A stretch of 64,000 nt of DNA from an uncultured bacterium (GTDB taxonomy: Bacteria; Krumholzibacteriota; Krumholzibacteriia; LZORAL124-64-63), in NCBI GenBank assembly GCA_963732385.1, contig CAVSZB010000004.1, positions 64,001 through 128,000 on the forward strand. The letters are read 5' to 3'. Each line of letters begins with the position of its first letter. Positions within the stretch are counted from its first letter, which is position 1. The position numbers were made by a program, and so were the translations under genes. Shown in pieces: positions 1 through 64,000 of this stretch. Below the pieces are notes generated by a model. It did no database searches, had not been told where the DNA came from, and saw nothing but the letters and a program-made list of their open reading frames with translations.

Positions 1-714
1 CCCCGGCCGGAGATCGACGCCGCACCGGCCGCGATGGCCCCCGCGCCGCTGGAAGCGCGGTCGGCCGGCAGGGATCTGACGCTTTTCCAGAGCCGCGACG
101 GCCGTCTCTATCTGAACGGGGATGATGGTCGCACCCAGGCCGGCTGGCCGGTGGCGGGACCTTCCGCAGCGTCCGGGACCGGTCTGCTCATCGATCTGGA
201 CGGCGATTCCAGCCTGGAAATCTGCGTGGTGGGAGCTTTCGCGCGCATCGAGGGCCGGAACGTGGAGACGGGCGGCCTGCGCACGGATCCGGTTTCGCGC
301 CTGGCGATCTACCGCACGGGGATCGTGGCGGAAGGTGATGGCGGTCCGGGCTGGTCGACATGGCAGGGGAATCCGTGGCGCTGGCCCCTGACGCGCCCGC
401 AGTCCGTCGCCCCGACGTTGCCGGAGCTGATCTTGGCGGGAAGCCACATCTGCTATCCGACGCCGCTGGACCGCGGCCCCCTGCACGTGCGGGCCGAATT
501 CGGGGCCGCGTGTGTGGCGCAGGCCACGCTGTATGATCTGATGGGCCAACTGGTGGCGACTTCGACGGCCGTGGCCATTCCTGGCCGCGGGCCGGGTGAG
601 ATCGTGCTGTCGGCGGAGGGACTCGCCAGCGGGCTTTACCTCTGCCGACTGGTCGCTGAAAGGGCGGGGCTGCCTACCGGGACCAGTGTGGCTCCGGTGG
701 CGGTGGTGCGCTGA
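1..714 (+). CDS. Secreted protein, 5'-truncated: FG-GAP-like motif plus T9SS/FlgD-type C-terminal sorting domain
   Basis: Frame open from base 1. DLDGDSSLEI is FG-GAP-like. C-terminus YPTP...ATLYDLMGQLV...LASGLYLCRL...VAVVR matches the CTD pattern. Directly upstream of the PorV-like gene. Confidence 0.7.
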   Translation, partial: PRPEIDAAPAAMAPAPLEARSAGRDLTLFQSRDGRLYLNGDDGRTQAGWPVAGPSAASGTGLLIDLDGDSSLEICVVGAFARIEGRNVETGGLRTDPVSRLAIYRTGIVAEGDGGPGWSTWQGNPWRWPLTRPQSVAPTLPELILAGSHICYPTPLDRGPLHVRAEFGAACVAQATLYDLMGQLVATSTAVAIPGRGPGEIVLSAEGLASGLYLCRLVAERAGLPTGTSVAPVAVVR

Positions 715-816
715 GGCGGCGGCTTCCGGTGTGGCGCCTCGGACACGGCATTCGTTAGTATGGTGATGCCCCCGGGACGGCGATGTCCGTCGCGTGGCGG
801 CGCAGAAAGGCGGATC

Positions 817-1758
817 ATGGCGCGCGTGAACATGCGAATCGGGACGGTGGCGCTGTGGGCGCTGGCCGCCACCCTGGCCACCGGAGTTTCCGCGGCGCGG
901 GCCGGAAAGCCGGGCGACGCCGGCCTCCTTTTCCTGCGGATGCCGGTGGGGGCGCGCGAAAGCGCGATGGGCGGCGCCGGAGTGGCCGCGCCGACAGGCG
1001 CGGCGGCGGTCTGGTGGAATCCGGCCCGCCTGGCGCTGGCGGGCGGCGGGACCGACCTCCTGCTGCAGCATCAGCGGCTCTACGGCCTGTTCAGCAAGGA
1101 GAGCGCCTGCCTGGCCCACCGCGCGGCGGGGGGCGTGATCGGGGTGCAGTTTTCCGGTTTCTATGCCGACGAGATCGATCGTTACGAGGAGGACACGGTC
1201 GGCGTCCCGCTGGGGACGTTCAAACCATACGACGTCGCCTTCGGCGTGAGCTACGCCCGGCAGGTTGCCGACCGGGTGGCGGTGGGGGCGACCGTGAAAG
1301 TACTGTACGAGAAGATCGACATCTACAGCGACACCGGTTTCGCCGCGGACCTGTTCGTCAGCCACGAAGCGGTGATCGAGGGACTCGTTCTCGGCGCTTC
1401 CGTGACGAATCTGGGCGGACAGATCAATCTGAATGCCGAGCCGTTCGACCTGCCCACCGCGGTGAGGCTGGGCGCTGCCTACGATCCGTCGCACCCGTTC
1501 CTGCGCGGGAAGGTGACGCTGGCCGGAGACATTTTCATGCCCAATGATGGCAATGCGAAGGCGCACATCGGGGCGGAGTACCGGATCGTACCGGAATTCG
1601 CGCTGCGGTTCGGATCGCGTGTCAACTACGACAATCAGGGGTTGACCGCCGGGCTGGGTCTGCGCAAGGGGACGCTCGAGGTGGGCTATGCCTTCGAGGA
1701 GTCCAAGGTTGTGGGTTTCGACGACCTGCACAAGTTCTCGCTCGAACTGCACTACTAA
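817..1758 (+). CDS. PorV/PorQ family outer-membrane beta-barrel (T9SS shuttle-like)
   Basis: Signal peptide, then FLRMPVGARESAMGGAGVA...AVWWNPARLA, typical of the PorV family. Amphipathic strands and a terminal aromatic residue. Confidence 0.8.
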   Translation: MARVNMRIGTVALWALAATLATGVSAARAGKPGDAGLLFLRMPVGARESAMGGAGVAAPTGAAAVWWNPARLALAGGGTDLLLQHQRLYGLFSKESACLAHRAAGGVIGVQFSGFYADEIDRYEEDTVGVPLGTFKPYDVAFGVSYARQVADRVAVGATVKVLYEKIDIYSDTGFAADLFVSHEAVIEGLVLGASVTNLGGQINLNAEPFDLPTAVRLGAAYDPSHPFLRGKVTLAGDIFMPNDGNAKAHIGAEYRIVPEFALRFGSRVNYDNQGLTAGLGLRKGTLEVGYAFEESKVVGFDDLHKFSLELHY

Positions 1759-1831
1759 CCGACGCGTCGGGAGCGTCGAAGGGACGGTCGCGCGCAGGGC
1801 GGAACCCCCGCGCGCCGCGTTTCGGGTCGGA

Positions 1832-2614
1832 TCAGGCGTCGCCCTCGATGTCTCGAGGGGGCAGGTCGGGCAGGGGGTCCTGCGCGAAGTCGAGCAGGTC
1901 GAAGTCGCCGTGGCGCAGGAGACCGTACCCCTCGGTCTGCAGCCACCCAGCAAGGCAGGCCAGGGTCCGGCCGGCGTGCTTGGTGACATAGGGATGATGG
2001 ACATGACCGATGACGAGCAGGTCCCACGGTGCATCTCCGGCTGCGACGAGCTGCTCGCGGGCGCGTCGCTCGATCAGCGAGACCTCGTCGCGCGAGGCCA
2101 TCCGGCTGGTGCCGCTCAGCCAGGTGGAAAAGGCGTACAGCAATTCCGGGTGCAGGGTCTTCGCGCAAAGCACCGCGCTGCGCCTACGGACGAGGGCGCG
2201 GAAGGAGCGGTAGGCCATCCCTCGGGCCAGGAAGCCGTCCCCGTGGTCTAGCCGCACGCGCAGCGTTCCGAACCCGAGCGTGACCGCCTCGCCGTCGCCG
2301 GTCGTGCCGTAGCGCCGCCGCAGGTACTCGGTGGCCCAGATGTCGTGATTGCCGCCGACGAAATGCAGCCGCGTCCCCGCGGCGCGCACAGCATCGAGGG
2401 CGAGGAGCAGTTCCTCGTACCCGTCCAGCCGGAAGTGCGGATAAGCGAACCAGAAATCGAAGATATCACCCAGCAGGACGAGATCGGTGGCGCGGCGTGA
2501 AAATTTGAGAAACTCCAGGAACCGCTCGAGGCGGTTCCGCTCGGCGGCGTCGGGACGAAGATGGAAATGGCTGTCGGCGACGAACAGCACGGTCGATGCG
2601 ATACGGTTGCTCAT
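1832..2614 (-). CDS. lpxH: UDP-2,3-diacylglucosamine diphosphatase (metallophosphoesterase)
   Basis: Motifs DSH, LLGDIFDFW, GGNHD, HGD and GHVH. Confidence 0.85.
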   Translation of the reverse strand: MSNRIASTVLFVADSHFHLRPDAAERNRLERFLEFLKFSRRATDLVLLGDIFDFWFAYPHFRLDGYEELLLALDAVRAAGTRLHFVGGNHDIWATEYLRRRYGTTGDGEAVTLGFGTLRVRLDHGDGFLARGMAYRSFRALVRRRSAVLCAKTLHPELLYAFSTWLSGTSRMASRDEVSLIERRAREQLVAAGDAPWDLLVIGHVHHPYVTKHAGRTLACLAGWLQTEGYGLLRHGDFDLLDFAQDPLPDLPPRDIEGDA

Positions 2615-2694
2615 GAGGCCATCTTTGTATAAGAATGAGACGCCCGCCGCAACTGCGATCTGCGCGGGGTGGTCGCGACGCGCGAGGAGGCACC

Positions 2695-3273
2695 ATGTCG
2701 CTGTGGGAACAGGTCCGGGCCAACATGTCCGATTGGTACGCCGTCGCCGCTGACAAGACGGAGGAGATGGCTCGCATTGGCGTGCGCAAGTACGACAAGT
2801 TCACGATTTCGCGTGATATCGAGCGGGCCTTCACGGATCTGGGAAGCCATGTCTACTCGTCCGTCCGCGAGGGACTGACCGATTTCGCCCACGATGTCGC
2901 GGTTCACGACGCCGTGGAACGGCTGCGCACGCTCGAACTGCAACTCGATCAGAAGGAGCGTGAGATTGCAGTCATCCGGGGGGTGGCCCGGCCCGGCCCG
3001 CATGTCGGCGGCGGGAGCGGAGCGTCTGCGGCGGGTCCTGGCGCGGTGACCAACGCGGATCTTCCCGCCGGCGCCGGGGGCGCGCCACAGACCGGCGAAC
3101 CTGACGATGCCGAGATCGAGGCCTCCCTGGATCCTCTGGGGGGCGTTGGCAGCGGTGCGGAATCCGGCCCCTGGGACGATGAAATCGCGCTCTGGAGCGA
3201 ACCGTTGAATCTCGATGAAGAGTCCGAGGAAACGGGGGGAGCGGCCCGGGACCCGCGCACCGGGATTGATTGA
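2695..3273 (+). CDS. Hypothetical coiled-coil protein with acidic disordered tail
   Basis: SD GAGGAGG before ATG 2695. Helical N-terminal half (KTEEMARIG...LGSHVY...LELQLDQKEREI). Confidence 0.7.
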   Translation: MSLWEQVRANMSDWYAVAADKTEEMARIGVRKYDKFTISRDIERAFTDLGSHVYSSVREGLTDFAHDVAVHDAVERLRTLELQLDQKEREIAVIRGVARPGPHVGGGSGASAAGPGAVTNADLPAGAGGAPQTGEPDDAEIEASLDPLGGVGSGAESGPWDDEIALWSEPLNLDEESEETGGAARDPRTGID

Positions 3274-3298
3274 CACCCGCGCGATTTTCTGCTAAATT
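3270..3298 (+). promoter_or_regulatory. Sigma-70-type promoter upstream of degP-like gene
   Basis: TTGACA-17 nt-TAAATT with an extended TGn. Confidence 0.6.
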
Positions 3299-3442
3299 GT
3301 TCTCCTGTTCCCTGCACTGGGCGGCTCGCCACCGCCTGTCCTGCAATGATCCCCTGCCCGAAACCATGAAACGTGGAGACGTTGTGGTGTGCCCTGTCGC
3401 ACGCCGGCAAACGTCGCCGATTCTCCGGCGCGGGAGTGAAGC

Positions 3443-4921
3443 ATGGGCGTGGCTGGCGGAAGTGAACGCGGCAGTTCGCGACCGGGGCGGCGCGCGGGAT
3501 TCGGGGCTCTAGTAGCGCTGTGGGCGCTCGTCACCGTCGGTGTGTCCGCCGGTGCTGCGCCGGGGCCGGAGACCGGCCGCTCGCCCTTTGCGGCGGTAGT
3601 GAGCCGGGATGGGCCGTCGGTGGTCAATATCCGCGCGATGCGTTCCTCCGGGCCGGGCGGCGTGGAAAGCGGCCCGCTGCAGGAGATGTTCCGCCGTTTC
3701 TTCCCCCGTGGCGAGGATTCGCGGGGCCCACAACTGGATCGTTCCGGCACCGGTTCCGGTTTTGTCGTCTCCGCGGATGGTCTCATCCTCACGAATCACC
3801 ACGTAGTGGCGGGCGCTGATTCGGTGACTGTCCGCTTCAGCGGAGAGCGCGTCGAACACCCGGCCGTGGTGGTCGGCACCGACGCGAACACCGATCTGGC
3901 CCTGCTGAGAATCGCGGTCGGTCGGTCGCTGACCGCCCTGGAGTTCGGCGATTCTGATGCCATCGCGGTCGGTGATTGGGCGATCGCTATCGGCAATCCC
4001 TTCGGCAACCTCGAGGGCAGCGTCACCGTCGGCGTGATCAGCGCCAAGGGACGCGGCGACCTGGTCATCGCAGGCGGAACGCCACGCTATCAGGACTTTA
4101 TCCAGACCGACGCCTCCATCAACTTCGGCAACAGCGGCGGGCCGCTGGTCGACATCGACGGCCGGGTCATCGGTGTCAATACCGCGGTGAACACGGGCGG
4201 GCAGGGGATCAGCTTCGCGGTGCCGAGCAACCTGGCGCAGCGGGTCTGCGCGCAGCTACGTGCGCACGGGCGGGTGATCAGGGGCTGGATCGGCGTGCAA
4301 GCGGCCCGAGTGGTCGTAGCGGATTCCGGCCCTGGCGGCGTGGTCGGCGCCCGTGTGACGGCCGTGCTGCCCGGTTCCCCCGCCGAGGCGGCCGGTCTGG
4401 CCGTGGATGATGTGATCGTGGAGTTTGCCGGTATCGCCGTGGCGGACGATCGGGATCTGCAGTTCCAGATCGCGGCAACCCCCGTGGGCCGGCCGGCGGC
4501 CTGCCTGGTCGAGCGGGCCGGGGAGCGGCGGCGCCTGTCGATCATCCCGACCGAGTTGCCTTCCGGCGGAGAGATCGTGCGGAACCTCGATCCTGCCGCC
4601 GACTGGCTCGGCATGCAGGTCGCGGAGCTGACCGATCCGAGCCCTGGGGTGAGGCAGTTGATGGAGGCTCTCGGAGTGCCGGAGGGGAACGGGATCATTG
4701 TGACGGTGGTGCGGCCGGAGGGGCAGGCGGCTGCGGCGGGGATCCGCCCCGGCGATGTCGTGGCCGCCGTGGCTGGCCAGTCGATCGCCGGGCTGGACGA
4801 TCTGCGGCGGGTGCGTGGTGAGGTAGACGGCCGCCAACAGCCCCTCGAGCTTCTGATCCGGACCGGAACCCTGGAACGAGTGGTGCGCGTCCGGCCCGAT
4901 CGCCCGGACGCTGACGGGTGA
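3443..4921 (+). CDS. degP: Do/DegP/HtrA family serine endoprotease with two PDZ domains
   Basis: GSGFVV, TNHHVV, DLALL, IQTDASINFGNSGGPL and two PDZ-like segments. Confidence 0.9.
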   Translation: MGVAGGSERGSSRPGRRAGFGALVALWALVTVGVSAGAAPGPETGRSPFAAVVSRDGPSVVNIRAMRSSGPGGVESGPLQEMFRRFFPRGEDSRGPQLDRSGTGSGFVVSADGLILTNHHVVAGADSVTVRFSGERVEHPAVVVGTDANTDLALLRIAVGRSLTALEFGDSDAIAVGDWAIAIGNPFGNLEGSVTVGVISAKGRGDLVIAGGTPRYQDFIQTDASINFGNSGGPLVDIDGRVIGVNTAVNTGGQGISFAVPSNLAQRVCAQLRAHGRVIRGWIGVQAARVVVADSGPGGVVGARVTAVLPGSPAEAAGLAVDDVIVEFAGIAVADDRDLQFQIAATPVGRPAACLVERAGERRRLSIIPTELPSGGEIVRNLDPAADWLGMQVAELTDPSPGVRQLMEALGVPEGNGIIVTVVRPEGQAAAAGIRPGDVVAAVAGQSIAGLDDLRRVRGEVDGRQQPLELLIRTGTLERVVRVRPDRPDADG

Positions 4922-4990
4922 TGGAGTTTTGATGATGGGTGGGTGATGGATGGAACAGCCGGTGCCGAATAACAACCCTGCGGAAGGCCG

Positions 4991-5857
4991 GTGATCAGGA
5001 TGAAACGTCGTAACTCGCTCCTGCCGCCGACGCACGAGAAGAGCCTGGAGGTCTATTTTCGCGAGATCAACCGCTACCCTCTGCTGACGCGTGAACAGGA
5101 GGCGGAGTTCGCGCGTCGCATCCACGAAGGGGACCAGCAGGCGCTGCAGTCCCTGGTGAATGCGAACCTGCGTTTCGTGGTGTCGGTGGCCAAGCGCTAC
5201 GTGAGCCAGGGGCTGACCCTGCCGGACCTCATCAACGAAGGCAACATGGGTCTGCTCAAGGCGGCGCATCGCTTCGACGAGAAGCGCGGGTACAAGTTCA
5301 TTTCCTACGCGGTCTGGTGGGTCCGACAGTCGATCCTGCAGGCGCTGCTCGACCAGGCACGCCTCGTGCGTCTGCCACAGAATCAGTCGGCCCTGCTCAT
5401 GAAGATCAATCGGGCGCGGCATGCCCTGCAGGGAGCGTCCGGAGGGCAGGTCGATGCGGAACAGATCGCGCAGCATATCGGCCGTCATGTGGAGGAGGTG
5501 CGCCACGCGCTGGGCCATGCCGGTCAGGAACTGACGTTGGACGATTGCGGTGGCGAGGGCGATGAGCGGTCGCTGGCCGAATCTCTGGTGGATGACAACC
5601 AGCCGGCGCCTGACGTTCCGCTTTTCGAGCGGGGTCTGCAGGAGGATGTGCGCCGTTGTCTGACGGCGTTGACCCCGCGAGAGGCCGACATCATCGTCCT
5701 CTATTTCGGGCTGGGCTCGGAGGAGGCCCTGACGCTGGAGGAGATCGGCCAGCGGATGGGACTGACCCGGGAGCGGATCCGGCAGATCAAGGAGAAGGCG
5801 TTGACCAGGATGCGGGGTTCGCTGGGGCAGGCCCTGCTGGCGGATTACTACAAGTAG
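4991..5857 (+). CDS. RNA polymerase sigma-70 factor, RpoD/SigA family, short form lacking region 1.1
   Basis: ANLRFVVSVAK, DLINEGNMGL, KFISYAVWWVRQSI and TLEEIG...TRERIRQIKEKAL. Confidence 0.92.
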   Translation: MIRMKRRNSLLPPTHEKSLEVYFREINRYPLLTREQEAEFARRIHEGDQQALQSLVNANLRFVVSVAKRYVSQGLTLPDLINEGNMGLLKAAHRFDEKRGYKFISYAVWWVRQSILQALLDQARLVRLPQNQSALLMKINRARHALQGASGGQVDAEQIAQHIGRHVEEVRHALGHAGQELTLDDCGGEGDERSLAESLVDDNQPAPDVPLFERGLQEDVRRCLTALTPREADIIVLYFGLGSEEALTLEEIGQRMGLTRERIRQIKEKALTRMRGSLGQALLADYYK

Positions 5858-5943
5858 GGAGCGGAGTCGGGGCCGGTGTGGGCCGGCCTGTTTGGGCGTT
5901 ATTTGATCTTTTGATACGCGAAGGCCGCAGTTTCGACTCAGGC

Positions 5944-5971
5944 TTGACACCGGCCGGGCGATCTGTATGTT
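5944..5971 (+). promoter_or_regulatory. Sigma-70-type promoter upstream of M23 peptidase/amidase genes
   Basis: TTGACA-16 nt-TATGTT. Confidence 0.5.
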
Positions 5972-6036
5972 GATGCCTGCTGTTTTGCCGCCGGGAAATC
6001 CGATCTGACCGCACCGATTCCGCGGTGTTGGAGGCT

Positions 6037-6969
6037 ATGCTCCGCAAGCGCCACTACACCTTTCTGTATGTCCCGGACGATCACGCGCAGATGCGCCGGG
6101 TGCGGCTGCCCAGGGGGGCCGTGCTGGGTGGTGGCGCGGGGTTGCTGATCTTGGTGGTGCTTGCTCTCTGTTTCGTGGCCGGTTTCGGACGACACCCGGC
6201 CGGACCGACCGGGGGATCACGCGGCCTTGCCGCGGAGAATGCGGGCCTGCGGGCGGAGCTCACGCGGCTGGAGCAGAAGGTCTCTCTGCTGCGGCAGGAT
6301 CTGACCGCCTCTTTCCGCCTTCAGGACACCGTGGCTTTGACGGTTGGACTCGATACGCTCGGGTCCGTCGTGCAGGCGGCGGGAATCGGCGGGCGGGAAC
6401 CGCTGCCGGTTTCGCCGACGCTGCCGGCCGCGCGCGAGAATGCCAGGCTGGCCGGTCTCGATCTCACCCTCGATCAGATGCTGCGCCAGGCCAGGGTCCA
6501 GCGCCAGGGATACCAGACGATTCTGGATACGTTGAGCGGTCGCGCCTCCCGGCGCGATCGGATCCCCTCGATCCGCCCGGTGGACGGGGGCTGGGTGACC
6601 TCGGGGTTCGGCCAGAGGAACGATCCGTTCACGGGCCGGGCGACCCTGCATGAGGGCACCGACTTCTCCGTGCCCATGGGCACGGACGTCCACGTGACCG
6701 CCGACGGTGTCGTGCGCGAAGTCTCCTTCGAACGGGGTTTCGGGCACTGCGTCGTGGTCCAGCACGATAGTCGCACCGCCACCCGCTACGCGCACCTATC
6801 GCGGATTCTGGTCGAACGGGGCGTCGCGGTGCACCGCGGCCAGGTCATCGCGCTCTCGGGTCGGAGCGGACGCGCCACATCGCCTCATCTGCACTACGAG
6901 CTGCTGGTCGGCGGCAGACCGGTCGATCCGCTGCCGCATATCCTGGAAAGCTACGCCAGGCGGCGTTGA
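6037..6969 (+). CDS. M23 family metallopeptidase with N-terminal TM and coiled coil
   Basis: HEGTDF, YAHLS and SPHLHYE motifs; SD GGAGG. Confidence 0.9.
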   Translation: MLRKRHYTFLYVPDDHAQMRRVRLPRGAVLGGGAGLLILVVLALCFVAGFGRHPAGPTGGSRGLAAENAGLRAELTRLEQKVSLLRQDLTASFRLQDTVALTVGLDTLGSVVQAAGIGGREPLPVSPTLPAARENARLAGLDLTLDQMLRQARVQRQGYQTILDTLSGRASRRDRIPSIRPVDGGWVTSGFGQRNDPFTGRATLHEGTDFSVPMGTDVHVTADGVVREVSFERGFGHCVVVQHDSRTATRYAHLSRILVERGVAVHRGQVIALSGRSGRATSPHLHYELLVGGRPVDPLPHILESYARRR

Positions 6970-7079
6970 ATCGCCCCGGCTCGATCCACGCTGGTAAAGT
7001 CCGTTTCACGGCCGACAGCCCTGTGCTATCTTCCTGCCTGCCCGGCCGGCGAGGCCGGGAAGAGGAGCGTCCGGTTGGC

Positions 7080-8639
7080 ATGAGGCCTTTGTGGCGGGAA
7101 TTGAGATTGGCGGGGGTGGGCGGCTTCACCCTGCTCTGGCTGGGTGTGGGCCTCTGCTCGCCCGCCCTGGCCGGGGCGGCGAAGGCCCGCGCGACCGTCG
7201 TGCGGCAGGTCCGTACCTGGACGGCTCCCGACCACACGCGGATCGTGCTCGATCTGAGCGGCCCGACCGCGTACGAGGTCAGGCGGGTGACGAATCCGGA
7301 CCGGGTCGCGGTTAATATCGCCGGCGCGCGGTTCGCGTCCACATCCGCCCTGACGGTTGGTGACGGGGTCGTGGCGAAGGTGCGCCGCAACGCGCTGCGT
7401 GGCCGGGCCCAGTTGGTGATCGACCTGGGAGGGGCCGGCGAAATCCGCCACTTCCGGTTGCCGGCCGCGAATGGTCGGCCGCACCGGATTGTCGTGGATG
7501 TGTTCCGGCCGGTCGTGGTGGCGGCGCCGCCGGTCGGTTCCGGGGCGTCTGTCACAACTGACCCCGCCAGTACCGGGATGGTGGCCGGGGGGGACTCCGG
7601 AGCGATCGCGGAAGTGACGCCCGATTCAGGTGGTTCTCCGGAGGTGGCCGGCACGCCGCCCCTGGACGAGGGGAATCCCGGGCGCGCACAGGGGCCGGCG
7701 ACTCTCGCCACCACGGATGCAGCCGCGGCGTTGCCGGACCAGACCGCCGCCGTGGTGCCGACGCGCCTTTTCACAGTGATCATCGATCCCGGTCACGGCG
7801 GCATGGACCCGGGAGCGATCCGTAGCGGTGTGCAGGAGAAGGATATCACCTTGGAGGTGGCTCGGGAGATGGCGCGGCAGATCGCCGCGATCCCCGACTG
7901 CCGGGTCGTCCTGACCCGGGACGGGGATTACTTCGTCAGTCTGGCCGATCGCGTGCGGATTGCCCGCCGGGAGCGGGGTGATATCTTCGTCTCGCTTCAC
8001 TGCAACACGCACCCGCGGACCAGCACCGACGGCATGGAGGTATATTTTCTCTCTCTCCAGGGGGCGACCGACCGCGAAGCCCAGGAACTGGCCGACAAGG
8101 AGAATGCGGCCGACATGGTCGGGCTGCCGCCGGACGAGGCCTATGACGATTCGGTGTTGTCGATACTGATGGACCTGCGCATGGCGCGGGTGCTCGACCA
8201 GTCGAGCCGGCTGGCGGAGGCGATCCTGCAGTCGGCGCGCGGCTCGAATCTGATCGGCGCGCGCAGGGTCAAGCAGGCGCGCTTCCAGGTGCTGCGGTCG
8301 CTGGCGATGCCTTCGGCTCTGGTGGAGATGGCGTATCTTTCCAACGCTGGCGATCGGACGGTGCTGAACGTCGCCGCGGGACGCAGGCGGCTGGCCGGAC
8401 TGGTGGCCGATGGAGTGCTCTCCTGGCGCGGTGTCCCGGCGCCGTCGGCCGGTGACGGCGTGCCGCTCGCGGGCGCCGTCGATGCCTGGCGGCGGCGGTA
8501 TCGCGTGCGCCGTGGGGATACGCTCTGGGATCTGGCGCGACGGCACGGCACGACGATCGCGGAAATCTGCCGGCAAAACAGCCTGTCGGCGGCGAAAATC
8601 AGGGCAGGCCAGAATCTGCGCCTGCCGGGCGCGGACTGA
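7080..8639 (+). CDS. N-acetylmuramoyl-L-alanine amidase (AMIN + Amidase_3 + LysM)
   Basis: HTRIVLDL (AMIN); IDPGHGGMDPGA, SLHCN, SALVEMAYLSN (amidase); C-terminal YRVRRGDTLWDLA (LysM). Confidence 0.9.
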   Translation: MRPLWRELRLAGVGGFTLLWLGVGLCSPALAGAAKARATVVRQVRTWTAPDHTRIVLDLSGPTAYEVRRVTNPDRVAVNIAGARFASTSALTVGDGVVAKVRRNALRGRAQLVIDLGGAGEIRHFRLPAANGRPHRIVVDVFRPVVVAAPPVGSGASVTTDPASTGMVAGGDSGAIAEVTPDSGGSPEVAGTPPLDEGNPGRAQGPATLATTDAAAALPDQTAAVVPTRLFTVIIDPGHGGMDPGAIRSGVQEKDITLEVAREMARQIAAIPDCRVVLTRDGDYFVSLADRVRIARRERGDIFVSLHCNTHPRTSTDGMEVYFLSLQGATDREAQELADKENAADMVGLPPDEAYDDSVLSILMDLRMARVLDQSSRLAEAILQSARGSNLIGARRVKQARFQVLRSLAMPSALVEMAYLSNAGDRTVLNVAAGRRRLAGLVADGVLSWRGVPAPSAGDGVPLAGAVDAWRRRYRVRRGDTLWDLARRHGTTIAEICRQNSLSAAKIRAGQNLRLPGAD

Positions 8640-8645
8640 GGACGG

Positions 8646-9050
8646 ATGAAGCGGATCGGGCTCAAACTGATCTGTCTGCTCGCGGCGCTGGTGCTCTGGC
8701 TCCAGGTCGCCGCCACGACCGTGGTGGATGACACCGTGGCGATGCCGCTGCAGGCGGTCGGGCTGCGGGAAGGGACAGCGCCCGCGTCGGGCGACCTGCC
8801 GCGTTCGGTTCGGGTGCGGGTGCGGGGCAGCAAACTGCAGTTGGTGGCCCATCGGTATTTCGGGCAGCGCGTCGGGACCGTGGTGGTCGATCTGGCGCGT
8901 CCCGCGCCCGGCAGCATTGTCGAGCAGGACGTCGGGACGGAGGACGTGCGGTCCGAACTGTCCGCGCTGTCCATCACACCGCCCGTTCGCCTGCGCGTCC
9001 GCATGGTGAACGCGGTCGCGGCGGCCGGTGGCGGGGAGGCGCGACGGTGA
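8646..9050 (+). CDS. YbbR/CdaR-like small membrane-anchored protein
   Basis: LKLICLLAALVLWLQV TM followed by P.SVRVRVRG and VDL, as in YbbR domains. Confidence 0.55.
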   Translation: MKRIGLKLICLLAALVLWLQVAATTVVDDTVAMPLQAVGLREGTAPASGDLPRSVRVRVRGSKLQLVAHRYFGQRVGTVVVDLARPAPGSIVEQDVGTEDVRSELSALSITPPVRLRVRMVNAVAAAGGGEARR

Positions 9051-10003
9051 CATCCGCAACCCCGCCACCGCGGCCGGGTCGCGTGCGGTTGCCCCGTTCA
9101 ACCGTGTTGGCGGGAGCGGCGGTCGTCCTGCTGGCCGCGTCGGCGCTCTGGTGGCCGCCCCGCGGTTCCGCACCGGTCGAGGGGCTGTTCCTGGTGATCG
9201 ATCCCCTCGTCGAGGTGCGTGGCGATCAACTGTACGCTCCCCTGGCCGCTTGGCTGGCCGACGGCGTGGGACGACCGCTGCGCCTGCTGGTGGCCCGCCG
9301 GGTGGCGGACGTGCCGGCGCGCACGTGGCAGGATGTGGGACTGGTGCTCTGCCCGGACGGCGTGGCGCTCGGATTGCGATCGGAGGATTTCACCACCGTG
9401 GCCGCGGCGCGACGCCAGGCGCCGCAGAACCTGCGCCCCCGGTCAGTGCTCGTTTACCGTCTCGCCGCGGGATTCACGCCGGCGCCGTGGATCACGGCGC
9501 CCGCACGCACGATTCTCGGCGACAGTCTCTCGCTGGCCGGCTGCGGCGTGGCGTGCCGTCAGGGCGAGCGACCCTGGCGCGGTCGATCGTCACGACAGCA
9601 GGCCCCGATGGTCGGGGCGGATCCGTACGACCACGGACCGGTGCTGCAGACCCTCGCTCTGGGCTGCTTCGACTACGCTCTGGTGCGGGAATGGACCGCG
9701 CGGCGCTGGCGCGCGGCGGGACTGCTCGACCCGGCGACGTGGGAGATGGCGCCGGTCAGCGCGCCGTTGCCTGACGTGGTGGTCATGGTCTCGCGCCGCT
9801 GGCCCGCCGCAGACCGGGTGCGCACGGGAGAGCGGCTGGTCAGCATCGGTCGCCGGCAGGAAGCGGGTACGAGCGCGCCGGAGGTTTCGGCGTTGTCGGT
9901 TCTCGATCGCCTGGGGCTGGCGGGATTCAACCCGCTGCTCGAACCTGACTTCGAGTTGACCAGGCGGCAGTTCGCGCCGGGCTGGTCGGCGGGCAGGTTG
10001 TAG
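9047..10003 (+). CDS. PhnD-like substrate-binding protein (divergent)
   Basis: YAPLAAWLA..VGRPLRL, RSVLVYR, DSLSLAG and SAPLPDVVVMVS resemble the phosphate/phosphonate-binding family; N-terminal TM. Confidence 0.5.
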   Translation: MTSATPPPRPGRVRLPRSTVLAGAAVVLLAASALWWPPRGSAPVEGLFLVIDPLVEVRGDQLYAPLAAWLADGVGRPLRLLVARRVADVPARTWQDVGLVLCPDGVALGLRSEDFTTVAAARRQAPQNLRPRSVLVYRLAAGFTPAPWITAPARTILGDSLSLAGCGVACRQGERPWRGRSSRQQAPMVGADPYDHGPVLQTLALGCFDYALVREWTARRWRAAGLLDPATWEMAPVSAPLPDVVVMVSRRWPAADRVRTGERLVSIGRRQEAGTSAPEVSALSVLDRLGLAGFNPLLEPDFELTRRQFAPGWSAGRL

Positions 10004-10084
10004 GCGCAGGTCGGGCGGCCGGCGGTGCCGGCTGGTGGAGCAACGGTCATCCAGGCTGCGCCGAGGCGCGGGTGAAGGGGTCTG

Positions 10085-11359
10085 ATGGAGCTCAGATATC
10101 GCCGGCTCAAGGGGACGCGGGACGTTCTGCTCGAGGAGGCCGAGCAGTGGCGCTGGTGCGAGGAGCGCTGGCGTGAAACGCTTGAGCGTTACGGGTATGG
10201 GGAGATCCGCACGCCGATCATGGAACCGACGGAGTTGTTCACCCGCTCCGTGGGCGAAGGGACCGACATCGTCGACAAGGAGATGTACACTTTCCTGACC
10301 AAGGGGGAGGAGAGTGTCACCCTGCGCCCGGAGGCCACGGCGTCGGTGGTGCGCGCCTATCTTGAGAACGGTCTGATGCGCCAGCCGGGCACGCTGAAGT
10401 TCTTCTACCTCGGGCCGATGTTCCGCCACGATCGCCCGCAGGCCGGACGGCTGCGGCAGTTCCACCAGGTGGGGGTGGAGGCGATCGGTTCGGCGAGTCC
10501 GGTGCTCGACGCCGAGGTGATCCGCGCGGCGCTGGCGCTGTTCGAAGCGGTGGACGCGGAGAACCTGGTCACCAGGATCAACAACATCGGCTGTCCCGTC
10601 TGCCGGCCCGGATACGTGGCCGGCCTGCAGTCCTGGGCGCGGGAGCGCGCGGACCGGTTCTGCGGTACCTGCCGCGCGCGCCTGCCGGTCAATCCGCTGC
10701 GCCTGTTCGACTGTAAGGAGGATGAGTGCCGGACGCTGCTCGCCGGCTACCCGGAGATCGTGGATTCGCTCTGCGGCGAGTGCGCGGAACACGAGCGCAC
10801 GGTGCGCGGCACCCTGGACGACATGGGTGTGCGGTATACGGTCGATCCCACGCTGGTGCGCGGGCTGGACTACTATACGCGAACCACGTTCGAGATCAGC
10901 GCCGTCGAAGGACGCAAGCAGAGTTCCCTCTGCGGCGGCGGGCGCTATGACGGGCTCATTGCGCAGTGCGGTGGTGATCCGACGCCGGCGGTCGGTTTTT
11001 CGCTCGGTGTGGAGCGCACGATCCGGCACCTCTACGCCGAGCCGGTCGATCCGCAGCGGAGCCGACGACCCCGTGTGGATGTCTATGTCGTCTGCCTGGG
11101 CCCGGCGGCCCAGCGGTACGCTCTGGCGCGCGTCGACGCGCTGCGCGGCGTCTGCCGGGTGGAGATCGACTGCTCCGGGCGGGCGGTAAAGGCACAGATG
11201 AAGTCGGCGGACGGCCGTCAGGCCCGCCTGGTCCTGCTCGCGGGCGACGAGGAGATGGCCGGGGAGACGCTGCAACTCAAGAATCTGGAATCGGGACAGC
11301 AGTACGGCATCGCCGCGGGTGGGGTTCTCGCGGCGGTGAGGGAGGTGCTCGGTCTGTGA
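10085..11359 (+). CDS. hisS: Histidine--tRNA ligase
   Basis: [28 protein letters not shown] and GGGRYDGL. Confidence 0.97.
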
Positions 11360-13143
11360 ACGAGGTTGCGGGCAACGGCGCCCCGCGCACCCATCGCTGC
11401 GGCGAGGTCGCCGCGCACCTTGTCGGGCAGGAGATCGTCCTGGCCGGGTGGGCTGGTCGCGTGCGGGACATGGGCGGTGTGGTGTTCATCGATCTGCGCG
11501 ATCGGTGGGGCCTCGTGCAGGTGGTCTGCGACGAGGGCGCGCCGCTGGCACGGGGCAAGGGGCTCAAGATCGAGTCGGTGGTCCGGGTGCGGGGGCGCGT
11601 GCGGGCGCGGCCCGAGGGCATGGTCAATCCACACCTCTCCACCGGCGGCGTGGAAGTGGTCGCGCTGGAACTGACAGTGCTCAACAGTTGCCTGCCTCTG
11701 CCCTTCCAGCTCGATCAGGCGGAGAACGCGGGCGAGGAGTTGCGCCTCAAACACCGCTACATCCATCTGCGGCATCCGGGCATGGCGCGCAACCTCGAGG
11801 TGCGCCATCGGGCCGCCCAGGCGGTGCGACGATTCCTCTCGTCGCACGATTTTCTCGAGATCGAGACACCCATGTTGATCAAGACCACCCCCGAAGGGGC
11901 GCGTGACTACGTGGTGCCCAGCCGCGTGCACCGCGGACGCTTCTTCGCGCTGCCGCAGTCGCCGCAGCTCTACAAGCAGATCCTGATGGTGTCGGGAGTG
12001 GACCGCTACTTCCAGCTTGCCCGCTGCCTGCGCGACGAGGATCTGCGCAAGGACCGACAGCCGGAGCACACGCAGATCGATATCGAGATGAGTTTCGTGC
12101 GCGAGACCGACCTGTTCGCCCTGGTGGAAGAGATGCTGGCGATCGTGTTCGCGGAGGCGGCGGGTATCACGCTGGAAACGCCTTTCCCGCGCCTGGCCTA
12201 CGACGATGCTATGGCGCTCTACGGCTCGGACAAGCCGGACCTGCGGTTCGGGTGCCCGATGCGCGAGCTTGACGACCTCGTGCCTGGCTGTGGCTTCGGC
12301 GTGTTCGAAGCGGCGCTCACGGCGGGCGGGGTCGTGCGCTGTCTGTGCGCGCCCGGCCTCGGCGGCTGGAGCCGCAAACAGGTGGGCGAGCTGGAGGAGA
12401 TCGCGCGCGCCCGCGGTGCGCAGGGGCTGGCCTGGACGAAAGTTGCGGGTGGTCGCTGCGAGGGGGGTGTGGCGCGGTTGCTGTCGCCCACGTTCCAGAC
12501 CGGGCTGCTGGAGCGGACCAGTGCCCAGGAGGGCGATCTCCTGCTGTTCGGGGCCGGCGCGCGGGAGACCGTGCAGTCGGCGCTGGGCGTGGTGCGACTC
12601 GAACTGGCGCAGCGGGCCGGCTGGATCGCGCCGGGCACGTGGGCTCTGGCCTGGATCCACACCTTCCCGCTGTTTGAGGCGATGCCGGAAACGGGTGGCT
12701 GGACTGCGGCGCACCACATGTTCACCATGCCGCGTGACGAGGACCTGGCGCGGCTGGAGAGCGACCCGGGCGCGGTGCGCGCCCGGCTCTACGATCTGGT
12801 CTGCAACGGCGTGGAACTCGGCTCGGGGAGCATCCGCGTGCATCTGCGCGAGTTGCAGGAGCGCATTTTCGCGGTCTGCGGCCTGACCCCCGAGGAGTGG
12901 CGGGAGAAGTTCGGCTTCTTCCTCGACGCGCTCGAGTACGGCGCGCCGCCGCACGGCGGCATCGCGCTGGGACTTGATCGGGTCGTGATGCTGATGACCG
13001 GCAGCGCCTCCCTGCGCGAGGTGATCGCCTTCCCCAAGACGAACCTGGCGATCTCCCCCCTCGACAGCGCGCCCGGTCTCCTGGCGCCGGCTCAACTGGC
13101 CGAGTTGGGACTGCGCATCGTACCGGAAGAGGGGGCCCCATGA
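11356..13143 (+). CDS. aspS: Aspartate--tRNA ligase
   Basis: [31 protein letters not shown] and [14 protein letters not shown]. Confidence 0.97.
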
Positions 13144-14153
13144 CCGGGCGCGAGACGGGCGTTTCCGGGGAGGCGGGCGACGAGGTCACGCTGTCGCTCA
13201 CGGGTGTCGATCAGTTGGCGCTGCTGGGCTGGAATGATGGCAATCTGCGCCTGCTCGAAGCGCGTTGTGACGGGACCATCACCGTGCGCGGCGAGGCGAT
13301 GATCCTGCGGGGACCGCGCCGGCAACTGGAACCGTTGACCCGGGCCGCCCGCCGTCTGATCACGCTGGCGGGCGAGGGCCAGGCGCTCGACGCCGTGATG
13401 GTCTCCTATGTGCTCGATGAGGAGATGGGGGGGGGCGAGGCGCCGGCGGACCCCGAAGGCGGGGAGGGGGGGGAAGCCCTCCACTTCGCGGCCGGGAGCC
13501 GGCAGGCGATCCGTGCGCGCACCGCGGGACAGCGCGAATACGTGGAGGCGATCCGCGCTCATGACGTGGTCTTCTCGATCGGTCCGGCCGGCACGGGCAA
13601 GACCTACCTGGCCGTCGTGATGGCGATGGAGTACCTCAAGCGGCGACTCGTGGACCGGGTGCTGCTGGTGCGTCCCGCCGTCGAGGCGGGCGAGCAGCTC
13701 GGGTTCCTCCCGGGCGACCTGCAGGAGAAGATCGATCCGTACCTGCGCCCGCTCTACGACGCCCTGACAGATACCATCGGGTCGGGCAAGATTGGTCGTT
13801 ACATGGCCAACGGGACCATTGAGGCAGCGCCGCTGGCCTACATGCGCGGGCGGACGCTCAGCCACTCGTTCATCATTCTCGACGAAGCGCAGAACACCAC
13901 CACCGGCCAGATGAAGATGTTCCTGACCCGTCTCGGTCTGCAGTCGAAGGCTGTGATCACGGGCGACGTGACCCAGATCGATCTCAAGGACAAGCAGCAG
14001 TCGGGGCTGGTGGCAGTGCAGCGGATCCTGGCCCACACCGAGGGCGTAGCCTTCGTCCAGCTGGAGGGCCGCGACGTCGTGCGGCATCCCCTGGTGCGCC
14101 GCATCGTCGATGCGTTTCAACTCGCCGAGGAGCAGGACGGCAGGAGGATCTGA
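13140..14153 (+). CDS. phoH: PhoH family protein
   Basis: [28 protein letters not shown] and VVRHPLV. Confidence 0.95.
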
Positions 14154-14154
14154 T

Positions 14155-16452
14155 TTGGTGCGCTGGTGGTCGCTCCGCTTCTTCAAACCGGCGGCATGGA
14201 TCGGCTGGCGGCAGACCCCGCAGGTCCGCCCCGGTCCGCGCACCGGCGTGGCCGCGTGGCGGAGCACGCGTGCGCTGCTGACGGCCGTTTTGGCAGCGCT
14301 GGCCCTGCTGGCGCTGCACCTGCTGCTGTTCCCGCCGTTGCCGCGCACGGGGGCCGTTTTCCCTCGGCAGGGCGAGGTCGCGCCGCGCCAGATCCGGGCG
14401 CCCTTCGCCTTCACCGCGCCGTTGCCCGAACGCGACGTGGAACTGATGCGGCTCGAGCGCGGGCTGGCCGAACCGCCGTTGCTGCGGCGGGAGGATCCGG
14501 CGCCGGGCGAGGGTTCGCTGCGGCGATTCGCCGTCTGGCGCGAGGCCTTCCTGGCGTTGCAGGAACGTCGCGGCGCGGACGCGCCGGAGCGCGTGGGCGA
14601 ACTGGCCGCGCGGTTCCCCGAACTCGATCGCGGGCTGCAGCGGCGCCTGCTTGGCGTTCCCCGTCCGGAGGCGGTCCTGGCGGTGATGGAGGCGGTGCTG
14701 CGCGAACTGCTGGCGACCGGCGTCGCCGACGTTCTGCCGCCCGGCAAATACACGCAGGTGCGCGTGCGGGAACGTGAGGGGGAGGTCGGGATCGACGCTG
14801 CGCTGATCCATGAAGAGGCGCGGCTCGGGGAACGGCTGCCCTGGCTGTTGCGCGCGCGGGGACTGGACCCCGCGGTGGCGGCGGCGGCGGCGGGGGTGAC
14901 GGGCGCCCTGCTGGTGCCCAACCTCGTCTACGACGAGGTGGCAACGCGCGCCCGGCAGGAGTTGGTGCGCTCGGCGGTGCCGGCGCGGCGCGAGTTCATC
15001 AAGGATGAGCGCATCGTCGAGCAGGGCGTGCGCGTGTCGGAGCAGGAGGCGATCTTCCTGAACCGGCTGTCCGAACTGCAGAATGAACGGGGGGCGGGAT
15101 TCGAGGGCGGCTCGCGGTTATCGCGTCTGGGGGCGCGGCTGCTGCTGCTGGGAACCGCCCTGGCGCTGTATGGCTGGATGGCGGTGCTCTATTTTTCCCC
15201 GGTGCTGGCGCGACCGAGGCATCTCGTGGCCGTGGCGGCCATCATGGCGCTTTTCCTGAGCGGGGCCGCCTGTGGGCTCGCGCGGCCGGGGCTGGGGATT
15301 TTTGCGGTGCCGGTGGCGCTGCTGGCCCTGCTGGCCACGGTCCTGTTCAAGGAGCGGGTTGGGCACGCCACGACGCTGCTGGGCACCGTGCTGCTGACAC
15401 CGGTGGCGGGGGTCGAAACGCACGCCGTGCTGATCTGGCTGCTGACCGGCGCGGTGGCGGTTGGGACGGTCCGGCACATCCAGCAACGCGGCCAGTTCTA
15501 CCGGACGCTCGCGATTCTCTGCGCCCTCGCGCTGTTCCTCATGATGACGCTGCGTCTCTCCGCCGGCGCGTCGCTGACCGCGCAGGGGGGACAGTACCTG
15601 GTGGCGTTTCTGACGCCGGTGGCGGCGGTGGCGCTCGCGCTGTTTCTGCTGCCCGTGGTCGAGCCGGTCATCGGAGTGGCGAGCGATCTGACGCTGCTTG
15701 AACTGTCGGATCTCAATCATCCGCTGCTCAAGCAGATGTCGCTCGAATCGCAGGGGACCTACCACCACAGCCAGGTGGTGAGTCAGTTGGCCGAACAGGC
15801 AGCGCGGGCGATCGGCGCGAACGCGATCCTGACCCGCGTGGGCGCGCTGTTCCACGACATCGGCAAGCTGAACAAGCCGGAATATTTCGTCGAAAACCAG
15901 CGCGGTGGGCCGAACAAGCACGACGAACTGAGCCCGAGCATGAGCGCCCTGGTCGTGGCGTCCCATGTGAAGGAGGGCATCGAACTGGCGCATCGCTGGC
16001 GTCTGCCGCAGGCGGTGATCGATTTCATCCCCGAGCACCACGGCACCGGCGTGATGGAGTTCTTCTACCACAAGGCGCTGGAGGCGGGCGAGACTGAGAC
16101 CGTGAAGGTGGACGATTTCCGCTATCCCGGACCGAAGCCGCGCTCCCGCGAGACGGCGATTCTCATGCTCGCCGACGCGGTCGAGGCGGCGGCGCGCTCG
16201 TTGGCGAAAGCGACGCCCGGCCGTATCCGCGAGGTCACCACACAGGTGATAGAGAAGCGGCTGCTGAGCGGCGAACTGGACGAGGCGCAGCTGACCATGG
16301 CCGATCTGGCGCGCGTCCGCGAGGCGTTCATCCCCTTGTTGACCGGCATCCACCACGCGCGCATTTCCTATCCGGGCCGGCGGGAGCGCGAGACGGGGCG
16401 TCCGCGTGAACGCGAGAATGGGCGCGTGGGCGAACGGGGACCGCTGGCGTGA
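14155..16452 (+). CDS. 7TM-HD phosphohydrolase (PgpH/YqfF-like, putative c-di-AMP phosphodiesterase)
   Basis: Extracellular domain, about 7 TM segments, then GTYHHS, HDIGK, EHHGT and FRYPGPKP. TTG start chosen for the SD AGGAGG. Confidence 0.85.
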   Translation: MVRWWSLRFFKPAAWIGWRQTPQVRPGPRTGVAAWRSTRALLTAVLAALALLALHLLLFPPLPRTGAVFPRQGEVAPRQIRAPFAFTAPLPERDVELMRLERGLAEPPLLRREDPAPGEGSLRRFAVWREAFLALQERRGADAPERVGELAARFPELDRGLQRRLLGVPRPEAVLAVMEAVLRELLATGVADVLPPGKYTQVRVREREGEVGIDAALIHEEARLGERLPWLLRARGLDPAVAAAAAGVTGALLVPNLVYDEVATRARQELVRSAVPARREFIKDERIVEQGVRVSEQEAIFLNRLSELQNERGAGFEGGSRLSRLGARLLLLGTALALYGWMAVLYFSPVLARPRHLVAVAAIMALFLSGAACGLARPGLGIFAVPVALLALLATVLFKERVGHATTLLGTVLLTPVAGVETHAVLIWLLTGAVAVGTVRHIQQRGQFYRTLAILCALALFLMMTLRLSAGASLTAQGGQYLVAFLTPVAAVALALFLLPVVEPVIGVASDLTLLELSDLNHPLLKQMSLESQGTYHHSQVVSQLAEQAARAIGANAILTRVGALFHDIGKLNKPEYFVENQRGGPNKHDELSPSMSALVVASHVKEGIELAHRWRLPQAVIDFIPEHHGTGVMEFFYHKALEAGETETVKVDDFRYPGPKPRSRETAILMLADAVEAAARSLAKATPGRIREVTTQVIEKRLLSGELDEAQLTMADLARVREAFIPLLTGIHHARISYPGRRERETGRPRERENGRVGERGPLA

Positions 16453-17027
16453 AGGCGCGACTCCACGACCGGCGCCGCCTGCCGGCGGCGCCGCCGGCGG
16501 CCTGGAGGAAGGCGCTGGTGCGGCTGGCGGAGCCGGCCGGAGACCCGGCGTGGCCGGTCGATTTGGTGCTGGTGGATGACGCGGAGATCGCAGAGCTCAA
16601 CCGGCGGTGGCGGGGGCGCGACGAGGTTACCGACGTGCTCTCTTTCTCCTACCTGGCCGCGGAGGGAGCGGGGGCGCCGGCGCTGCGCGCGGGTTCCCGG
16701 CAGGCAGCGACCGGTCTCTGGCGGGACCCCGGCGATGCCGCCGCGCAGGCACCGGTGGGCGAACTGGTGATCGCGCCGGCGTTCGTGGCCCGGCAGTGCG
16801 CCGCGTACGGCTGGGATCTGGCTGCCGAATGGGCGCTGTTGACCGTGCACGGGCTGCTGCACCTGCTGGGCTGGACCCACGACGATCCGGCCGGGACGGT
16901 GGCTATGCGGAGTCGGGAGGCGCAGTTGCTGCTGGGCGCGGGATTCAGTCATCCCCTGCTGGCCAACGGCGCAGGGGCGGAGGCGTCATGGGAAGAAGAA
17001 GGAGCCGATGGATCACGCGATAAGTGA
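16449..17027 (+). CDS. ybeY: rRNA maturation RNase YbeY
   Basis: LNRRWRG, TDVLSF and HGLLHLLGWTH. Confidence 0.88.
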   Translation: MKARLHDRRRLPAAPPAAWRKALVRLAEPAGDPAWPVDLVLVDDAEIAELNRRWRGRDEVTDVLSFSYLAAEGAGAPALRAGSRQAATGLWRDPGDAAAQAPVGELVIAPAFVARQCAAYGWDLAAEWALLTVHGLLHLLGWTHDDPAGTVAMRSREAQLLLGAGFSHPLLANGAGAEASWEEEGADGSRDK

Positions 17028-18330
17028 ATGGCCGGCGAGCGTGGCGTTCGCGGTGACCGTGGGGGCGTTCCTGCTGGCGATGCTGGCGGCGGGGCTGCTG
17101 GCCGCGCTGCTGCGGGTGCGCGGTCTGTCGGGACACGGCCTGCTGGAAGAGACCGGGACCGGCGGCGCGCTGCGCGCCTGTCTGCAATTGCCACGCCGCT
17201 TCGAAGTCACGGTCGGTTCGCTTTATCTGGCGCTCACGGTCGTGGGGGGCATTGCGGCCGGGCGGACCGCGGCCGCGCTGATTCCCGGTGCGCCGGCCTG
17301 GCGTTCCCTGCTGGTGACGGCGCTGATCGTGATGTTTGCGTGGACGCTCGGTGGTCTGGCGGGCCGGTCACTCGCCGCCGGTGCGGCTCTCGACACCACG
17401 CGCTGGGGAGCGCGGCTGCTGCTGCCGCTGCACTGGCTGCTGCGGCCGTGGACCGGCCTGGTCGTCTGGCTGCTCGATCGCGCTGGCGACACGCTCAGCG
17501 TTGGCGATGCCCTGCCGCCCCCCCTGACCGCCGGGGAGATCCGCAGTCTGCTGGCCGAGGAGGAGGGGGCGGTCGATCTGGAGGATGAGGAACGGGAGAT
17601 GATTCACAGCATCTTCGGTTTCCACGGCAAGATGGTCCGCGAGATCATGGTCCCGCGCATCGACATGATCTCGCTCGATGCGGCCGACCCGGTCGAGACC
17701 GCGGTCGCCACCGTCAATGCCACCCTCCACTCCCGCCTGCCGATCCACGACGGCACGGTGGACCGGATCACCGGGTTGCTCTACGCCAAGGATCTGCTGG
17801 CCCTGGTGGCAGAGGGGCGGTTGGCCGGCGAAGGCCGCGTGGTGGGCGACCTTGCCCGGCCCGCCTACTTCATCCCCGAGAGCAAGAAGATCGACGAGGT
17901 GCTGGCCGAGTTCCGCCACAAGCGGATCCACATGGCGATCGTGATCGACGAGTACGGCGGCACGGCCGGCCTGGTCACGCTGGAGGATGTCCTCGAGGAG
18001 ATCGTCGGCGAAATAGAAGACGAATTCGACGATCGCGAGCGGCTCTACGAGTGGCTCGACGAGCGCACGCTGCGCGTCGATCCGAAGATCGACCTGGAGG
18101 ATCTGCAGGAACTGCTGGGGGTCCCGCTGCCGGCCGAGGAGGGGAGCGAAACGCTCGCCGGTCTGGTCTACCAGGCGGCTGGTCGGGTGCCCGACGCTGG
18201 CGACCAGGTCACGATCGCCGATCTGACCGTAGTGGTGGAGGCGGTGGAGGACCAGCGGATCCTGCGCGTGCGGATCGTCGCGCCGGAGGCGCTGCCGGGC
18301 CACGCCGGTGCGCTCCGGACGGAAGGGTAG
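17008..18330 (+). CDS. Hemolysin/CorC family CBS-domain membrane protein
   Basis: TM N-terminus, VREIMVPR, HSRLP, DEYGGTAGLVTLEDVLEEIVGEI and a CorC_HlyC C-terminus. Confidence 0.9.
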   Translation: MDHAISEWPASVAFAVTVGAFLLAMLAAGLLAALLRVRGLSGHGLLEETGTGGALRACLQLPRRFEVTVGSLYLALTVVGGIAAGRTAAALIPGAPAWRSLLVTALIVMFAWTLGGLAGRSLAAGAALDTTRWGARLLLPLHWLLRPWTGLVVWLLDRAGDTLSVGDALPPPLTAGEIRSLLAEEEGAVDLEDEEREMIHSIFGFHGKMVREIMVPRIDMISLDAADPVETAVATVNATLHSRLPIHDGTVDRITGLLYAKDLLALVAEGRLAGEGRVVGDLARPAYFIPESKKIDEVLAEFRHKRIHMAIVIDEYGGTAGLVTLEDVLEEIVGEIEDEFDDRERLYEWLDERTLRVDPKIDLEDLQELLGVPLPAEEGSETLAGLVYQAAGRVPDAGDQVTIADLTVVVEAVEDQRILRVRIVAPEALPGHAGALRTEG

Positions 18331-18336
18331 ATTCCG

Positions 18337-18978
18337 GTGACCAAGCTGCGGCAGTATTTCCTGGCCGGTCTGCTGTCGGTGGCGCCGCTGGTCATCACCG
18401 GCTGGGTGCTGCTGCAGATCTATCGTCTGGTGGATGGCGTTACCCGGCCGTGGCTGGAGCGGATCGTTGCGCTGCGCCAGGTGCCCGGTTTCATCCTGAC
18501 GCTGGGCGGGCTGACCGCGTTCCTCCTGCTGATCCTGCTGGCCGGCGTCCTGATGCAGAACGTTTTCGGAGTGGCGCTGTTCGGGCTGCTGGAGCGGTCC
18601 CTGCGGCGGATCCCGCTGCTGCGGGTCGTGTTCGACACGACGAAGCAGATCGGCGAGGTCGTGCTCAACCCGCAGCGGAATGCGTTCCAGAAGGTGGTGC
18701 TGTTCGAGTACCCGCGGCCGTGTTGCTGGTGCATCGGTTTCGTCACCGCGGATGACGGTCGCCAGGAATTCGTGGCGGTCTTTCTGGCCACCACCCCCAA
18801 TCCGACCTCCGGCTTCCTGCTGCTGCTGCCGCGCGGGGAGTTGCGGGTGCTGTCGTTGAGTGTCGAAGAGGGGATGCGACTCGTCATTTCGGGTGGCGCG
18901 CTGCTCACGCCGGAACTTGCGCGGATGCTGGCCGCGGCGGCGGACGGCGCCGGGAGCGGCCCCGGAGAGACGGCGTGA
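18337..18978 (+). CDS. DUF502 family membrane protein
   Basis: FLAGLL...PL.IT and VFLATTPNPTSGF. Confidence 0.88.
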   Translation: MTKLRQYFLAGLLSVAPLVITGWVLLQIYRLVDGVTRPWLERIVALRQVPGFILTLGGLTAFLLLILLAGVLMQNVFGVALFGLLERSLRRIPLLRVVFDTTKQIGEVVLNPQRNAFQKVVLFEYPRPCCWCIGFVTADDGRQEFVAVFLATTPNPTSGFLLLLPRGELRVLSLSVEEGMRLVISGGALLTPELARMLAAAADGAGSGPGETA

Positions 18979-19805
18979 GCCTGCTGCCGCAACCGGTCGT
19001 GACGACCGACGCGATCGTTTTGCGCGTCTGGCCGACCGGCGAGACGAGCGTGGTGGCCGCGCTGCTCACTGCGCGCTGCGGACATCTGCGGGTCATCGCG
19101 AAGGGAGCGCGCAGCGCCGGTTCGGTACTGCGTCCACTGGTGCAGCCCGGTCGCCTGGTCGGCGTGGAATGCGGCCTCGATCCCCGCCGCCAGCTCCAGT
19201 ATCTGCGGGCGGGGGGGGTGCTGCTCGATCCGCTCGCGGGGGGCAACAGCCTCGAACGGACCGCCTTCCTGCTCGCCGGCCTCGAACTGATCGAGCTGTG
19301 CCGGCCCGCCGGCGAGCGCGAGGCCGGGTTGTTCGCGCTTGGCCGCGAGTTCCTCGCGATGTTATCCTGTGCGCCCCGTGAGGGGGCGGCGCGTCTGTTC
19401 TACGCCTTCGAGTTGGCGCTGCTGCAACTTCACGGCCTGGCGCCGGTGCTCGATGGCTGCGCGGCGTGCGACTCGTCGCTCCCCCGTGCCCCCGGGGTGG
19501 CGGTGCGCTTCAGCCCGGCCGTCGGCGGCGTGATCTGCGGCGCCTGCTCCGCGTCGGGGCGGGGACGCGACGGGCGTTCGCTGGCGTGGGAAACGCTCAC
19601 CGGGCTGCGCGCGCTGGCCGCCGGACCAGCTGCCGCGGCCGGTTGCGCGGCGCCCGCCTGGCGGGAGCGCGAAACCGGCATCGTCCTGCACAATTTTCTC
19701 GGCTACCACCTGCCGGGGTATCGGCTGCCGGCCGCGCTCGCCATGCTGCGGGCTGGCCGGTCGTCCGCGCCGGGGGCCGTTATCGGCGCCCGCGAGGAGG
19801 CTTGA
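18975..19805 (+). CDS. recO: DNA repair protein RecO
   Basis: DAIVLR...GETS, IAKGAR, CAAC...CGAC zinc finger; position upstream of glyQ. Confidence 0.88.
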
Positions 19806-20692
19806 TGGACTACCAGGAGATGATCGCCCGCCTGCACGCCTTCTGGGGGGCGCGCGGCTGCGTCCAGGTGCAGCCGTGGAACTCCGAACTCGGCGCCGGC
19901 ACGTTCAACCCGAACACCTTCCTGCGCGCCCTCGGCCCGGAGCCGTGGCGGGTGGCGCACGTCGAGCCGAGCAAGCGTCCCAAGGACGGACGCTACCTCG
20001 AAAACCCGAACCGGGTGCACCAGTTCTACCAGTACCAGGTGGTGCTCAAGCCGAATCCGCCCGACGCGCAGGCACTCTATGTGGAGTCGTTGCAGGCGAT
20101 GGGGATCGATCACCGCGATCACGACATCCGTTTCGTGGAGGACGATTGGGAGTCCCCCACGCTGGGCGCCGCCGGGCTCGGCTGGGAGGTCTGGCTCGAC
20201 GGCATGGAGATCAGCCAGTTCACCTACTTCCAGCAGGTGGGCAGCCTGCCGTGCCGGCCGGTCTCCGTGGAGCTGACCTACGGCCTCGATCGCCTCGCCA
20301 TGTTCATGCAGGGGGTGGACCACGTGAAGGACATCCGCTGGGGCGGGGGGCTGACGTGGGGCGAGGTGCAGGGCCAGTTCGAGCGGGAGTTCTGCGCTTT
20401 CAATTTCGAGCACGCCGACATCGAGACCTACCGTCGGCATTTCGAGGACCGTGAGCGTGAGGCGCGGACGCTGCTCGAAGCCGGATTGGTCTACCCCGGC
20501 TATGACGCTGTCATCAAGTGCAGCCATCTGTTCAACGTGCTGGAGGCGCGGGGGGCGATCTCCGTGACGGAGCGGACCGGATACATCACCCGGATCCGGG
20601 GACTTGCCCGGCAGGCCGCGCTCGCCTATGTGGCGAAGCGCGAGGCGCTGGGTTTTCCGCTGCTGGCGGGCGGGGAAGGGGGTAAGGCGTGA
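19805..20692 (+). CDS. glyQ: Glycine--tRNA ligase alpha subunit
   Basis: [23 protein letters not shown] and QFTYFQQ. Confidence 0.97.
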
Positions 20693-22890
20693 TGGCCCGC
20701 GAAGACGCAACCACAGTCGCCTCCGGCATCGCGCGGCTCCCGTTCCTGCTCGAGGTCGGCAGTGACGATCTGCCGGCCCGTTTCCAGCCGCTGGCGATGA
20801 CGAACCTCGCCGAGACGACACGCAGACTCCTCGACGACCTCGACCTGCCTCACGCAGGTCTGCGCGTGCTGGCGGCGCCGCGGCGGCTTGCGCTGCTGGT
20901 GGAGGGGCTGGCGGTGCGGCAGTCCGACCGCACGCTCGAGGTGAAAGGGCCGCCGCTCTCCGCTGTGCGCGATGCGGCGGGCGCGCCGACGCCGGCCGCG
21001 CTCGGCTTCGCGCGCAAGAACGGCGTCGATCTGAAGGACTGCTTCACGCTGGAGGAGGCGAAGGGGACCTTCCTGGCGGCGCGCCGCCTCGTCTCCGGCC
21101 GCGCCACGGCCGACCTGCTGGCCGAGGCGCTGCCGCCGCTCGTGCTCGCCATCCCGTTCCCCAAGACGATGCGGTGGGGCGACAGCGACCTGCAGTGGGC
21201 CCGGCCGCTGCAGTGGGCCGTGGCGCTGCTGGGCGACGAGATCGTGCCGCTGCGTCTGGGCGAAATGACGGCCGGGCGCGAAAGCCGCGGCCACCGCACG
21301 CTCGACGATGATCGCCGGTTCGCCATCCAGTCCGCGACCGCCTACACCGAGACTCTCAGGGCTCATCATGTGGTGGTCGATCCGGACGAGCGGCGTCAGT
21401 CGATCAGCGCCGGTTTTACCGCCGCCGTGGCGGCGATACCGGGCGCGCGCTGGGTGCCGCACGCGGAACTGCTGGAGGAGGTCGTTTTTCTCAGCGAACA
21501 TCCGACGGTGCTGCTCGGATCGTACGAGGCGCGCTTCTTCGACCTGCCGACGGAGGTCATCGTGACGGCGCTGCGCGCCCATCAACGCTATTTCGCGGTG
21601 ACCGGTGCTGATGGCGGGTTGATTCCGCACTTCCTGACCGTGCGGGACGGCGGCGGCCGCGCGCTCGACATGGTGCGCCAGGGCAACGAACGGGTGCTGC
21701 GGGCGCGGCTGGCGGACGCCCTTTTCTACTGGGAGTTCGACCAGCGTCGCTCTCCCGCCGAACAGGCCGCGCGGCTTGGCTCGGTGACCTGGCTCGAAGG
21801 GTACGGCACAGTGCTGGACAAGACCAGGCGGCTGGCCTCGCTCAGCGCGCGCCTGTGGGAACTGGGGCTGGGCGACGGGGGAGGCGTTCCGCCCGGACTG
21901 ACCAGGGCCGCCGAGCTGTGCAAGAGCGACCTGGTGAGCGAGATGATTCGCGACGGCAAGGAGTTCACCCGGCTGGAGGGACTAATCGGCGCGCACTATG
22001 CCCGGCGCGCCGGCGAGGCGGAGGAGGTCTGCCGGGCGATCGAACGGCACTACCTGCCGCGCGGCGCGAGCGAAGAGCTGCCAGGCGACCGGATCAGCAG
22101 TGCTCTCGCCGTTGCTGACCGGCTCGATACGCTGGCCGGGTGCTGGCTGGCGGGGTTCGTGCCGACCGGCGCGCGGGACCCCTACGGGCTGCGCCGGCAG
22201 GCGCTGGCGGTGCTGCGCATCGTGCTGGATCTGGGCGCCCGGGTGCGGCTCCCGCTGCTGATCGACGAGGCCCTGGCCCCCTTCGCCGCGACGGCCGGTC
22301 CCGACCGTGTCGCGGCCGCGGCGGCCGAACTGCGCGAGTTCGTGCTCGTGCGGCTGGCCGGACAGCTCGAGACTCTCGGCTGTGCGTCCGAGACGGTGCG
22401 GGCGGTATTGCCGGCGCACGGTGACGACCCCGCGGAGGCGTTCGCCTGGGCGCGGGCGCTCGCCGGTTTCCGTGACCGGCCCGATTTCCAGCTCCTGGCG
22501 ACCGGCTTCAAACGGTGCAAGAACATCCTCGAAGGTCAATTCCTGACCGGCGAGGAGCTGGCCGACTGTCGCACCCGCTGGCGCAGGGGGGGCGAAACTC
22601 CCGGCGGGGAGGACTTCGTGCGTCTGCCCGATCCGGCCGAGCAGGCGCTCAGGAGCACTGTCGCGGCGGCGGTGCTGCCGCTTGAGGCGGCGCAGGGGGC
22701 AGGGGATTACGCCGCCGCGCTGCGCCAACTGTCCAGACTCGGGCCGGCGATCGACTGCTTTTTCGAGAAGGTGAGGGTCAACGTGGACGACGAGGATCTA
22801 CGCCGCTTGAGGCACGGGTTCCTGCGGGAGATCCACGGTCTGTTCGTGCGCTACGCCGATTTCTCGGAGGTGGCGCCGGCCGACGCCTGA
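20689..22890 (+). CDS. glyS: Glycine--tRNA ligase beta subunit
   Basis: [38 protein letters not shown] and DPYGLRR. Confidence 0.95.
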
Positions 22891-22993
22891 ACCGCGGCCA
22901 CCACGGGCGGGATGATTTCGCAAGAAATTGAGAACGTTTTCAAATGGCGCGAGGGGCGACTGGCCATTTTCACCACTTTCCTGCAGAGAGCTA

Positions 22994-23022
22994 TTGACGA
23001 AGAGGCGACAATCGGTTACGCT
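22994..23022 (+). promoter_or_regulatory. Sigma-70-type promoter for the large secreted protein gene
   Basis: TTGACG-17 nt-TACGCT in an AT-richer intergenic region. Confidence 0.55.
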
Positions 23023-23313
23023 CTCCTAGCGACTCAGTGGGCAAAAGTTCGTGCAATGCGCGCTGTCCCTGGGTTCCACTCTCTCAGTCGCCCGATCACT
23101 TGACATTCGACGCTTAGGTTCGGTTTCGTGTCCTCGCCCACGTTACAATTTGAAGGAGGTTGGGTTCATTTCTCGTTCGGCTTTGCGCCGCGAAGTTGTG
23201 CGGGAAAGAACGTTTTCTTCCCTTGAATTGCGTCCGGCTGAGTGAGTAAGTGGCAGCCGGTGACGTGTGCGCAACCTTGACCGCGTTGATTTGATCAACG
23301 CTGGGGGAAAAAC

Positions 23314-26300
23314 ATGAAGAGACTCACATTTATCGTGTGTCTGTCTCTGGCACTGTTCGCCAGCCTCGCAATCGCTGGGGATTTTTCCAGAGATAACAGC
23401 GGACAGACTCAGCGTATCCCGTTTGACGCCAGAGGCGCCAACACCAGCATGCTTAATGGCTGGCCCATGAGCGCCGGCAAGGCCGCAGCCGAAACGGTTT
23501 ATATCCTGGGCGGCCCCAACCTGCAGACCGGCAAGTTCCAGAACACGTCGTTTGCGCCGGACGCTCAGGGTTGGTTCGGCATGGACTACACGGACATGAA
23601 GGCAAGTTGGCACATCGCCGACTACAATGCCGCGAATCTGGATCCCGTCGCCGATAACGTCGCCATGTGGTGCGGCGAGATTTTTTCCGGGGACTGCGGT
23701 GGCGGCGATACGGTTGAGGGCTACGATAACAACTACAACCTCTGGCTCGATTGGTACGGCCAGGTCGCGGACAATTCCCTGCCCACGTGGGTCACCGTGA
23801 AAGCGCATGTGAACAACGACTCCGAGCCCGACTACGACTATCTGACTCTCCAGGTCGAGACGGTCGGCGTGATGGAACTCGCGCATGCCGATGCCGTCTT
23901 TACCGGTGTTTCTGTCTATGGGGTCGATGCCGGTAGCGACATGAACGTGAGGTTCCAGGTGCAGCCTGACAGTTACGTCGGGGACGGCCTCGACGAGGTG
24001 CATCTGCGCTGGCTCGGTCAGGCGGACACCGGTTATTCCGACGGCGACTGCCTGTATCCCAGCAGTGGCCTCGCCCAGATCGACGACATCGAGGTCCTCT
24101 TCGGTGATCTCGGTTCGGAAGTGAGCCAGTCCTATGACACGTTCCAGCCCGGCGATCCGGTGAGCTGGGTCAACGTCAAGCCGCCGTTTGTCGGCGATTT
24201 CCACAAGGTGTGGCCGTTGCTGGGGGACTCCGACGAGTGCGCCAGCAATGTGTCTCCGCAGATGGCGTTCATCGACGATGGCGTTGTGGTTCCCGGGACG
24301 GGTGGTACCGTGTGCGGGACCTGGAACTACGGTCCCGGTGGCTTTGGCACGACGACAACCGGTGGTCTCGCCGGCGATCAATACGGGATCAACAACGATG
24401 TCTGGTCGCCTGTGATGGATTGGCCCGTGGGCGTGACCGCCAGCCTCGACGGCGCCAATTTCCTGTGGAACGTGTACACGCACCTTCCGATCGATAACGG
24501 GCTCTTTTACCAGTGGGGCATCCGCACCTCCCTGGACGGCGGCCTTACCTGGCCCGGCAGTTGGAAGGATAACAATACCGTGTACTACGGCGGCGGTCTG
24601 GCCACGTACGGCCGCGCCGGCTTTGCAGTGACCAGCAAGCTGAACTCCGGTCGCAACAAGGTCCAGATCGCGCTGGGCGTGACTGAGCCCTGGCTCGCGG
24701 ATTTCACCGGCAACGATAATACGCCGGCTCCGTACTTCGACAACGTGACGCTGCTCGCCTTCTCCTTCGGCGGGCCCGCGCTGTCGGTGACGGGTGCGTG
24801 GTCCTTGTTCAACGACAACTGGCCGGAAAATTCCGAAATCGACTATGCGGATCTGACCCAGAACTCGGTGCGCGTGGACATCGGGCAGAACATCGCTGCC
24901 AGAGCCACCGAGCGTAACGATCCGGGCGACTCTGTCGTCGTGACAATCAAGGCGGTCCGCACCGGTGCCGTGCTTACCGGTCGGCCCACCATGCACGTCA
25001 AGATGAAGATCAATCCTCTGTTCGATTCCACCTGCCGCACGGCCATTCCGGCCGGCTTTACTCAGGTTGGCAACATCATCACCGGCTCAGTGCTGGGCGA
25101 CACGGTCTGGACGACGTCCGTTCCGCCGGTTCGCATGGCTAACCTCTGGAAGTGGGACCTGCCCGACACCGGGTTCTTCTTCCCCGGCGACAGCTTCCAC
25201 TACTACTTCAGAGCCGAGGACACCCTGGGCGGAGTTCTCGGAGTCTCGCATATGCCGGCCGATACCGCCGGCTTCGCCTATTTCCCGGGCCACCCGCTCT
25301 ACGACTCGGGTCGCTATTATGAACTCTACAAGACTGACGCTCTGCCGACGATGATCACGGCGGTGAAGGACGTTGGTCAGCCTCACGTGCTGTTCTGGGA
25401 CGATTCCCAGGACCGTGCCAACCAGGATGAGTGGTTCGCTGCCCTGGACAATCTCGGCTTCCGTCAGGGCATCGACTATGACATCTACTGCGAGAACTCT
25501 CCGTCCTCCGGCCAGGGCAATGGCCTCGGCGGCCGGACGAACGCGCTGAAAATGTCCGGTTACAACACGATGCTTTACACGGCTGGGAATCTGGGCTCCT
25601 ACACGTTCTGCAACGGAGATCCCGCCGGCGATCCCGGCAACGATATCTTCGTGGTGGATTCCTGGCTGCAGCAGGGCGGCAAGAACATGTTTGCCACCGG
25701 CGATAACATCATCCAGGACCTGTCGGCCTCCGGCGCCAACGCGGTCGCTTTCAGGGACAAGTGGTTCGGGGTTGCCTACAACAACTTCGAAGTCAAGCCG
25801 CTCATTGGTGGCCAGATGGCGCCGCACGTGAGCCCGATCACCGTCGCGAGCGCGCCGGTGTTGAGCAAGCCCTACATCGCTCAGGGTGGCTGTGAGGGCG
25901 GCATCAACGACTTTGACGCCGTCACCGCGGTTGCTCCGGCGGTCCGGATTGCCCAGTTCACCAGCCCGACCGGCGCCCTCGGGGTCTACCCGTACGCTGC
26001 GGCGGTCTACAACAACGTCACGGTGAACACCGCTCGCGTCGTTCTCATGCCCTACGACCTGTGCTACATCTGGGACGGCGCCCCGACCGGCGGGATCGCG
26101 GTCCGTGCCCAGATTTTGCAGGACGTTCTGGCCTTCTTCGGCAATTTGCCTGGCGGGGCTGCAGTGGGCGTGACGCCCGAGGCAGTGTTCACGGCCAGGA
26201 ACTTCCCGAACCCGTTCAACCCGAGCACGAAGATCGAGTTCACCCTGCCGGCCAAGAGCCAGGTTGAGCTGAAGATCTACAACGTGCGCGGTGAACTGGT

Positions 26301-26457
26301 GAAGACGCTGCTGAACGAGAACATGGATGCGACGACGCACTCCGTGATCTGGGACGGCCGCAACTCCACCGGTCAGTCGGTCTCCTCGGGCGTGTACTTC
26401 TACAGCCTGAAGGCCGGCAGCTACGAGAAGATGGAGAAGATGACGCTGGTGAAGTAA
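23314..26457 (+). CDS. Large secreted protein (1047 aa) with T9SS/FlgD-type C-terminal domain, function unknown
   Basis: Sec signal MKRLTFIVCLSLALFASLAIA. C-terminal NFPNPFNPSTKIEF...IYNVRGELVKTL...WDGRN..G..VSSGVYFY. Asp/Gly/Asn/Trp-rich body. Confidence 0.9.
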   Translation: MKRLTFIVCLSLALFASLAIAGDFSRDNSGQTQRIPFDARGANTSMLNGWPMSAGKAAAETVYILGGPNLQTGKFQNTSFAPDAQGWFGMDYTDMKASWHIADYNAANLDPVADNVAMWCGEIFSGDCGGGDTVEGYDNNYNLWLDWYGQVADNSLPTWVTVKAHVNNDSEPDYDYLTLQVETVGVMELAHADAVFTGVSVYGVDAGSDMNVRFQVQPDSYVGDGLDEVHLRWLGQADTGYSDGDCLYPSSGLAQIDDIEVLFGDLGSEVSQSYDTFQPGDPVSWVNVKPPFVGDFHKVWPLLGDSDECASNVSPQMAFIDDGVVVPGTGGTVCGTWNYGPGGFGTTTTGGLAGDQYGINNDVWSPVMDWPVGVTASLDGANFLWNVYTHLPIDNGLFYQWGIRTSLDGGLTWPGSWKDNNTVYYGGGLATYGRAGFAVTSKLNSGRNKVQIALGVTEPWLADFTGNDNTPAPYFDNVTLLAFSFGGPALSVTGAWSLFNDNWPENSEIDYADLTQNSVRVDIGQNIAARATERNDPGDSVVVTIKAVRTGAVLTGRPTMHVKMKINPLFDSTCRTAIPAGFTQVGNIITGSVLGDTVWTTSVPPVRMANLWKWDLPDTGFFFPGDSFHYYFRAEDTLGGVLGVSHMPADTAGFAYFPGHPLYDSGRYYELYKTDALPTMITAVKDVGQPHVLFWDDSQDRANQDEWFAALDNLGFRQGIDYDIYCENSPSSGQGNGLGGRTNALKMSGYNTMLYTAGNLGSYTFCNGDPAGDPGNDIFVVDSWLQQGGKNMFATGDNIIQDLSASGANAVAFRDKWFGVAYNNFEVKPLIGGQMAPHVSPITVASAPVLSKPYIAQGGCEGGINDFDAVTAVAPAVRIAQFTSPTGALGVYPYAAAVYNNVTVNTARVVLMPYDLCYIWDGAPTGGIAVRAQILQDVLAFFGNLPGGAAVGVTPEAVFTARNFPNPFNPSTKIEFTLPAKSQVELKIYNVRGELVKTLLNENMDATTHSVIWDGRNSTGQSVSSGVYFYSLKAGSYEKMEKMTLVK

Positions 26458-26484
26458 CCCGGTTGCTTCACGGCCGAGTCTGAA

Positions 26485-26520
26485 GGGAGCGGCCCCCCCG
26501 CGCGGGGGGGCCGCTTCTGC
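26485..26520 (+). terminator. Intrinsic terminator-like hairpin
   Basis: Perfect 12-bp stem AGCGGCCCCCCC / GGGGGGGCCGCT with a 4-nt loop, about 30 nt after the stop; U-tail is weak. Confidence 0.65.
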
Positions 26521-26582
26521 TTGTCGGGGCTCCTCGAGTCTGCTTTTTCGAAGCGGTTGAGTGGTGCGGAGGGTCCCCGCAG

Positions 26583-26612
26583 TTGACAGCAATGGAACGG
26601 ACCCCCTATATT
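26583..26612 (+). promoter_or_regulatory. Sigma-70-type promoter for lipoprotein genes
   Basis: TTGACA-18 nt-TATATT. Confidence 0.55.
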
Positions 26613-26744
26613 TCACAAGCTTCAAGCGGAGCCCTGCCTGCCGGAAGGACGCGGGCTCCCATCCCTTAGGCGGTCGTCTGCCCTCGCGCCGACCGTGCTA
26701 TGTGAAAAGCGCGCCGGTCGCGCTGGAGGGGGTTTCGCGCAGCC

Positions 26745-29036
26745 ATGTGGAGCCGCAGACGTATCGTGGTTGGCCTGCTGCTGGGCTTGCTCGGCCTGAC
26801 GGTCCTCTTCGGCTGCCGGGCCTTCACGCCCGAAGTGGCCATCGTGAATCGGGCGCCGGAAACGTTTATCGTGGGGGCACCTGCCGAGACCTCGGGCGGC
26901 TACTACCATTTCCATCTCTACTGGTACGGCACTGATACTGACGGCGCGGTGACCAGGTTCGTATGGGCGGTGACCGATACGTCGATCCAGGACCACCGCT
27001 ACCTGGGTGACGAGGAGGACGGGCGCTTCAACCCCGCCACGAACGTCGGCACGCTCCGGATCGGGCACTACACCACTCGCACTGATACCGTTTTTGACTT
27101 TCAGATCGGCCAGGGGCCGATTGTGTCTTATGAGAAGACGTTTCATATTGTCGCCATGGATGATCAGGGGGATTTCGACCGCACGCCGGCGCGACTACGT
27201 TTTGTCAGCAATGCGCTCGGCAATCCGCGGCTCCGGTTCTACCGATCTGATATCGCCGGGTCCGGGCCGCTATTCGCCGATTTCGACACCGTGGCCTACG
27301 GTCACCCCTTCGCCCTGTCGTGGAGCGGAACTACGCCCAATATCCGTTCCTACAGCCCTGAGATGCTGGCGCAGCGCGATACTTTTCCGCCGATCGACGG
27401 GCTGCTTGGCTTCAAGTTCCGCCTGCAGGACAACGAATGCGACGGGAACGATTGCTGGCAGCCGCGGCGCTTCGACCCGGTCACGGGCGACAGCGTGAGC
27501 TATTACGGCGGACAGTCCCAGCTGCGCTTCTACAACGACGGCCGCTCCGAGGAAGCGCGGGGTGCGCGACTCGAATCCGGAGTGCACCGCCTGATGGTGA
27601 ATTCCATCGACATGGCGGGCGTGGAGGTGCCGGCGGCGAAGCAGGCAGTCAACTACGTGGTCAACTACGACCCCCAAACCCGGCTGCTCCGCGGAGAATC
27701 TGACCCCTTCAACCCATTCTACCTTGTGCCCGATGAAAAAATTTATCCCTACTACCGGGTCTTTCACCCGGACCATTCCGTCACGGAGCATCCGTTCGCC
27801 GAGGGGGACACCGTCCCTGACAAGGCATACGTTGTCTTCAAAGCGATCGGCTGGGACGATCCGCGGGATCTGCGAGTCGATTTAACCCAGGCGGATGTCC
27901 GGTTCCAGGGGGCTTTCGACGCCCGCGGAAAGTACGGCGGCCAGTCGATCTTCACGTTCGCGACGCGGTTCAGCGAACCCACCCGCACGCTGGCGTGGGA
28001 GCGCTCCGCGGCCGATGGGGGTGGCGGGGCGGATACGGTAGGTTTCCTGGTCGGACCGTTCGATTATACTGTGACGATGCGTTCCGTCGATGAATGGGAC
28101 AGACGTGACGGCACGCCGGAGCGATTCTCTTTCGTTGGCGATTTCAAACCTTGTGTACAGTGCGTCGAGTTGCTCGTTGGCGCGGAGTCTGCCGCCTCGG
28201 ACACCGATCTCGGTTGCCAGGACGCCGTCTGCGCCGCGGTTGTGGACACTATCTTCGCGCGTCTGAACCCGACCATTCCGGTGCCGTCCGGCTGGCGACA
28301 GGCGAGCCTGCTCGACGTCACCCCGCTCGCCAAGGATTTGTTGTGGTACAACACCAAGACCGGCGCGGTGTGGCTTGACGAACCACTTTCCACCGTGGAG
28401 CCTGATTCCATGCCGGGGTATTTCTTCGAGTACCGGCTGGCGCTGCACGGCCGGGAGCATCCGCTTGAGCCGTGGAGTGCGGACCGTCCCCAGGACCGGA
28501 TCATGTCTTGGAACTACCAGATTGTCGGGGAGCGGGACACCGTCAACGCAATCGCTGAGGGCGGTGGCAAGGACAACTTGGATTTCATCACCTACCGGTG
28601 GGAGGCCTACAACCCTCTGGCCACCCTCCCGCAGCCGATCGCCATCGATGACGACGGGGTCTGGACGTTGCGGGTAAAGTTTTTCGTGCCGGAGCTGGCG
28701 ATGGACCAGGGGGAGGCGATCTACATCAGCGACCTGCAGAGCAGGTACCAGAACTGGCAGGACGTCTACCGTCTGACCACCGGCCAGTTCGGATCGACAA
28801 CCGTGAAGGTGCGCGCCAATGACGCGAGCACGTGCGACTGGAACCCGGAGCGGTCGAAGTATTACTACTATACAAATTTGCGCGTGCCTCTGGAACACGG
28901 TATGGCTTGCGCCGGGTCTTATGAAGGGGTGTTGGGTTCGCTCCGACTGGCTGATTTCACGCGGTTCAGCGATGTTTCCACGAAGCGGCTCGTGGTCAAG
29001 GTATTTCCCAGTTCGGGCGGTGGCTTTTTCCCGTGA
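26745..29036 (+). CDS. Large lipoprotein (763 aa) with repeated Ig/FN3-like modules
   Basis: Lipobox LFG-C after a hydrophobic signal; motif NRAPET...W.GTD.DG...W; shares motifs with the next gene. Confidence 0.85.
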   Translation: MWSRRRIVVGLLLGLLGLTVLFGCRAFTPEVAIVNRAPETFIVGAPAETSGGYYHFHLYWYGTDTDGAVTRFVWAVTDTSIQDHRYLGDEEDGRFNPATNVGTLRIGHYTTRTDTVFDFQIGQGPIVSYEKTFHIVAMDDQGDFDRTPARLRFVSNALGNPRLRFYRSDIAGSGPLFADFDTVAYGHPFALSWSGTTPNIRSYSPEMLAQRDTFPPIDGLLGFKFRLQDNECDGNDCWQPRRFDPVTGDSVSYYGGQSQLRFYNDGRSEEARGARLESGVHRLMVNSIDMAGVEVPAAKQAVNYVVNYDPQTRLLRGESDPFNPFYLVPDEKIYPYYRVFHPDHSVTEHPFAEGDTVPDKAYVVFKAIGWDDPRDLRVDLTQADVRFQGAFDARGKYGGQSIFTFATRFSEPTRTLAWERSAADGGGGADTVGFLVGPFDYTVTMRSVDEWDRRDGTPERFSFVGDFKPCVQCVELLVGAESAASDTDLGCQDAVCAAVVDTIFARLNPTIPVPSGWRQASLLDVTPLAKDLLWYNTKTGAVWLDEPLSTVEPDSMPGYFFEYRLALHGREHPLEPWSADRPQDRIMSWNYQIVGERDTVNAIAEGGGKDNLDFITYRWEAYNPLATLPQPIAIDDDGVWTLRVKFFVPELAMDQGEAIYISDLQSRYQNWQDVYRLTTGQFGSTTVKVRANDASTCDWNPERSKYYYYTNLRVPLEHGMACAGSYEGVLGSLRLADFTRFSDVSTKRLVVKVFPSSGGGFFP

Positions 29037-29134
29037 AACGGGGGATGTCTCGGCGGCGATCGCGCACGTCCCTCACCGGTACGGACAGACGGTCGCGGTG
29101 AGCTGCTTCGGAACGCAGTTCAGGCGAGGAGTTC

Positions 29135-31723
29135 ATGATGACCTGCAGGAAAGCGATTCTACTGCTGCTCGGGCTGGCGATACTGGCCTTGCTGCCGGTG
29201 CTGCATGGCTGCTCTCCGAGCCAGGAACTGTCCGGCACCCCGGTGCCGAACGCGCTCCCGGACACGCGGGTGACCGGCCAGCCACCGACGCTGCGCGAGT
29301 CCGACTTCATCGTGCGCTTTTTCTGGACCGGAACCGACCCTGACGGGCGGATCCGGGGCTACCAATGGAAGCTGAGCAACAACGGGCTCGATGGCATCAG
29401 TCTGCGCGATACCCTCACCATCGATCCGGCCACCGGTGACACGCTGAATCCCTGGCACTTCACCACGGCGACGGACACCACCTTCGTCGTCCGCTCCGAT
29501 CGGACCGGTTTTCCGGGCGACAGCGGGCTTGTCCCCACGGACCAGCGCTCCTATGAAACCCATACCCTGTTCGTACGAGCGATCGACGCCGAGGGGGGAT
29601 TGGATCCGACGCCGGCCATCATCTCCTTTACCTCAACGACCATCGTGCCCCGGATCTGGGCCGACAGGCCAGTTAACATGCGCGGGTATGACGTCGCTCA
29701 GGTGGGGCCCCCCTCGATGTTTTTCGGCTGGACGGGGGTCGATGCGGACTTCGTCACCGGTGTGCCGGTGAAGGTGCGCTATCTGTGGAGACCGGCGCTG
29801 GCGGGAGGCCAGTACGTCCAGAGCAGTTCCTCTTTCTACAGAAACGTGGAAACTGTCTGCAGCTTCTCCGACCCGGGCTGGAGCGACTGGCTCCCTTACG
29901 CCGCGCGGCCCGAGGATCGGGTTGCTGTGTTTCAGGGGCAGCGGTTCGATGCTCTTGGCCGCGTCATGACTTACATCTTTGCAATCCAGGCTCAGGATAC
30001 CGCAGGCGCGTGCAGCGTGGAGCGGACCTACGCCCAGAACGTGCATAACGTCTCAATCGTCTATGACAAGACCCCCCTGCTCACCGTGCTGGAGACCTAT
30101 CTGGGAAGTGTTCAGGCAGTCGGGACGACCCGTCTGTTCGATTTTGACATCGCCCAGAACCAGCCGCTGAACGTAGCCTGGTACGGGGATGCGGAGGGGT
30201 ACGCCGGTGCCGTGAGCAGCTATCGCTATGGCTGGGACGTCACCGATACCTCTGACGAGGACGATTTGGGTTGGTCCTCGCAACCCGGCAATACTCCGCA
30301 GCATCGCCAGTCTCCGGAGAGGCGGTTCCAGTCCGGCGTGCATACCCTGACCGTGCAGTGCTTCGATACCTCGGACCAGATGACGATGCTCACGATACGC
30401 TTCGCGGTCGTACCGGTGCCGCAGCCGTATGACCAGAAACCGTTGCTGCTCGTGGATGACGTGCATGACCAGATCAGCAACGCCTGGCCCGACGCATCCG
30501 GCAGACCGCTGGACCTGGATGTCTATCGGGACGCGTTCTGGATGGAGGTTCTGGACGATGCGGGCGGCGTGGTGAACTTCGACTCCGCCAGCGACATTTT
30601 CGATACCGAGATCACCAAGGATTTCGGTTACCGGGAGGCTGTCAACTACGCCAACATCATCTGGGCCCACAGAAAGGGCACCAACAGTTATGTCAACGTC
30701 ACCTTCGATCCGGCCAGAGAGTTGCGGGACAAATACGTCTGGCTCACCAATTACCAGATCCAGGTCGGCAACGTCTTCTTGTGCGGGCAGCAGGCGCTGA
30801 ATTCGTTCATCGGGGATCGGGGTATGGTCTCCGCCCTGTTGTTCACAGGAGCCACCGCCACTGCGGCGTATTGGATGTCGCCGATAATCTTCGACACCGA
30901 AGAGGAAACCAGGATGTATGGGAACACATCCTACGCGCTCGGGTTCGGCTGGCGAAGGACTGCGGACGGGAATCTGACGCTTATCGGTAAGGAGCGCTAC
31001 CCTTACCTGATCTGGGGCATTGACGCGATTGATGCGCCGAGCTCTCTGGTTCGGATCTACCCCGGTTCCCCCGGCCTGGCTTCTCTGGCGCGCAAGGCGC
31101 CCTGTGTCGGCACGAAGGCGGTCGTGCTCGATCCGGCGTTCAAGGCGTCCTACGTCGATCCCGGTGCGATGGCGGACACCATCTATGCCGCGCGGAATAT
31201 TGACTGGGTCGACTATCCGGCGCCGACACTTGAGAATCCGTATTCCTACCCGCCGTTCAACTTGGTGACAACTTACGTCTGGGGATTGGACGAGTTTTAC
31301 GACACAAACATCACCCAGCGGCCGACCGCCATCATCAAGCAGAAGCTGAGCGATGGGCGGCCGGCGATGGAGCCGATGTGGCGGCTGTATTCGCGTTTCG
31401 ACTGGATCGATGACCTGCACGCGCAGAATGGCTATCCGGGCTGGCCGCAATACTATCCTCCCCCCAACGAGACCACGCGGCTCTATACCGACACGGACCT
31501 GCGCGGGATCTGCGGCGTGTACGGGCTGAATCTGCAGAAGCGGAGCGTGACCGGCGGGGCCGTGGTCGGCCTTATCTCGCGCAAGTTCGAACAGACGAAG
31601 CCGAGTGGACGTCCTGATGTCCTTTGGGGCTTCGACCCGTACCGGTTCAACAGAACCAAGATTAAACAGGCGATTCGCTGGGTTCTGCGCGAGGAATTCG
31701 GCATGCTGATGTCCTCACCGTGA
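29135..31723 (+). CDS. Large lipoprotein (862 aa), paralogous N-terminal module to upstream lipoprotein
   Basis: SD GAGGAG; lipobox LHG-C; NALPDT...FFWTGTDPDG...YQW...VRAIDAEGGLDPTPA. Confidence 0.85.
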   Translation: MMTCRKAILLLLGLAILALLPVLHGCSPSQELSGTPVPNALPDTRVTGQPPTLRESDFIVRFFWTGTDPDGRIRGYQWKLSNNGLDGISLRDTLTIDPATGDTLNPWHFTTATDTTFVVRSDRTGFPGDSGLVPTDQRSYETHTLFVRAIDAEGGLDPTPAIISFTSTTIVPRIWADRPVNMRGYDVAQVGPPSMFFGWTGVDADFVTGVPVKVRYLWRPALAGGQYVQSSSSFYRNVETVCSFSDPGWSDWLPYAARPEDRVAVFQGQRFDALGRVMTYIFAIQAQDTAGACSVERTYAQNVHNVSIVYDKTPLLTVLETYLGSVQAVGTTRLFDFDIAQNQPLNVAWYGDAEGYAGAVSSYRYGWDVTDTSDEDDLGWSSQPGNTPQHRQSPERRFQSGVHTLTVQCFDTSDQMTMLTIRFAVVPVPQPYDQKPLLLVDDVHDQISNAWPDASGRPLDLDVYRDAFWMEVLDDAGGVVNFDSASDIFDTEITKDFGYREAVNYANIIWAHRKGTNSYVNVTFDPARELRDKYVWLTNYQIQVGNVFLCGQQALNSFIGDRGMVSALLFTGATATAAYWMSPIIFDTEEETRMYGNTSYALGFGWRRTADGNLTLIGKERYPYLIWGIDAIDAPSSLVRIYPGSPGLASLARKAPCVGTKAVVLDPAFKASYVDPGAMADTIYAARNIDWVDYPAPTLENPYSYPPFNLVTTYVWGLDEFYDTNITQRPTAIIKQKLSDGRPAMEPMWRLYSRFDWIDDLHAQNGYPGWPQYYPPPNETTRLYTDTDLRGICGVYGLNLQKRSVTGGAVVGLISRKFEQTKPSGRPDVLWGFDPYRFNRTKIKQAIRWVLREEFGMLMSSP

Positions 31724-31818
31724 GGGATGGCTCCGGGCGGCTCGCCCGCGCGCGCCGCCCACGTCAGCAGGCGCCTGGGTAAGCTCCGGACATTTTGAAA
31801 GGCAGGCTGACCGTGAAG

Positions 31819-34185
31819 ATGGCAGAGAGTTGCCGGATTTTCGGACGGGTGTGGTTTGCCCTCTGCATCGCGGGATTGGCGGCGGGCGCCCCCGACCGGG
31901 CGCTGGCGCAGAGCTATACGCCCCCCGAGGCCTGTCGGGTGGACAGTCTGCGGCTATTGTCTCCTTACAGGGACGGGGTGCGTGTGCGCCTGGCGGAAGC
32001 CAACCAGCGCAAGGGGACAGTGATCCAGTGGGCCAAGCTGCCGGCCGAGTTGGCCACCTGCTCCGCGCTGGTCATTCCGAGTACGGTGACTTTCCCGATA
32101 GCTCTCGGCGGCGTCTACCTGGATAACGTTGACCGGGAGTTGGAATTCTCCGTGAATTCCGGTGGGGCGATCGGCTCGGCGACCCGCAACCGGGTGGTGC
32201 TGAAATGGGCGAACCGGTACGCCAGCCGTACCGGTCAGATCGACGGGGAAATCAACCTGAGCAACAGCGGTGGTCTGTGGCATTTCGTACCTGGCCAGGG
32301 GATGACGCAGGTCAATGGCGGGTTCCCCATGACGCTTCCCTATACCGGCGTCAACGCCTTCGCGCAGGCACCGAGTGCGCCGCAGATCCTGCTCGCGCAT
32401 CTCGGCACGCGGGGGTTGTGGCGACGGGAGGGGGAGGGTGACTGGGCTCGACTCAATCCGGAGACCCTGCCCGACAATTGGAATGAGGGTGGCGTCGTGG
32501 CGATCAGCGCGATTGCAATTTCGCCAGGCGATCCGAACCGCTTCGTCGTTGGCACGTCCGGTTCGACCGGGCGCGGCATGTTCGTCACCGCTGATGGCGG
32601 GCAGACATTTCGCCAGTTCGCCAGTGACCTCGATCCGCTCTCTTTGCCGAACTACCAGGTCACCGCCCTGACCTGGTCAGCGGACGGACCGATCTACGCG
32701 GCGGTGCGCAACCTCGGCGTATTCGTCTCGCTCAACAATGGTGAAAGCTTTATCAAACTGGTGAACCTGACGGTGCCGGGCGAATTCGGCACGCCTGATT
32801 CACCCCTGATGCCGCCGTTGGTCAACGCGATTTTCTGCGATCCCGACGCCCCTTCCACGGTCTACTTCGCGCTGAAGGACTACCGGCTCTACCGGACCAC
32901 CGACGGCGGGGCCTCCTGGGGGCCGCTGAACGGCGACTGGGGTCTGTCCCCGGAACGGGCGATCACGGGACTGAACGTGGCGCGCGATCCGCAGGATCCA
33001 CAGGTGCTGCTGCTCGGCACGCAGGCGTGGGGGCTCTGGCGGACCAGCAACGGGGGTGCAACCTGGGGGGAAGTTGCGGCAAGCCTGCTGCCCGGACCGA
33101 ACAAGCCGCTGGTCAAGGGTCTGCTGTTCGACGCATCAACTCCCGGTCGGGTCTATGCGCTTGTCAACGGCAGTGGAGTGCTGGTCAGCGAAAACCACGG
33201 AGCCGACTGGTCGCTGCTGGCTTCGCAGCCCGGAAATCGTCTGCTGACGGGGATCACCGCGGATGCGAACGGGGATGGGGCGATCTGGCTCGGCACGTAC
33301 GATGGCGGTATTTACGTTCCGGGTACCTCGCTGCCGCTGGCGAACACGTTGTTGACTACCAGCGATCCGATCTATTGGAATTTTGATCCGGGGCTGAGCC
33401 TGGCGTTCACGCCCGGCTCGGCTGCGGGGGATACGGCGGCCACCGGCACGAACTTTTACCTGAAGTGCCAGAACTTCCAAGGCTATGGCGTATGGCGGAG
33501 CGAGGGACACGATCCGATCCTTGTTCGCAACATGGCCTTGATCGGCGTCTACGATCTGTCGAATCCGCAGACCTGCCTCGAGGGCTTCTGCGGCGATTTG
33601 AACTTCAATATCACGCCGGACTGTTTCGAGGAGCGGCGGGCCGCCTGCTTTAATTTCAGCCGTGGAGACACGATCGAATTCTTCGACGACAACATCTTCA
33701 ACGGCTTTGAATACAACTACGCGGTGACCACCTTCGATTACGGCAGTACGGCGAACATCGATCCGGCCACGCTTTCCAACGACCTTCTCTACTCGCCGCG
33801 CTTTCCGGATGATGAGAACTCCATCTTCTGGGGCGAGGGCAATCTGATTCCGTTCCGGGTCGATCGGGCAGCGGAACCTCCGCTCGACGGCGCCGAGATC
33901 TTTGTCTACCCGAATCCGCTGCGGCGCGGCGCCGGCTTCAGGGGGAGCGAGGGGGACCGGGTCGTTTTCACGAATCTGCCCCCCGACAGCCGTATCAAGG
34001 TCTGGACGGAGGATGGCGATTTTGTGGCCGGGTTGCCACGGGCTGAGCAGCCCCAGGCCGGCGCCAATATCTACTGGGATACCCGCAATGAAGGTTCCGA
34101 GCCGGTCGCCTCCGGTATCTACTTCTGGAAGGTCGTCATGCCGGGGCGGGGCGACTTCTACGGGAAGCTCGTGGTTATTCGCTGA
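31819..34185 (+). CDS. Secreted BNR/Asp-box beta-propeller protein with FN3-like domain and T9SS-type CTD
   Basis: Signal peptide. Asp-boxes TADGGQTF, SLNNGESF, TTDGGASW, TSNGGATW and SENHGADW. C-terminal VYPNP...FTNLP...WDTRN...VASGIYFW...GKLVVIR. Confidence 0.85.
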   Translation: MAESCRIFGRVWFALCIAGLAAGAPDRALAQSYTPPEACRVDSLRLLSPYRDGVRVRLAEANQRKGTVIQWAKLPAELATCSALVIPSTVTFPIALGGVYLDNVDRELEFSVNSGGAIGSATRNRVVLKWANRYASRTGQIDGEINLSNSGGLWHFVPGQGMTQVNGGFPMTLPYTGVNAFAQAPSAPQILLAHLGTRGLWRREGEGDWARLNPETLPDNWNEGGVVAISAIAISPGDPNRFVVGTSGSTGRGMFVTADGGQTFRQFASDLDPLSLPNYQVTALTWSADGPIYAAVRNLGVFVSLNNGESFIKLVNLTVPGEFGTPDSPLMPPLVNAIFCDPDAPSTVYFALKDYRLYRTTDGGASWGPLNGDWGLSPERAITGLNVARDPQDPQVLLLGTQAWGLWRTSNGGATWGEVAASLLPGPNKPLVKGLLFDASTPGRVYALVNGSGVLVSENHGADWSLLASQPGNRLLTGITADANGDGAIWLGTYDGGIYVPGTSLPLANTLLTTSDPIYWNFDPGLSLAFTPGSAAGDTAATGTNFYLKCQNFQGYGVWRSEGHDPILVRNMALIGVYDLSNPQTCLEGFCGDLNFNITPDCFEERRAACFNFSRGDTIEFFDDNIFNGFEYNYAVTTFDYGSTANIDPATLSNDLLYSPRFPDDENSIFWGEGNLIPFRVDRAAEPPLDGAEIFVYPNPLRRGAGFRGSEGDRVVFTNLPPDSRIKVWTEDGDFVAGLPRAEQPQAGANIYWDTRNEGSEPVASGIYFWKVVMPGRGDFYGKLVVIR

Positions 34186-34206
34186 GTCCGGGCGGTTGAG
34201 GACTTG

Positions 34207-34246
34207 AAAAGACCGTGGCCCAGTCGATACTGGGTCACGGTTTTTA
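34207..34246 (+). terminator. Intrinsic terminator hairpin ending the secreted-protein block
   Basis: ACCGTGGCCCAGT-CGAT-ACTGGGTCACGGT followed by TTTT. Confidence 0.7.
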
Positions 34247-34324
34247 ACGAAGGGCGCCGTTGTGGGGCGCCAGGTTCCGAATGGAGAGCCTCGTCCGGTG
34301 GCGATGGCTGGCGGGAGGATCCCA

Positions 34325-37048
34325 ATGAGCGAGAAGCTGGTCTACGTTTTTGGCGACGGACGCGCCGATGGCGACGCCTCGATGAAGAATCTGCTCGGAG
34401 GCAAGGGGGCGAACCTGGCCGAGATGGCCCGCCTTGGTGTGCCGGTGCCGCCAGGCTTCACCATCACGACCGAGGTCTGCACGCACTTCTACGCGCGAGG
34501 GCACGCCTACCCCGACGGCCTGCGGGACGAAGCGGCCGCGGCCCTGACCGGCATCGAGCGGGAGATGAAGATGGGCTTTGGCGATCCGGACCGGCCCCTG
34601 CTGGTCTCGATCCGTTCGGGCGCCCGCAAGTCGATGCCCGGCATGATGGAGACCGTGCTCAACGCCGGTCTCTGCTCGCGCACCATTCCCGGCCTGATCA
34701 AGCTGACGGACAATCCGCGGTTCGTCTATGACGCCTACCGTCGTCTCATCATGATGTATTCCGACGTGGTGATGGAGAAGGCGGCCGGCCTGGAGCCGGC
34801 TGAGGGGCAGGGGATCCGCCAGCAGCTCGATCGCCTGCTCGACGGGGTCAAGAAGGCACGTGGCTGTGCCTCGGACGCCGATCTTTCCGTCGCCGATCTG
34901 AAGGATCTCGTCGCGCGCTTCAAGACGCGGGTCGCGGAGGTGCTAGGCAAGGAGTTTCCTGACGACGCGCAGGAACAGCTGTGGGGAGCGATCGGGGCGG
35001 TCTTTTCGTCCTGGAACGGCCGGCGCGCCATTTCTTACCGTCGGATCGAGGGCATTCCTCACGAGTGGGGCACGGCGGTCACCGTGCAGGCGATGGTGTT
35101 CGGCAACATGGGAGATACGTCGGCCACCGGCGTGGCGTTTTCGCGCAACCCGGCCACCGGCGAGAACCGTTTCTACGGCGAGTGGCTGGTCAACGCGCAG
35201 GGCGAAGATGTCGTGGCCGGTATTCGCACGCCCAACCCCCTGAACGAGGCCACGAAAAGCGAGCAGAACCGCCACCTGCCGTCGCTCGAGTCCGGCATGC
35301 CCGAGGTCTACGCCCGGCTCGACAGCATCCGGGGCGATCTCGAGAAGCATTTCCACGACATGCAGGACATCGAGTTCACGATCCAGGACGGACGGCTCTG
35401 GATGTTGCAGTGCCGGGTAGGCAAGCGGACCGGCACCGCCGCTCTGAACATCGCGATGGACATGCTGGCGGAGGGGCTGATCGACGAACGCGAGGTTGTG
35501 CGCCGCGTAATGCCCGCGCAGCTGGACGAGTTGCTCCACCCGATCGTGGATCCGCAGGCCGAGAAAACGGCGCCGCTGCTGGCGAGCGGCCTGCCTGCCG
35601 GTCCGGGCGGCGCCACCGGGCAGATCGTTTTCACCGCCGCCGATGCGGTGACGTGGGCCGCGCAGGGCAGGACGGTCATCCTCGTCCGCGAGGAGACCAA
35701 CCCCGAAGATGTGGAAGGGATGCGTGCGGCCGAGGGGATCCTGACCGCCCGCGGTGGCATGACCAGCCACGCGGCGCTGGTGGCCCGTGGTTGGGGCAAG
35801 TGCTGCATCGTCGGCTGCTCAGGTCTGCACGTCGATGTGCACGCCCGTACGCTCACGGTCGATGGACAGGTGCTCAGGGAGGGCGACCCGGTCACGCTCA
35901 ACGGCACGCGCGGACGGGTCTACGCGGGGCGGCTGGGGATGGTGAGCGCGACGGAGAATCCGCGCTTCGTGGCGTTCATGCAGATCGCCGACCGGTACCG
36001 GCGGCTGGGGGTGCGCACCAACGCCGATACGCCCGAGGACGCTCTCAAGGCTCGCGGTTTCGGCGCCGAGGGGATCGGACTGTTCAGGACCGAGCACATG
36101 TTCTATGGCCGGAATTCCGAAAAACCGCTGTTCTTGCTGCGCCGGATGATCGTATCGGCGTCCGAGGCGGAGCGCCGGGCGGCGCTGGACGAACTGTATC
36201 CCTACGTGAAAAAGGACATCAAGGACACCCTGGCCGTGATGGACGGACTGCCGGTGACGTTCCGCCTGCTCGATCCGCCTCTGCACGAGTTCGTGCCGAA
36301 GGAGGCGGCGGAGCGGGCCAAACTCGCGCAGGCGCTCGGTATCACGGCGGCGGATCTCGATCAGCGCGCCGAAGCGCTCCACGAGAGCAACCCGATGATG
36401 GGGCACCGCGGGGTGCGGCTCGGGGTCACCTACCCGGAGATCACCGAGATGCAGGTGCGGGCCATCCTCGAGTCGACCGTGGAGTTGACGCGCGAGGGGA
36501 AACGGGCGCTGCCGGAGATCATGGTGCCGGTGGTCGCGGCGGTCAGTGAGCTGGACCACCAGAAGGTCGTGGTGGATCGCGTGCACGCCGAGGTGTGCGT
36601 GGCTTTCGGCGTGGACAGGGTCGATTATCTGTACGGAACCATGATCGAGATCCCACGCGCGGCCCTGACCGCCGATCGCATCGCGCGCACCGCCCAGTTC
36701 TTCTCGTTCGGCACGAACGATCTTACGCAGATGACCTTCGGTTTCTCGCGGGACGACATCGGCGGGTTCGTGCCGGCCTACGTGGAGCAGAAGCTGCTGC
36801 CGGTGGATCCGTTCCAGGTGCTCGATCCGGACGGCGTCGGTCGGCTGGTGGCGATGGCGTGCGAACTCGGCCGCCAGACGAATCCGCACCTGCACCTCGG
36901 AATCTGCGGCGAGCACGGAGGCGAGCCGAGTTCGATCGCCTTCTGCCACCGGGTCGGACTCGACTATGTGAGTTGTTCACCTTTCCGCGTGCCCATTGCC
37001 CGTCTGGCCGCGGCCCAGGCGGCCCTCGAGGACGCTGCGGGACAGTGA
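34325..37048 (+). CDS. ppdK: Pyruvate, phosphate dikinase
   Basis: LLGGKGANLAEM, GGMTSHAA, EGIGLFRTEHM, FSFGTNDLTQ and GICGEHGG. Confidence 0.98.
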   Translation: MSEKLVYVFGDGRADGDASMKNLLGGKGANLAEMARLGVPVPPGFTITTEVCTHFYARGHAYPDGLRDEAAAALTGIEREMKMGFGDPDRPLLVSIRSGARKSMPGMMETVLNAGLCSRTIPGLIKLTDNPRFVYDAYRRLIMMYSDVVMEKAAGLEPAEGQGIRQQLDRLLDGVKKARGCASDADLSVADLKDLVARFKTRVAEVLGKEFPDDAQEQLWGAIGAVFSSWNGRRAISYRRIEGIPHEWGTAVTVQAMVFGNMGDTSATGVAFSRNPATGENRFYGEWLVNAQGEDVVAGIRTPNPLNEATKSEQNRHLPSLESGMPEVYARLDSIRGDLEKHFHDMQDIEFTIQDGRLWMLQCRVGKRTGTAALNIAMDMLAEGLIDEREVVRRVMPAQLDELLHPIVDPQAEKTAPLLASGLPAGPGGATGQIVFTAADAVTWAAQGRTVILVREETNPEDVEGMRAAEGILTARGGMTSHAALVARGWGKCCIVGCSGLHVDVHARTLTVDGQVLREGDPVTLNGTRGRVYAGRLGMVSATENPRFVAFMQIADRYRRLGVRTNADTPEDALKARGFGAEGIGLFRTEHMFYGRNSEKPLFLLRRMIVSASEAERRAALDELYPYVKKDIKDTLAVMDGLPVTFRLLDPPLHEFVPKEAAERAKLAQALGITAADLDQRAEALHESNPMMGHRGVRLGVTYPEITEMQVRAILESTVELTREGKRALPEIMVPVVAAVSELDHQKVVVDRVHAEVCVAFGVDRVDYLYGTMIEIPRAALTADRIARTAQFFSFGTNDLTQMTFGFSRDDIGGFVPAYVEQKLLPVDPFQVLDPDGVGRLVAMACELGRQTNPHLHLGICGEHGGEPSSIAFCHRVGLDYVSCSPFRVPIARLAAAQAALEDAAGQ

Positions 37049-37130
37049 GGCGCTGCCTCGCGCCGGCCGGTCCCGCAGGACCGGCCGGCGCTCATCAGGC
37101 CGCGTTCGCGAGCGGTCGGCGGAGGTCGGA

Positions 37131-37655
37131 ATGATCCTGAACGGACGCATCGGCCCGTTTTCGGTCGTGGACGTGCTGCAGTTCCTCTCGCTGTCGAGGG
37201 TCACCGGGAAGCTGGTGCTCGACACGCGGCGGGAAAAGGCGCGGATCTACTTTCACGACGGCACCCTGGTCTATGCCCGACGCGAAGGACCGACGGAACG
37301 GCTGGGCGATCGTCTGGTGCGACTCGGCCTGGTGACCGCCTCGCAGATCGCCGGCGCCGACATCCGGGTCGAGATCAACCCCGACAAGCGGCGGATCGGC
37401 CAGATCCTCGTTGAGGCGGGATCGCTCGACCAGGCCCGGTTGCAGCAGGTCGTGCGCGACCAGATCCTGGAAACCGTGTACCACATCCTCGCGTTCGGAG
37501 CCGGCGAATTCCGCTTTTTTGCGGATGTCCTGCCCGACGGCGAGGACATTCTGCTGGACGTCAGTCTCGACCTGCTGCTGCTCGAGGGGCTCAAGAAGAT
37601 GGACGAATTACGGCGCGACGGCGGTCCGGAAACCGGCGGGACCAGCGCTACCTGA
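37131..37655 (+). CDS. DUF4388 (PatA N-terminal-like) domain protein
   Basis: LNGRIGPFSVVDVLQFL...TGKL...IYFHDG, RLGDRLV, RIGQILVE and LLLEGLKKMDE. Confidence 0.8.
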   Translation: MILNGRIGPFSVVDVLQFLSLSRVTGKLVLDTRREKARIYFHDGTLVYARREGPTERLGDRLVRLGLVTASQIAGADIRVEINPDKRRIGQILVEAGSLDQARLQQVVRDQILETVYHILAFGAGEFRFFADVLPDGEDILLDVSLDLLLLEGLKKMDELRRDGGPETGGTSAT

Positions 37656-37815
37656 AACGCCGTCCCCTGAGCCGGCGCCGTCGGTCCGACCCGTCCGCGC
37701 GCCGACTTCCGCGATTCGCCATTCAAGGCGGCCGCCCGGCGGCCGAAACCTACCCTGGAAGCGATCGGACGCGAGCCAGACAACGGCCGCGTCGGCGGCG
37801 TCCGGGGAGGTTTCA

Positions 37816-38202
37816 ATGGACAGTATCCACATCCATGCCCGACGGCACGAGCCGACCGGCGCCACGGTCATCTCGGTCCACGGTTTTCTCGACACCGCCA
37901 CTTCCGTCGACCTGGAGAAGGAACTGCAGCGGGTGCTGCGAGCGCGCTGCTGGCAGGTCGTCATCGATCTGTCGGGGGTCGACTACATCAGCTCCGCGGG
38001 CTGGGGGATTTTCCTCAGTGAGATCCGCCATATCCGCCAGCAGGGGGGGGATCTGCGGCTGGTCGGGATGAAGCCCGAGGTATACGAGGTCTATGAACTG
38101 CTGGAGTTCCGCTCCGTGCTGGCGCACCACTGTTCGCTCGACGAGGCGTGCGCCGGTTTCGCGCCGACGCTGCGTGACGAATCGATGTTGCTGCCGGGTT
38201 GA
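37816..38202 (+). CDS. STAS-domain anti-sigma factor antagonist
   Basis: VVIDLSGVDYISSAGWG with the phosphorylatable Ser; GGDLRL. Confidence 0.88.
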   Translation: MDSIHIHARRHEPTGATVISVHGFLDTATSVDLEKELQRVLRARCWQVVIDLSGVDYISSAGWGIFLSEIRHIRQQGGDLRLVGMKPEVYEVYELLEFRSVLAHHCSLDEACAGFAPTLRDESMLLPG

Positions 38203-38282
38203 CAGGTCGACGATCCTGACGGATCCTGCCATTAACGGCCCGGCCCGCAGCCGGGTCGTTTTCGTATGTTGCGGAGGCTCCC

Positions 38283-40571
38283 GTGCATGTCGCCTGGTCC
38301 CTGCCCCCCTGGGCCTGGCCGCTGCTGTCGGTGGCGGCGGTGGGGCTCACGGTCTGGGCGCACCGTCATTATGATCGGGCCGACCCCCGCCCGGTGCCGG
38401 TCGTTCGTCGCTGGCTGACCGGGCTCCGTGCCGCCACCTTCGTACTGCTTCTGCTCGCGCTGGCCGGCCCGACCGTCCTGCGGTCATGGCAGGAGACGCG
38501 GATCCCCGGAATCGTCGTCGTGATTGACGATTCGGCCAGCATGGACCTGCCGGACGGTCCGCAGGGCGAGACGCGCTGGTCGCGCGCGGTGCGTCTGGCG
38601 GCCCGGCTTGATTCTGTTTTGAGCCGGCGCGAGCCGGCCGCGCGGGTCCGTCTGCTGCGCGGCAACGGGCTGACCCCGGCTCGCGATCTCCGCGCCGCCG
38701 ATGGCACCCTGTCTCCACCCGGGGCGGTCGGCACCGATCTGGCGGCCCTGCTGCGGGAGGCCGCCGGCGGGGGCGAAGGGGATCCGCCCCGGGAGATCGT
38801 CTTGTTCACTGACGGTCACAATACCGAGGGGCGTACGGTCGCGGTAGGCGCGCTCGGCGGCCTGGGCGAGCCGGGGAACGCCGGTGGCGCGACACTGCTG
38901 GTCGTGGGTGTGGGTGACCCGGTCGGCCCCCCAGACCGGTTCCTGCAGGACCTGCGCTATCCCCGGACGGCCTACGTCGGGGAGGAGGCTCTGGTGGAGG
39001 TCGCCGTCGGCGGTCGGGGCGGGACGGCCGGGCGGGAGCCGATCACCGTGCGGCTGCGGGAAGGGGACCGCGTGGTCGCTGAGGGGACGACGCCGGCGCC
39101 GGAGGGGGACGGCGTGGTGACGGTCACGCTGCCCGTACGGCCCGCCATGCCCGGTCTGACGGTCTACGACCTGGAGATCGCTCCGCTCGACAACGAGCGT
39201 TACCTCACCAACAACCGGGCGACACTGGCCGTTGACGTGCGCCGCGATCCGGCACGCCTGCTGTTGCTGGCCGGTCGGCCCAACTGGGACGTCCGTTTCC
39301 TGGCGCAGGGGGCCGCGGCGGTCGGGCGGCTGCGTCTGGAGGTCGTGCGCGGCGGACCGGACGGCCCGGTACTTGCCGACAGCAACCGCGCCTGGCAGAC
39401 GCCCCGCACGGAGGCGGGCTGGCGCCGCTGGGACGGGATCGTGCTCGTGGGGTGGAGTGGCTTCGGCGCGGACTTTCCCTGGGAGATGCTGGCCGCGGCG
39501 GTGCGCGAGGGACGCGGTCTGCTGGTGCTGGCTGCCGACGATCCCGCGGCCCCGGGGCCGCCGGCCGCGTTGTCCGAGCTGCTGCCGGTGGACGGGCGTG
39601 GCGCCGTCTGGTGCGACGGGCCGCTGGCGCTGCGCCCGGTGGCGGACGCGGTGGAACATCCGCTGCTGGCCGGCCTCGACGGCGGTGCTGCGGCCGGCTC
39701 CGGGCTCGAAGGTGATCGTCTGCCGCCGCTGACCCGTCTCCTGGTGGTGCGGCCGCGGCCGACCGCGCAGGTGCTGCTCACGGCCGAGCCGTTGCCCGGC
39801 GCCCCCCCCGGCGCCGGGGGAACGTTGCTGGCGGCCGCGCGCGCGGGCGAGGGGCGGGTCGCCTGGTTCGGCGGCCGCGACCTCTGGCGGCTGGCCTTTT
39901 GGGAAAGTCCGCGATCCTCGCTCGCTGATCTTCCTCACCTCGGGCGCGGGCTGGTGCGGAACCTGCTCGTCTGGACGGCGAGTGGCGCCGCGACGACCGG
40001 CCTGAGTCTCGCCGGGGGACGGCAGGTGTTCGCGGAGGGGGAGCGTGTTCCGATCGAAGCGCGCGGCGACGACGGTCCCGGGCGCGACGGACCGGGCGGA
40101 CGACCACCGCTCTCGGTCCTCCTGCGTGCGCTCGAAGGACCGGCCGTCGGCCGGGAGCGGGTCTTTTCGCTGGAACTGGTGGCCGCTGATTCCTCCCGCG
40201 CCCGCACCGTGCTGCCGCCGCTACCGGCCGGCCGGTACGAGTTGATCGCGCTCGCCGGGGGCGCGCCGGTTCCGCAGAGTCGGGCGCGGGCGTTCGCGGT
40301 CGCGCCGCAGACACTCGAAGGGAGCCAGACCACCCAGGACCGTCGCAATCTGCGCGCGCTCGCGGCCGGGGCCGGCGGGGTTTTCCTGCCGGGCGAGACG
40401 GCCGATGCCTGGCGCCGTCTGACCGAGGCGTTCGACCGGCAGTCGCCGGAGTCCGGCACGCGGACGTTGCGCGGTCGCTGGGATCCGTTGAGCGGCTGGC
40501 CGCTGGTTCTGCTCGCCACGGTCCTGCTGGGCGCCGAGTGGGCGCTGCGGCGCAGCCAGGGTCTGTTGTAG
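38283..40571 (+). CDS. Membrane protein with vWA-like, Ig-like and glutamine-amidotransferase-like domains
   Basis: Two N-terminal TMs, DDSASM (MIDAS-like), GTDL, LFTDG, VGVGD, and a C-terminal TM ending EWALRR. Confidence 0.7.
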   Translation: MHVAWSLPPWAWPLLSVAAVGLTVWAHRHYDRADPRPVPVVRRWLTGLRAATFVLLLLALAGPTVLRSWQETRIPGIVVVIDDSASMDLPDGPQGETRWSRAVRLAARLDSVLSRREPAARVRLLRGNGLTPARDLRAADGTLSPPGAVGTDLAALLREAAGGGEGDPPREIVLFTDGHNTEGRTVAVGALGGLGEPGNAGGATLLVVGVGDPVGPPDRFLQDLRYPRTAYVGEEALVEVAVGGRGGTAGREPITVRLREGDRVVAEGTTPAPEGDGVVTVTLPVRPAMPGLTVYDLEIAPLDNERYLTNNRATLAVDVRRDPARLLLLAGRPNWDVRFLAQGAAAVGRLRLEVVRGGPDGPVLADSNRAWQTPRTEAGWRRWDGIVLVGWSGFGADFPWEMLAAAVREGRGLLVLAADDPAAPGPPAALSELLPVDGRGAVWCDGPLALRPVADAVEHPLLAGLDGGAAAGSGLEGDRLPPLTRLLVVRPRPTAQVLLTAEPLPGAPPGAGGTLLAAARAGEGRVAWFGGRDLWRLAFWESPRSSLADLPHLGRGLVRNLLVWTASGAATTGLSLAGGRQVFAEGERVPIEARGDDGPGRDGPGGRPPLSVLLRALEGPAVGRERVFSLELVAADSSRARTVLPPLPAGRYELIALAGGAPVPQSRARAFAVAPQTLEGSQTTQDRRNLRALAAGAGGVFLPGETADAWRRLTEAFDRQSPESGTRTLRGRWDPLSGWPLVLLATVLLGAEWALRRSQGLL

Positions 40572-40700
40572 CGCGCGTCTGGCGGCAGGCGCGCGGCGGA
40601 TACCTCCCCGATCGGTTCCTTCCCCTCCCGCGGCTGTTTGTCACGCATCGCCCCTGCCGGGGCCTTCGTCTCCTCCCGTCCCGCATTCCGGAGGTGCGCC

Positions 40701-42479
40701 GTGCGGAGCGGTCGGGGCAGGTTTGTTGCCACGCTGCGCCTGTCAGGCGCGGTGGCGCTCGTGACGCCGTGCTGGGCGGTGGCGGCCGTCGTGCTCAATG
40801 AGGTCCTGTACGATCCGTCCGGGGCGGACGCGGGCAAGGAGTTCATCGAACTCTTCAACCCGGGGCCGGCCGCCGTCTGCCTGGCCGGGTACCGTCTCCA
40901 GACGGCCAACGGCGCCGACAGCCCCCCCTCCTGGTCGACCCGCTGGACCGGCGCTCTGGCCGACACGATCGAATCTGGTGGCCGGTTCCTCGTCGTGGAC
41001 ACCGGCTGGACCGGTCCGCCGGCCGCCGCGGCGACGGCCACGCTCGCGCTGCAGAACGGTCCCGACGCGCTGCGTCTGGCGCGGCCCGGAACGTCCGATG
41101 ACCGGCTCGGCTACGGCTCCCTCGCGGCGCCCGATTTCTGCGAGGGGGCGCCCCATCCGGGCGTGCGCGCCGGACAGTCGCTGGCCCGGCGGCCCGATGG
41201 GCGCGACACGGACGACAACGCGGCCGATTGGGTGGGGCTCGACCTCCCGACGCCGGGAGCGCCGAACTTCGCGGCCCGTGCCGCCAAGGTGGAGTCGCTG
41301 ACGGCGGAGCCGCCTATGGCGGCGGCGGCCGGCTGGCCGGTGACCGTGGCGCTGCGCCTGCGCAACGTTGGTCTCGAGCCGCTGCCGGCCGGACTGATCC
41401 ACCTGCTCGTCCTGCCGGAGGGGGAACCTGGCGCGGCGGCCCAACCGGAATCGACCGCGGCCTGGCTGGAGGCGATCGGACCGGGCGAGGCCCGCGTGCT
41501 CAGCTTCGTCTGGACGCCGGCCGCCGAGGGGCGGCACCGGCTTCACCTGACCAGCGCCCCCGACTCGTGCGGCGTCGGACTGAGCCTTCCGGCAGGCGAC
41601 TATCAGGTGGGGCCGGCAGGTCCGTATCTCAGCGAGGTGATGGCCGCCCCGTCCACGGGCTGTTGCGAGTGGGTGGAGGTGGGCAACGCCGGCGCGGAGG
41701 CGTGCGCGCTGGGCGCGCTGCAGTGGCGCGACGAGGACAGCACCTGGCGGTCCCTGCCGCCGCGCGTGCTGATGCCTGGCGAACTGGTGGTGCTCGCCGC
41801 CGACGTGTCCAGACTGCTCGCGTGGTGGCGCGGCGCCGGCCGCGAGGGAGACGGGGAGTGTGGGGCGGCGAGTCTGGCGGAACGTTCGCTTGAGCCGTCC
41901 GGCGCCTGGCCGTCGCTCAACAACAGCCCGCCGTCTGGGCGCGCTTTTGCCGACCGGCTCCTGCTGGCCGACTCTGAGGGAACGGTGCTCGACTGCGTCG
42001 TGATCGGGGGCGACGGACTCGGCGTGCCGGCGGGACGCAGCCTCGAACGGGCGTACCTGCGGCCGCGAGGCCAGCCGGCGCGCAATTGGGGTCCGTCCAG
42101 CGCGGCCGCGGGCGCCACGCCCGGCTGTCCCAACGCCCTCTCACTCATGGCTCCGTCCGCGGTCGGGCCGGCGCTGAGGCCCAACCCGTTCGACCCTGCC
42201 ACGGGCGCCCTGCTGCATGTCCAGTTCTCTCTGGAGGGCCCGGAACGCGCGTGGGAGGCGAGGATCTTCGATCTGTGGGGACGGCATGTGCGCGATCTCG
42301 GGGGAGACGCGCTGGGACCCGGTCCACGGGATGCCGCCTGGGACGGACGGGACGATGGCGGCGAGGCGGTGGCGCCGGGCGGCTATGTGGTGGTCGTGCG
42401 GCGTTTCGCGGCTGATGGCGGGCTGCTCGGCAGCGCGCGCGGTCTGGCGGTCGTCGACGCGGAGCGGGGTCGGCCGTGA
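40701..42479 (+). CDS. Secreted lamin-tail-domain protein with FlgD/T9SS-type CTD
   Basis: Two LTDs (VLNEVLYDP...EFIELFN and LSEVMAAP...EWVEVGN); C-terminal PNPF...IFDLWGRHVR...WDGRD..G..V.PG.Y. Confidence 0.8.
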   Translation: MRSGRGRFVATLRLSGAVALVTPCWAVAAVVLNEVLYDPSGADAGKEFIELFNPGPAAVCLAGYRLQTANGADSPPSWSTRWTGALADTIESGGRFLVVDTGWTGPPAAAATATLALQNGPDALRLARPGTSDDRLGYGSLAAPDFCEGAPHPGVRAGQSLARRPDGRDTDDNAADWVGLDLPTPGAPNFAARAAKVESLTAEPPMAAAAGWPVTVALRLRNVGLEPLPAGLIHLLVLPEGEPGAAAQPESTAAWLEAIGPGEARVLSFVWTPAAEGRHRLHLTSAPDSCGVGLSLPAGDYQVGPAGPYLSEVMAAPSTGCCEWVEVGNAGAEACALGALQWRDEDSTWRSLPPRVLMPGELVVLAADVSRLLAWWRGAGREGDGECGAASLAERSLEPSGAWPSLNNSPPSGRAFADRLLLADSEGTVLDCVVIGGDGLGVPAGRSLERAYLRPRGQPARNWGPSSAAAGATPGCPNALSLMAPSAVGPALRPNPFDPATGALLHVQFSLEGPERAWEARIFDLWGRHVRDLGGDALGPGPRDAAWDGRDDGGEAVAPGGYVVVVRRFAADGGLLGSARGLAVVDAERGRP

Positions 42480-43270
42480 GGTGGCGGCGTGGCGCGATCG
42501 TAGCCGTTGTTTTCGCGTGGCTCGGCAGCGGATCGCCCGCGGTCGGCGGCGGCAGTCGTGATCTTCACGATGGCTGGCTCCTGCCGCCAGACCTGCTGCG
42601 TCCGTGGCTGGATCCCGGGCAGCGGGGGGGTGACACCGGTCCGTGGGTCGGGTTGGGACAGGCGCGCCTTTACGGGATGCCCGAACTGCCTCTGCGGGCA
42701 CTGGCGGTCGGATGGCGCGCTCCGCGGTGGCGCGCTGCCCTGTCCTGGCAGCGTCTGGGCGCCGAGTTGTTGGGCGAAGAACGGATCCGTGGGCAATTCC
42801 TGATCGGCGCGCGACAGGCGTTTGGTATGGCGGCGGGGTGGGATGCGTTGCGCCTTGCCGACGCGCCGTCCTGTCGTCAGCCGGTCGTGAACCTCGAACT
42901 GCGGGTGGCCGGGCCGGCGGGGACCCGGCTGACCGGCAGTCTGCCGCTGTTGCCGCCACCGGTCTGGTATGGGCGCGGCGGTGTGCGGCGCTGGTGGTCG
43001 CTCTCCGAAGCCAGTGGCGACGCGGCCTGGTGCCTCGCCCTGGACCGCGATGCGCGCGGTGCGCCGCTGCTGGAGGGGGAGGGGGCGGTGAGGGTGGCCG
43101 ACCGCTGTGGTCTCGGTCTGCGCTGGGAACCGGCCACCGGCGCGCTCGGCCTGACCACCGCCTGGCTGTGGCGGGGCCTGCTGCTGCGATCGTCGCACCT
43201 GGCCCATCCGGTACTCGGCGTGACTCACCGCTGGAGTCTGGGCGCCGGCCCGGGGGAGATGTGGCCTTGA
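42476..43270 (+). CDS. Putative small outer-membrane beta-barrel (PorV-like, divergent)
   Basis: Signal peptide; RLYGMPEL...G.ELL.E...HPVLGVTH pattern; alternating hydrophobic strands. Confidence 0.5.
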   Translation: MRWRRGAIVAVVFAWLGSGSPAVGGGSRDLHDGWLLPPDLLRPWLDPGQRGGDTGPWVGLGQARLYGMPELPLRALAVGWRAPRWRAALSWQRLGAELLGEERIRGQFLIGARQAFGMAAGWDALRLADAPSCRQPVVNLELRVAGPAGTRLTGSLPLLPPPVWYGRGGVRRWWSLSEASGDAAWCLALDRDARGAPLLEGEGAVRVADRCGLGLRWEPATGALGLTTAWLWRGLLLRSSHLAHPVLGVTHRWSLGAGPGEMWP

Positions 43271-44958
43271 CCGACCGCGCCCTGCTGGTGGTCGTTCTGG
43301 TGACGGCCGTCCTGACGCGCACGCCTGTCGCAAGCGGGCAGTCGTCCGGCGAAGACTCGACCGCCGCCGCGGGACCGGTCGCCTTCGCGGCCGACGAACG
43401 CAATGGCAATGAGCGAACGCCTGAGCAGGAGGAATTGGAGAGCGCCGAAGCGCTCCTGGGCCGCGCGGAGCTCGCTGAACTCGCGGCTCTTGCTGCTCCC
43501 GGAACGACCGGCGCGGAGTCGGACCAACGGAGCGTGCCGCGGGCGCGGTCCGGGGGGACACCGGGCTGGCAACTGTCCTGGCGGGGGGGTGGGTTGAGTG
43601 CGCCCTCCGGAACGACCCTGCGTCTCGAGGGGCGGCAAGGCCCGGCCCGGCTCCTGATCCGGCGGCGCGCGGCTGCGACGGGGGAGGTGGTATGGGGCGG
43701 AGGGCTGGAACTGCGGAGCGGGAACGAGGGCCTGGTCTGGGGCACGCTCGGCTGCCGCCACGGGCTGGGGCTGCTGGCCGCGGGCGCAGGACGTGGCGCA
43801 ACGCCCGCCGCCACCGTTTCCCTGGCGCCGACGGCGGCCGGGGTTCGCCTGCTTTCCGCGGGCGAGGCGGAGAGATCCCTGCGCGGGGTGTCCGGCTCTG
43901 TTGCCTGTGGACGGTGGAGTTTGACGGGGGCCGTGGGATCCCCTTCGGCGGAATCGGGGACGGCGGCCGGGGAGACGAATCGGGCAGTGAGCCTGGCCCG
44001 CCTCGCCTTTACCACCGCGCGGGGGGAGGCGGCGCTGCTGGTATGCGCTGGGGAGCAGGAAAGCGGCGCCAGTCTCGCGCTGACCGGCCGTGGTCCCGAC
44101 GCCTGGTATGCTGGCGAGGCCGCGTCGTGGCGCGCGGGGAGGGATGGCCGACCGGAGCTGGCCTGGGCGGCCGCCGCAGGGGCGCGACATGGCGGTTGGC
44201 TGATCGAGATGCAGGCTGCGGCCGCCGCTGCCGGTCGCGGTCCACGCCTTGGTCGACCGCCCCCCTGCCTGTCAGGGTGGGCCGGCAGTGGCTGGTGCGT
44301 GCGCGCATCGACCGCGCTCGGATCGCACGTGCGGGCGCAGGCGCTGTTCGCCAGTGCCCGGGAGAGGGATGAGGTCGATACCGGCGGTGTCACCACCTCC
44401 GGCCGCAGGCGTTGCGAGCTCGCGCTGGAGGCCGGCCGGCGAGCGGGTTGGACGGTCGACCTGCGACTGCGCCAGGTGATGCAGACGCTAGACGGCTGGC
44501 GGGATCGCAGCCCCTGGCTGCCGCCCGTCCGGCTGGAAGCGGAAAATCGGACGCAGGTAGTGGCGACCGTCGACGGCGCGCTGTCCGGCTGGAAGATCCG
44601 CCTGGCGGCTCGAGGACTGACAGTTGCGCAGATCGTGACCGGAGCGGAAGCCGAGGCCCCGCTCGCACGCGGGCTGGCCGAGGCGCGGGCCGAGCGCGTG
44701 CTCGGGGCCGGTTGGTCTCTCCGACTGGCCTGGGCCGGCGCCTGGGGCGGGCCGGCTGACCTGGCCTCGTGCGCCGCGCCGGCGTCCGGTCTGGCGGTGC
44801 CGCGGCGCTGGGGGCACTGGGCGGGGGAGCGGAGCGTCGGTTGTGCCCGCGCCGGCCGGCGTTGGACCATCGCCATGGGCGGTTGTCTGCGCCGGCCGGC
44901 CGATCCGGCGCTGCCGATGCAGTGTGAACTCTGGCAGCGCGCTGGGCTCAACTGGTGA
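43267..44958 (+). CDS. Putative outer-membrane barrel protein, resembling the ComEA/HhH-associated barrel family (divergent)
   Basis: TTG overlaps the upstream stop; signal peptide; G.GL and LRG motifs; terminal Trp. Confidence 0.45.
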   Translation: MTDRALLVVVLVTAVLTRTPVASGQSSGEDSTAAAGPVAFAADERNGNERTPEQEELESAEALLGRAELAELAALAAPGTTGAESDQRSVPRARSGGTPGWQLSWRGGGLSAPSGTTLRLEGRQGPARLLIRRRAAATGEVVWGGGLELRSGNEGLVWGTLGCRHGLGLLAAGAGRGATPAATVSLAPTAAGVRLLSAGEAERSLRGVSGSVACGRWSLTGAVGSPSAESGTAAGETNRAVSLARLAFTTARGEAALLVCAGEQESGASLALTGRGPDAWYAGEAASWRAGRDGRPELAWAAAAGARHGGWLIEMQAAAAAAGRGPRLGRPPPCLSGWAGSGWCVRASTALGSHVRAQALFASARERDEVDTGGVTTSGRRRCELALEAGRRAGWTVDLRLRQVMQTLDGWRDRSPWLPPVRLEAENRTQVVATVDGALSGWKIRLAARGLTVAQIVTGAEAEAPLARGLAEARAERVLGAGWSLRLAWAGAWGGPADLASCAAPASGLAVPRRWGHWAGERSVGCARAGRRWTIAMGGCLRRPADPALPMQCELWQRAGLNW

Positions 44959-45046
44959 AGCAACCGCGCCTAAATCGGGGTGCGCAACGGCCGATGCTTA
45001 GGATAGCGCCACAATGGCGCTCCGTTCATCCGCCTGGAGGCGCACC

Positions 45047-46867
45047 TTGGATCGCGAAGCGCGCGCGGCGCTGGAAGCGCTGCCGGTACAGCCTCTTTTG
45101 CAGGAATCGCCCGTTGCGGCCGGAGTGTGTCTCGACCCGGCGCTGCGGGCGGAGCTCGAAGGGCTGGCCGGCGCCACCGATTCCGTGGCAGACCGCTCCG
45201 ATCGCCTCTGGCACGCCCTGCGCAAGCGCCTTGGGCAGCCCGAAGTCCCGGAGTTGCTGCGGGGCGTGATGCTGCTGGCCAGGGCGGGCGATCCCTCCGG
45301 GGCCCGACTGCTGGCCGCCCTGCTGGACGTCCACGCTCCGGGCGCCGAGATGATCGCCCGCATCCACCGTTTCGACAGCACCCGTCGTCTCTTCGTGGCC
45401 GACCGGGCCGGCAGTCGTGGCGCGGCGGCTCCGGCGGCCTGGCGGCACCGGCTTGAGGAGGTGACCGCGATCTGTGCCGGGCGCACGGATGAGTTGCCGG
45501 GCGGGACACCGGCCCCCGTGCCGGGGCCACGCGGCGAACCGCCGCTGCCCCTGTTGCGCCGCTGGCTCGAGCACCTGCTGGCCGATCTGGCCCGGCATGG
45601 CGAACTCGAACCGCGAGGGGTGGACCTCCTGCTGGCTCTGTCGCGTTTGGAGGTGGATGCCTACGAAGAGCGGGTCAGCCGCGCTGCCGGCGCGGTCAAT
45701 CCGTATCTGGCGTCCGCCGTGTCGCGGGTATTGCCCCTGCTCGGCCAGGCGGACAGCGAGGTGCGTGCGATGCGGGAGTTCATCCACAGCATCGAGGCGG
45801 GTCGGGCCGGCGTGGCGTTCCGACGTCGTCTGCCCCGTCTGCACGAGGCGTTTTCGCCCGACGAACGTGGCGCGCTGCTCCGCTCGCTCGAGGGGCGCCC
45901 GGAACTTGTCGAAATGCTGTCGCTGCTGCGGGGAATCGAGCGCAATCCGGTGCCGATGCGGCGGCTCGCCGGCGCCGCGGCGCGCCTGATGGCGCTCGGC
46001 GCGCATCTGCGCGCGCGCGGTCTGCGCCGCTCTGACCTCGACCTGCTGACGGCCGTGGGCCTGGCCCAACGCTACGAGCGCGACGGCGAGGTGCACCTGC
46101 CGCTCGGCACCGATCTCGCGGCCACGGTCAGCGAACTGCTGGCCATCGCCCGCGGCGGTGTCCTCGACGGCGACGCTCAGGCGGCCGAGCCGGTGGAGGC
46201 GAGCGCCATGCTGACCGGACCCGCCGAGTTGCTGGCCCTGCCGCTCGGGGACGCCGAAGCAGCCGCGGCGCTGCTCAACGCCGGCTCAACGCCGGCCGCC
46301 GAAGCTGCCGGGGTTCAGGCCGAGCCGAGCGCGGGGGGATTGCTGACCTGGTCGCTCGATGGTTTCCGGCTGGGGGAGGGGGAACTGTTGCTGCGGGTGC
46401 CCCAGGAGGGACGCGTCGACCGCCCGTGGCGGCACGATCTGCCGGTTCCGATGGCGGACGAGATCGATCCCGCGACGCTGGCGGCCGTGCTCGACCCCGC
46501 CGCGTTGAAACGTCTCGTGCTGGCGAATCTGGACAACGTCAGTGTGACCACCGGCTTCCTGCGCAACGCGCGCGTGACCGCGATCCCCGGGATGGTGGCG
46601 GCAATCGTGACGCGCTGTCGCACGGCTCGCGTTCTCGATGTGATCGCCAACGATCGTAATCTCTACTCCGGGTTCGCCAACAAGGACGTGCCGCGTGCTC
46701 TCCTGTTGAGCCCCTGCAACATTCCGGTCAAGTCCCTGGCCAAGTTCATCCACGTCAAGTTCGTCCACCGGATGGACCTCCAGCGGATGGCCAAAGACAA
46801 GACAGGGATCCGCCGCGAGGTCATCAAGGAAATCCAGTCCTATCTCAATGCTCTCGGTGGCAACTGA
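45047..46867 (+). CDS. Hypothetical all-helical protein with conserved-looking basic C-terminal domain
   Basis: SD GGAGG before TTG; long ORF with strong GC3 bias; compositionally distinct C-terminal ~120 aa. Confidence 0.7.
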   Translation: MDREARAALEALPVQPLLQESPVAAGVCLDPALRAELEGLAGATDSVADRSDRLWHALRKRLGQPEVPELLRGVMLLARAGDPSGARLLAALLDVHAPGAEMIARIHRFDSTRRLFVADRAGSRGAAAPAAWRHRLEEVTAICAGRTDELPGGTPAPVPGPRGEPPLPLLRRWLEHLLADLARHGELEPRGVDLLLALSRLEVDAYEERVSRAAGAVNPYLASAVSRVLPLLGQADSEVRAMREFIHSIEAGRAGVAFRRRLPRLHEAFSPDERGALLRSLEGRPELVEMLSLLRGIERNPVPMRRLAGAAARLMALGAHLRARGLRRSDLDLLTAVGLAQRYERDGEVHLPLGTDLAATVSELLAIARGGVLDGDAQAAEPVEASAMLTGPAELLALPLGDAEAAAALLNAGSTPAAEAAGVQAEPSAGGLLTWSLDGFRLGEGELLLRVPQEGRVDRPWRHDLPVPMADEIDPATLAAVLDPAALKRLVLANLDNVSVTTGFLRNARVTAIPGMVAAIVTRCRTARVLDVIANDRNLYSGFANKDVPRALLLSPCNIPVKSLAKFIHVKFVHRMDLQRMAKDKTGIRREVIKEIQSYLNALGGN

Positions 46868-46915
46868 CCGCCGCCGACGGCAGCAAACTCAAGTGCGACA
46901 ACCTGTTTCGTAACC

Positions 46916-46946
46916 TTGACTTGTAGCGATCACGGGTCTAGGTTTG
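46916..46946 (+). promoter_or_regulatory. Promoter upstream of aminotransferase
   Basis: TTGACT-17 nt-TAGGTT; the -10 also reads TAGGTTTG (TAnnTTTG). Confidence 0.55.
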
Positions 46947-47008
46947 CCGGGAGCCGGCGAGCTGGGAATCGACGGCAGCGGGTGGCGACTCCGGCAAGGG
47001 AGCTTGCG

Positions 47009-48175
47009 ATGCTGGCGAAGCGGATGGAAAGGCTTGGTACCGAAACGGCGTTTGTCATTCTGGCGCGGGCGAAGGCTCTCGAAGCCCAGGGGCGCGACAT
47101 CGTTCACCTCGAGATCGGCGAGCCCGATTTCGACACCCCGGTGAACATCGTCGACAAGGCGGTCGAGGCGTTGCGCGGCGGCTTCACCCACTACGGTCCG
47201 GCCGCTGGTATGGTCGATGCCCGGCGCGCCTTCGCCGAATACATGGCGAAGGACCGCGGTCTGCCGGTCAAGCCTGAGCACATCGTCATCACGCCGGGTG
47301 GCAAGCCGATCATGTACTATGTGATGACCGCTCTCGTCGATGAGGGGGACGAGGTCATCTATCCGAACCCCGGTTTCCCGATCTACGAGTCGGTCATCAA
47401 TTTCCTCGGCGCCAGGGCAGTGCCACTGAAGCTGGCGGAGGAGAAGCAGTTCAACTTCGACGTCGCCGATCTCGAGCGGCTGATCAGCAGGAAAACGAAG
47501 CTGCTGATCATCAACTCGCCCCAGAACCCGACCGGCGGCGTGCTGACCGCGGCCGACCTCGACGCGATCGCCAAGCTGGCCGTGAAGCACGACTTCTGGG
47601 TGCTGTCGGACGAGATCTACAGCAAGATCATCTACGGCGGGAAGCACGAGTCGATCGCCACGCGACCGGGGATGCTGGAGCGGACGATCATCCTCGACGG
47701 CCATTCCAAGACCTACGCCATGACCGGCTGGCGGCTCGGCTTCGGCATGATGCCGGAGCTGCTTGCGCAGGCGGTGGCGAAGTTGCAGACCAACGTCGCC
47801 AGCTGCACGGCCAGCTTCACGCAGCTGGCCGGGGTCGAGGCGCTGACCGGTCCCCAGGACGCGGCGAAGGCGATGGTGGCCGAGTTCCAGGCCCGGCGGG
47901 ATCTGCTGGTCGACGGCCTCAACGCCATCGATGGCATCAGTTGCCAGCGGCCGCTCGGCGCGTTCTACGTCTTCCCGAACATCCAGCGACTCGGCCTGAC
48001 CAGCAAGGATGCCGAGACGCGGCTGCTCGACGAATTCGGCGTGGCGGCGCTCGCCGGCACGGCCTTCGGCGCCTTTGGCGAGGGGTACCTGCGCTTCAGC
48101 TACGCGAACAGCCGCGAGAATCTGCGCAAGGCGCTCACGCGGGTGGCAGATTTCGTCAAGTCGGTTCGTCGCTAG
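47009..48175 (+). CDS. PLP-dependent aminotransferase class I/II (aspartate aminotransferase-like)
   Basis: IGEPDFDTP, NSPQNPTG, SDEIY and SKTYAMTGWRLG. Confidence 0.93.
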   Translation: MLAKRMERLGTETAFVILARAKALEAQGRDIVHLEIGEPDFDTPVNIVDKAVEALRGGFTHYGPAAGMVDARRAFAEYMAKDRGLPVKPEHIVITPGGKPIMYYVMTALVDEGDEVIYPNPGFPIYESVINFLGARAVPLKLAEEKQFNFDVADLERLISRKTKLLIINSPQNPTGGVLTAADLDAIAKLAVKHDFWVLSDEIYSKIIYGGKHESIATRPGMLERTIILDGHSKTYAMTGWRLGFGMMPELLAQAVAKLQTNVASCTASFTQLAGVEALTGPQDAAKAMVAEFQARRDLLVDGLNAIDGISCQRPLGAFYVFPNIQRLGLTSKDAETRLLDEFGVAALAGTAFGAFGEGYLRFSYANSRENLRKALTRVADFVKSVRR

Positions 48176-48243
48176 GTCGCGGCGAACGTGGTTGCGGGGC
48201 CGTGCCCGCGCGGGCGCGGCCGCCGCGTTTCAGGGGGTTTCCC

Positions 48244-49227
48244 ATGTCCGACCCAACGCCGCGGCGCGCGGGGCGTCGTCTCGTGATCGCCCTCGGCGGC
48301 AATGCGATCCTGCCCGCCGGCACGCGGGGGACGTACGAAGAACAGCTCGATGTCACGACCCGCACCATGGATCAGGTGGCCACGCTGGCCGGTGAGGGAT
48401 ACCAGATCGTGCTGACGCACGGCAACGGACCGATCGTTGGCAACATCGTGCTGCGCAATGATGCCGGCCTTACTCTGCACAACATCCCGCCCATGCCGCT
48501 GCACGTCTGTGGCGCCGACTCCCAGGGCGGCATCGGCTATATGCTCCAGCAGGCGCTCCAGAACAGCCTGCGCGCCCGTGATCTGCACCGTCCGGTCGCG
48601 TCGGTGGTGACACAGGTCATCGTCGACCGTGACGACCCCGCCTTCCGCAAGCCGACCAAGCCGATCGGCCCGTTCTACGATGCGGCGCGCGCCGAGACCC
48701 TGCGGCGCGAGTTCGGCTGGACCATCATCGAGGATGCCGGCCGTGGCTTCCGGCGCGTCGTGCCGAGTCCCCGCCCGCGCGAGGTCGTCGAGTGGGAGGC
48801 GATCCAGGCGCTGATCGAGGCGGGCGTGATCGCGGTCGCGGTCGGAGGCGGGGGTGTGCCGGTCGCGCGGGACGCCGACGGCGATCTTGCCGGGGTGGAC
48901 GCGGTCATCGACAAGGACCGGGCCTCGGCACTGCTGGCAGGCCTGATCGGCGCCGACACGCTGGCCATCATCACCTCCGTGAATCGCGTCTACCTGCGGT
49001 TCGGCACGCCCGAGGCGGTGGCGCTCGACACGTTCGATGCCGCGCGCGCGGCGGCGCTGCTCGCCGCGGGCGAGTTTCCCGCCGGCAGCATGGGGCCGAA
49101 GATCGAGTCGGCGCTCGCCTTTCTCGAGGCGGGAGGCCGCGAGGTGATCATTACCGATCCCGATTCGTTGCACGCCTCGCTGCAGGGACGTGCCGGCACC
49201 CGTATCGTGCCGGCGCCGGCCGCCTGA
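48244..49227 (+). CDS. arcC: Carbamate kinase
   Basis: ALGGNA, THGNGP, PTKPIGPFY, RRVVPSPRP, AVIDKD and GSMGPK. Confidence 0.95.
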   Translation: MSDPTPRRAGRRLVIALGGNAILPAGTRGTYEEQLDVTTRTMDQVATLAGEGYQIVLTHGNGPIVGNIVLRNDAGLTLHNIPPMPLHVCGADSQGGIGYMLQQALQNSLRARDLHRPVASVVTQVIVDRDDPAFRKPTKPIGPFYDAARAETLRREFGWTIIEDAGRGFRRVVPSPRPREVVEWEAIQALIEAGVIAVAVGGGGVPVARDADGDLAGVDAVIDKDRASALLAGLIGADTLAIITSVNRVYLRFGTPEAVALDTFDAARAAALLAAGEFPAGSMGPKIESALAFLEAGGREVIITDPDSLHASLQGRAGTRIVPAPAA

Positions 49228-49316
49228 GCGCGTCGCCCGGCCGCGGGATCTCTCGCCAGTCCCTCCTTGCCGCTGGCGCGCACGTCGGACTATGGTGATC
49301 CGCGCCGGGAGGGGCC

Positions 49317-50651
49317 ATGGCCGTCAGGATTCTTATCGTCGGCGCCGGTGGGCGGGAGCACGCCCTGGCTCGCCAACTGGCGCTCTCGCCGCAGCGCCCC
49401 GTGATCTTCGTCGCCCCGGGCAATCCCGGCACGGCCGCAGTGGCGCGGAATGTTCCGCTCACCGCCGATGCCCCCGACCGTCTTGCCGCTTTCTGCCAGG
49501 ATGAGCAGATCGGCCTCGTCATCATCGGTCCCGAGGATCCCCTCATCGCCGGTCTCGCCGATAGCCTGCGCGCTGCCGGGCTGGCGGTTTTCGGTCCGGG
49601 GGCGGACGGCGCCCGGATCGAGGGCGACAAGGGGTGGGCCAAGGAGATCCTGGCGGCGGCCGGAGTGCCGACCGCCCCGTACGCCCTTTTCGACAATCGC
49701 GTCGATGCTCTGGCCTATCTCGACGGGGTGGCCTGTCCGGTCGTCGTCAAGGCGGTCGGCGCGGCGCAGGGCAAGGGGGTGGCGGTCTGTCCCGACCGTG
49801 CCTCGGCGGTAGCCCATGTGGAGGCCTGCCTGGGCGAGCGGCGCTTTGGCCGGGCGGGGGAACGGGTACTGATCGAGAGCTGCCTCGAAGGTCCGGAGCT
49901 GTCGGTGTTGGCCGTGACCGACGGTCGCGACTACGCCCTGCTCGCCCCCGCGCGCGATCACAAGCGGGTTGGCGATGGCGACACCGGGCCGAACACCGGG
50001 GGGATGGGCGCCTTCGCGCCGGTTCCGTTCGGAGATCCGTCGCTCGGCGGGGTGATCGCGCGACGGGTGATCGAACCGACGCTCGCGGAACTGCGCCGGC
50101 GCGCCATCGACTTCCGCGGTGTGCTGTACGCGGGCCTGATGCTGACCGCCTCCGGTCCGCAGGTGCTGGAGTTCAACTGCCGCTTCGGCGATCCGGAAAC
50201 CCAGGCGGTGCTGCCGCTGCTGCGGGGCGATTTCCTGGCGCTCGTGCAGGCGACGGCCGCCGGTCGCCTCGGTGAGTATCTGGCGCAACTGCCGCCGCCC
50301 GGCCTCCTGGCGCCGTGCGACTGGCCCGGCGCATCGCTCACCGACTGGACACGTGCCTGCGTGGCGGTCGTGGGCGCGGCCGCCGGTTACCCGGGACCGT
50401 ACGTGCGCGGCACGGCGGTGCAACTGCCGGCCGCTCCCGGCGACGAGGCATGGATCGTCCAGGCCGGGACCGCGCTCGTGGACGGACGGCTTCTCTCGGC
50501 CGGCGGGCGGATGCTGGCGGCGGTCGGCCTGGGCGCCGACGTGGCGCGGGCCCGCGACCGCGCCTACGCCCTGATGTCCGGGATTTCCTCGGTCGGCCTG
50601 CACTACCGGCGCGACATCGCGCGCGAGTCCGGGGCGCGGGCGGAGGTGTGA
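49317..50651 (+). CDS. purD: Phosphoribosylamine--glycine ligase
   Basis: GAGGREHAL, GPNTGGMGA and LEFNCRFGDPETQ. Confidence 0.96.
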   Translation: MAVRILIVGAGGREHALARQLALSPQRPVIFVAPGNPGTAAVARNVPLTADAPDRLAAFCQDEQIGLVIIGPEDPLIAGLADSLRAAGLAVFGPGADGARIEGDKGWAKEILAAAGVPTAPYALFDNRVDALAYLDGVACPVVVKAVGAAQGKGVAVCPDRASAVAHVEACLGERRFGRAGERVLIESCLEGPELSVLAVTDGRDYALLAPARDHKRVGDGDTGPNTGGMGAFAPVPFGDPSLGGVIARRVIEPTLAELRRRAIDFRGVLYAGLMLTASGPQVLEFNCRFGDPETQAVLPLLRGDFLALVQATAAGRLGEYLAQLPPPGLLAPCDWPGASLTDWTRACVAVVGAAAGYPGPYVRGTAVQLPAAPGDEAWIVQAGTALVDGRLLSAGGRMLAAVGLGADVARARDRAYALMSGISSVGLHYRRDIARESGARAEV

Positions 50652-50653
50652 CG

Positions 50654-51142
50654 ATGGCAGTGCGCCGGGCCGCGGCCAGACCGCGGGTGATGATTCTCGT
50701 GGGCAGCGCCTCCGACCTGCCGGTGACGGAAGGGGCTCTGCCGCTGCTGGAGCGTTTCGGCCTGCCTTGCCGCGTCGAGGTTGCCTCCGCGCACCGCCAG
50801 CCGGAGCGGCTGCGTCGACTCGTGGCCGCGGCGGAGCGGGCCGGGGTGGAGGTGTTCATCGCGGTGGCCGGGATGGCCGCGCATCTGCCGGGAGTGGTGG
50901 CGTCCCTCACTGCGCGTCCGGTGATCGGCGTGCCGGTGGCCGCCGGGCCGCTGGCCGGGATCGATGCCCTGCTGTCGATGGTGCAGATGCCGCCCGGCGT
51001 GCCGGTGGCCACTGTGGCCATCGGCCCGGCCGGCGCCCGCAACGCGGCGGTGCTGGCGGCGCGTATCCTCGCTTTGGGGGACGTCGCGGTGGCGGCGCGG
51101 CTGCGGGCCTATCGTCGTGCGCTGGCGCACGGCGGGAAGTAG
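50654..51142 (+). CDS. purE: N5-carboxyaminoimidazole ribonucleotide mutase
   Basis: GSASD, SAHR, AAHLPG and VQMPPGVPVATV. Confidence 0.96.
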   Translation: MAVRRAAARPRVMILVGSASDLPVTEGALPLLERFGLPCRVEVASAHRQPERLRRLVAAAERAGVEVFIAVAGMAAHLPGVVASLTARPVIGVPVAAGPLAGIDALLSMVQMPPGVPVATVAIGPAGARNAAVLAARILALGDVAVAARLRAYRRALAHGGK

Positions 51143-51145
51143 CCG

Positions 51146-51775
51146 GTGCGGCGCCTGCGTGATCCTGCCGAGGCGGCGCGACTCCTCGCCGGAGGCGGTG
51201 TCGTGCTGTTGCCGACCGACACCCTCCCGGGACTGCACTGCCGCGCCGATGCGGCGCAGGCGGTGGCGCGTCTGCAGGAGATCAAGGAGCGCGATCCGGC
51301 CCGGCCGCTGCTGCTGCTCTGCGCTGACGAGGCGCAGGCCTTCGCCCTCGCCGCGCCGCTTTCCGAGCTGGTCGCCACCTATGCGCGGCGCTGTTGGCCA
51401 GGTCCCTTCACGCTGGTGTTGCCACGCGGCGCGGCGGCGCCGGCGGCGGTCTGCGGCGCGGGCGGTACGGTGGCCTGCCGGGTGCCGGCCCCGGCGGCGC
51501 TGCGGGCGCTGGTGCTCGCTGCGGGGGGCCCGCTGGTTTCGACCAGCGCGAACCGTACCGGTGAGTCACCCTGTCCGACTCTGGACGCTGCGGTGGTGCT
51601 TTTTGGCAATCAGGTGGACGCCGTACTGGAGGGGTGGCTGCCGGAGGCGGCGGTGCCCCCCGGCCCGTCCGCCCTGCTGGACCTGGCGGTCTGGCCGCCC
51701 CGCCTGTTGCGTCCGGGATCGTGCCAGGCTCCTGAGTGGGGGGCGATCGACGGCCCTGACAGGGCATCGTCTTGA
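51146..51775 (+). CDS. tsaC: L-threonylcarbamoyladenylate synthase (TsaC/Sua5/YwlC)
   Basis: PTDT, K.R, WPGPFTLVL and STSAN. Confidence 0.88.
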   Translation: MRRLRDPAEAARLLAGGGVVLLPTDTLPGLHCRADAAQAVARLQEIKERDPARPLLLLCADEAQAFALAAPLSELVATYARRCWPGPFTLVLPRGAAAPAAVCGAGGTVACRVPAPAALRALVLAAGGPLVSTSANRTGESPCPTLDAAVVLFGNQVDAVLEGWLPEAAVPPGPSALLDLAVWPPRLLRPGSCQAPEWGAIDGPDRASS

Positions 51776-51824
51776 CGGGAAGCGCCATTCTTACCAGCTT
51801 GTTGGCAGGAAGTTAACGCGATCC

Positions 51825-52337
51825 ATGGTGAATTCGCTCAAAGTGATGTTCCTCTGTGTCGGCAACACCTGTCGCAGCCCGCTCGTGGAGGGACTGGCGC
51901 GACACAGGTATGGCGGATCGGCGGTGCAGTTCACCTCTGCCGGGCTGCACGCCGCCGCCGGACAGCCGGCCAGCGACGGTTCCCTGCTGATGGCGGCTGA
52001 ACTGGGGTTTGACCTTTCCGGGCACCGGTCCCGGCCGTTGACCGCTGAATCGCTGGTCGGGACCGCCTGGGTCGTTGCGATGACGCGAGACCAGGTGGCG
52101 CAGGTGCGGGTCCGTTTTCCCAACTACCGCGGGCGGCTCGGTCTGCTCGGTCTGCCGGGTGTGGATCTGGCGGTCGTTGAGGACGCGTCCGGCGGGGAAG
52201 AGGTAGCCGACCCCTACGGGGAGCCGCTGGCCGGCTACCATCGCATGACCGATCAGGTGGCGCGCCTGCTCGAGGGATGGCGCGCCCTCTTCGCCGCCGC
52301 GGATGGTTCGCGGCCAGGCACGGGAGACGGCGCATGA
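51825..52337 (+). CDS. Low-molecular-weight protein phosphatase (YwlE-like, possible arginine phosphatase)
   Basis: CVGNTCRSP P-loop, SAG and DPYG. Confidence 0.88.
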   Translation: MVNSLKVMFLCVGNTCRSPLVEGLARHRYGGSAVQFTSAGLHAAAGQPASDGSLLMAAELGFDLSGHRSRPLTAESLVGTAWVVAMTRDQVAQVRVRFPNYRGRLGLLGLPGVDLAVVEDASGGEEVADPYGEPLAGYHRMTDQVARLLEGWRALFAAADGSRPGTGDGA

Positions 52338-52837
52338 GGATCGCGATCGGGGCCGATCACCGGGGCTACGCGCACAAGGCGGCGCTTTCGGCGTGGCTGC
52401 TCGCGGCCGGTCACGAGGTGGTCGACCTGGGAGGGCAGCCGCCTGCCGGCATCGACTACCCGGAGCCGGCGCTGGCCGTGGGCGAAGCGGTCGCCGCCGG
52501 TAGCTGCGCGCTTGGAGTGCTGGTGTGCGGTTCCGGGATCGGCGTCAGCATTGCCGCCAACAAGGTGGCGGGCGTGCGTGCCGCGCGCTGCTGCAGCGTG
52601 GAGGATGCCCGTGCCTCGCGACGCCACAACGACGCGAATGTCCTGTGCCTGAGCGGCGACGGGACGACACCGGAGCAGGCCCGGGAGATCCTCCAGGCCT
52701 GGCTCGATACGACGTTCGAGGGCGGCCGTCACGCGCGACGGGTCGACCGCATCACGACCTACGATGCCGGACGCGGGGAGGTCGGCGGTACGCCGCCACA
52801 GTCCCGGCGCGGGCCACAGGAGGCAGATCCGTCATGA
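52334..52837 (+). CDS. rpiB: Ribose 5-phosphate isomerase B
   Basis: GADHRG, CGSGIG, ANKV.G.RA, HNDANVL and FEGGRH. Confidence 0.95.
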
Positions 52838-54093
52838 CCATGGACAGCGCCCCCGATCCGCTGCTGACGACCGATCCGGAAATCGCCCGCATTGTGGCGG
52901 CGGAACTGGCGCGACAGCGCGACCAGCTGGAAATGATCGCCAGCGAGAATTTCACCAGCCGCGCCGTGCTCGCCGCGATGGGCAGTGTGCTGACCAACAA
53001 GTACGCCGAGGGCTACCCGAAGAAGCGCTACTACGGTGGCTGCGAGCACGTGGACGAGGCGGAGGAGCTGGCGCGCGGCCGCGCCTGCGCGCTGTTCGGC
53101 GCGGAGCACGCGAACGTGCAGCCCCACTCCGGCTCGACCGCCAACATGATCGCCTATCTGGCCTTCCTCAAGCCGGGCGACAAGCTGCTCGGTCTGTCGC
53201 TGTCGCACGGCGGCCACCTGACGCACGGCCATCCGGTGAACTTTTCCGGTCTGCTGTTCGAGGCGGTGCACTACGAGGTTGAACCGGGCACGGAGACGAT
53301 CGACTACGACCGGCTGCGGGAGCAGGCGTTGCGCGAGCGGCCGAAGATGATCGTGGGGGGCGCGAGCGCCTACCCGCGCTTCTGGGACTACGCGGCCATG
53401 CGGTCGATCGCGGATGAGATCGGCGCGGTGTTCGTTTTCGACATGGCCCACATTGCCGGGCTGGTGGCGGGCGGTGTCCACCCGAGCCCCGTGCCGTTCT
53501 GCGACGTGGTCACCACCACGACCCACAAGACGCTCCGCGGGCCGCGCGGCGGTCTGATCCTCTGCCGTGGGGTGCACGCCAAGGCGATCGACAAGCTCAA
53601 CTTCCCTGGCATCCAGGGCGGTCCGTTCATGCACGTCATCGCCGCCAAGGCGGTCTGCCTGCACGAGGCGATGCAGGAACCTTTCCGGGCCTGGGCGCGC
53701 CGCGTCGTTGACAATGCGCAGGCGCTCGCGAAGGGGCTGCTCTCCCGGGGCTTCCACCTCGTCAGCGGCGGCACCGACAACCACCTGCTGCTGGTGAACG
53801 TGACCAACAAGGGGCTCACCGGCAAGGAGATGGAGGCCCTGCTCCACCAGGTCGGAATCACCGTCAACAAGAACACGGTCCCGTTCGACCAGAACAGCCC
53901 GTTCGTCACGAGCGGCGTGCGGATCGGCACGCCCGCCCTGACCACGCGGGGCATGGGGACAGTCGAGATGGAGCGCATCGCGGCGATCATCGACGGCGCC
54001 GTCGCCGCGCGCGGCGATGCAGACGCGCTGGCGCGACTGCACGGCGGGAGCGAGGAACTGGCCCGCGCCTTCCCGCTCTATCCCGAACTGTGA
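52834..54093 (+). CDS. glyA: Serine hydroxymethyltransferase
   Basis: [19 protein letters not shown] and [14 protein letters not shown]. Confidence 0.98.
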
Positions 54094-54112
54094 GCGGAGG
54101 AGGCGTTTCGCC

Positions 54113-54580
54113 GTGAGGTGCCCGCGCTGCGCGGACGACAACGACCGCGTCATCGATTCGCGCGCGGTGCGTGAAGGGAACGCGGTCCGCCGGCGCCGCG
54201 AATGTCTCGTCTGTGGCGAGCGCTTCACCACCTATGAGGCGGTCGAGACCCGTCCGCTGCTCGTCATCAAGAAGGATGGCAGGCGCGTGCCGTATGACCG
54301 CGCCCGGGTGATGAACGGCATGGCGAAGGCGTGCGAGAAGCGACCGGTTTCCCTGGAGCGCCTGGAGGCGATCGCAGACTTCGTCGAGCGCGAGGCCGGC
54401 GGCAGCCTGGCGCGGGAGATCCCGTCACAGACGATCGGGCGTCTGGTGATGGAGCAGTTGCGGGAGGTGGACGAGGTGGCCTATGTGCGCTTCGCCTCGG
54501 TCTACCGCTCCTTCCGGGACGTGGAGGAGTTCATGAGGGAGCTGCGCGGCCTGCTCGCGGGGCGGGAGGACCAACCGTGA
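54113..54580 (+). CDS. nrdR: Transcriptional repressor NrdR
   Basis: CP.C...VIDSR...RRRREC..C..RFTTYE, ATP cone and AYVRFASVY. Confidence 0.96.
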   Translation: MRCPRCADDNDRVIDSRAVREGNAVRRRRECLVCGERFTTYEAVETRPLLVIKKDGRRVPYDRARVMNGMAKACEKRPVSLERLEAIADFVEREAGGSLAREIPSQTIGRLVMEQLREVDEVAYVRFASVYRSFRDVEEFMRELRGLLAGREDQP

Positions 54581-55365
54581 CCACCCCCTCCGGGTCGATG
54601 CCGGTTTCCGCTTCGCCGCCCGACGAACCGCGCTCCGGCCTGACCCTGCTCGGCCACCTCGCGGAATTACGCAGCGTGCTCCTCTCCGCCGCGATCGCCG
54701 TGCTGCTGGCCACCGGGGGCTGCTGGTTCGTGTCGGCCCGCCTGCTCGATCTGCTGGTCAGTCCCATGCGCGCGGCGGGCCACAAGGTGTTCTTCATGGC
54801 GCCGACCGAGGCGTTCATGATGCGCCTGAAAGTGGCGTTCTTCTGCGGGCTGCTGCTGGTGCTGCCGTACGTGCTGGCGAGATTGTACGGCTTCGTCGTG
54901 CCTGGCCTCTACCGGCGGGAGCGCCGGGTCGCGACGCCGCTGATCCTCAGTTCCGTGCTGCTTTTCTATGCGGGCGTGGCGTTCGCCTTCTTCCTGCTGG
55001 TGCCGCAGGTGGTGCGGATCCTGATCGGCTTCGGCACCGCGGAAGTCCAGCCGCTGATCGGCGTCGGCCAGTACATCTCCTTCGTGGCCCAGCTCTGTTT
55101 CGCGTTCGGACTGGTCTTCGAGCTGCCGCTGGTGGTGTTGCTGCTGAGCTGGCTCGGCATCGTCCAGCCGCGCGCGCTGCTGCGCACCTGGCGCTACGCC
55201 GTGGTCATCATCGCCTTCGTTTCGGCCGTGCTCACCCCCGGCCCGGATGTCGTCTCGCAACTGGTCATGGCGGTTCCGGTGACTTTCCTGTATCTCTCAT
55301 CGGCGCTTGTCGCCCTCGTCGTCACCCGCCGACGCCGCGCACCGGCCCCCTCAGATGGGGATTGA
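54577..55365 (+). CDS. tatC: Twin-arginine translocase subunit TatC
   Basis: HLAELR, PTEAF, FVVPGLY..E, FELP and LTPGPD. Confidence 0.93.
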   Translation: MTTPSGSMPVSASPPDEPRSGLTLLGHLAELRSVLLSAAIAVLLATGGCWFVSARLLDLLVSPMRAAGHKVFFMAPTEAFMMRLKVAFFCGLLLVLPYVLARLYGFVVPGLYRRERRVATPLILSSVLLFYAGVAFAFFLLVPQVVRILIGFGTAEVQPLIGVGQYISFVAQLCFAFGLVFELPLVVLLLSWLGIVQPRALLRTWRYAVVIIAFVSAVLTPGPDVVSQLVMAVPVTFLYLSSALVALVVTRRRRAPAPSDGD

Positions 55366-55437
55366 CACGAGCGGTATTTTCAGGCTAAGTATAATATTCA
55401 TTGATAGATGCCCCGATGGCTGGAGGGTCGGAGCCCC

Positions 55438-56442
55438 ATGTCGCTGGTGGACCGCGAACGCATCAAACTGCTGACTCTGCAACGGATCGTCGCGCCCGAA
55501 CTGGAACGGTTCGAGGTGGAGTTGGCGACCCTGATGGCAGGAGGAACGTCGCTCGCGCGCGAGATCTGCGACCACATCCAGCAGGGGCGCAGCAAGCGCT
55601 TCAGGCCGACCCTTCTCTTGCTGGCCGCCAAGGCGGAGGGGCCGGTTGACGAACGGGCTGTCGCGGCGGCAGCCAGTGTCGAGTTGGTCCACAACGCCAC
55701 CCTCGTCCACGATGACTTCATCGACGGTGCGCTCACGCGGCGCGGTCTGCCGAGTGTCAACCGGGCGTGGGGCGGGGCGGCCGCCCTGATCATGGGCGAT
55801 TATCTCTACGCCCGGGCGCTGGATGTCCTGTGCCGGCGGGGTCTTGATGACGCCGTCCGTCAGCTCGCCGCCACCACGTTCCTGATGAGCGAGGCGGAGA
55901 TGCTGCAGCTGGAATCGAAGTTCTCGCTGGCCGTGGACGAAGCGCTCTATCTGCGCATCATCGCCGGCAAGACCGCCTCGCTGATCGAGACAGCCTGCGA
56001 AATCGGCGCTTCCTTCAATCCGCGCGCCAACGGCCATGGCGCCGCTTTCGGTCGCTTCGGCCGGAAGGTCGGACTTGTCTTCCAGATCACAGACGATATT
56101 TTCGACTACCTCGGCGACGAACGGCGGCTCGGCAAGCCGATCGGCCAGGATTGGGAGGAGGGGCGGGTCACGCTGCCGCTGATCGCCTCCCTGCGCCAGG
56201 CGCCCCCCGCCGCGAGCGCGGCCTTCACCGCGGCGGCGGCTGGCGCGACCGGCGCGGCCTGGAAGGATCTGTGGCCTCAGGTGAAGGCTTTCGTGGGTGA
56301 GCACGGCGGAGTGGACTACGCCCGCGCCCTGGCCCGGCAGTACAGCGAAGAGGCCAGGGCGGAGCTGGCCCCCGTCGCGGCGGGACCGCAGAAGGAACTG
56401 CTGGCGGCCGCGGCGGAGTACGTTATTCATCGCCTCAACTGA
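55438..56442 (+). CDS. Polyprenyl diphosphate synthase
   Basis: KRFRP, LVHDDFID (FARM), GKTASL and FQITDDIFD (SARM). Confidence 0.93.
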   Translation: MSLVDRERIKLLTLQRIVAPELERFEVELATLMAGGTSLAREICDHIQQGRSKRFRPTLLLLAAKAEGPVDERAVAAAASVELVHNATLVHDDFIDGALTRRGLPSVNRAWGGAAALIMGDYLYARALDVLCRRGLDDAVRQLAATTFLMSEAEMLQLESKFSLAVDEALYLRIIAGKTASLIETACEIGASFNPRANGHGAAFGRFGRKVGLVFQITDDIFDYLGDERRLGKPIGQDWEEGRVTLPLIASLRQAPPAASAAFTAAAAGATGAAWKDLWPQVKAFVGEHGGVDYARALARQYSEEARAELAPVAAGPQKELLAAAAEYVIHRLN

Positions 56443-56486
56443 CGATCCGTCCCGGCGCGGCGCTGCGCCCGGGCGCGGACGGGAGC

Positions 56487-56954
56487 ATGAGCCCATTGCC
56501 ACCATCTTTGTCCCCTCTCGAGAGCGCTCCGGGCTACCTCCTGGCGGAGTCGGCCGCCTGGTGGGCCCTTTCCCGCCGGGCCGAGAACGTCTGCGTGCTC
56601 GACCTGCGCGGGCGATCTGATGTCTGTGACTTTTTCGTGCTCGCCACCGGCGCGGTCGAAACCCAGGTGCGCGCCATCTGCGACGCCGTCACCGACGGTC
56701 TGGCGCGCCAGGACCACCACCCGCTCCACGCGGAAGGGACCTCCGCGGGCCGCTGGGCCCTGCTCGACTACGTGGACGTGATCGTGCACGTCTTCCAGCC
56801 GCAGACCCGCCAGTACTACCTGCTGGAGCGGCTGTGGAGCGACGCCGGGAGGGTGGACATCGCGGACGAATTCTTCGCCGACCCCGCCGTGCGGGCGCGG
56901 CACCCCTGGCTGGCCGATGCTCCGGACACGCCGCTTCCGCCGGGACGTCCATGA
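56487..56954 (+). CDS. rsfS: Ribosome silencing factor
   Basis: DFFVLATG, WALLDYVDVIVHVF and YYLLERLWSDA. Confidence 0.93.
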   Translation: MSPLPPSLSPLESAPGYLLAESAAWWALSRRAENVCVLDLRGRSDVCDFFVLATGAVETQVRAICDAVTDGLARQDHHPLHAEGTSAGRWALLDYVDVIVHVFQPQTRQYYLLERLWSDAGRVDIADEFFADPAVRARHPWLADAPDTPLPPGRP

Positions 56955-58690
56955 TCGAGAACCTGATCCGTGAGGGGATCCTCAGCCGTCTGGAGGCCTA
57001 CGGGATCTTCGAAGAGGAGATCGAGGTTGTCGTCGAGAAACCTCGTGAGCGGGAGCACGGGGACCTGAGCACGAGCATCGCGCTCAGTCTGGCCAAGCGC
57101 CTCGACCGCAAGCCGCGAGAGTTGGCGGGGGAGATCGCCGCCGGTCTGAATTTCGCACACGATGTTGTCGAGTCGGTGGAGATCGCCGGTCCCGGTTTCA
57201 TCAACTTCCGCCTCGCGCGGCCGTTCCAGATCAAGCGCCTGCTCGATCTCTGGCGGGGGGAGGGCGAGCGGGCCGCGATCCGCACCGAGGCGGGTCGTCG
57301 TATCAACGTCGAATACATCAGTGCCAATCCGACCGGACCGTTGAACATCGTCTCGGCGCGCGCCGGTGCCTTCGGCGCGGCGCTGGTGCGCCTGCTCGAC
57401 GCGATCGGCTACGATGCGCACAGCGAATATTACGTCAACGATGCGGGCCGCCAGGTGCGCCTGCTTGGCGCCTCGCTGCGCGCGCGTTACCTCCAGTTGT
57501 GCGGCGAGGCGGAACCGTTCCCCGAAGAGGGGTACAAGGGACAGTACCTCGAGGTGATGGCGGAGGAGCTGAGGGGGCTCGACGCGGCGGCCATCCAGGC
57601 GGCCGCCGACACCTTCGCGGACGAGAGCTTCCAGCGTGTGGCGGTGCCGACCGGCACGGCCGAGGATTGGCGGCGCCTTCCTCCCAACGACGCCGTCCGC
57701 TGTTTCTCCAAGTACGCCCTGATGAAAATTCTCGCCTGGCAGCGCGAAACCTGCCGGCGGTTCGGCCTCCGTTTCGACACCTGGTATTTCGAGTCGGAAC
57801 TGCACGAGACCCGCCGTATCGAGCGGGCCCTGGAGCAGCTGCGCAAGCGCGGCGCGATTTTCGACCAGGAGGGGGCGGTCTGGTTCCGTTCCACCTCCTG
57901 GGGCGATGAGAAGGACCGGGTGCTCGTGCGCTCCGACGGCACCCCCACCTATTTCCTGGCGGACATTGCCTACCATCATCACAAGTTCCAGCGCGGATTC
58001 GAGCACGCCATCGATTTCTGGGGGCCCGATCACCATGGGCACATCGCGCGCATGCAGGCCGCGATGACCGCCCTCGGCATTCCCGATGGCTGGCTGGAGA
58101 TCCAGATCCTGCAGCAGGTCAACTTCATCGAGCAGGGGCGCCCGCTCGAGATGTCGAAACGCCAGGGGCAGTTCGTCACCATGGACGCCCTGATCGACGA
58201 AGTGGGCGCGGATGTGGCCAAGTACATCTTTCTCACCCGCAAGCCCAATTCCCACCTCGACTTCGATCTGGATCTGGCGCGGGCCGAGTCGAACGACAAC
58301 CCCGTCTACTACGTCAAGTACGCGCACGCCCGGATCTGCGCGGTGCTGCGCAAGGCCGAGGCGGCGGGCCGCGATCCAGGCGAGCCGTCGGCCGTGGATC
58401 TGGCGCGCCTGGACAATCCCGCCGAGTGGAGTCTGGCCCGCGAGTTGGTGCGGTTGCCGCAGGTGATGGTGGGGGCCGCCCTGGCGCGCGAGCCACATCG
58501 TCTCAGCAGCTACGCGAACGATCTGGCCGGTCTGTTCCACCAGTTCTACCACGACTGCGTCATTCTCAGCGATGACGTCGCTGTCACGCGGGCCCGGCTT
58601 CAGCTCTGTCTGATCACCAGGCTGTTGATCGCCCAGGTGCTCGAACTGATCGGCGTCGAAGCGCCGGAAATCATGGGGGGGAAGGAGTAG
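56951..58690 (+). CDS. argS: Arginine--tRNA ligase
   Basis: AGPGFINF, EYISANPTGPL, EYYVNDAG, MSKRQG and YVKYAHARIC. Confidence 0.96.
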   Translation: MIENLIREGILSRLEAYGIFEEEIEVVVEKPREREHGDLSTSIALSLAKRLDRKPRELAGEIAAGLNFAHDVVESVEIAGPGFINFRLARPFQIKRLLDLWRGEGERAAIRTEAGRRINVEYISANPTGPLNIVSARAGAFGAALVRLLDAIGYDAHSEYYVNDAGRQVRLLGASLRARYLQLCGEAEPFPEEGYKGQYLEVMAEELRGLDAAAIQAAADTFADESFQRVAVPTGTAEDWRRLPPNDAVRCFSKYALMKILAWQRETCRRFGLRFDTWYFESELHETRRIERALEQLRKRGAIFDQEGAVWFRSTSWGDEKDRVLVRSDGTPTYFLADIAYHHHKFQRGFEHAIDFWGPDHHGHIARMQAAMTALGIPDGWLEIQILQQVNFIEQGRPLEMSKRQGQFVTMDALIDEVGADVAKYIFLTRKPNSHLDFDLDLARAESNDNPVYYVKYAHARICAVLRKAEAAGRDPGEPSAVDLARLDNPAEWSLARELVRLPQVMVGAALAREPHRLSSYANDLAGLFHQFYHDCVILSDDVAVTRARLQLCLITRLLIAQVLELIGVEAPEIMGGKE

Positions 58691-59599
58691 ATGGCGATCC
58701 TGGCTGTCGGCTCGGTGGCCTACGACACCGTGGAAACGCCCGCGGAGCGCCGCGAACGCCAACTCGGCGGCAGCGCCAGCTACTTCGCGCTGGCCGCCGC
58801 GCCGTTGGCGCCGGTGCGCGTGGTGGGTGCGGTGGGCGATGATTTCCGGCCGGCTGATCTCGAACTGATGGCTGCGCGCGGCGCTGATCTGGGCGGCATC
58901 GTGCGGCTGCCCGGTCCGACTTTCCACTGGTCCGGACGCTATCACGCCGACCTGATCGAACGCGACACCCTGGCCACCGAACTGGGCGTCTTCGCCGATT
59001 TTGCGCCGGTGATCCCGCCCGCCTGGCGTGACACGCCCTACCTGTTCCTCGGTAACATCCACCCCGCGTTGCAGGCCGGGGTCCTGGCGCAACTGCGCCG
59101 GCCGCGGCTGGTCGTCACAGACACGATGAATTTCTGGATCCAGGGGGCGCGTCAGGATCTGGAGGTCGTGCTGGCCGGCACGGATGTACTCCTGGTGAAC
59201 GACAGCGAAGCGCGCCTCCTCTCCGGCCGGTGGGGGTTGGCGGACGCCGCGGCGGTCATCCGCGCGCTCGGCCCCGCGCGGGTCGTGGTCAAGAAGGGGG
59301 AGCACGGCGCTCTCTATTTCGGCCCGGAAGGGGTGTTCGCGGTGCCGGCACTGCTCCTGCCGCGGGTGGTCGACCCGACCGGTGCCGGTGACGCCTTCGC
59401 CGGCGGCTTCCTCGGCAGTCTCGCGGCCGCCGGCGTCGAGTCGGGGGCGGGCGACGCGCTTTTCCGCCGCGCCATGCTCGACGGCACGGTGACGGCCAGT
59501 TTCTGTCCCGAGGGTTTCAGTGTCGAAGGATTGCTGCGGGCCGACGCGCCGGCCCGCAGCCAGCGTCTCGAGTCTCTCCTCGCCATGATGCGGCCCTGA
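58691..59599 (+). CDS. PfkB family carbohydrate/nucleoside kinase
   Basis: GGSASY, DTMNFWI and DPTGAGDAFAGG. Confidence 0.92.
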   Translation: MAILAVGSVAYDTVETPAERRERQLGGSASYFALAAAPLAPVRVVGAVGDDFRPADLELMAARGADLGGIVRLPGPTFHWSGRYHADLIERDTLATELGVFADFAPVIPPAWRDTPYLFLGNIHPALQAGVLAQLRRPRLVVTDTMNFWIQGARQDLEVVLAGTDVLLVNDSEARLLSGRWGLADAAAVIRALGPARVVVKKGEHGALYFGPEGVFAVPALLLPRVVDPTGAGDAFAGGFLGSLAAAGVESGAGDALFRRAMLDGTVTASFCPEGFSVEGLLRADAPARSQRLESLLAMMRP

Positions 59600-59631
59600 G
59601 CCGCGCCCGCGGGTGACGGGGTCCTGCCCGA

Positions 59632-59660
59632 TTGTCTCCCGCGCAGACGTCTGTTATAAT
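59632..59660 (+). promoter_or_regulatory. Strong sigma-70-type promoter of the hypothetical/peptide/HD-GYP module
   Basis: TTGTCT-17 nt-TATAAT with an extended TGn. Confidence 0.7.
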
Positions 59661-59720
59661 CATGCGAGGACGGCCACATCCCGTGCGGGCGCGCAGGCGT
59701 CGGCGCGGAAAGGAGACGCT

Positions 59721-60512
59721 TTGGAGAGCCATCCGAACCCGCGTGATGCGTGGGTGAAAGACGCCGAACGCTGGATCTGCCAGATCCACGGTGTGAGGCA
59801 GTGCAAGGTCGATCTCGACGGCCAGGGAGAGGTGAGCGGGGTCCATGTCGTGGCCGGGATGGAGCGCGAGGCGCGCCATGTAGTGCGCGATGTGGAGGGG
59901 TTGCTCAAGGCCCGTCTCGGTCTGAGTGTCTTCTATAAGAAAATCGGTGTTGTCCAAATTGTGGACGGCGAGCAGGACGAGGCGATCGAGGAGGAGGAAT
60001 CGGAGGAGGAGAGTGGGGCGGTTGCTGCGATCGCCGGCGTCCAGCGTCCCGACCTGCCGCTGGAGGCCGTGCTGCTCGAAGAGGCGGTGCCGCCGCGGAT
60101 CCAGCTCGGCGGAATCGGCCTGCTGGCCACGGACCGGACGGTCAAGGCGGAGGTTGAACTGCGGGCGGGGCTGCTCGAAGCCCGGGGTCAGCAGGAGGGG
60201 GTCAATACCAACGGGAGTGACCTCGTCCTGGTGGCCCGCGCGACCGTCGATGCCGTTCGGCAGTTGCTGATCGATCCCATCACCCTGACGCTCGCCGATC
60301 TGCAGTTGACAGAAGTGGCGGGCGAGACCGTAATCCTCGCGGCGGTCGAATTGACGGAAGGACGGAGATCAGAGCGCCTCTACGGCACCTGCTCCGGCCT
60401 GCCGAGCCGTCCCCAGGGCGTTGTCTACGCCGTCCTGGACGCGCTGAACCGACGGGTTTCGTTGCTCAGTTTCCGAAACGCCGACAAAGGGGGCGTTGAA
60501 CTGACAAGCTGA
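59721..60512 (+). CDS. Two-domain hypothetical protein with acidic linker and LeuA-allosteric-like C-terminal domain
   Basis: SD AAGGAG before TTG 59721. N-domain VHVVA...VVRDVE...KKIGVVQ. C-terminal LYG...VYAVLDALNRR. Confidence 0.75.
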   Translation: MESHPNPRDAWVKDAERWICQIHGVRQCKVDLDGQGEVSGVHVVAGMEREARHVVRDVEGLLKARLGLSVFYKKIGVVQIVDGEQDEAIEEEESEEESGAVAAIAGVQRPDLPLEAVLLEEAVPPRIQLGGIGLLATDRTVKAEVELRAGLLEARGQQEGVNTNGSDLVLVARATVDAVRQLLIDPITLTLADLQLTEVAGETVILAAVELTEGRRSERLYGTCSGLPSRPQGVVYAVLDALNRRVSLLSFRNADKGGVELTS

Positions 60513-60637
60513 TTCCATGGCGGAACCGGCAACCGGTACGGGTAACCCTTGGAAGAGCGGAGCATCCGAGCGAAGCGGTCTCTGCCGTCAGGAGCGGTCT
60601 GACGGTAAATCCCTGGTTCTAAGGGAGGTGAGGCACA

Positions 60638-60682
60638 ATGCTTCTGTGGATCATGGCGATCTTTACCAAGTGGGAGTGGTAG
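60638..60682 (+). CDS. Small Trp-rich peptide MLLWIMAIFTKWEW (14 aa), below the ORF-track size cut-off
   Basis: [13 protein letters not shown] at 60621-60631, 6 nt before ATG; TAG at 60680-60682. Confidence 0.7.
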   Translation: MLLWIMAIFTKWEW

Positions 60683-60812
60683 ACCTTGAGTCCGGGAGCC
60701 GGTTCCGCTTAATCTGCCGGGGTATCTGCCGATACCAGATCTGCGCCGCGCCAGGCGTGCCGCGCGGGCCGTGGCCGGCATCGCGCGAGGACTCCAAAGC
60801 GGAAAGACCACG

Positions 60813-62170
60813 GTGGCAAACGACCGCCCACGCAAGCACCGCTGGCTGTTCCACCTCTTCTACGGCCTGACCGTTGTCGCCGCTGTCTGTCTGATCGCCA
60901 TGCTGCTGCGCGACGGGCTGCCCCACGACCTGCGCTGGTTGGATGTGGGTGTTTTCTTCGGCTTCCTGCTGCTGACCGACACTAAACTGGCCGAACTGCA
61001 GGTGGGTGGCGGTCGTCTGCTCTCCTCGAAGTCCGATCAGCATGTGCATCATCGCTTTGTTCGGCCCTGCGATCACGGCAGTAATCGAGGCGCTCTCGTC
61101 ACTCACGCGCGGTTTTGTTCTGCACCGCATGCCGCCGCAGAAGACGATCTTCAATGCGGCCATGCTGTCGCTGTCCGCTGGAGCGGCAGGTTTGATCTAC
61201 CACGTGCTGCCTTGGCACGATCGTTTCGATGGGCCGCTCTATCTCTTCCCTTTGCTGGTGGCGATCCTTGTCTATTCGGTCTGCAACCAGATTCTTCTGA
61301 CCGTGGTGCTTGCCTTTCGACCAGAAGTTGCCGGCACGGGAGATCTATCGCCAGAACTTCGGTTGGTCGCATTTGCGGGTTCCGGTGGATGCACCGTTCG
61401 CGGCCATCGTTATCCTGCTCTACCTGCAGGCTGGCGTGTGGACGCTGCTGCTATACCTGTTCCCGGTGCTCGTACTCTTCCAGGCCAATCGAGTTACTCA
61501 GGAGATGAAACGCGCCCACGTCCACTCGATTGCTGCCCTTACGACCGCGCTCGAGGAGAAGGAGAACGACCGCTACACGCGGGGGCACAGCTATCGGGTG
61601 TCGATGTATGCGCTGCGCATCGGTCGCGCGCTGGGTCTCTCGCCGCGGCGGCTGGAGATGCTCGAGTATGGCGGGTTGCTGCACGACATCGGGAAGCTTG
61701 CCATCACGAACGACATCCTGCTCAAGCCGGGCAAGCTCACGGCGGACGAGCGGGCCGAGCAGGCCCGCCACCCCGAGATCGGTGACGACATCGTCCGGCA
61801 GATCAAGTTCCTGCACGAGGTGGCCGACATGGTGCGGCACCATCACGAACGTCCCGACGGCAAGGGCTATCCCGACGGTCTGAGCACCGATGCGCTCACG
61901 CTCGAGGCGCGCATCCTGGGGGTCTGCGACGCATTCGACGCCATGACGACCGACCGGCCGTATCGGCCGGCCCGCAGTCTCGAGTTCGCCATGGAGGAGC
62001 TGGTCCGCTGGCGCGGCACGCAGTTCGACGTGCGGGTCGTCGACGCCGTGCTCGAACTGTACCGACATGGGGAGTTCGGGGTCATCCGCGATACCGAGGG
62101 GATGCCGCTCGAGATCACCAGCACGCCAGGGCGCCGCCGGCTGGCGCTCCCCGAGAGCGTGCCGGTCTGA
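60813..62170 (+). pseudogene. Multi-TM sensor HD-GYP cyclic-dinucleotide phosphodiesterase, split by two +1 frameshifts (pseudogene or sequencing error)
   Basis: TM segments continue across three frames, with junctions near 61033 and 61316. C-terminal YTRGHS.RV, LLHDIGK, HHERPDGKGYPDGL and DAFDAMTTDRPYR. Confidence 0.8.
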
Positions 62171-62186
62171 TAATCTGGAGAGAAAC

Positions 62187-63194
62187 GTGCGTTACAGCGA
62201 CAGCGGCGTGAATATCGATGCCGCCCAGCGCGGCCTCGCGCGCGCGAAATTGGCGATCCGCTCCACCTGGGATGCGCGGGTGCGCAGCGACCTCGGCGCG
62301 TTCGGCGGCTTGTACCGGACGGCGCCGGGCGAGCCGCTGCTGGTGGCGAGCATCGACGGTGTCGGCACCAAGGTCAAGGTGGCCGCTCTCGCCGGTCGCC
62401 ACGACACCGTTGGACAGGACCTGGTCAACCACTGCGTCAACGATATCCTGGTGCAGGGGGCCGAGCCGCTCTTCTTCCTCGATTACTTCGCCGCGGGGCG
62501 GCTCGATGAAGGGGTGCTCGAGGCGGTGCTCGACGGAGTGGCCCGTGCCTGCCGGGAAAACGGCTGCGCCCTGCTCGGCGGCGAAACGGCGGAAATGCCG
62601 GGGGTGTACGCGGTGGGCGAGTTCGATCTCGCCGGCTGCATCGTCGGGCGCGTGGCCGAGGCCGATCTGATCGACGGCTCGGCGATCCGGGCGGGCGATC
62701 GCCTGTGGGGCCTGCCGAGCAGCGGTCTGCACACCAACGGCTACTCGCTGGCCCGGCAAATCCTGCTTGCCGAGGACGGCGCCGGTTTGCACGCGACGCT
62801 GCCGGAGCTCGGCGGCACCGTGGCCGAGGCGCTGCTGGCGGTGCACCGCAGCTACCTGCCCCAGGCGAGGGCGCTCTGGGCGGCGCTGGGACGGGGCGCC
62901 CTGCACGGTCTGGCGCACATCACCGGGGGTGGTTTTTTCGACAACGTGCCCCGCGTGGTTCCGGAGGGGCTGACCGCCCGCATCGACACCCGGGCCTGGC
63001 AGCCGCCGGCGCTGTTCCGGCTGCTGCAGACGCGCGGCGCGGTCGAGCCGGCCGAAATGTACCGTGTCTTCAATATGGGCGTAGGCATGGTGCTGTTCCT
63101 CGATCCCGCTGCCGACCCCGCCGCCGCCGGCGTGGAGGCCTGGCCGATCGGAGAGGTCGTGGCGGGACCGGGCAAGGTCGATGTTCTTTTTTGA
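62187..63194 (+). CDS. purM: Phosphoribosylformylglycinamidine cyclo-ligase (AIR synthetase)
   Basis: DGVGTK, LFFLDY, GGETAEMPG, SSGLHTNGYSL and FNMGVGM. Confidence 0.97.
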   Translation: MRYSDSGVNIDAAQRGLARAKLAIRSTWDARVRSDLGAFGGLYRTAPGEPLLVASIDGVGTKVKVAALAGRHDTVGQDLVNHCVNDILVQGAEPLFFLDYFAAGRLDEGVLEAVLDGVARACRENGCALLGGETAEMPGVYAVGEFDLAGCIVGRVAEADLIDGSAIRAGDRLWGLPSSGLHTNGYSLARQILLAEDGAGLHATLPELGGTVAEALLAVHRSYLPQARALWAALGRGALHGLAHITGGGFFDNVPRVVPEGLTARIDTRAWQPPALFRLLQTRGAVEPAEMYRVFNMGVGMVLFLDPAADPAAAGVEAWPIGEVVAGPGKVDVLF

Positions 63195-63506
63195 TCTGTA
63201 GCGTGGCGTCCTGCCGCGGACCTGCGTCATCTTCCGGATACACCGCGTCAACCCGTTCCCATGTTTGATGATCCCCTCAAGCTGCGTTCAGCCGCCTCCG
63301 GTGGATGACGGCTGGCGGGGACGGTGCGTCGATCCTGGCCACTCTTCGGCCAGGTTTGTCTGTCGTCTGCCGGGCCGGGTGGTCGTCGGAGGGGCGTTTT
63401 CCACTTGGCTGTGGACAAGCGTGACGCGCGGTTCGGTTCCTGCTGCATCGGCTCCGTGTCCAGGTTGCGGGGCGAGACGGGGAGGCACCGGTCGAAGGGA
63501 TCCGGC

Positions 63507-64000
63507 ATGGCGTGGGCCTTCTGGGCGGAGGAAATCCGCGGTTTTCCGCTGCTCGGGCTGGGGGCCGGCTCCGCGCTCTGGGTGGTGAGGCGCGACGGGG
63601 AGGGGGAGCGTACCGGGCTGCGCCTGCTGTACGCGCACGCCTGGCCCCACCCGCCGGTCGGCTGGACGCCCGGCCCGGGCCGGGGAGCGGGCGTGGTGGA
63701 CGCTCCGGTGGCCATTCCGCCGCCCCCCCTGCAACCGCTGTGGCGGGCGGTACAGGAGGGGATCGGCGCGGAACGGCCGTGGCGCAGCGCCGGCGAGGCG
63801 CCGGTCGGGGGACGACGCCTGCCGGGGCGCGTCGGCCGGCCGGTCCTCTGGACCGAACCGTTGCGCCGGGGGACGGAGGTGACAGGGGCCTTCGCTCTGG
63901 GGTTCGATGCCACACCTCCGTGGGATGAGGCGGTGCGGCTGTGGGGGGCGCGCTTTGCCGCGCGCGTCGCCCCCCTGCTCGACTGCCTGCCGCCCTGGCC
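63507..64000 (+). CDS. Hypothetical protein, 3'-truncated by window end (possible GAF-like N-terminus)
   Basis: Frame open from ATG 63507 to the window end (MAWAFWAEEIRGFPLL...EPLRRGTEVTGAFALGF...); start uncertain. Confidence 0.4.
   Translation, partial: MAWAFWAEEIRGFPLLGLGAGSALWVVRRDGEGERTGLRLLYAHAWPHPPVGWTPGPGRGAGVVDAPVAIPPPPLQPLWRAVQEGIGAERPWRSAGEAPVGGRRLPGRVGRPVLWTEPLRRGTEVTGAFALGFDATPPWDEAVRLWGARFAARVAPLLDCLPPW

Follow-up and report, generated by a model that had tools for sequence, protein, structure and literature searches.

The window, a stretch of 64,000 nucleotides of DNA from an uncultured bacterium of the Krumholzibacteriota, was analyzed at a locus with the gene order pfkB-like kinase, unnamed gene, short open reading frame (sORF), HD-GYP gene, and purM. 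The features of this locus are as follows.

59632..59660, + strand: putative sigma-70-like promoter, TTGTCT-17-TATAAT with a TG extension (1 found, 0.1 expected in shuffles)
59721..60512, + strand: gene for an unnamed protein of two domains that may bind the leader RNA; inferred start TTG 59721
60519..60530, + strand: 5' arm of the long-range stem P1, which encloses the sORF (consensus structure, inverted repeat)
60556..60576, + strand: AGCGGAGC and AGCGAAGC repeats, putative protein-binding motifs
60577-60583, + strand: anti-SD-like stretch, and a hairpin at 60582-60607 with AGCGG in its loop
60621..60631, + strand: Shine-Dalgarno sequence (SD) AAGGGAGGTGA of the sORF; GGAGGTG invariant in 26 aligned leaders
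60638..60682, + strand: 14-aa micro-peptide gene MLLWIMAIFTKWEW; ATG at 60638, 14 codons, TAG at 60680-60682
60698..60709, + strand: 3' arm of P1, 15 nt beyond the sORF stop (consensus structure, inverted repeat)
60709..60735, + strand: putative sigma-28 (FliA/WhiG)-like promoter for the enzyme gene, TTAA-N15-GCCGATAC (motif scan against shuffles)
60813..62170, + strand: predicted MASE9-HD-GYP membrane phosphodiesterase gene, with single extra bases near 61035 and 61317 in the assembly

The SD AAGGGAGGTGA at 60621-60631, the 6-nt spacer, and the 14 codons opened by ATG 60638 were confirmed as given in the preliminary description of this DNA, and so were the three Trp residues of MLLWIMAIFTKWEW (positions 4, 12, and 14) and the 130-nt gap to the HD-GYP gene, counted to the inferred GTG start at 60813. 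The SD had also been called the longest anti-SD match in the window; it is a strong match, but not the longest canonical one, having 8 contiguous bases (GGAGGTGA) in comparison with 9 at position 45456 (AGGAGGTGA). The string GGGAGGTGA was found in the window solely at the SD of the sORF. That the sORF is more than a chance reading frame was borne out by a search of the whole genome for GGAGGTG-N4-9-ATG starts, which gave 80 starts, 8 of them opening ORFs of 8-30 aa. Among these 80 starts the sORF was the sole short ORF that is hydrophobic and Trp-ended, with a GRAVY of 1.01 in comparison with at most 0.22 for the other seven short ORFs. Residues 1-10 of the peptide are hydrophobic (mean 2.34), and the sORF, which is unannotated, is present as a single copy in the window genome. 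The 14-aa form has neither a basic N-region nor a cleavage site, and no exporter or protease gene was found adjoining it.

Codon-level conservation was analyzed in the Krumholzibacteriia family to which the window genome belongs (f1; 29 genomes, 28 distinct coding sequences). The peptide is 14 aa long throughout this family. Differences at the three codon positions numbered 1293, 1065, and 2249 among the 28 coding sequences, third positions being the most variable, and the other two frames carried stops in 12/28 and 9/28. Met1, Glu13, and Trp14 are invariant, while position 4 is Trp in 13, Phe in 13, and Tyr in 2 sequences, and position 12 is Trp in 22, Phe in 5, and Tyr in 1. All 28 coding sequences end with TAA or TAG, while TGA ends 1178 of the 1699 long ORFs of the window genome. 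Judged by its pattern of substitution, the sORF is a real gene under selection.

In the window the downstream HD-GYP gene is broken into three frames; two congeners have intact copies. An intact congener copy matched PF20972 (MASE9) with 29.5 bits, against a cut-off of 24.3, together with HD_5. The frameshifted window copy gave no match to PF20972; its HD_5 match scored 123 bits, and the HD-GYP motifs LLHD, HHE, GYP, and RPYR were all present in the alignment. Because 12 of 60 congener ORFs that are intact and at least 200 aa long are likewise frame-split in the window assembly, the frameshifts of the enzyme gene are probably assembly errors, and the same cause is likely for any other broken gene of this genome. 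A true pseudogene is unlikely on the same count and since both congener copies are intact. The best available sequencing run holds 0.26 of the words of the window strain. The architecture of the gene is the same as that of the MASE9-HD-GYP phosphodiesterases TM1467 of Thermotoga maritima and HdgA of Streptomyces venezuelae (PF20972).

The MASE9 domain of the congener copy was modeled with a pLDDT of 91.5. When the model was compared with 48161 chains, the top 14 matches were ECF S-components, 10 of them so titled and 4 of which we take to be such. The best match was 4m5c_A (Z 13.1, rmsd 3.4, 185 residues aligned), a Z near which helical proteins can arrive by a common arrangement. The model gives MASE9 the fold of an ECF S-component, from which no function follows. 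The fold is that of NikM/CbiM, RibU, FolT, ThiT, and BioY, but MASE9 has 9-15% identity to S-components and is fused to a signaling enzyme; a PDB sequence search with the MASE9 profile gave no match at E up to 10. ECF S-components have an outward pocket for small ligands, which in NikM/CbiM is entered by the N-terminus of the protein itself. The main text of the MASE9 domain paper reports no ligand but suggests intramembrane binding, never uses the word 'peptide', and, where it deals with the domain, mentions neither an upstream micro-gene nor an RNA element (bioRxiv 10.1101/2021.11.05.467447). In the sections of a Streptomyces study that deal with hdgA and hdgB, the mutants are described as without developmental phenotype, and the authors suspect that activating signals were missing (PMC6205966).

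The occurrence of the peptide was examined across the phylum by way of the upstream gene, which was detected in 38/41 and 145/151 genomes; the DNA downstream was read in 86. Comparable SD-led sORFs, which the preliminary description had proposed to look for in relatives, were present in 30/30 f1 genomes with MASE9-HD-GYP next, in contrast to 0/18 f1 genomes with purM next. In other families, 17 genomes carried a version of 11-20 aa ending in KW, RW, WW, or YW, 18 genomes had MASE9-HD-GYP without the peptide (one of these 18 being an assembly gap), and 3 had purM next, so that the peptide was found in 0/21 purM-next genomes overall. A pattern search of four peptide-less MASE9-HD-GYP genomes gave no look-alike peptide elsewhere. 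Related genomes are not independent, which applies to all these counts of co-occurrence and to those that follow.

Relatives were also found outside the phylum. We assessed 82 loci, which included the best 80 of 495 from a genome scan; most were from Bacillota and some from Coriobacteriia, Atribacterota, and Sumerlaeota, and this range across phyla is a lower bound. An HD-GYP gene lay within 1.4 kb in 68 of the 82 loci, and the peptide preceded MASE9-HD-GYP in 67 of these 68 Bacillota-dominated (hereafter Bacillota-type) loci; the limit to the best 80 of 495 applies to every count on them. The peptides were recognized in 65 loci by a profile built from the same locus set and in two by inspection (variants L134 and L142), and the remaining one was frameshifted. 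Three full-length loci had neither HD-GYP nor peptide, and 11 loci were incomplete at an end, with the peptide in 3 of them. The same gene order was seen in Natranaerobius and Subdoligranulum among plasmid-collection matches. The Bacillota-type peptides are longer and signal-peptide-like, with a basic start, a hydrophobic core, and an A/G-G-A site ahead of the tail, and end in LAGGA-x-hydrophobic-x-W, the tail being mostly hydrophobic-x-Trp. Trp was found within the last six residues in 53/68 of them and was absent there in 15/68. L142, L163, and L215 are short intermediates, and across the relatives the tail is conserved in precursors of anywhere from 11 to 34 aa.

In Actinomycetota the 30 best loci were chosen independently, by MASE9 alone, and two unpublished genomes contribute none. 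A signal-peptide-like peptide was present in 21/30; the rest comprised two STTWS-repeat peptides, one subtilase, four tandem second MASE9 copies, and two with nothing. The STTWS peptides (L216 and L217) are SD-led, about 39 aa long with two STTWS units, and precede MASE9 genes of about 770 aa; they look like a different precursor type. The subtilase (L226; G316:C284) lies just 5' of MASE9 and its tail carries about nine Trp pentapeptide repeats, WDGRI-like. The NASWL unit is repeated internally in the L230 peptide, and the peptide genes are duplicated in tandem at three loci (L215, L225, and L235). The duplicated genes, the NASWL and STTWS repeats, and the WDGRI tail of the protease are, as read from the genes, product-like behavior. 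At two loci the records themselves are at issue: at L184 (JAXGPT010000002.1) the peptide ORF and the MASE9 gene both look frameshifted while leader and stem remain, and at L121 (NZ_CP144220.1) the peptide gene at 5837-5923 is unannotated and the MASE9 gene is annotated as two pieces.

Relatives of at least 20 aa, and so not the 14-aa form, were scanned against NCBIfam (10 relatives) and Pfam (9 relatives), and none matched at cut-off. The long relatives scored below threshold against the signal regions of Phr/NprX (13.6 bits where the cut-off is 75, and 16.3 where it is 35). A literature search, mostly of openly accessible journals, gave no description of these peptides, which supplementary tables such as large small-protein catalogues could list. 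By gene neighborhood, the pairing of peptide and MASE9 sensor is kept in several bacterial phyla.

The RNA around the sORF was then analyzed. The consensus of 26 f1 leaders has a P1 of 12 pairs, with two-sided changes in 9 of 17 predicted pairs, and its 3' arm lies 8-19 nt past the sORF stop in f1. An inverted repeat of mean 13 bp beat the best of 20 shuffles in 60/68 Bacillota-type and 37/40 Krumholzibacteriota loci, and the loci sharing it differ widely in sequence. All 108 leaders carried the AGCGG/AGCGNAG motif once or more, in many cases within a hairpin loop, a count for which no background rate was computed; the commonest forms were AGCGGA and AGCGAA, and Bacillota-type leaders had GA 103 times and AA 57 times. 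The SD was paired with the upstream leader above shuffles in 35/40 homologous leaders (mean 0.85 in comparison with 0.62), and in the window genome it was not above shuffles (0.54 in comparison with 0.61). A U-rich run after P1 (at least 5 T in 8 nt) was present in 34/68 Bacillota-type, 10/26 f1, and 1/14 f5/f6 loci. The local terminator scan saw none at the locus, yet P1 with its U-run is terminator-like in part of the loci. At seven loci with a P1 no better than controls and 0-1 motifs, peptide and MASE9 are kept, and several of these stem- and motif-poor loci have a -10-like box of their own before MASE9 (read by eye). In the region 59400-63600, Rfam gave no match to the leader at E up to 1 and one sub-threshold match, inside purM. 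ANTAR twin hexaloops and the T-box were considered and set aside, loop sizes and spacing being variable. The leader repeat often reads GC-GNA-GC, which as DNA is an unusually stable mini-hairpin; the likeness is probably coincidental, since no reverse transcriptase was seen nearby.

Promoter-like sites differed between families. A TTGACA-type promoter ending 11-13 nt before the 5' arm of P1 was present in 7/14 f5/f6 loci and 0/26 f1 loci. Downstream of P1, a site fitting what we take to be the sigma-28 consensus was present in 15/29 f1 loci (shuffle rate 0.021), in 0/16 f5/f6 loci, in 1/11 and 0/21 in other sets, and in 2/68 Bacillota-type loci. The window genome encodes FliA/WhiG; its fliA (C7:445513-446184) and csrA (C7:485430-485582) genes are 40 kb apart, and its 29 strict sigma-28-like sites make a draft FliA regulon in an uncultured phylum. 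In metatranscriptomes of near relatives (two runs of one study, read for presence only), contigs span the upstream gene and the sORF and run on to 60916 and 61028, while a 20-kb control region had RNA-empty bins where the DNA continues. Contig depths at the locus were 55-267 and 67, in comparison with 0-14 and 0-67 in the control; these depths do not serve as a ranking of genes, since the runs had been selected by this locus and the contigs give neither level, strand, nor ends.

The upstream protein matched no family in Pfam or NCBIfam, and its nearest Atlas cluster is auto-named LeuA allosteric domain. Its close homologues are assigned to Candidatus Krumholzibacteriia in their source records. 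Its model (pLDDT 82) has an alpha-beta-beta-alpha-beta N-domain, an acidic linker, and a C-domain. The N-domain resembles CDF C-terminal domains, the BolA-like YrbA, and EscJ (Z 7.3-8.9), and the C-domain the regulatory domain of CimA/LeuA (3f6g_B, Z 9.3, rmsd 3.0, 108 residues aligned). In Actinomycetota, the upstream protein was found in 13/13 genomes with at least two leader motifs, often divergently beside the cassette, and in 1/7 genomes with 0-1 motif, there next to another MASE9 gene; several of these seven are probably kin, and their completeness is not given. On this co-distribution, the upstream protein is a candidate RNA-binding regulator of the AGCG(G/A)A repeats. It persists in genomes without the cassette at the locus. 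Near-universal in the phylum sample and also present in Bacillota and Actinomycetota, it has no family name, and some actinomycete genomes have additional copies of its C-domain alone. CsrA was rejected as an obligate binder of the leader: GGA is not invariant, and a search of 79 cassette genomes failed to find CsrA, which is present in the window genome, in 22, three of them 93-98% complete.

We slightly favor the reading in which the Trp-ending tail of the peptide is a ligand of the adjacent MASE9 sensor and so tunes c-di-GMP breakdown by the fused HD-GYP domain. The peptide would be made and reach the outer face or the membrane, perhaps trimmed to its last 4-7 residues, and the tail would slot into the pocket that faces outward in the S-component-like fold of MASE9. 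Occupancy of the pocket would alter the predicted phosphodiesterase activity of HD-GYP, in either direction. Peptide output would be set after transcription, by the upstream protein acting on AGCG(G/A)A repeats next to a stem in which the ribosome-binding site is sequestered; P1 would close an RNA unit of about 190 nt, and in f1 the enzyme gene would have its own sigma-28-type promoter. A co-fold of peptide and sensor, suggested in the preliminary description, was run on a homologous pair and lent weak support. The pair came from L137, and the result applies to this Bacillota homologue, whose tail is atypical and slightly extended. Its natural 31-aa peptide scored 0.44 with the MASE9 of the same locus, in comparison with 0.00 for the best of three controls. 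The mark was reached by 116/157 solved complexes and 2/215 mismatches, and at 0.60 or below by 18/157 solved complexes and both mismatches. Contacts agreed to at least 63% between the L137 runs, and partner pLDDT was at least 59.

The preliminary description had offered two options. A ligand or modulator of the membrane sensor, its first, fits the co-occurrence and the weak homologous co-fold, while binding and an effect on the enzyme are what we infer. Its interpretation was supported in part; what it lacked was the identification of MASE9, the stem and repeats in the RNA, the tie with the upstream protein, and the spread over several phyla. Counted against a ligand are the 17 MASE9-HD-GYP genomes of other families without peptide, the 15/68 Bacillota-type peptides that have no Trp near the end, and the missing export features of the 14-aa form; the TAA/TAG-only stops and the short distance from stop to P1 also suit a role in cis. 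DUF5317 was considered as a universal exporter or protease and rejected, not being found in any of five genomes searched, the window genome included; it follows the sensor in two Bacillota records, one by annotation and one by resemblance.

Co-occurrence is unable to separate a ligand from a cis-element. It is unlikely that the peptide is an uncleaved small membrane subunit that stays in the membrane of its producer as an accessory or allosteric partner of MASE9. Such a subunit would account for the same co-occurrence and the same weak co-fold, and would suit the hydrophobic residues 1-10 (mean 2.34), the absent cleavage site, and the processing gene that was not found adjoining. However, 14 aa are too short to cross a bilayer as a helix, the precursor varies from 11 to 34 aa while its tail is kept, and the repeated Trp pentapeptides and the protease tail at the equivalent place suggest that a short motif is used in free form. 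Quite improbable, in our view, is an sORF acting in cis, whose translation would open a terminator-like or RBS-hiding P1 and so control the phosphodiesterase gene. The close 3' arm of P1 in f1 (8-19 nt after the stop), the T-rich runs that follow it in 34/68 Bacillota-type and 10/26 f1 loci, the bias of the 28 f1 stops to TAA/TAG, the RNA contigs extending from the sORF into the enzyme gene, and the scarcity of sigma-28-like sites in f5/f6 (0/16) and Bacillota-type (2/68) loci would all fit it. Yet a sigma-28-like promoter lies 3' of the sORF in 15/29 f1 loci, the peptide is kept where P1 and motifs are lacking, several such loci also showing, by eye, a separate -10-like box ahead of MASE9, peptide genes are duplicated, and residue types are conserved beyond the needs of a plain leader. 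Peptide and MASE9 make up the core of the cassette that persists throughout, and the stem, motifs, and upstream protein are a separable layer; this, together with the tail repeats, the duplications, the exchange of Trp, Phe, and Tyr, and the downstream promoter, speaks more for a peptide product that works on the sensor than for a leader in cis. A cis role may exist as a second layer in some lineages.

Two further readings concern the RNA more than the sensor. The P1-closed RNA of about 190 nt might be a free-standing dual-function sRNA or type I toxin-like mRNA for a general membrane peptide, its position beside MASE9 being a mere regulatory convenience. Paired ends, a hidden SD, a short hydrophobic product, and the TTGACA-type promoter 11-13 nt before P1 in 7/14 f5/f6 loci agree with this, but it is very improbable: the unit was not seen without MASE9 (0/21 purM-next genomes, 0/3 full-length loci lacking HD-GYP), is single copy in the genome, and has no Rfam match over the region. 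The second option of the preliminary description was a TrpL-like attenuator, in which stalling at Trp codons would couple Trp supply to expression of the phosphodiesterase. The three Trp codons here, the Trp14 invariant in 28/28 f1 coding sequences, and the Trp in the last six residues of 53/68 distant peptides speak for it. This option was not supported and is extremely unlikely, because Trp4 and Trp12 swap with Phe and Tyr, some relatives are Trp-less (15/68 without Trp near the end), peptide genes are duplicated, and a sigma-28-like promoter lies between the genes, 3' of the sORF; the terminator scan found no terminator-like site and the neighbors are not Trp-metabolic. Like TrpL and TnaC, the sORF is a short Trp-containing ORF in a structured region 5' of a gene, but unlike theirs its Trp codons are exchangeable and its target is outside Trp metabolism and has a promoter-like site of its own.

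The favored reading, a tail acting on the sensor, was compared with known peptide systems. In SHP/Rgg and ComS/ComR, as outlined in one account, a tiny hydrophobic precursor gene lies beside the receptor gene and the mature part is short (PMC7564271). Like SHP, ComS, Phr, and NprX, the window cassette has a short hydrophobic precursor gene adjoining the gene of a presumed receptor. However, SHP, ComS, Phr, and NprX are re-imported and read by cytoplasmic RRNPP regulators, whereas here a c-di-GMP enzyme would carry the reader as a fused membrane domain of S-component-like fold, and diderm phyla are among the hosts. We do not place the cassette in the SHP/ComS/Phr group because no RRNPP regulator was found among its neighbors (the unnamed protein, MASE9-HD-GYP, PfkB, and purM) and no family match was obtained. 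The leader has repeated purine-rich motifs in loops or single strands near the SD, like the GGA repeat RNAs bound by CsrA, but its motif is AGCG(G/A)A and GGA is not invariant. The CD1980.2 family of C. difficile consists of 58-aa proteins downstream of class I c-di-GMP riboswitches, and the part of the article that describes it gives no homologs outside C. difficile (PMC13724677); it shares a small membrane-associated product tied to c-di-GMP, but its gene arrangement is unrelated.

From gene content and conservation, what is new here is an undescribed peptide family and a candidate receptor in a variant of peptide signaling. Input signals are known for a minority of c-di-GMP enzymes, MASE9 not among them. 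The 4-7-residue tail is a concrete, synthesizable candidate ligand, and homologous cassettes are present in the cultured Thermoanaerobacter thermocopriae (L130), Geosporobacter subterraneus (L132), Caloramator quimbayensis (L159), Paratissierella segnis (L179), and Natranaerobius thermophilus (L121); the question is therefore directly testable. If the reading is true, peptide signaling would gain a new receptor class and output and reach into uncultured diderm phyla; an RNA element that has no name and a putative family of RNA-binding proteins would also come to light. A wider proposal, possible but doubtful, is a widespread and as yet undescribed one-component peptide signaling system, in which a hydrophobic-x-Trp tail would be read by an S-component-fold receptor fused to c-di-GMP enzymes, and a new RNA-binding protein with an amino-acid-sensing-like domain would control translation of the peptide via AGCG(G/A)A repeats in a stem-closed RNA of about 190 nt. 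Nutrient state and cell density would then be linked to c-di-GMP in monoderm and diderm phyla, and protease-borne Trp repeats would be an alternative source of ligand.

The end of the window, 63195-64000, was also inspected. Past purM there is an open frame of 225 aa from 63324, without a Pfam or NCBIfam match, and GGAGGTGA occurs again at 63875.
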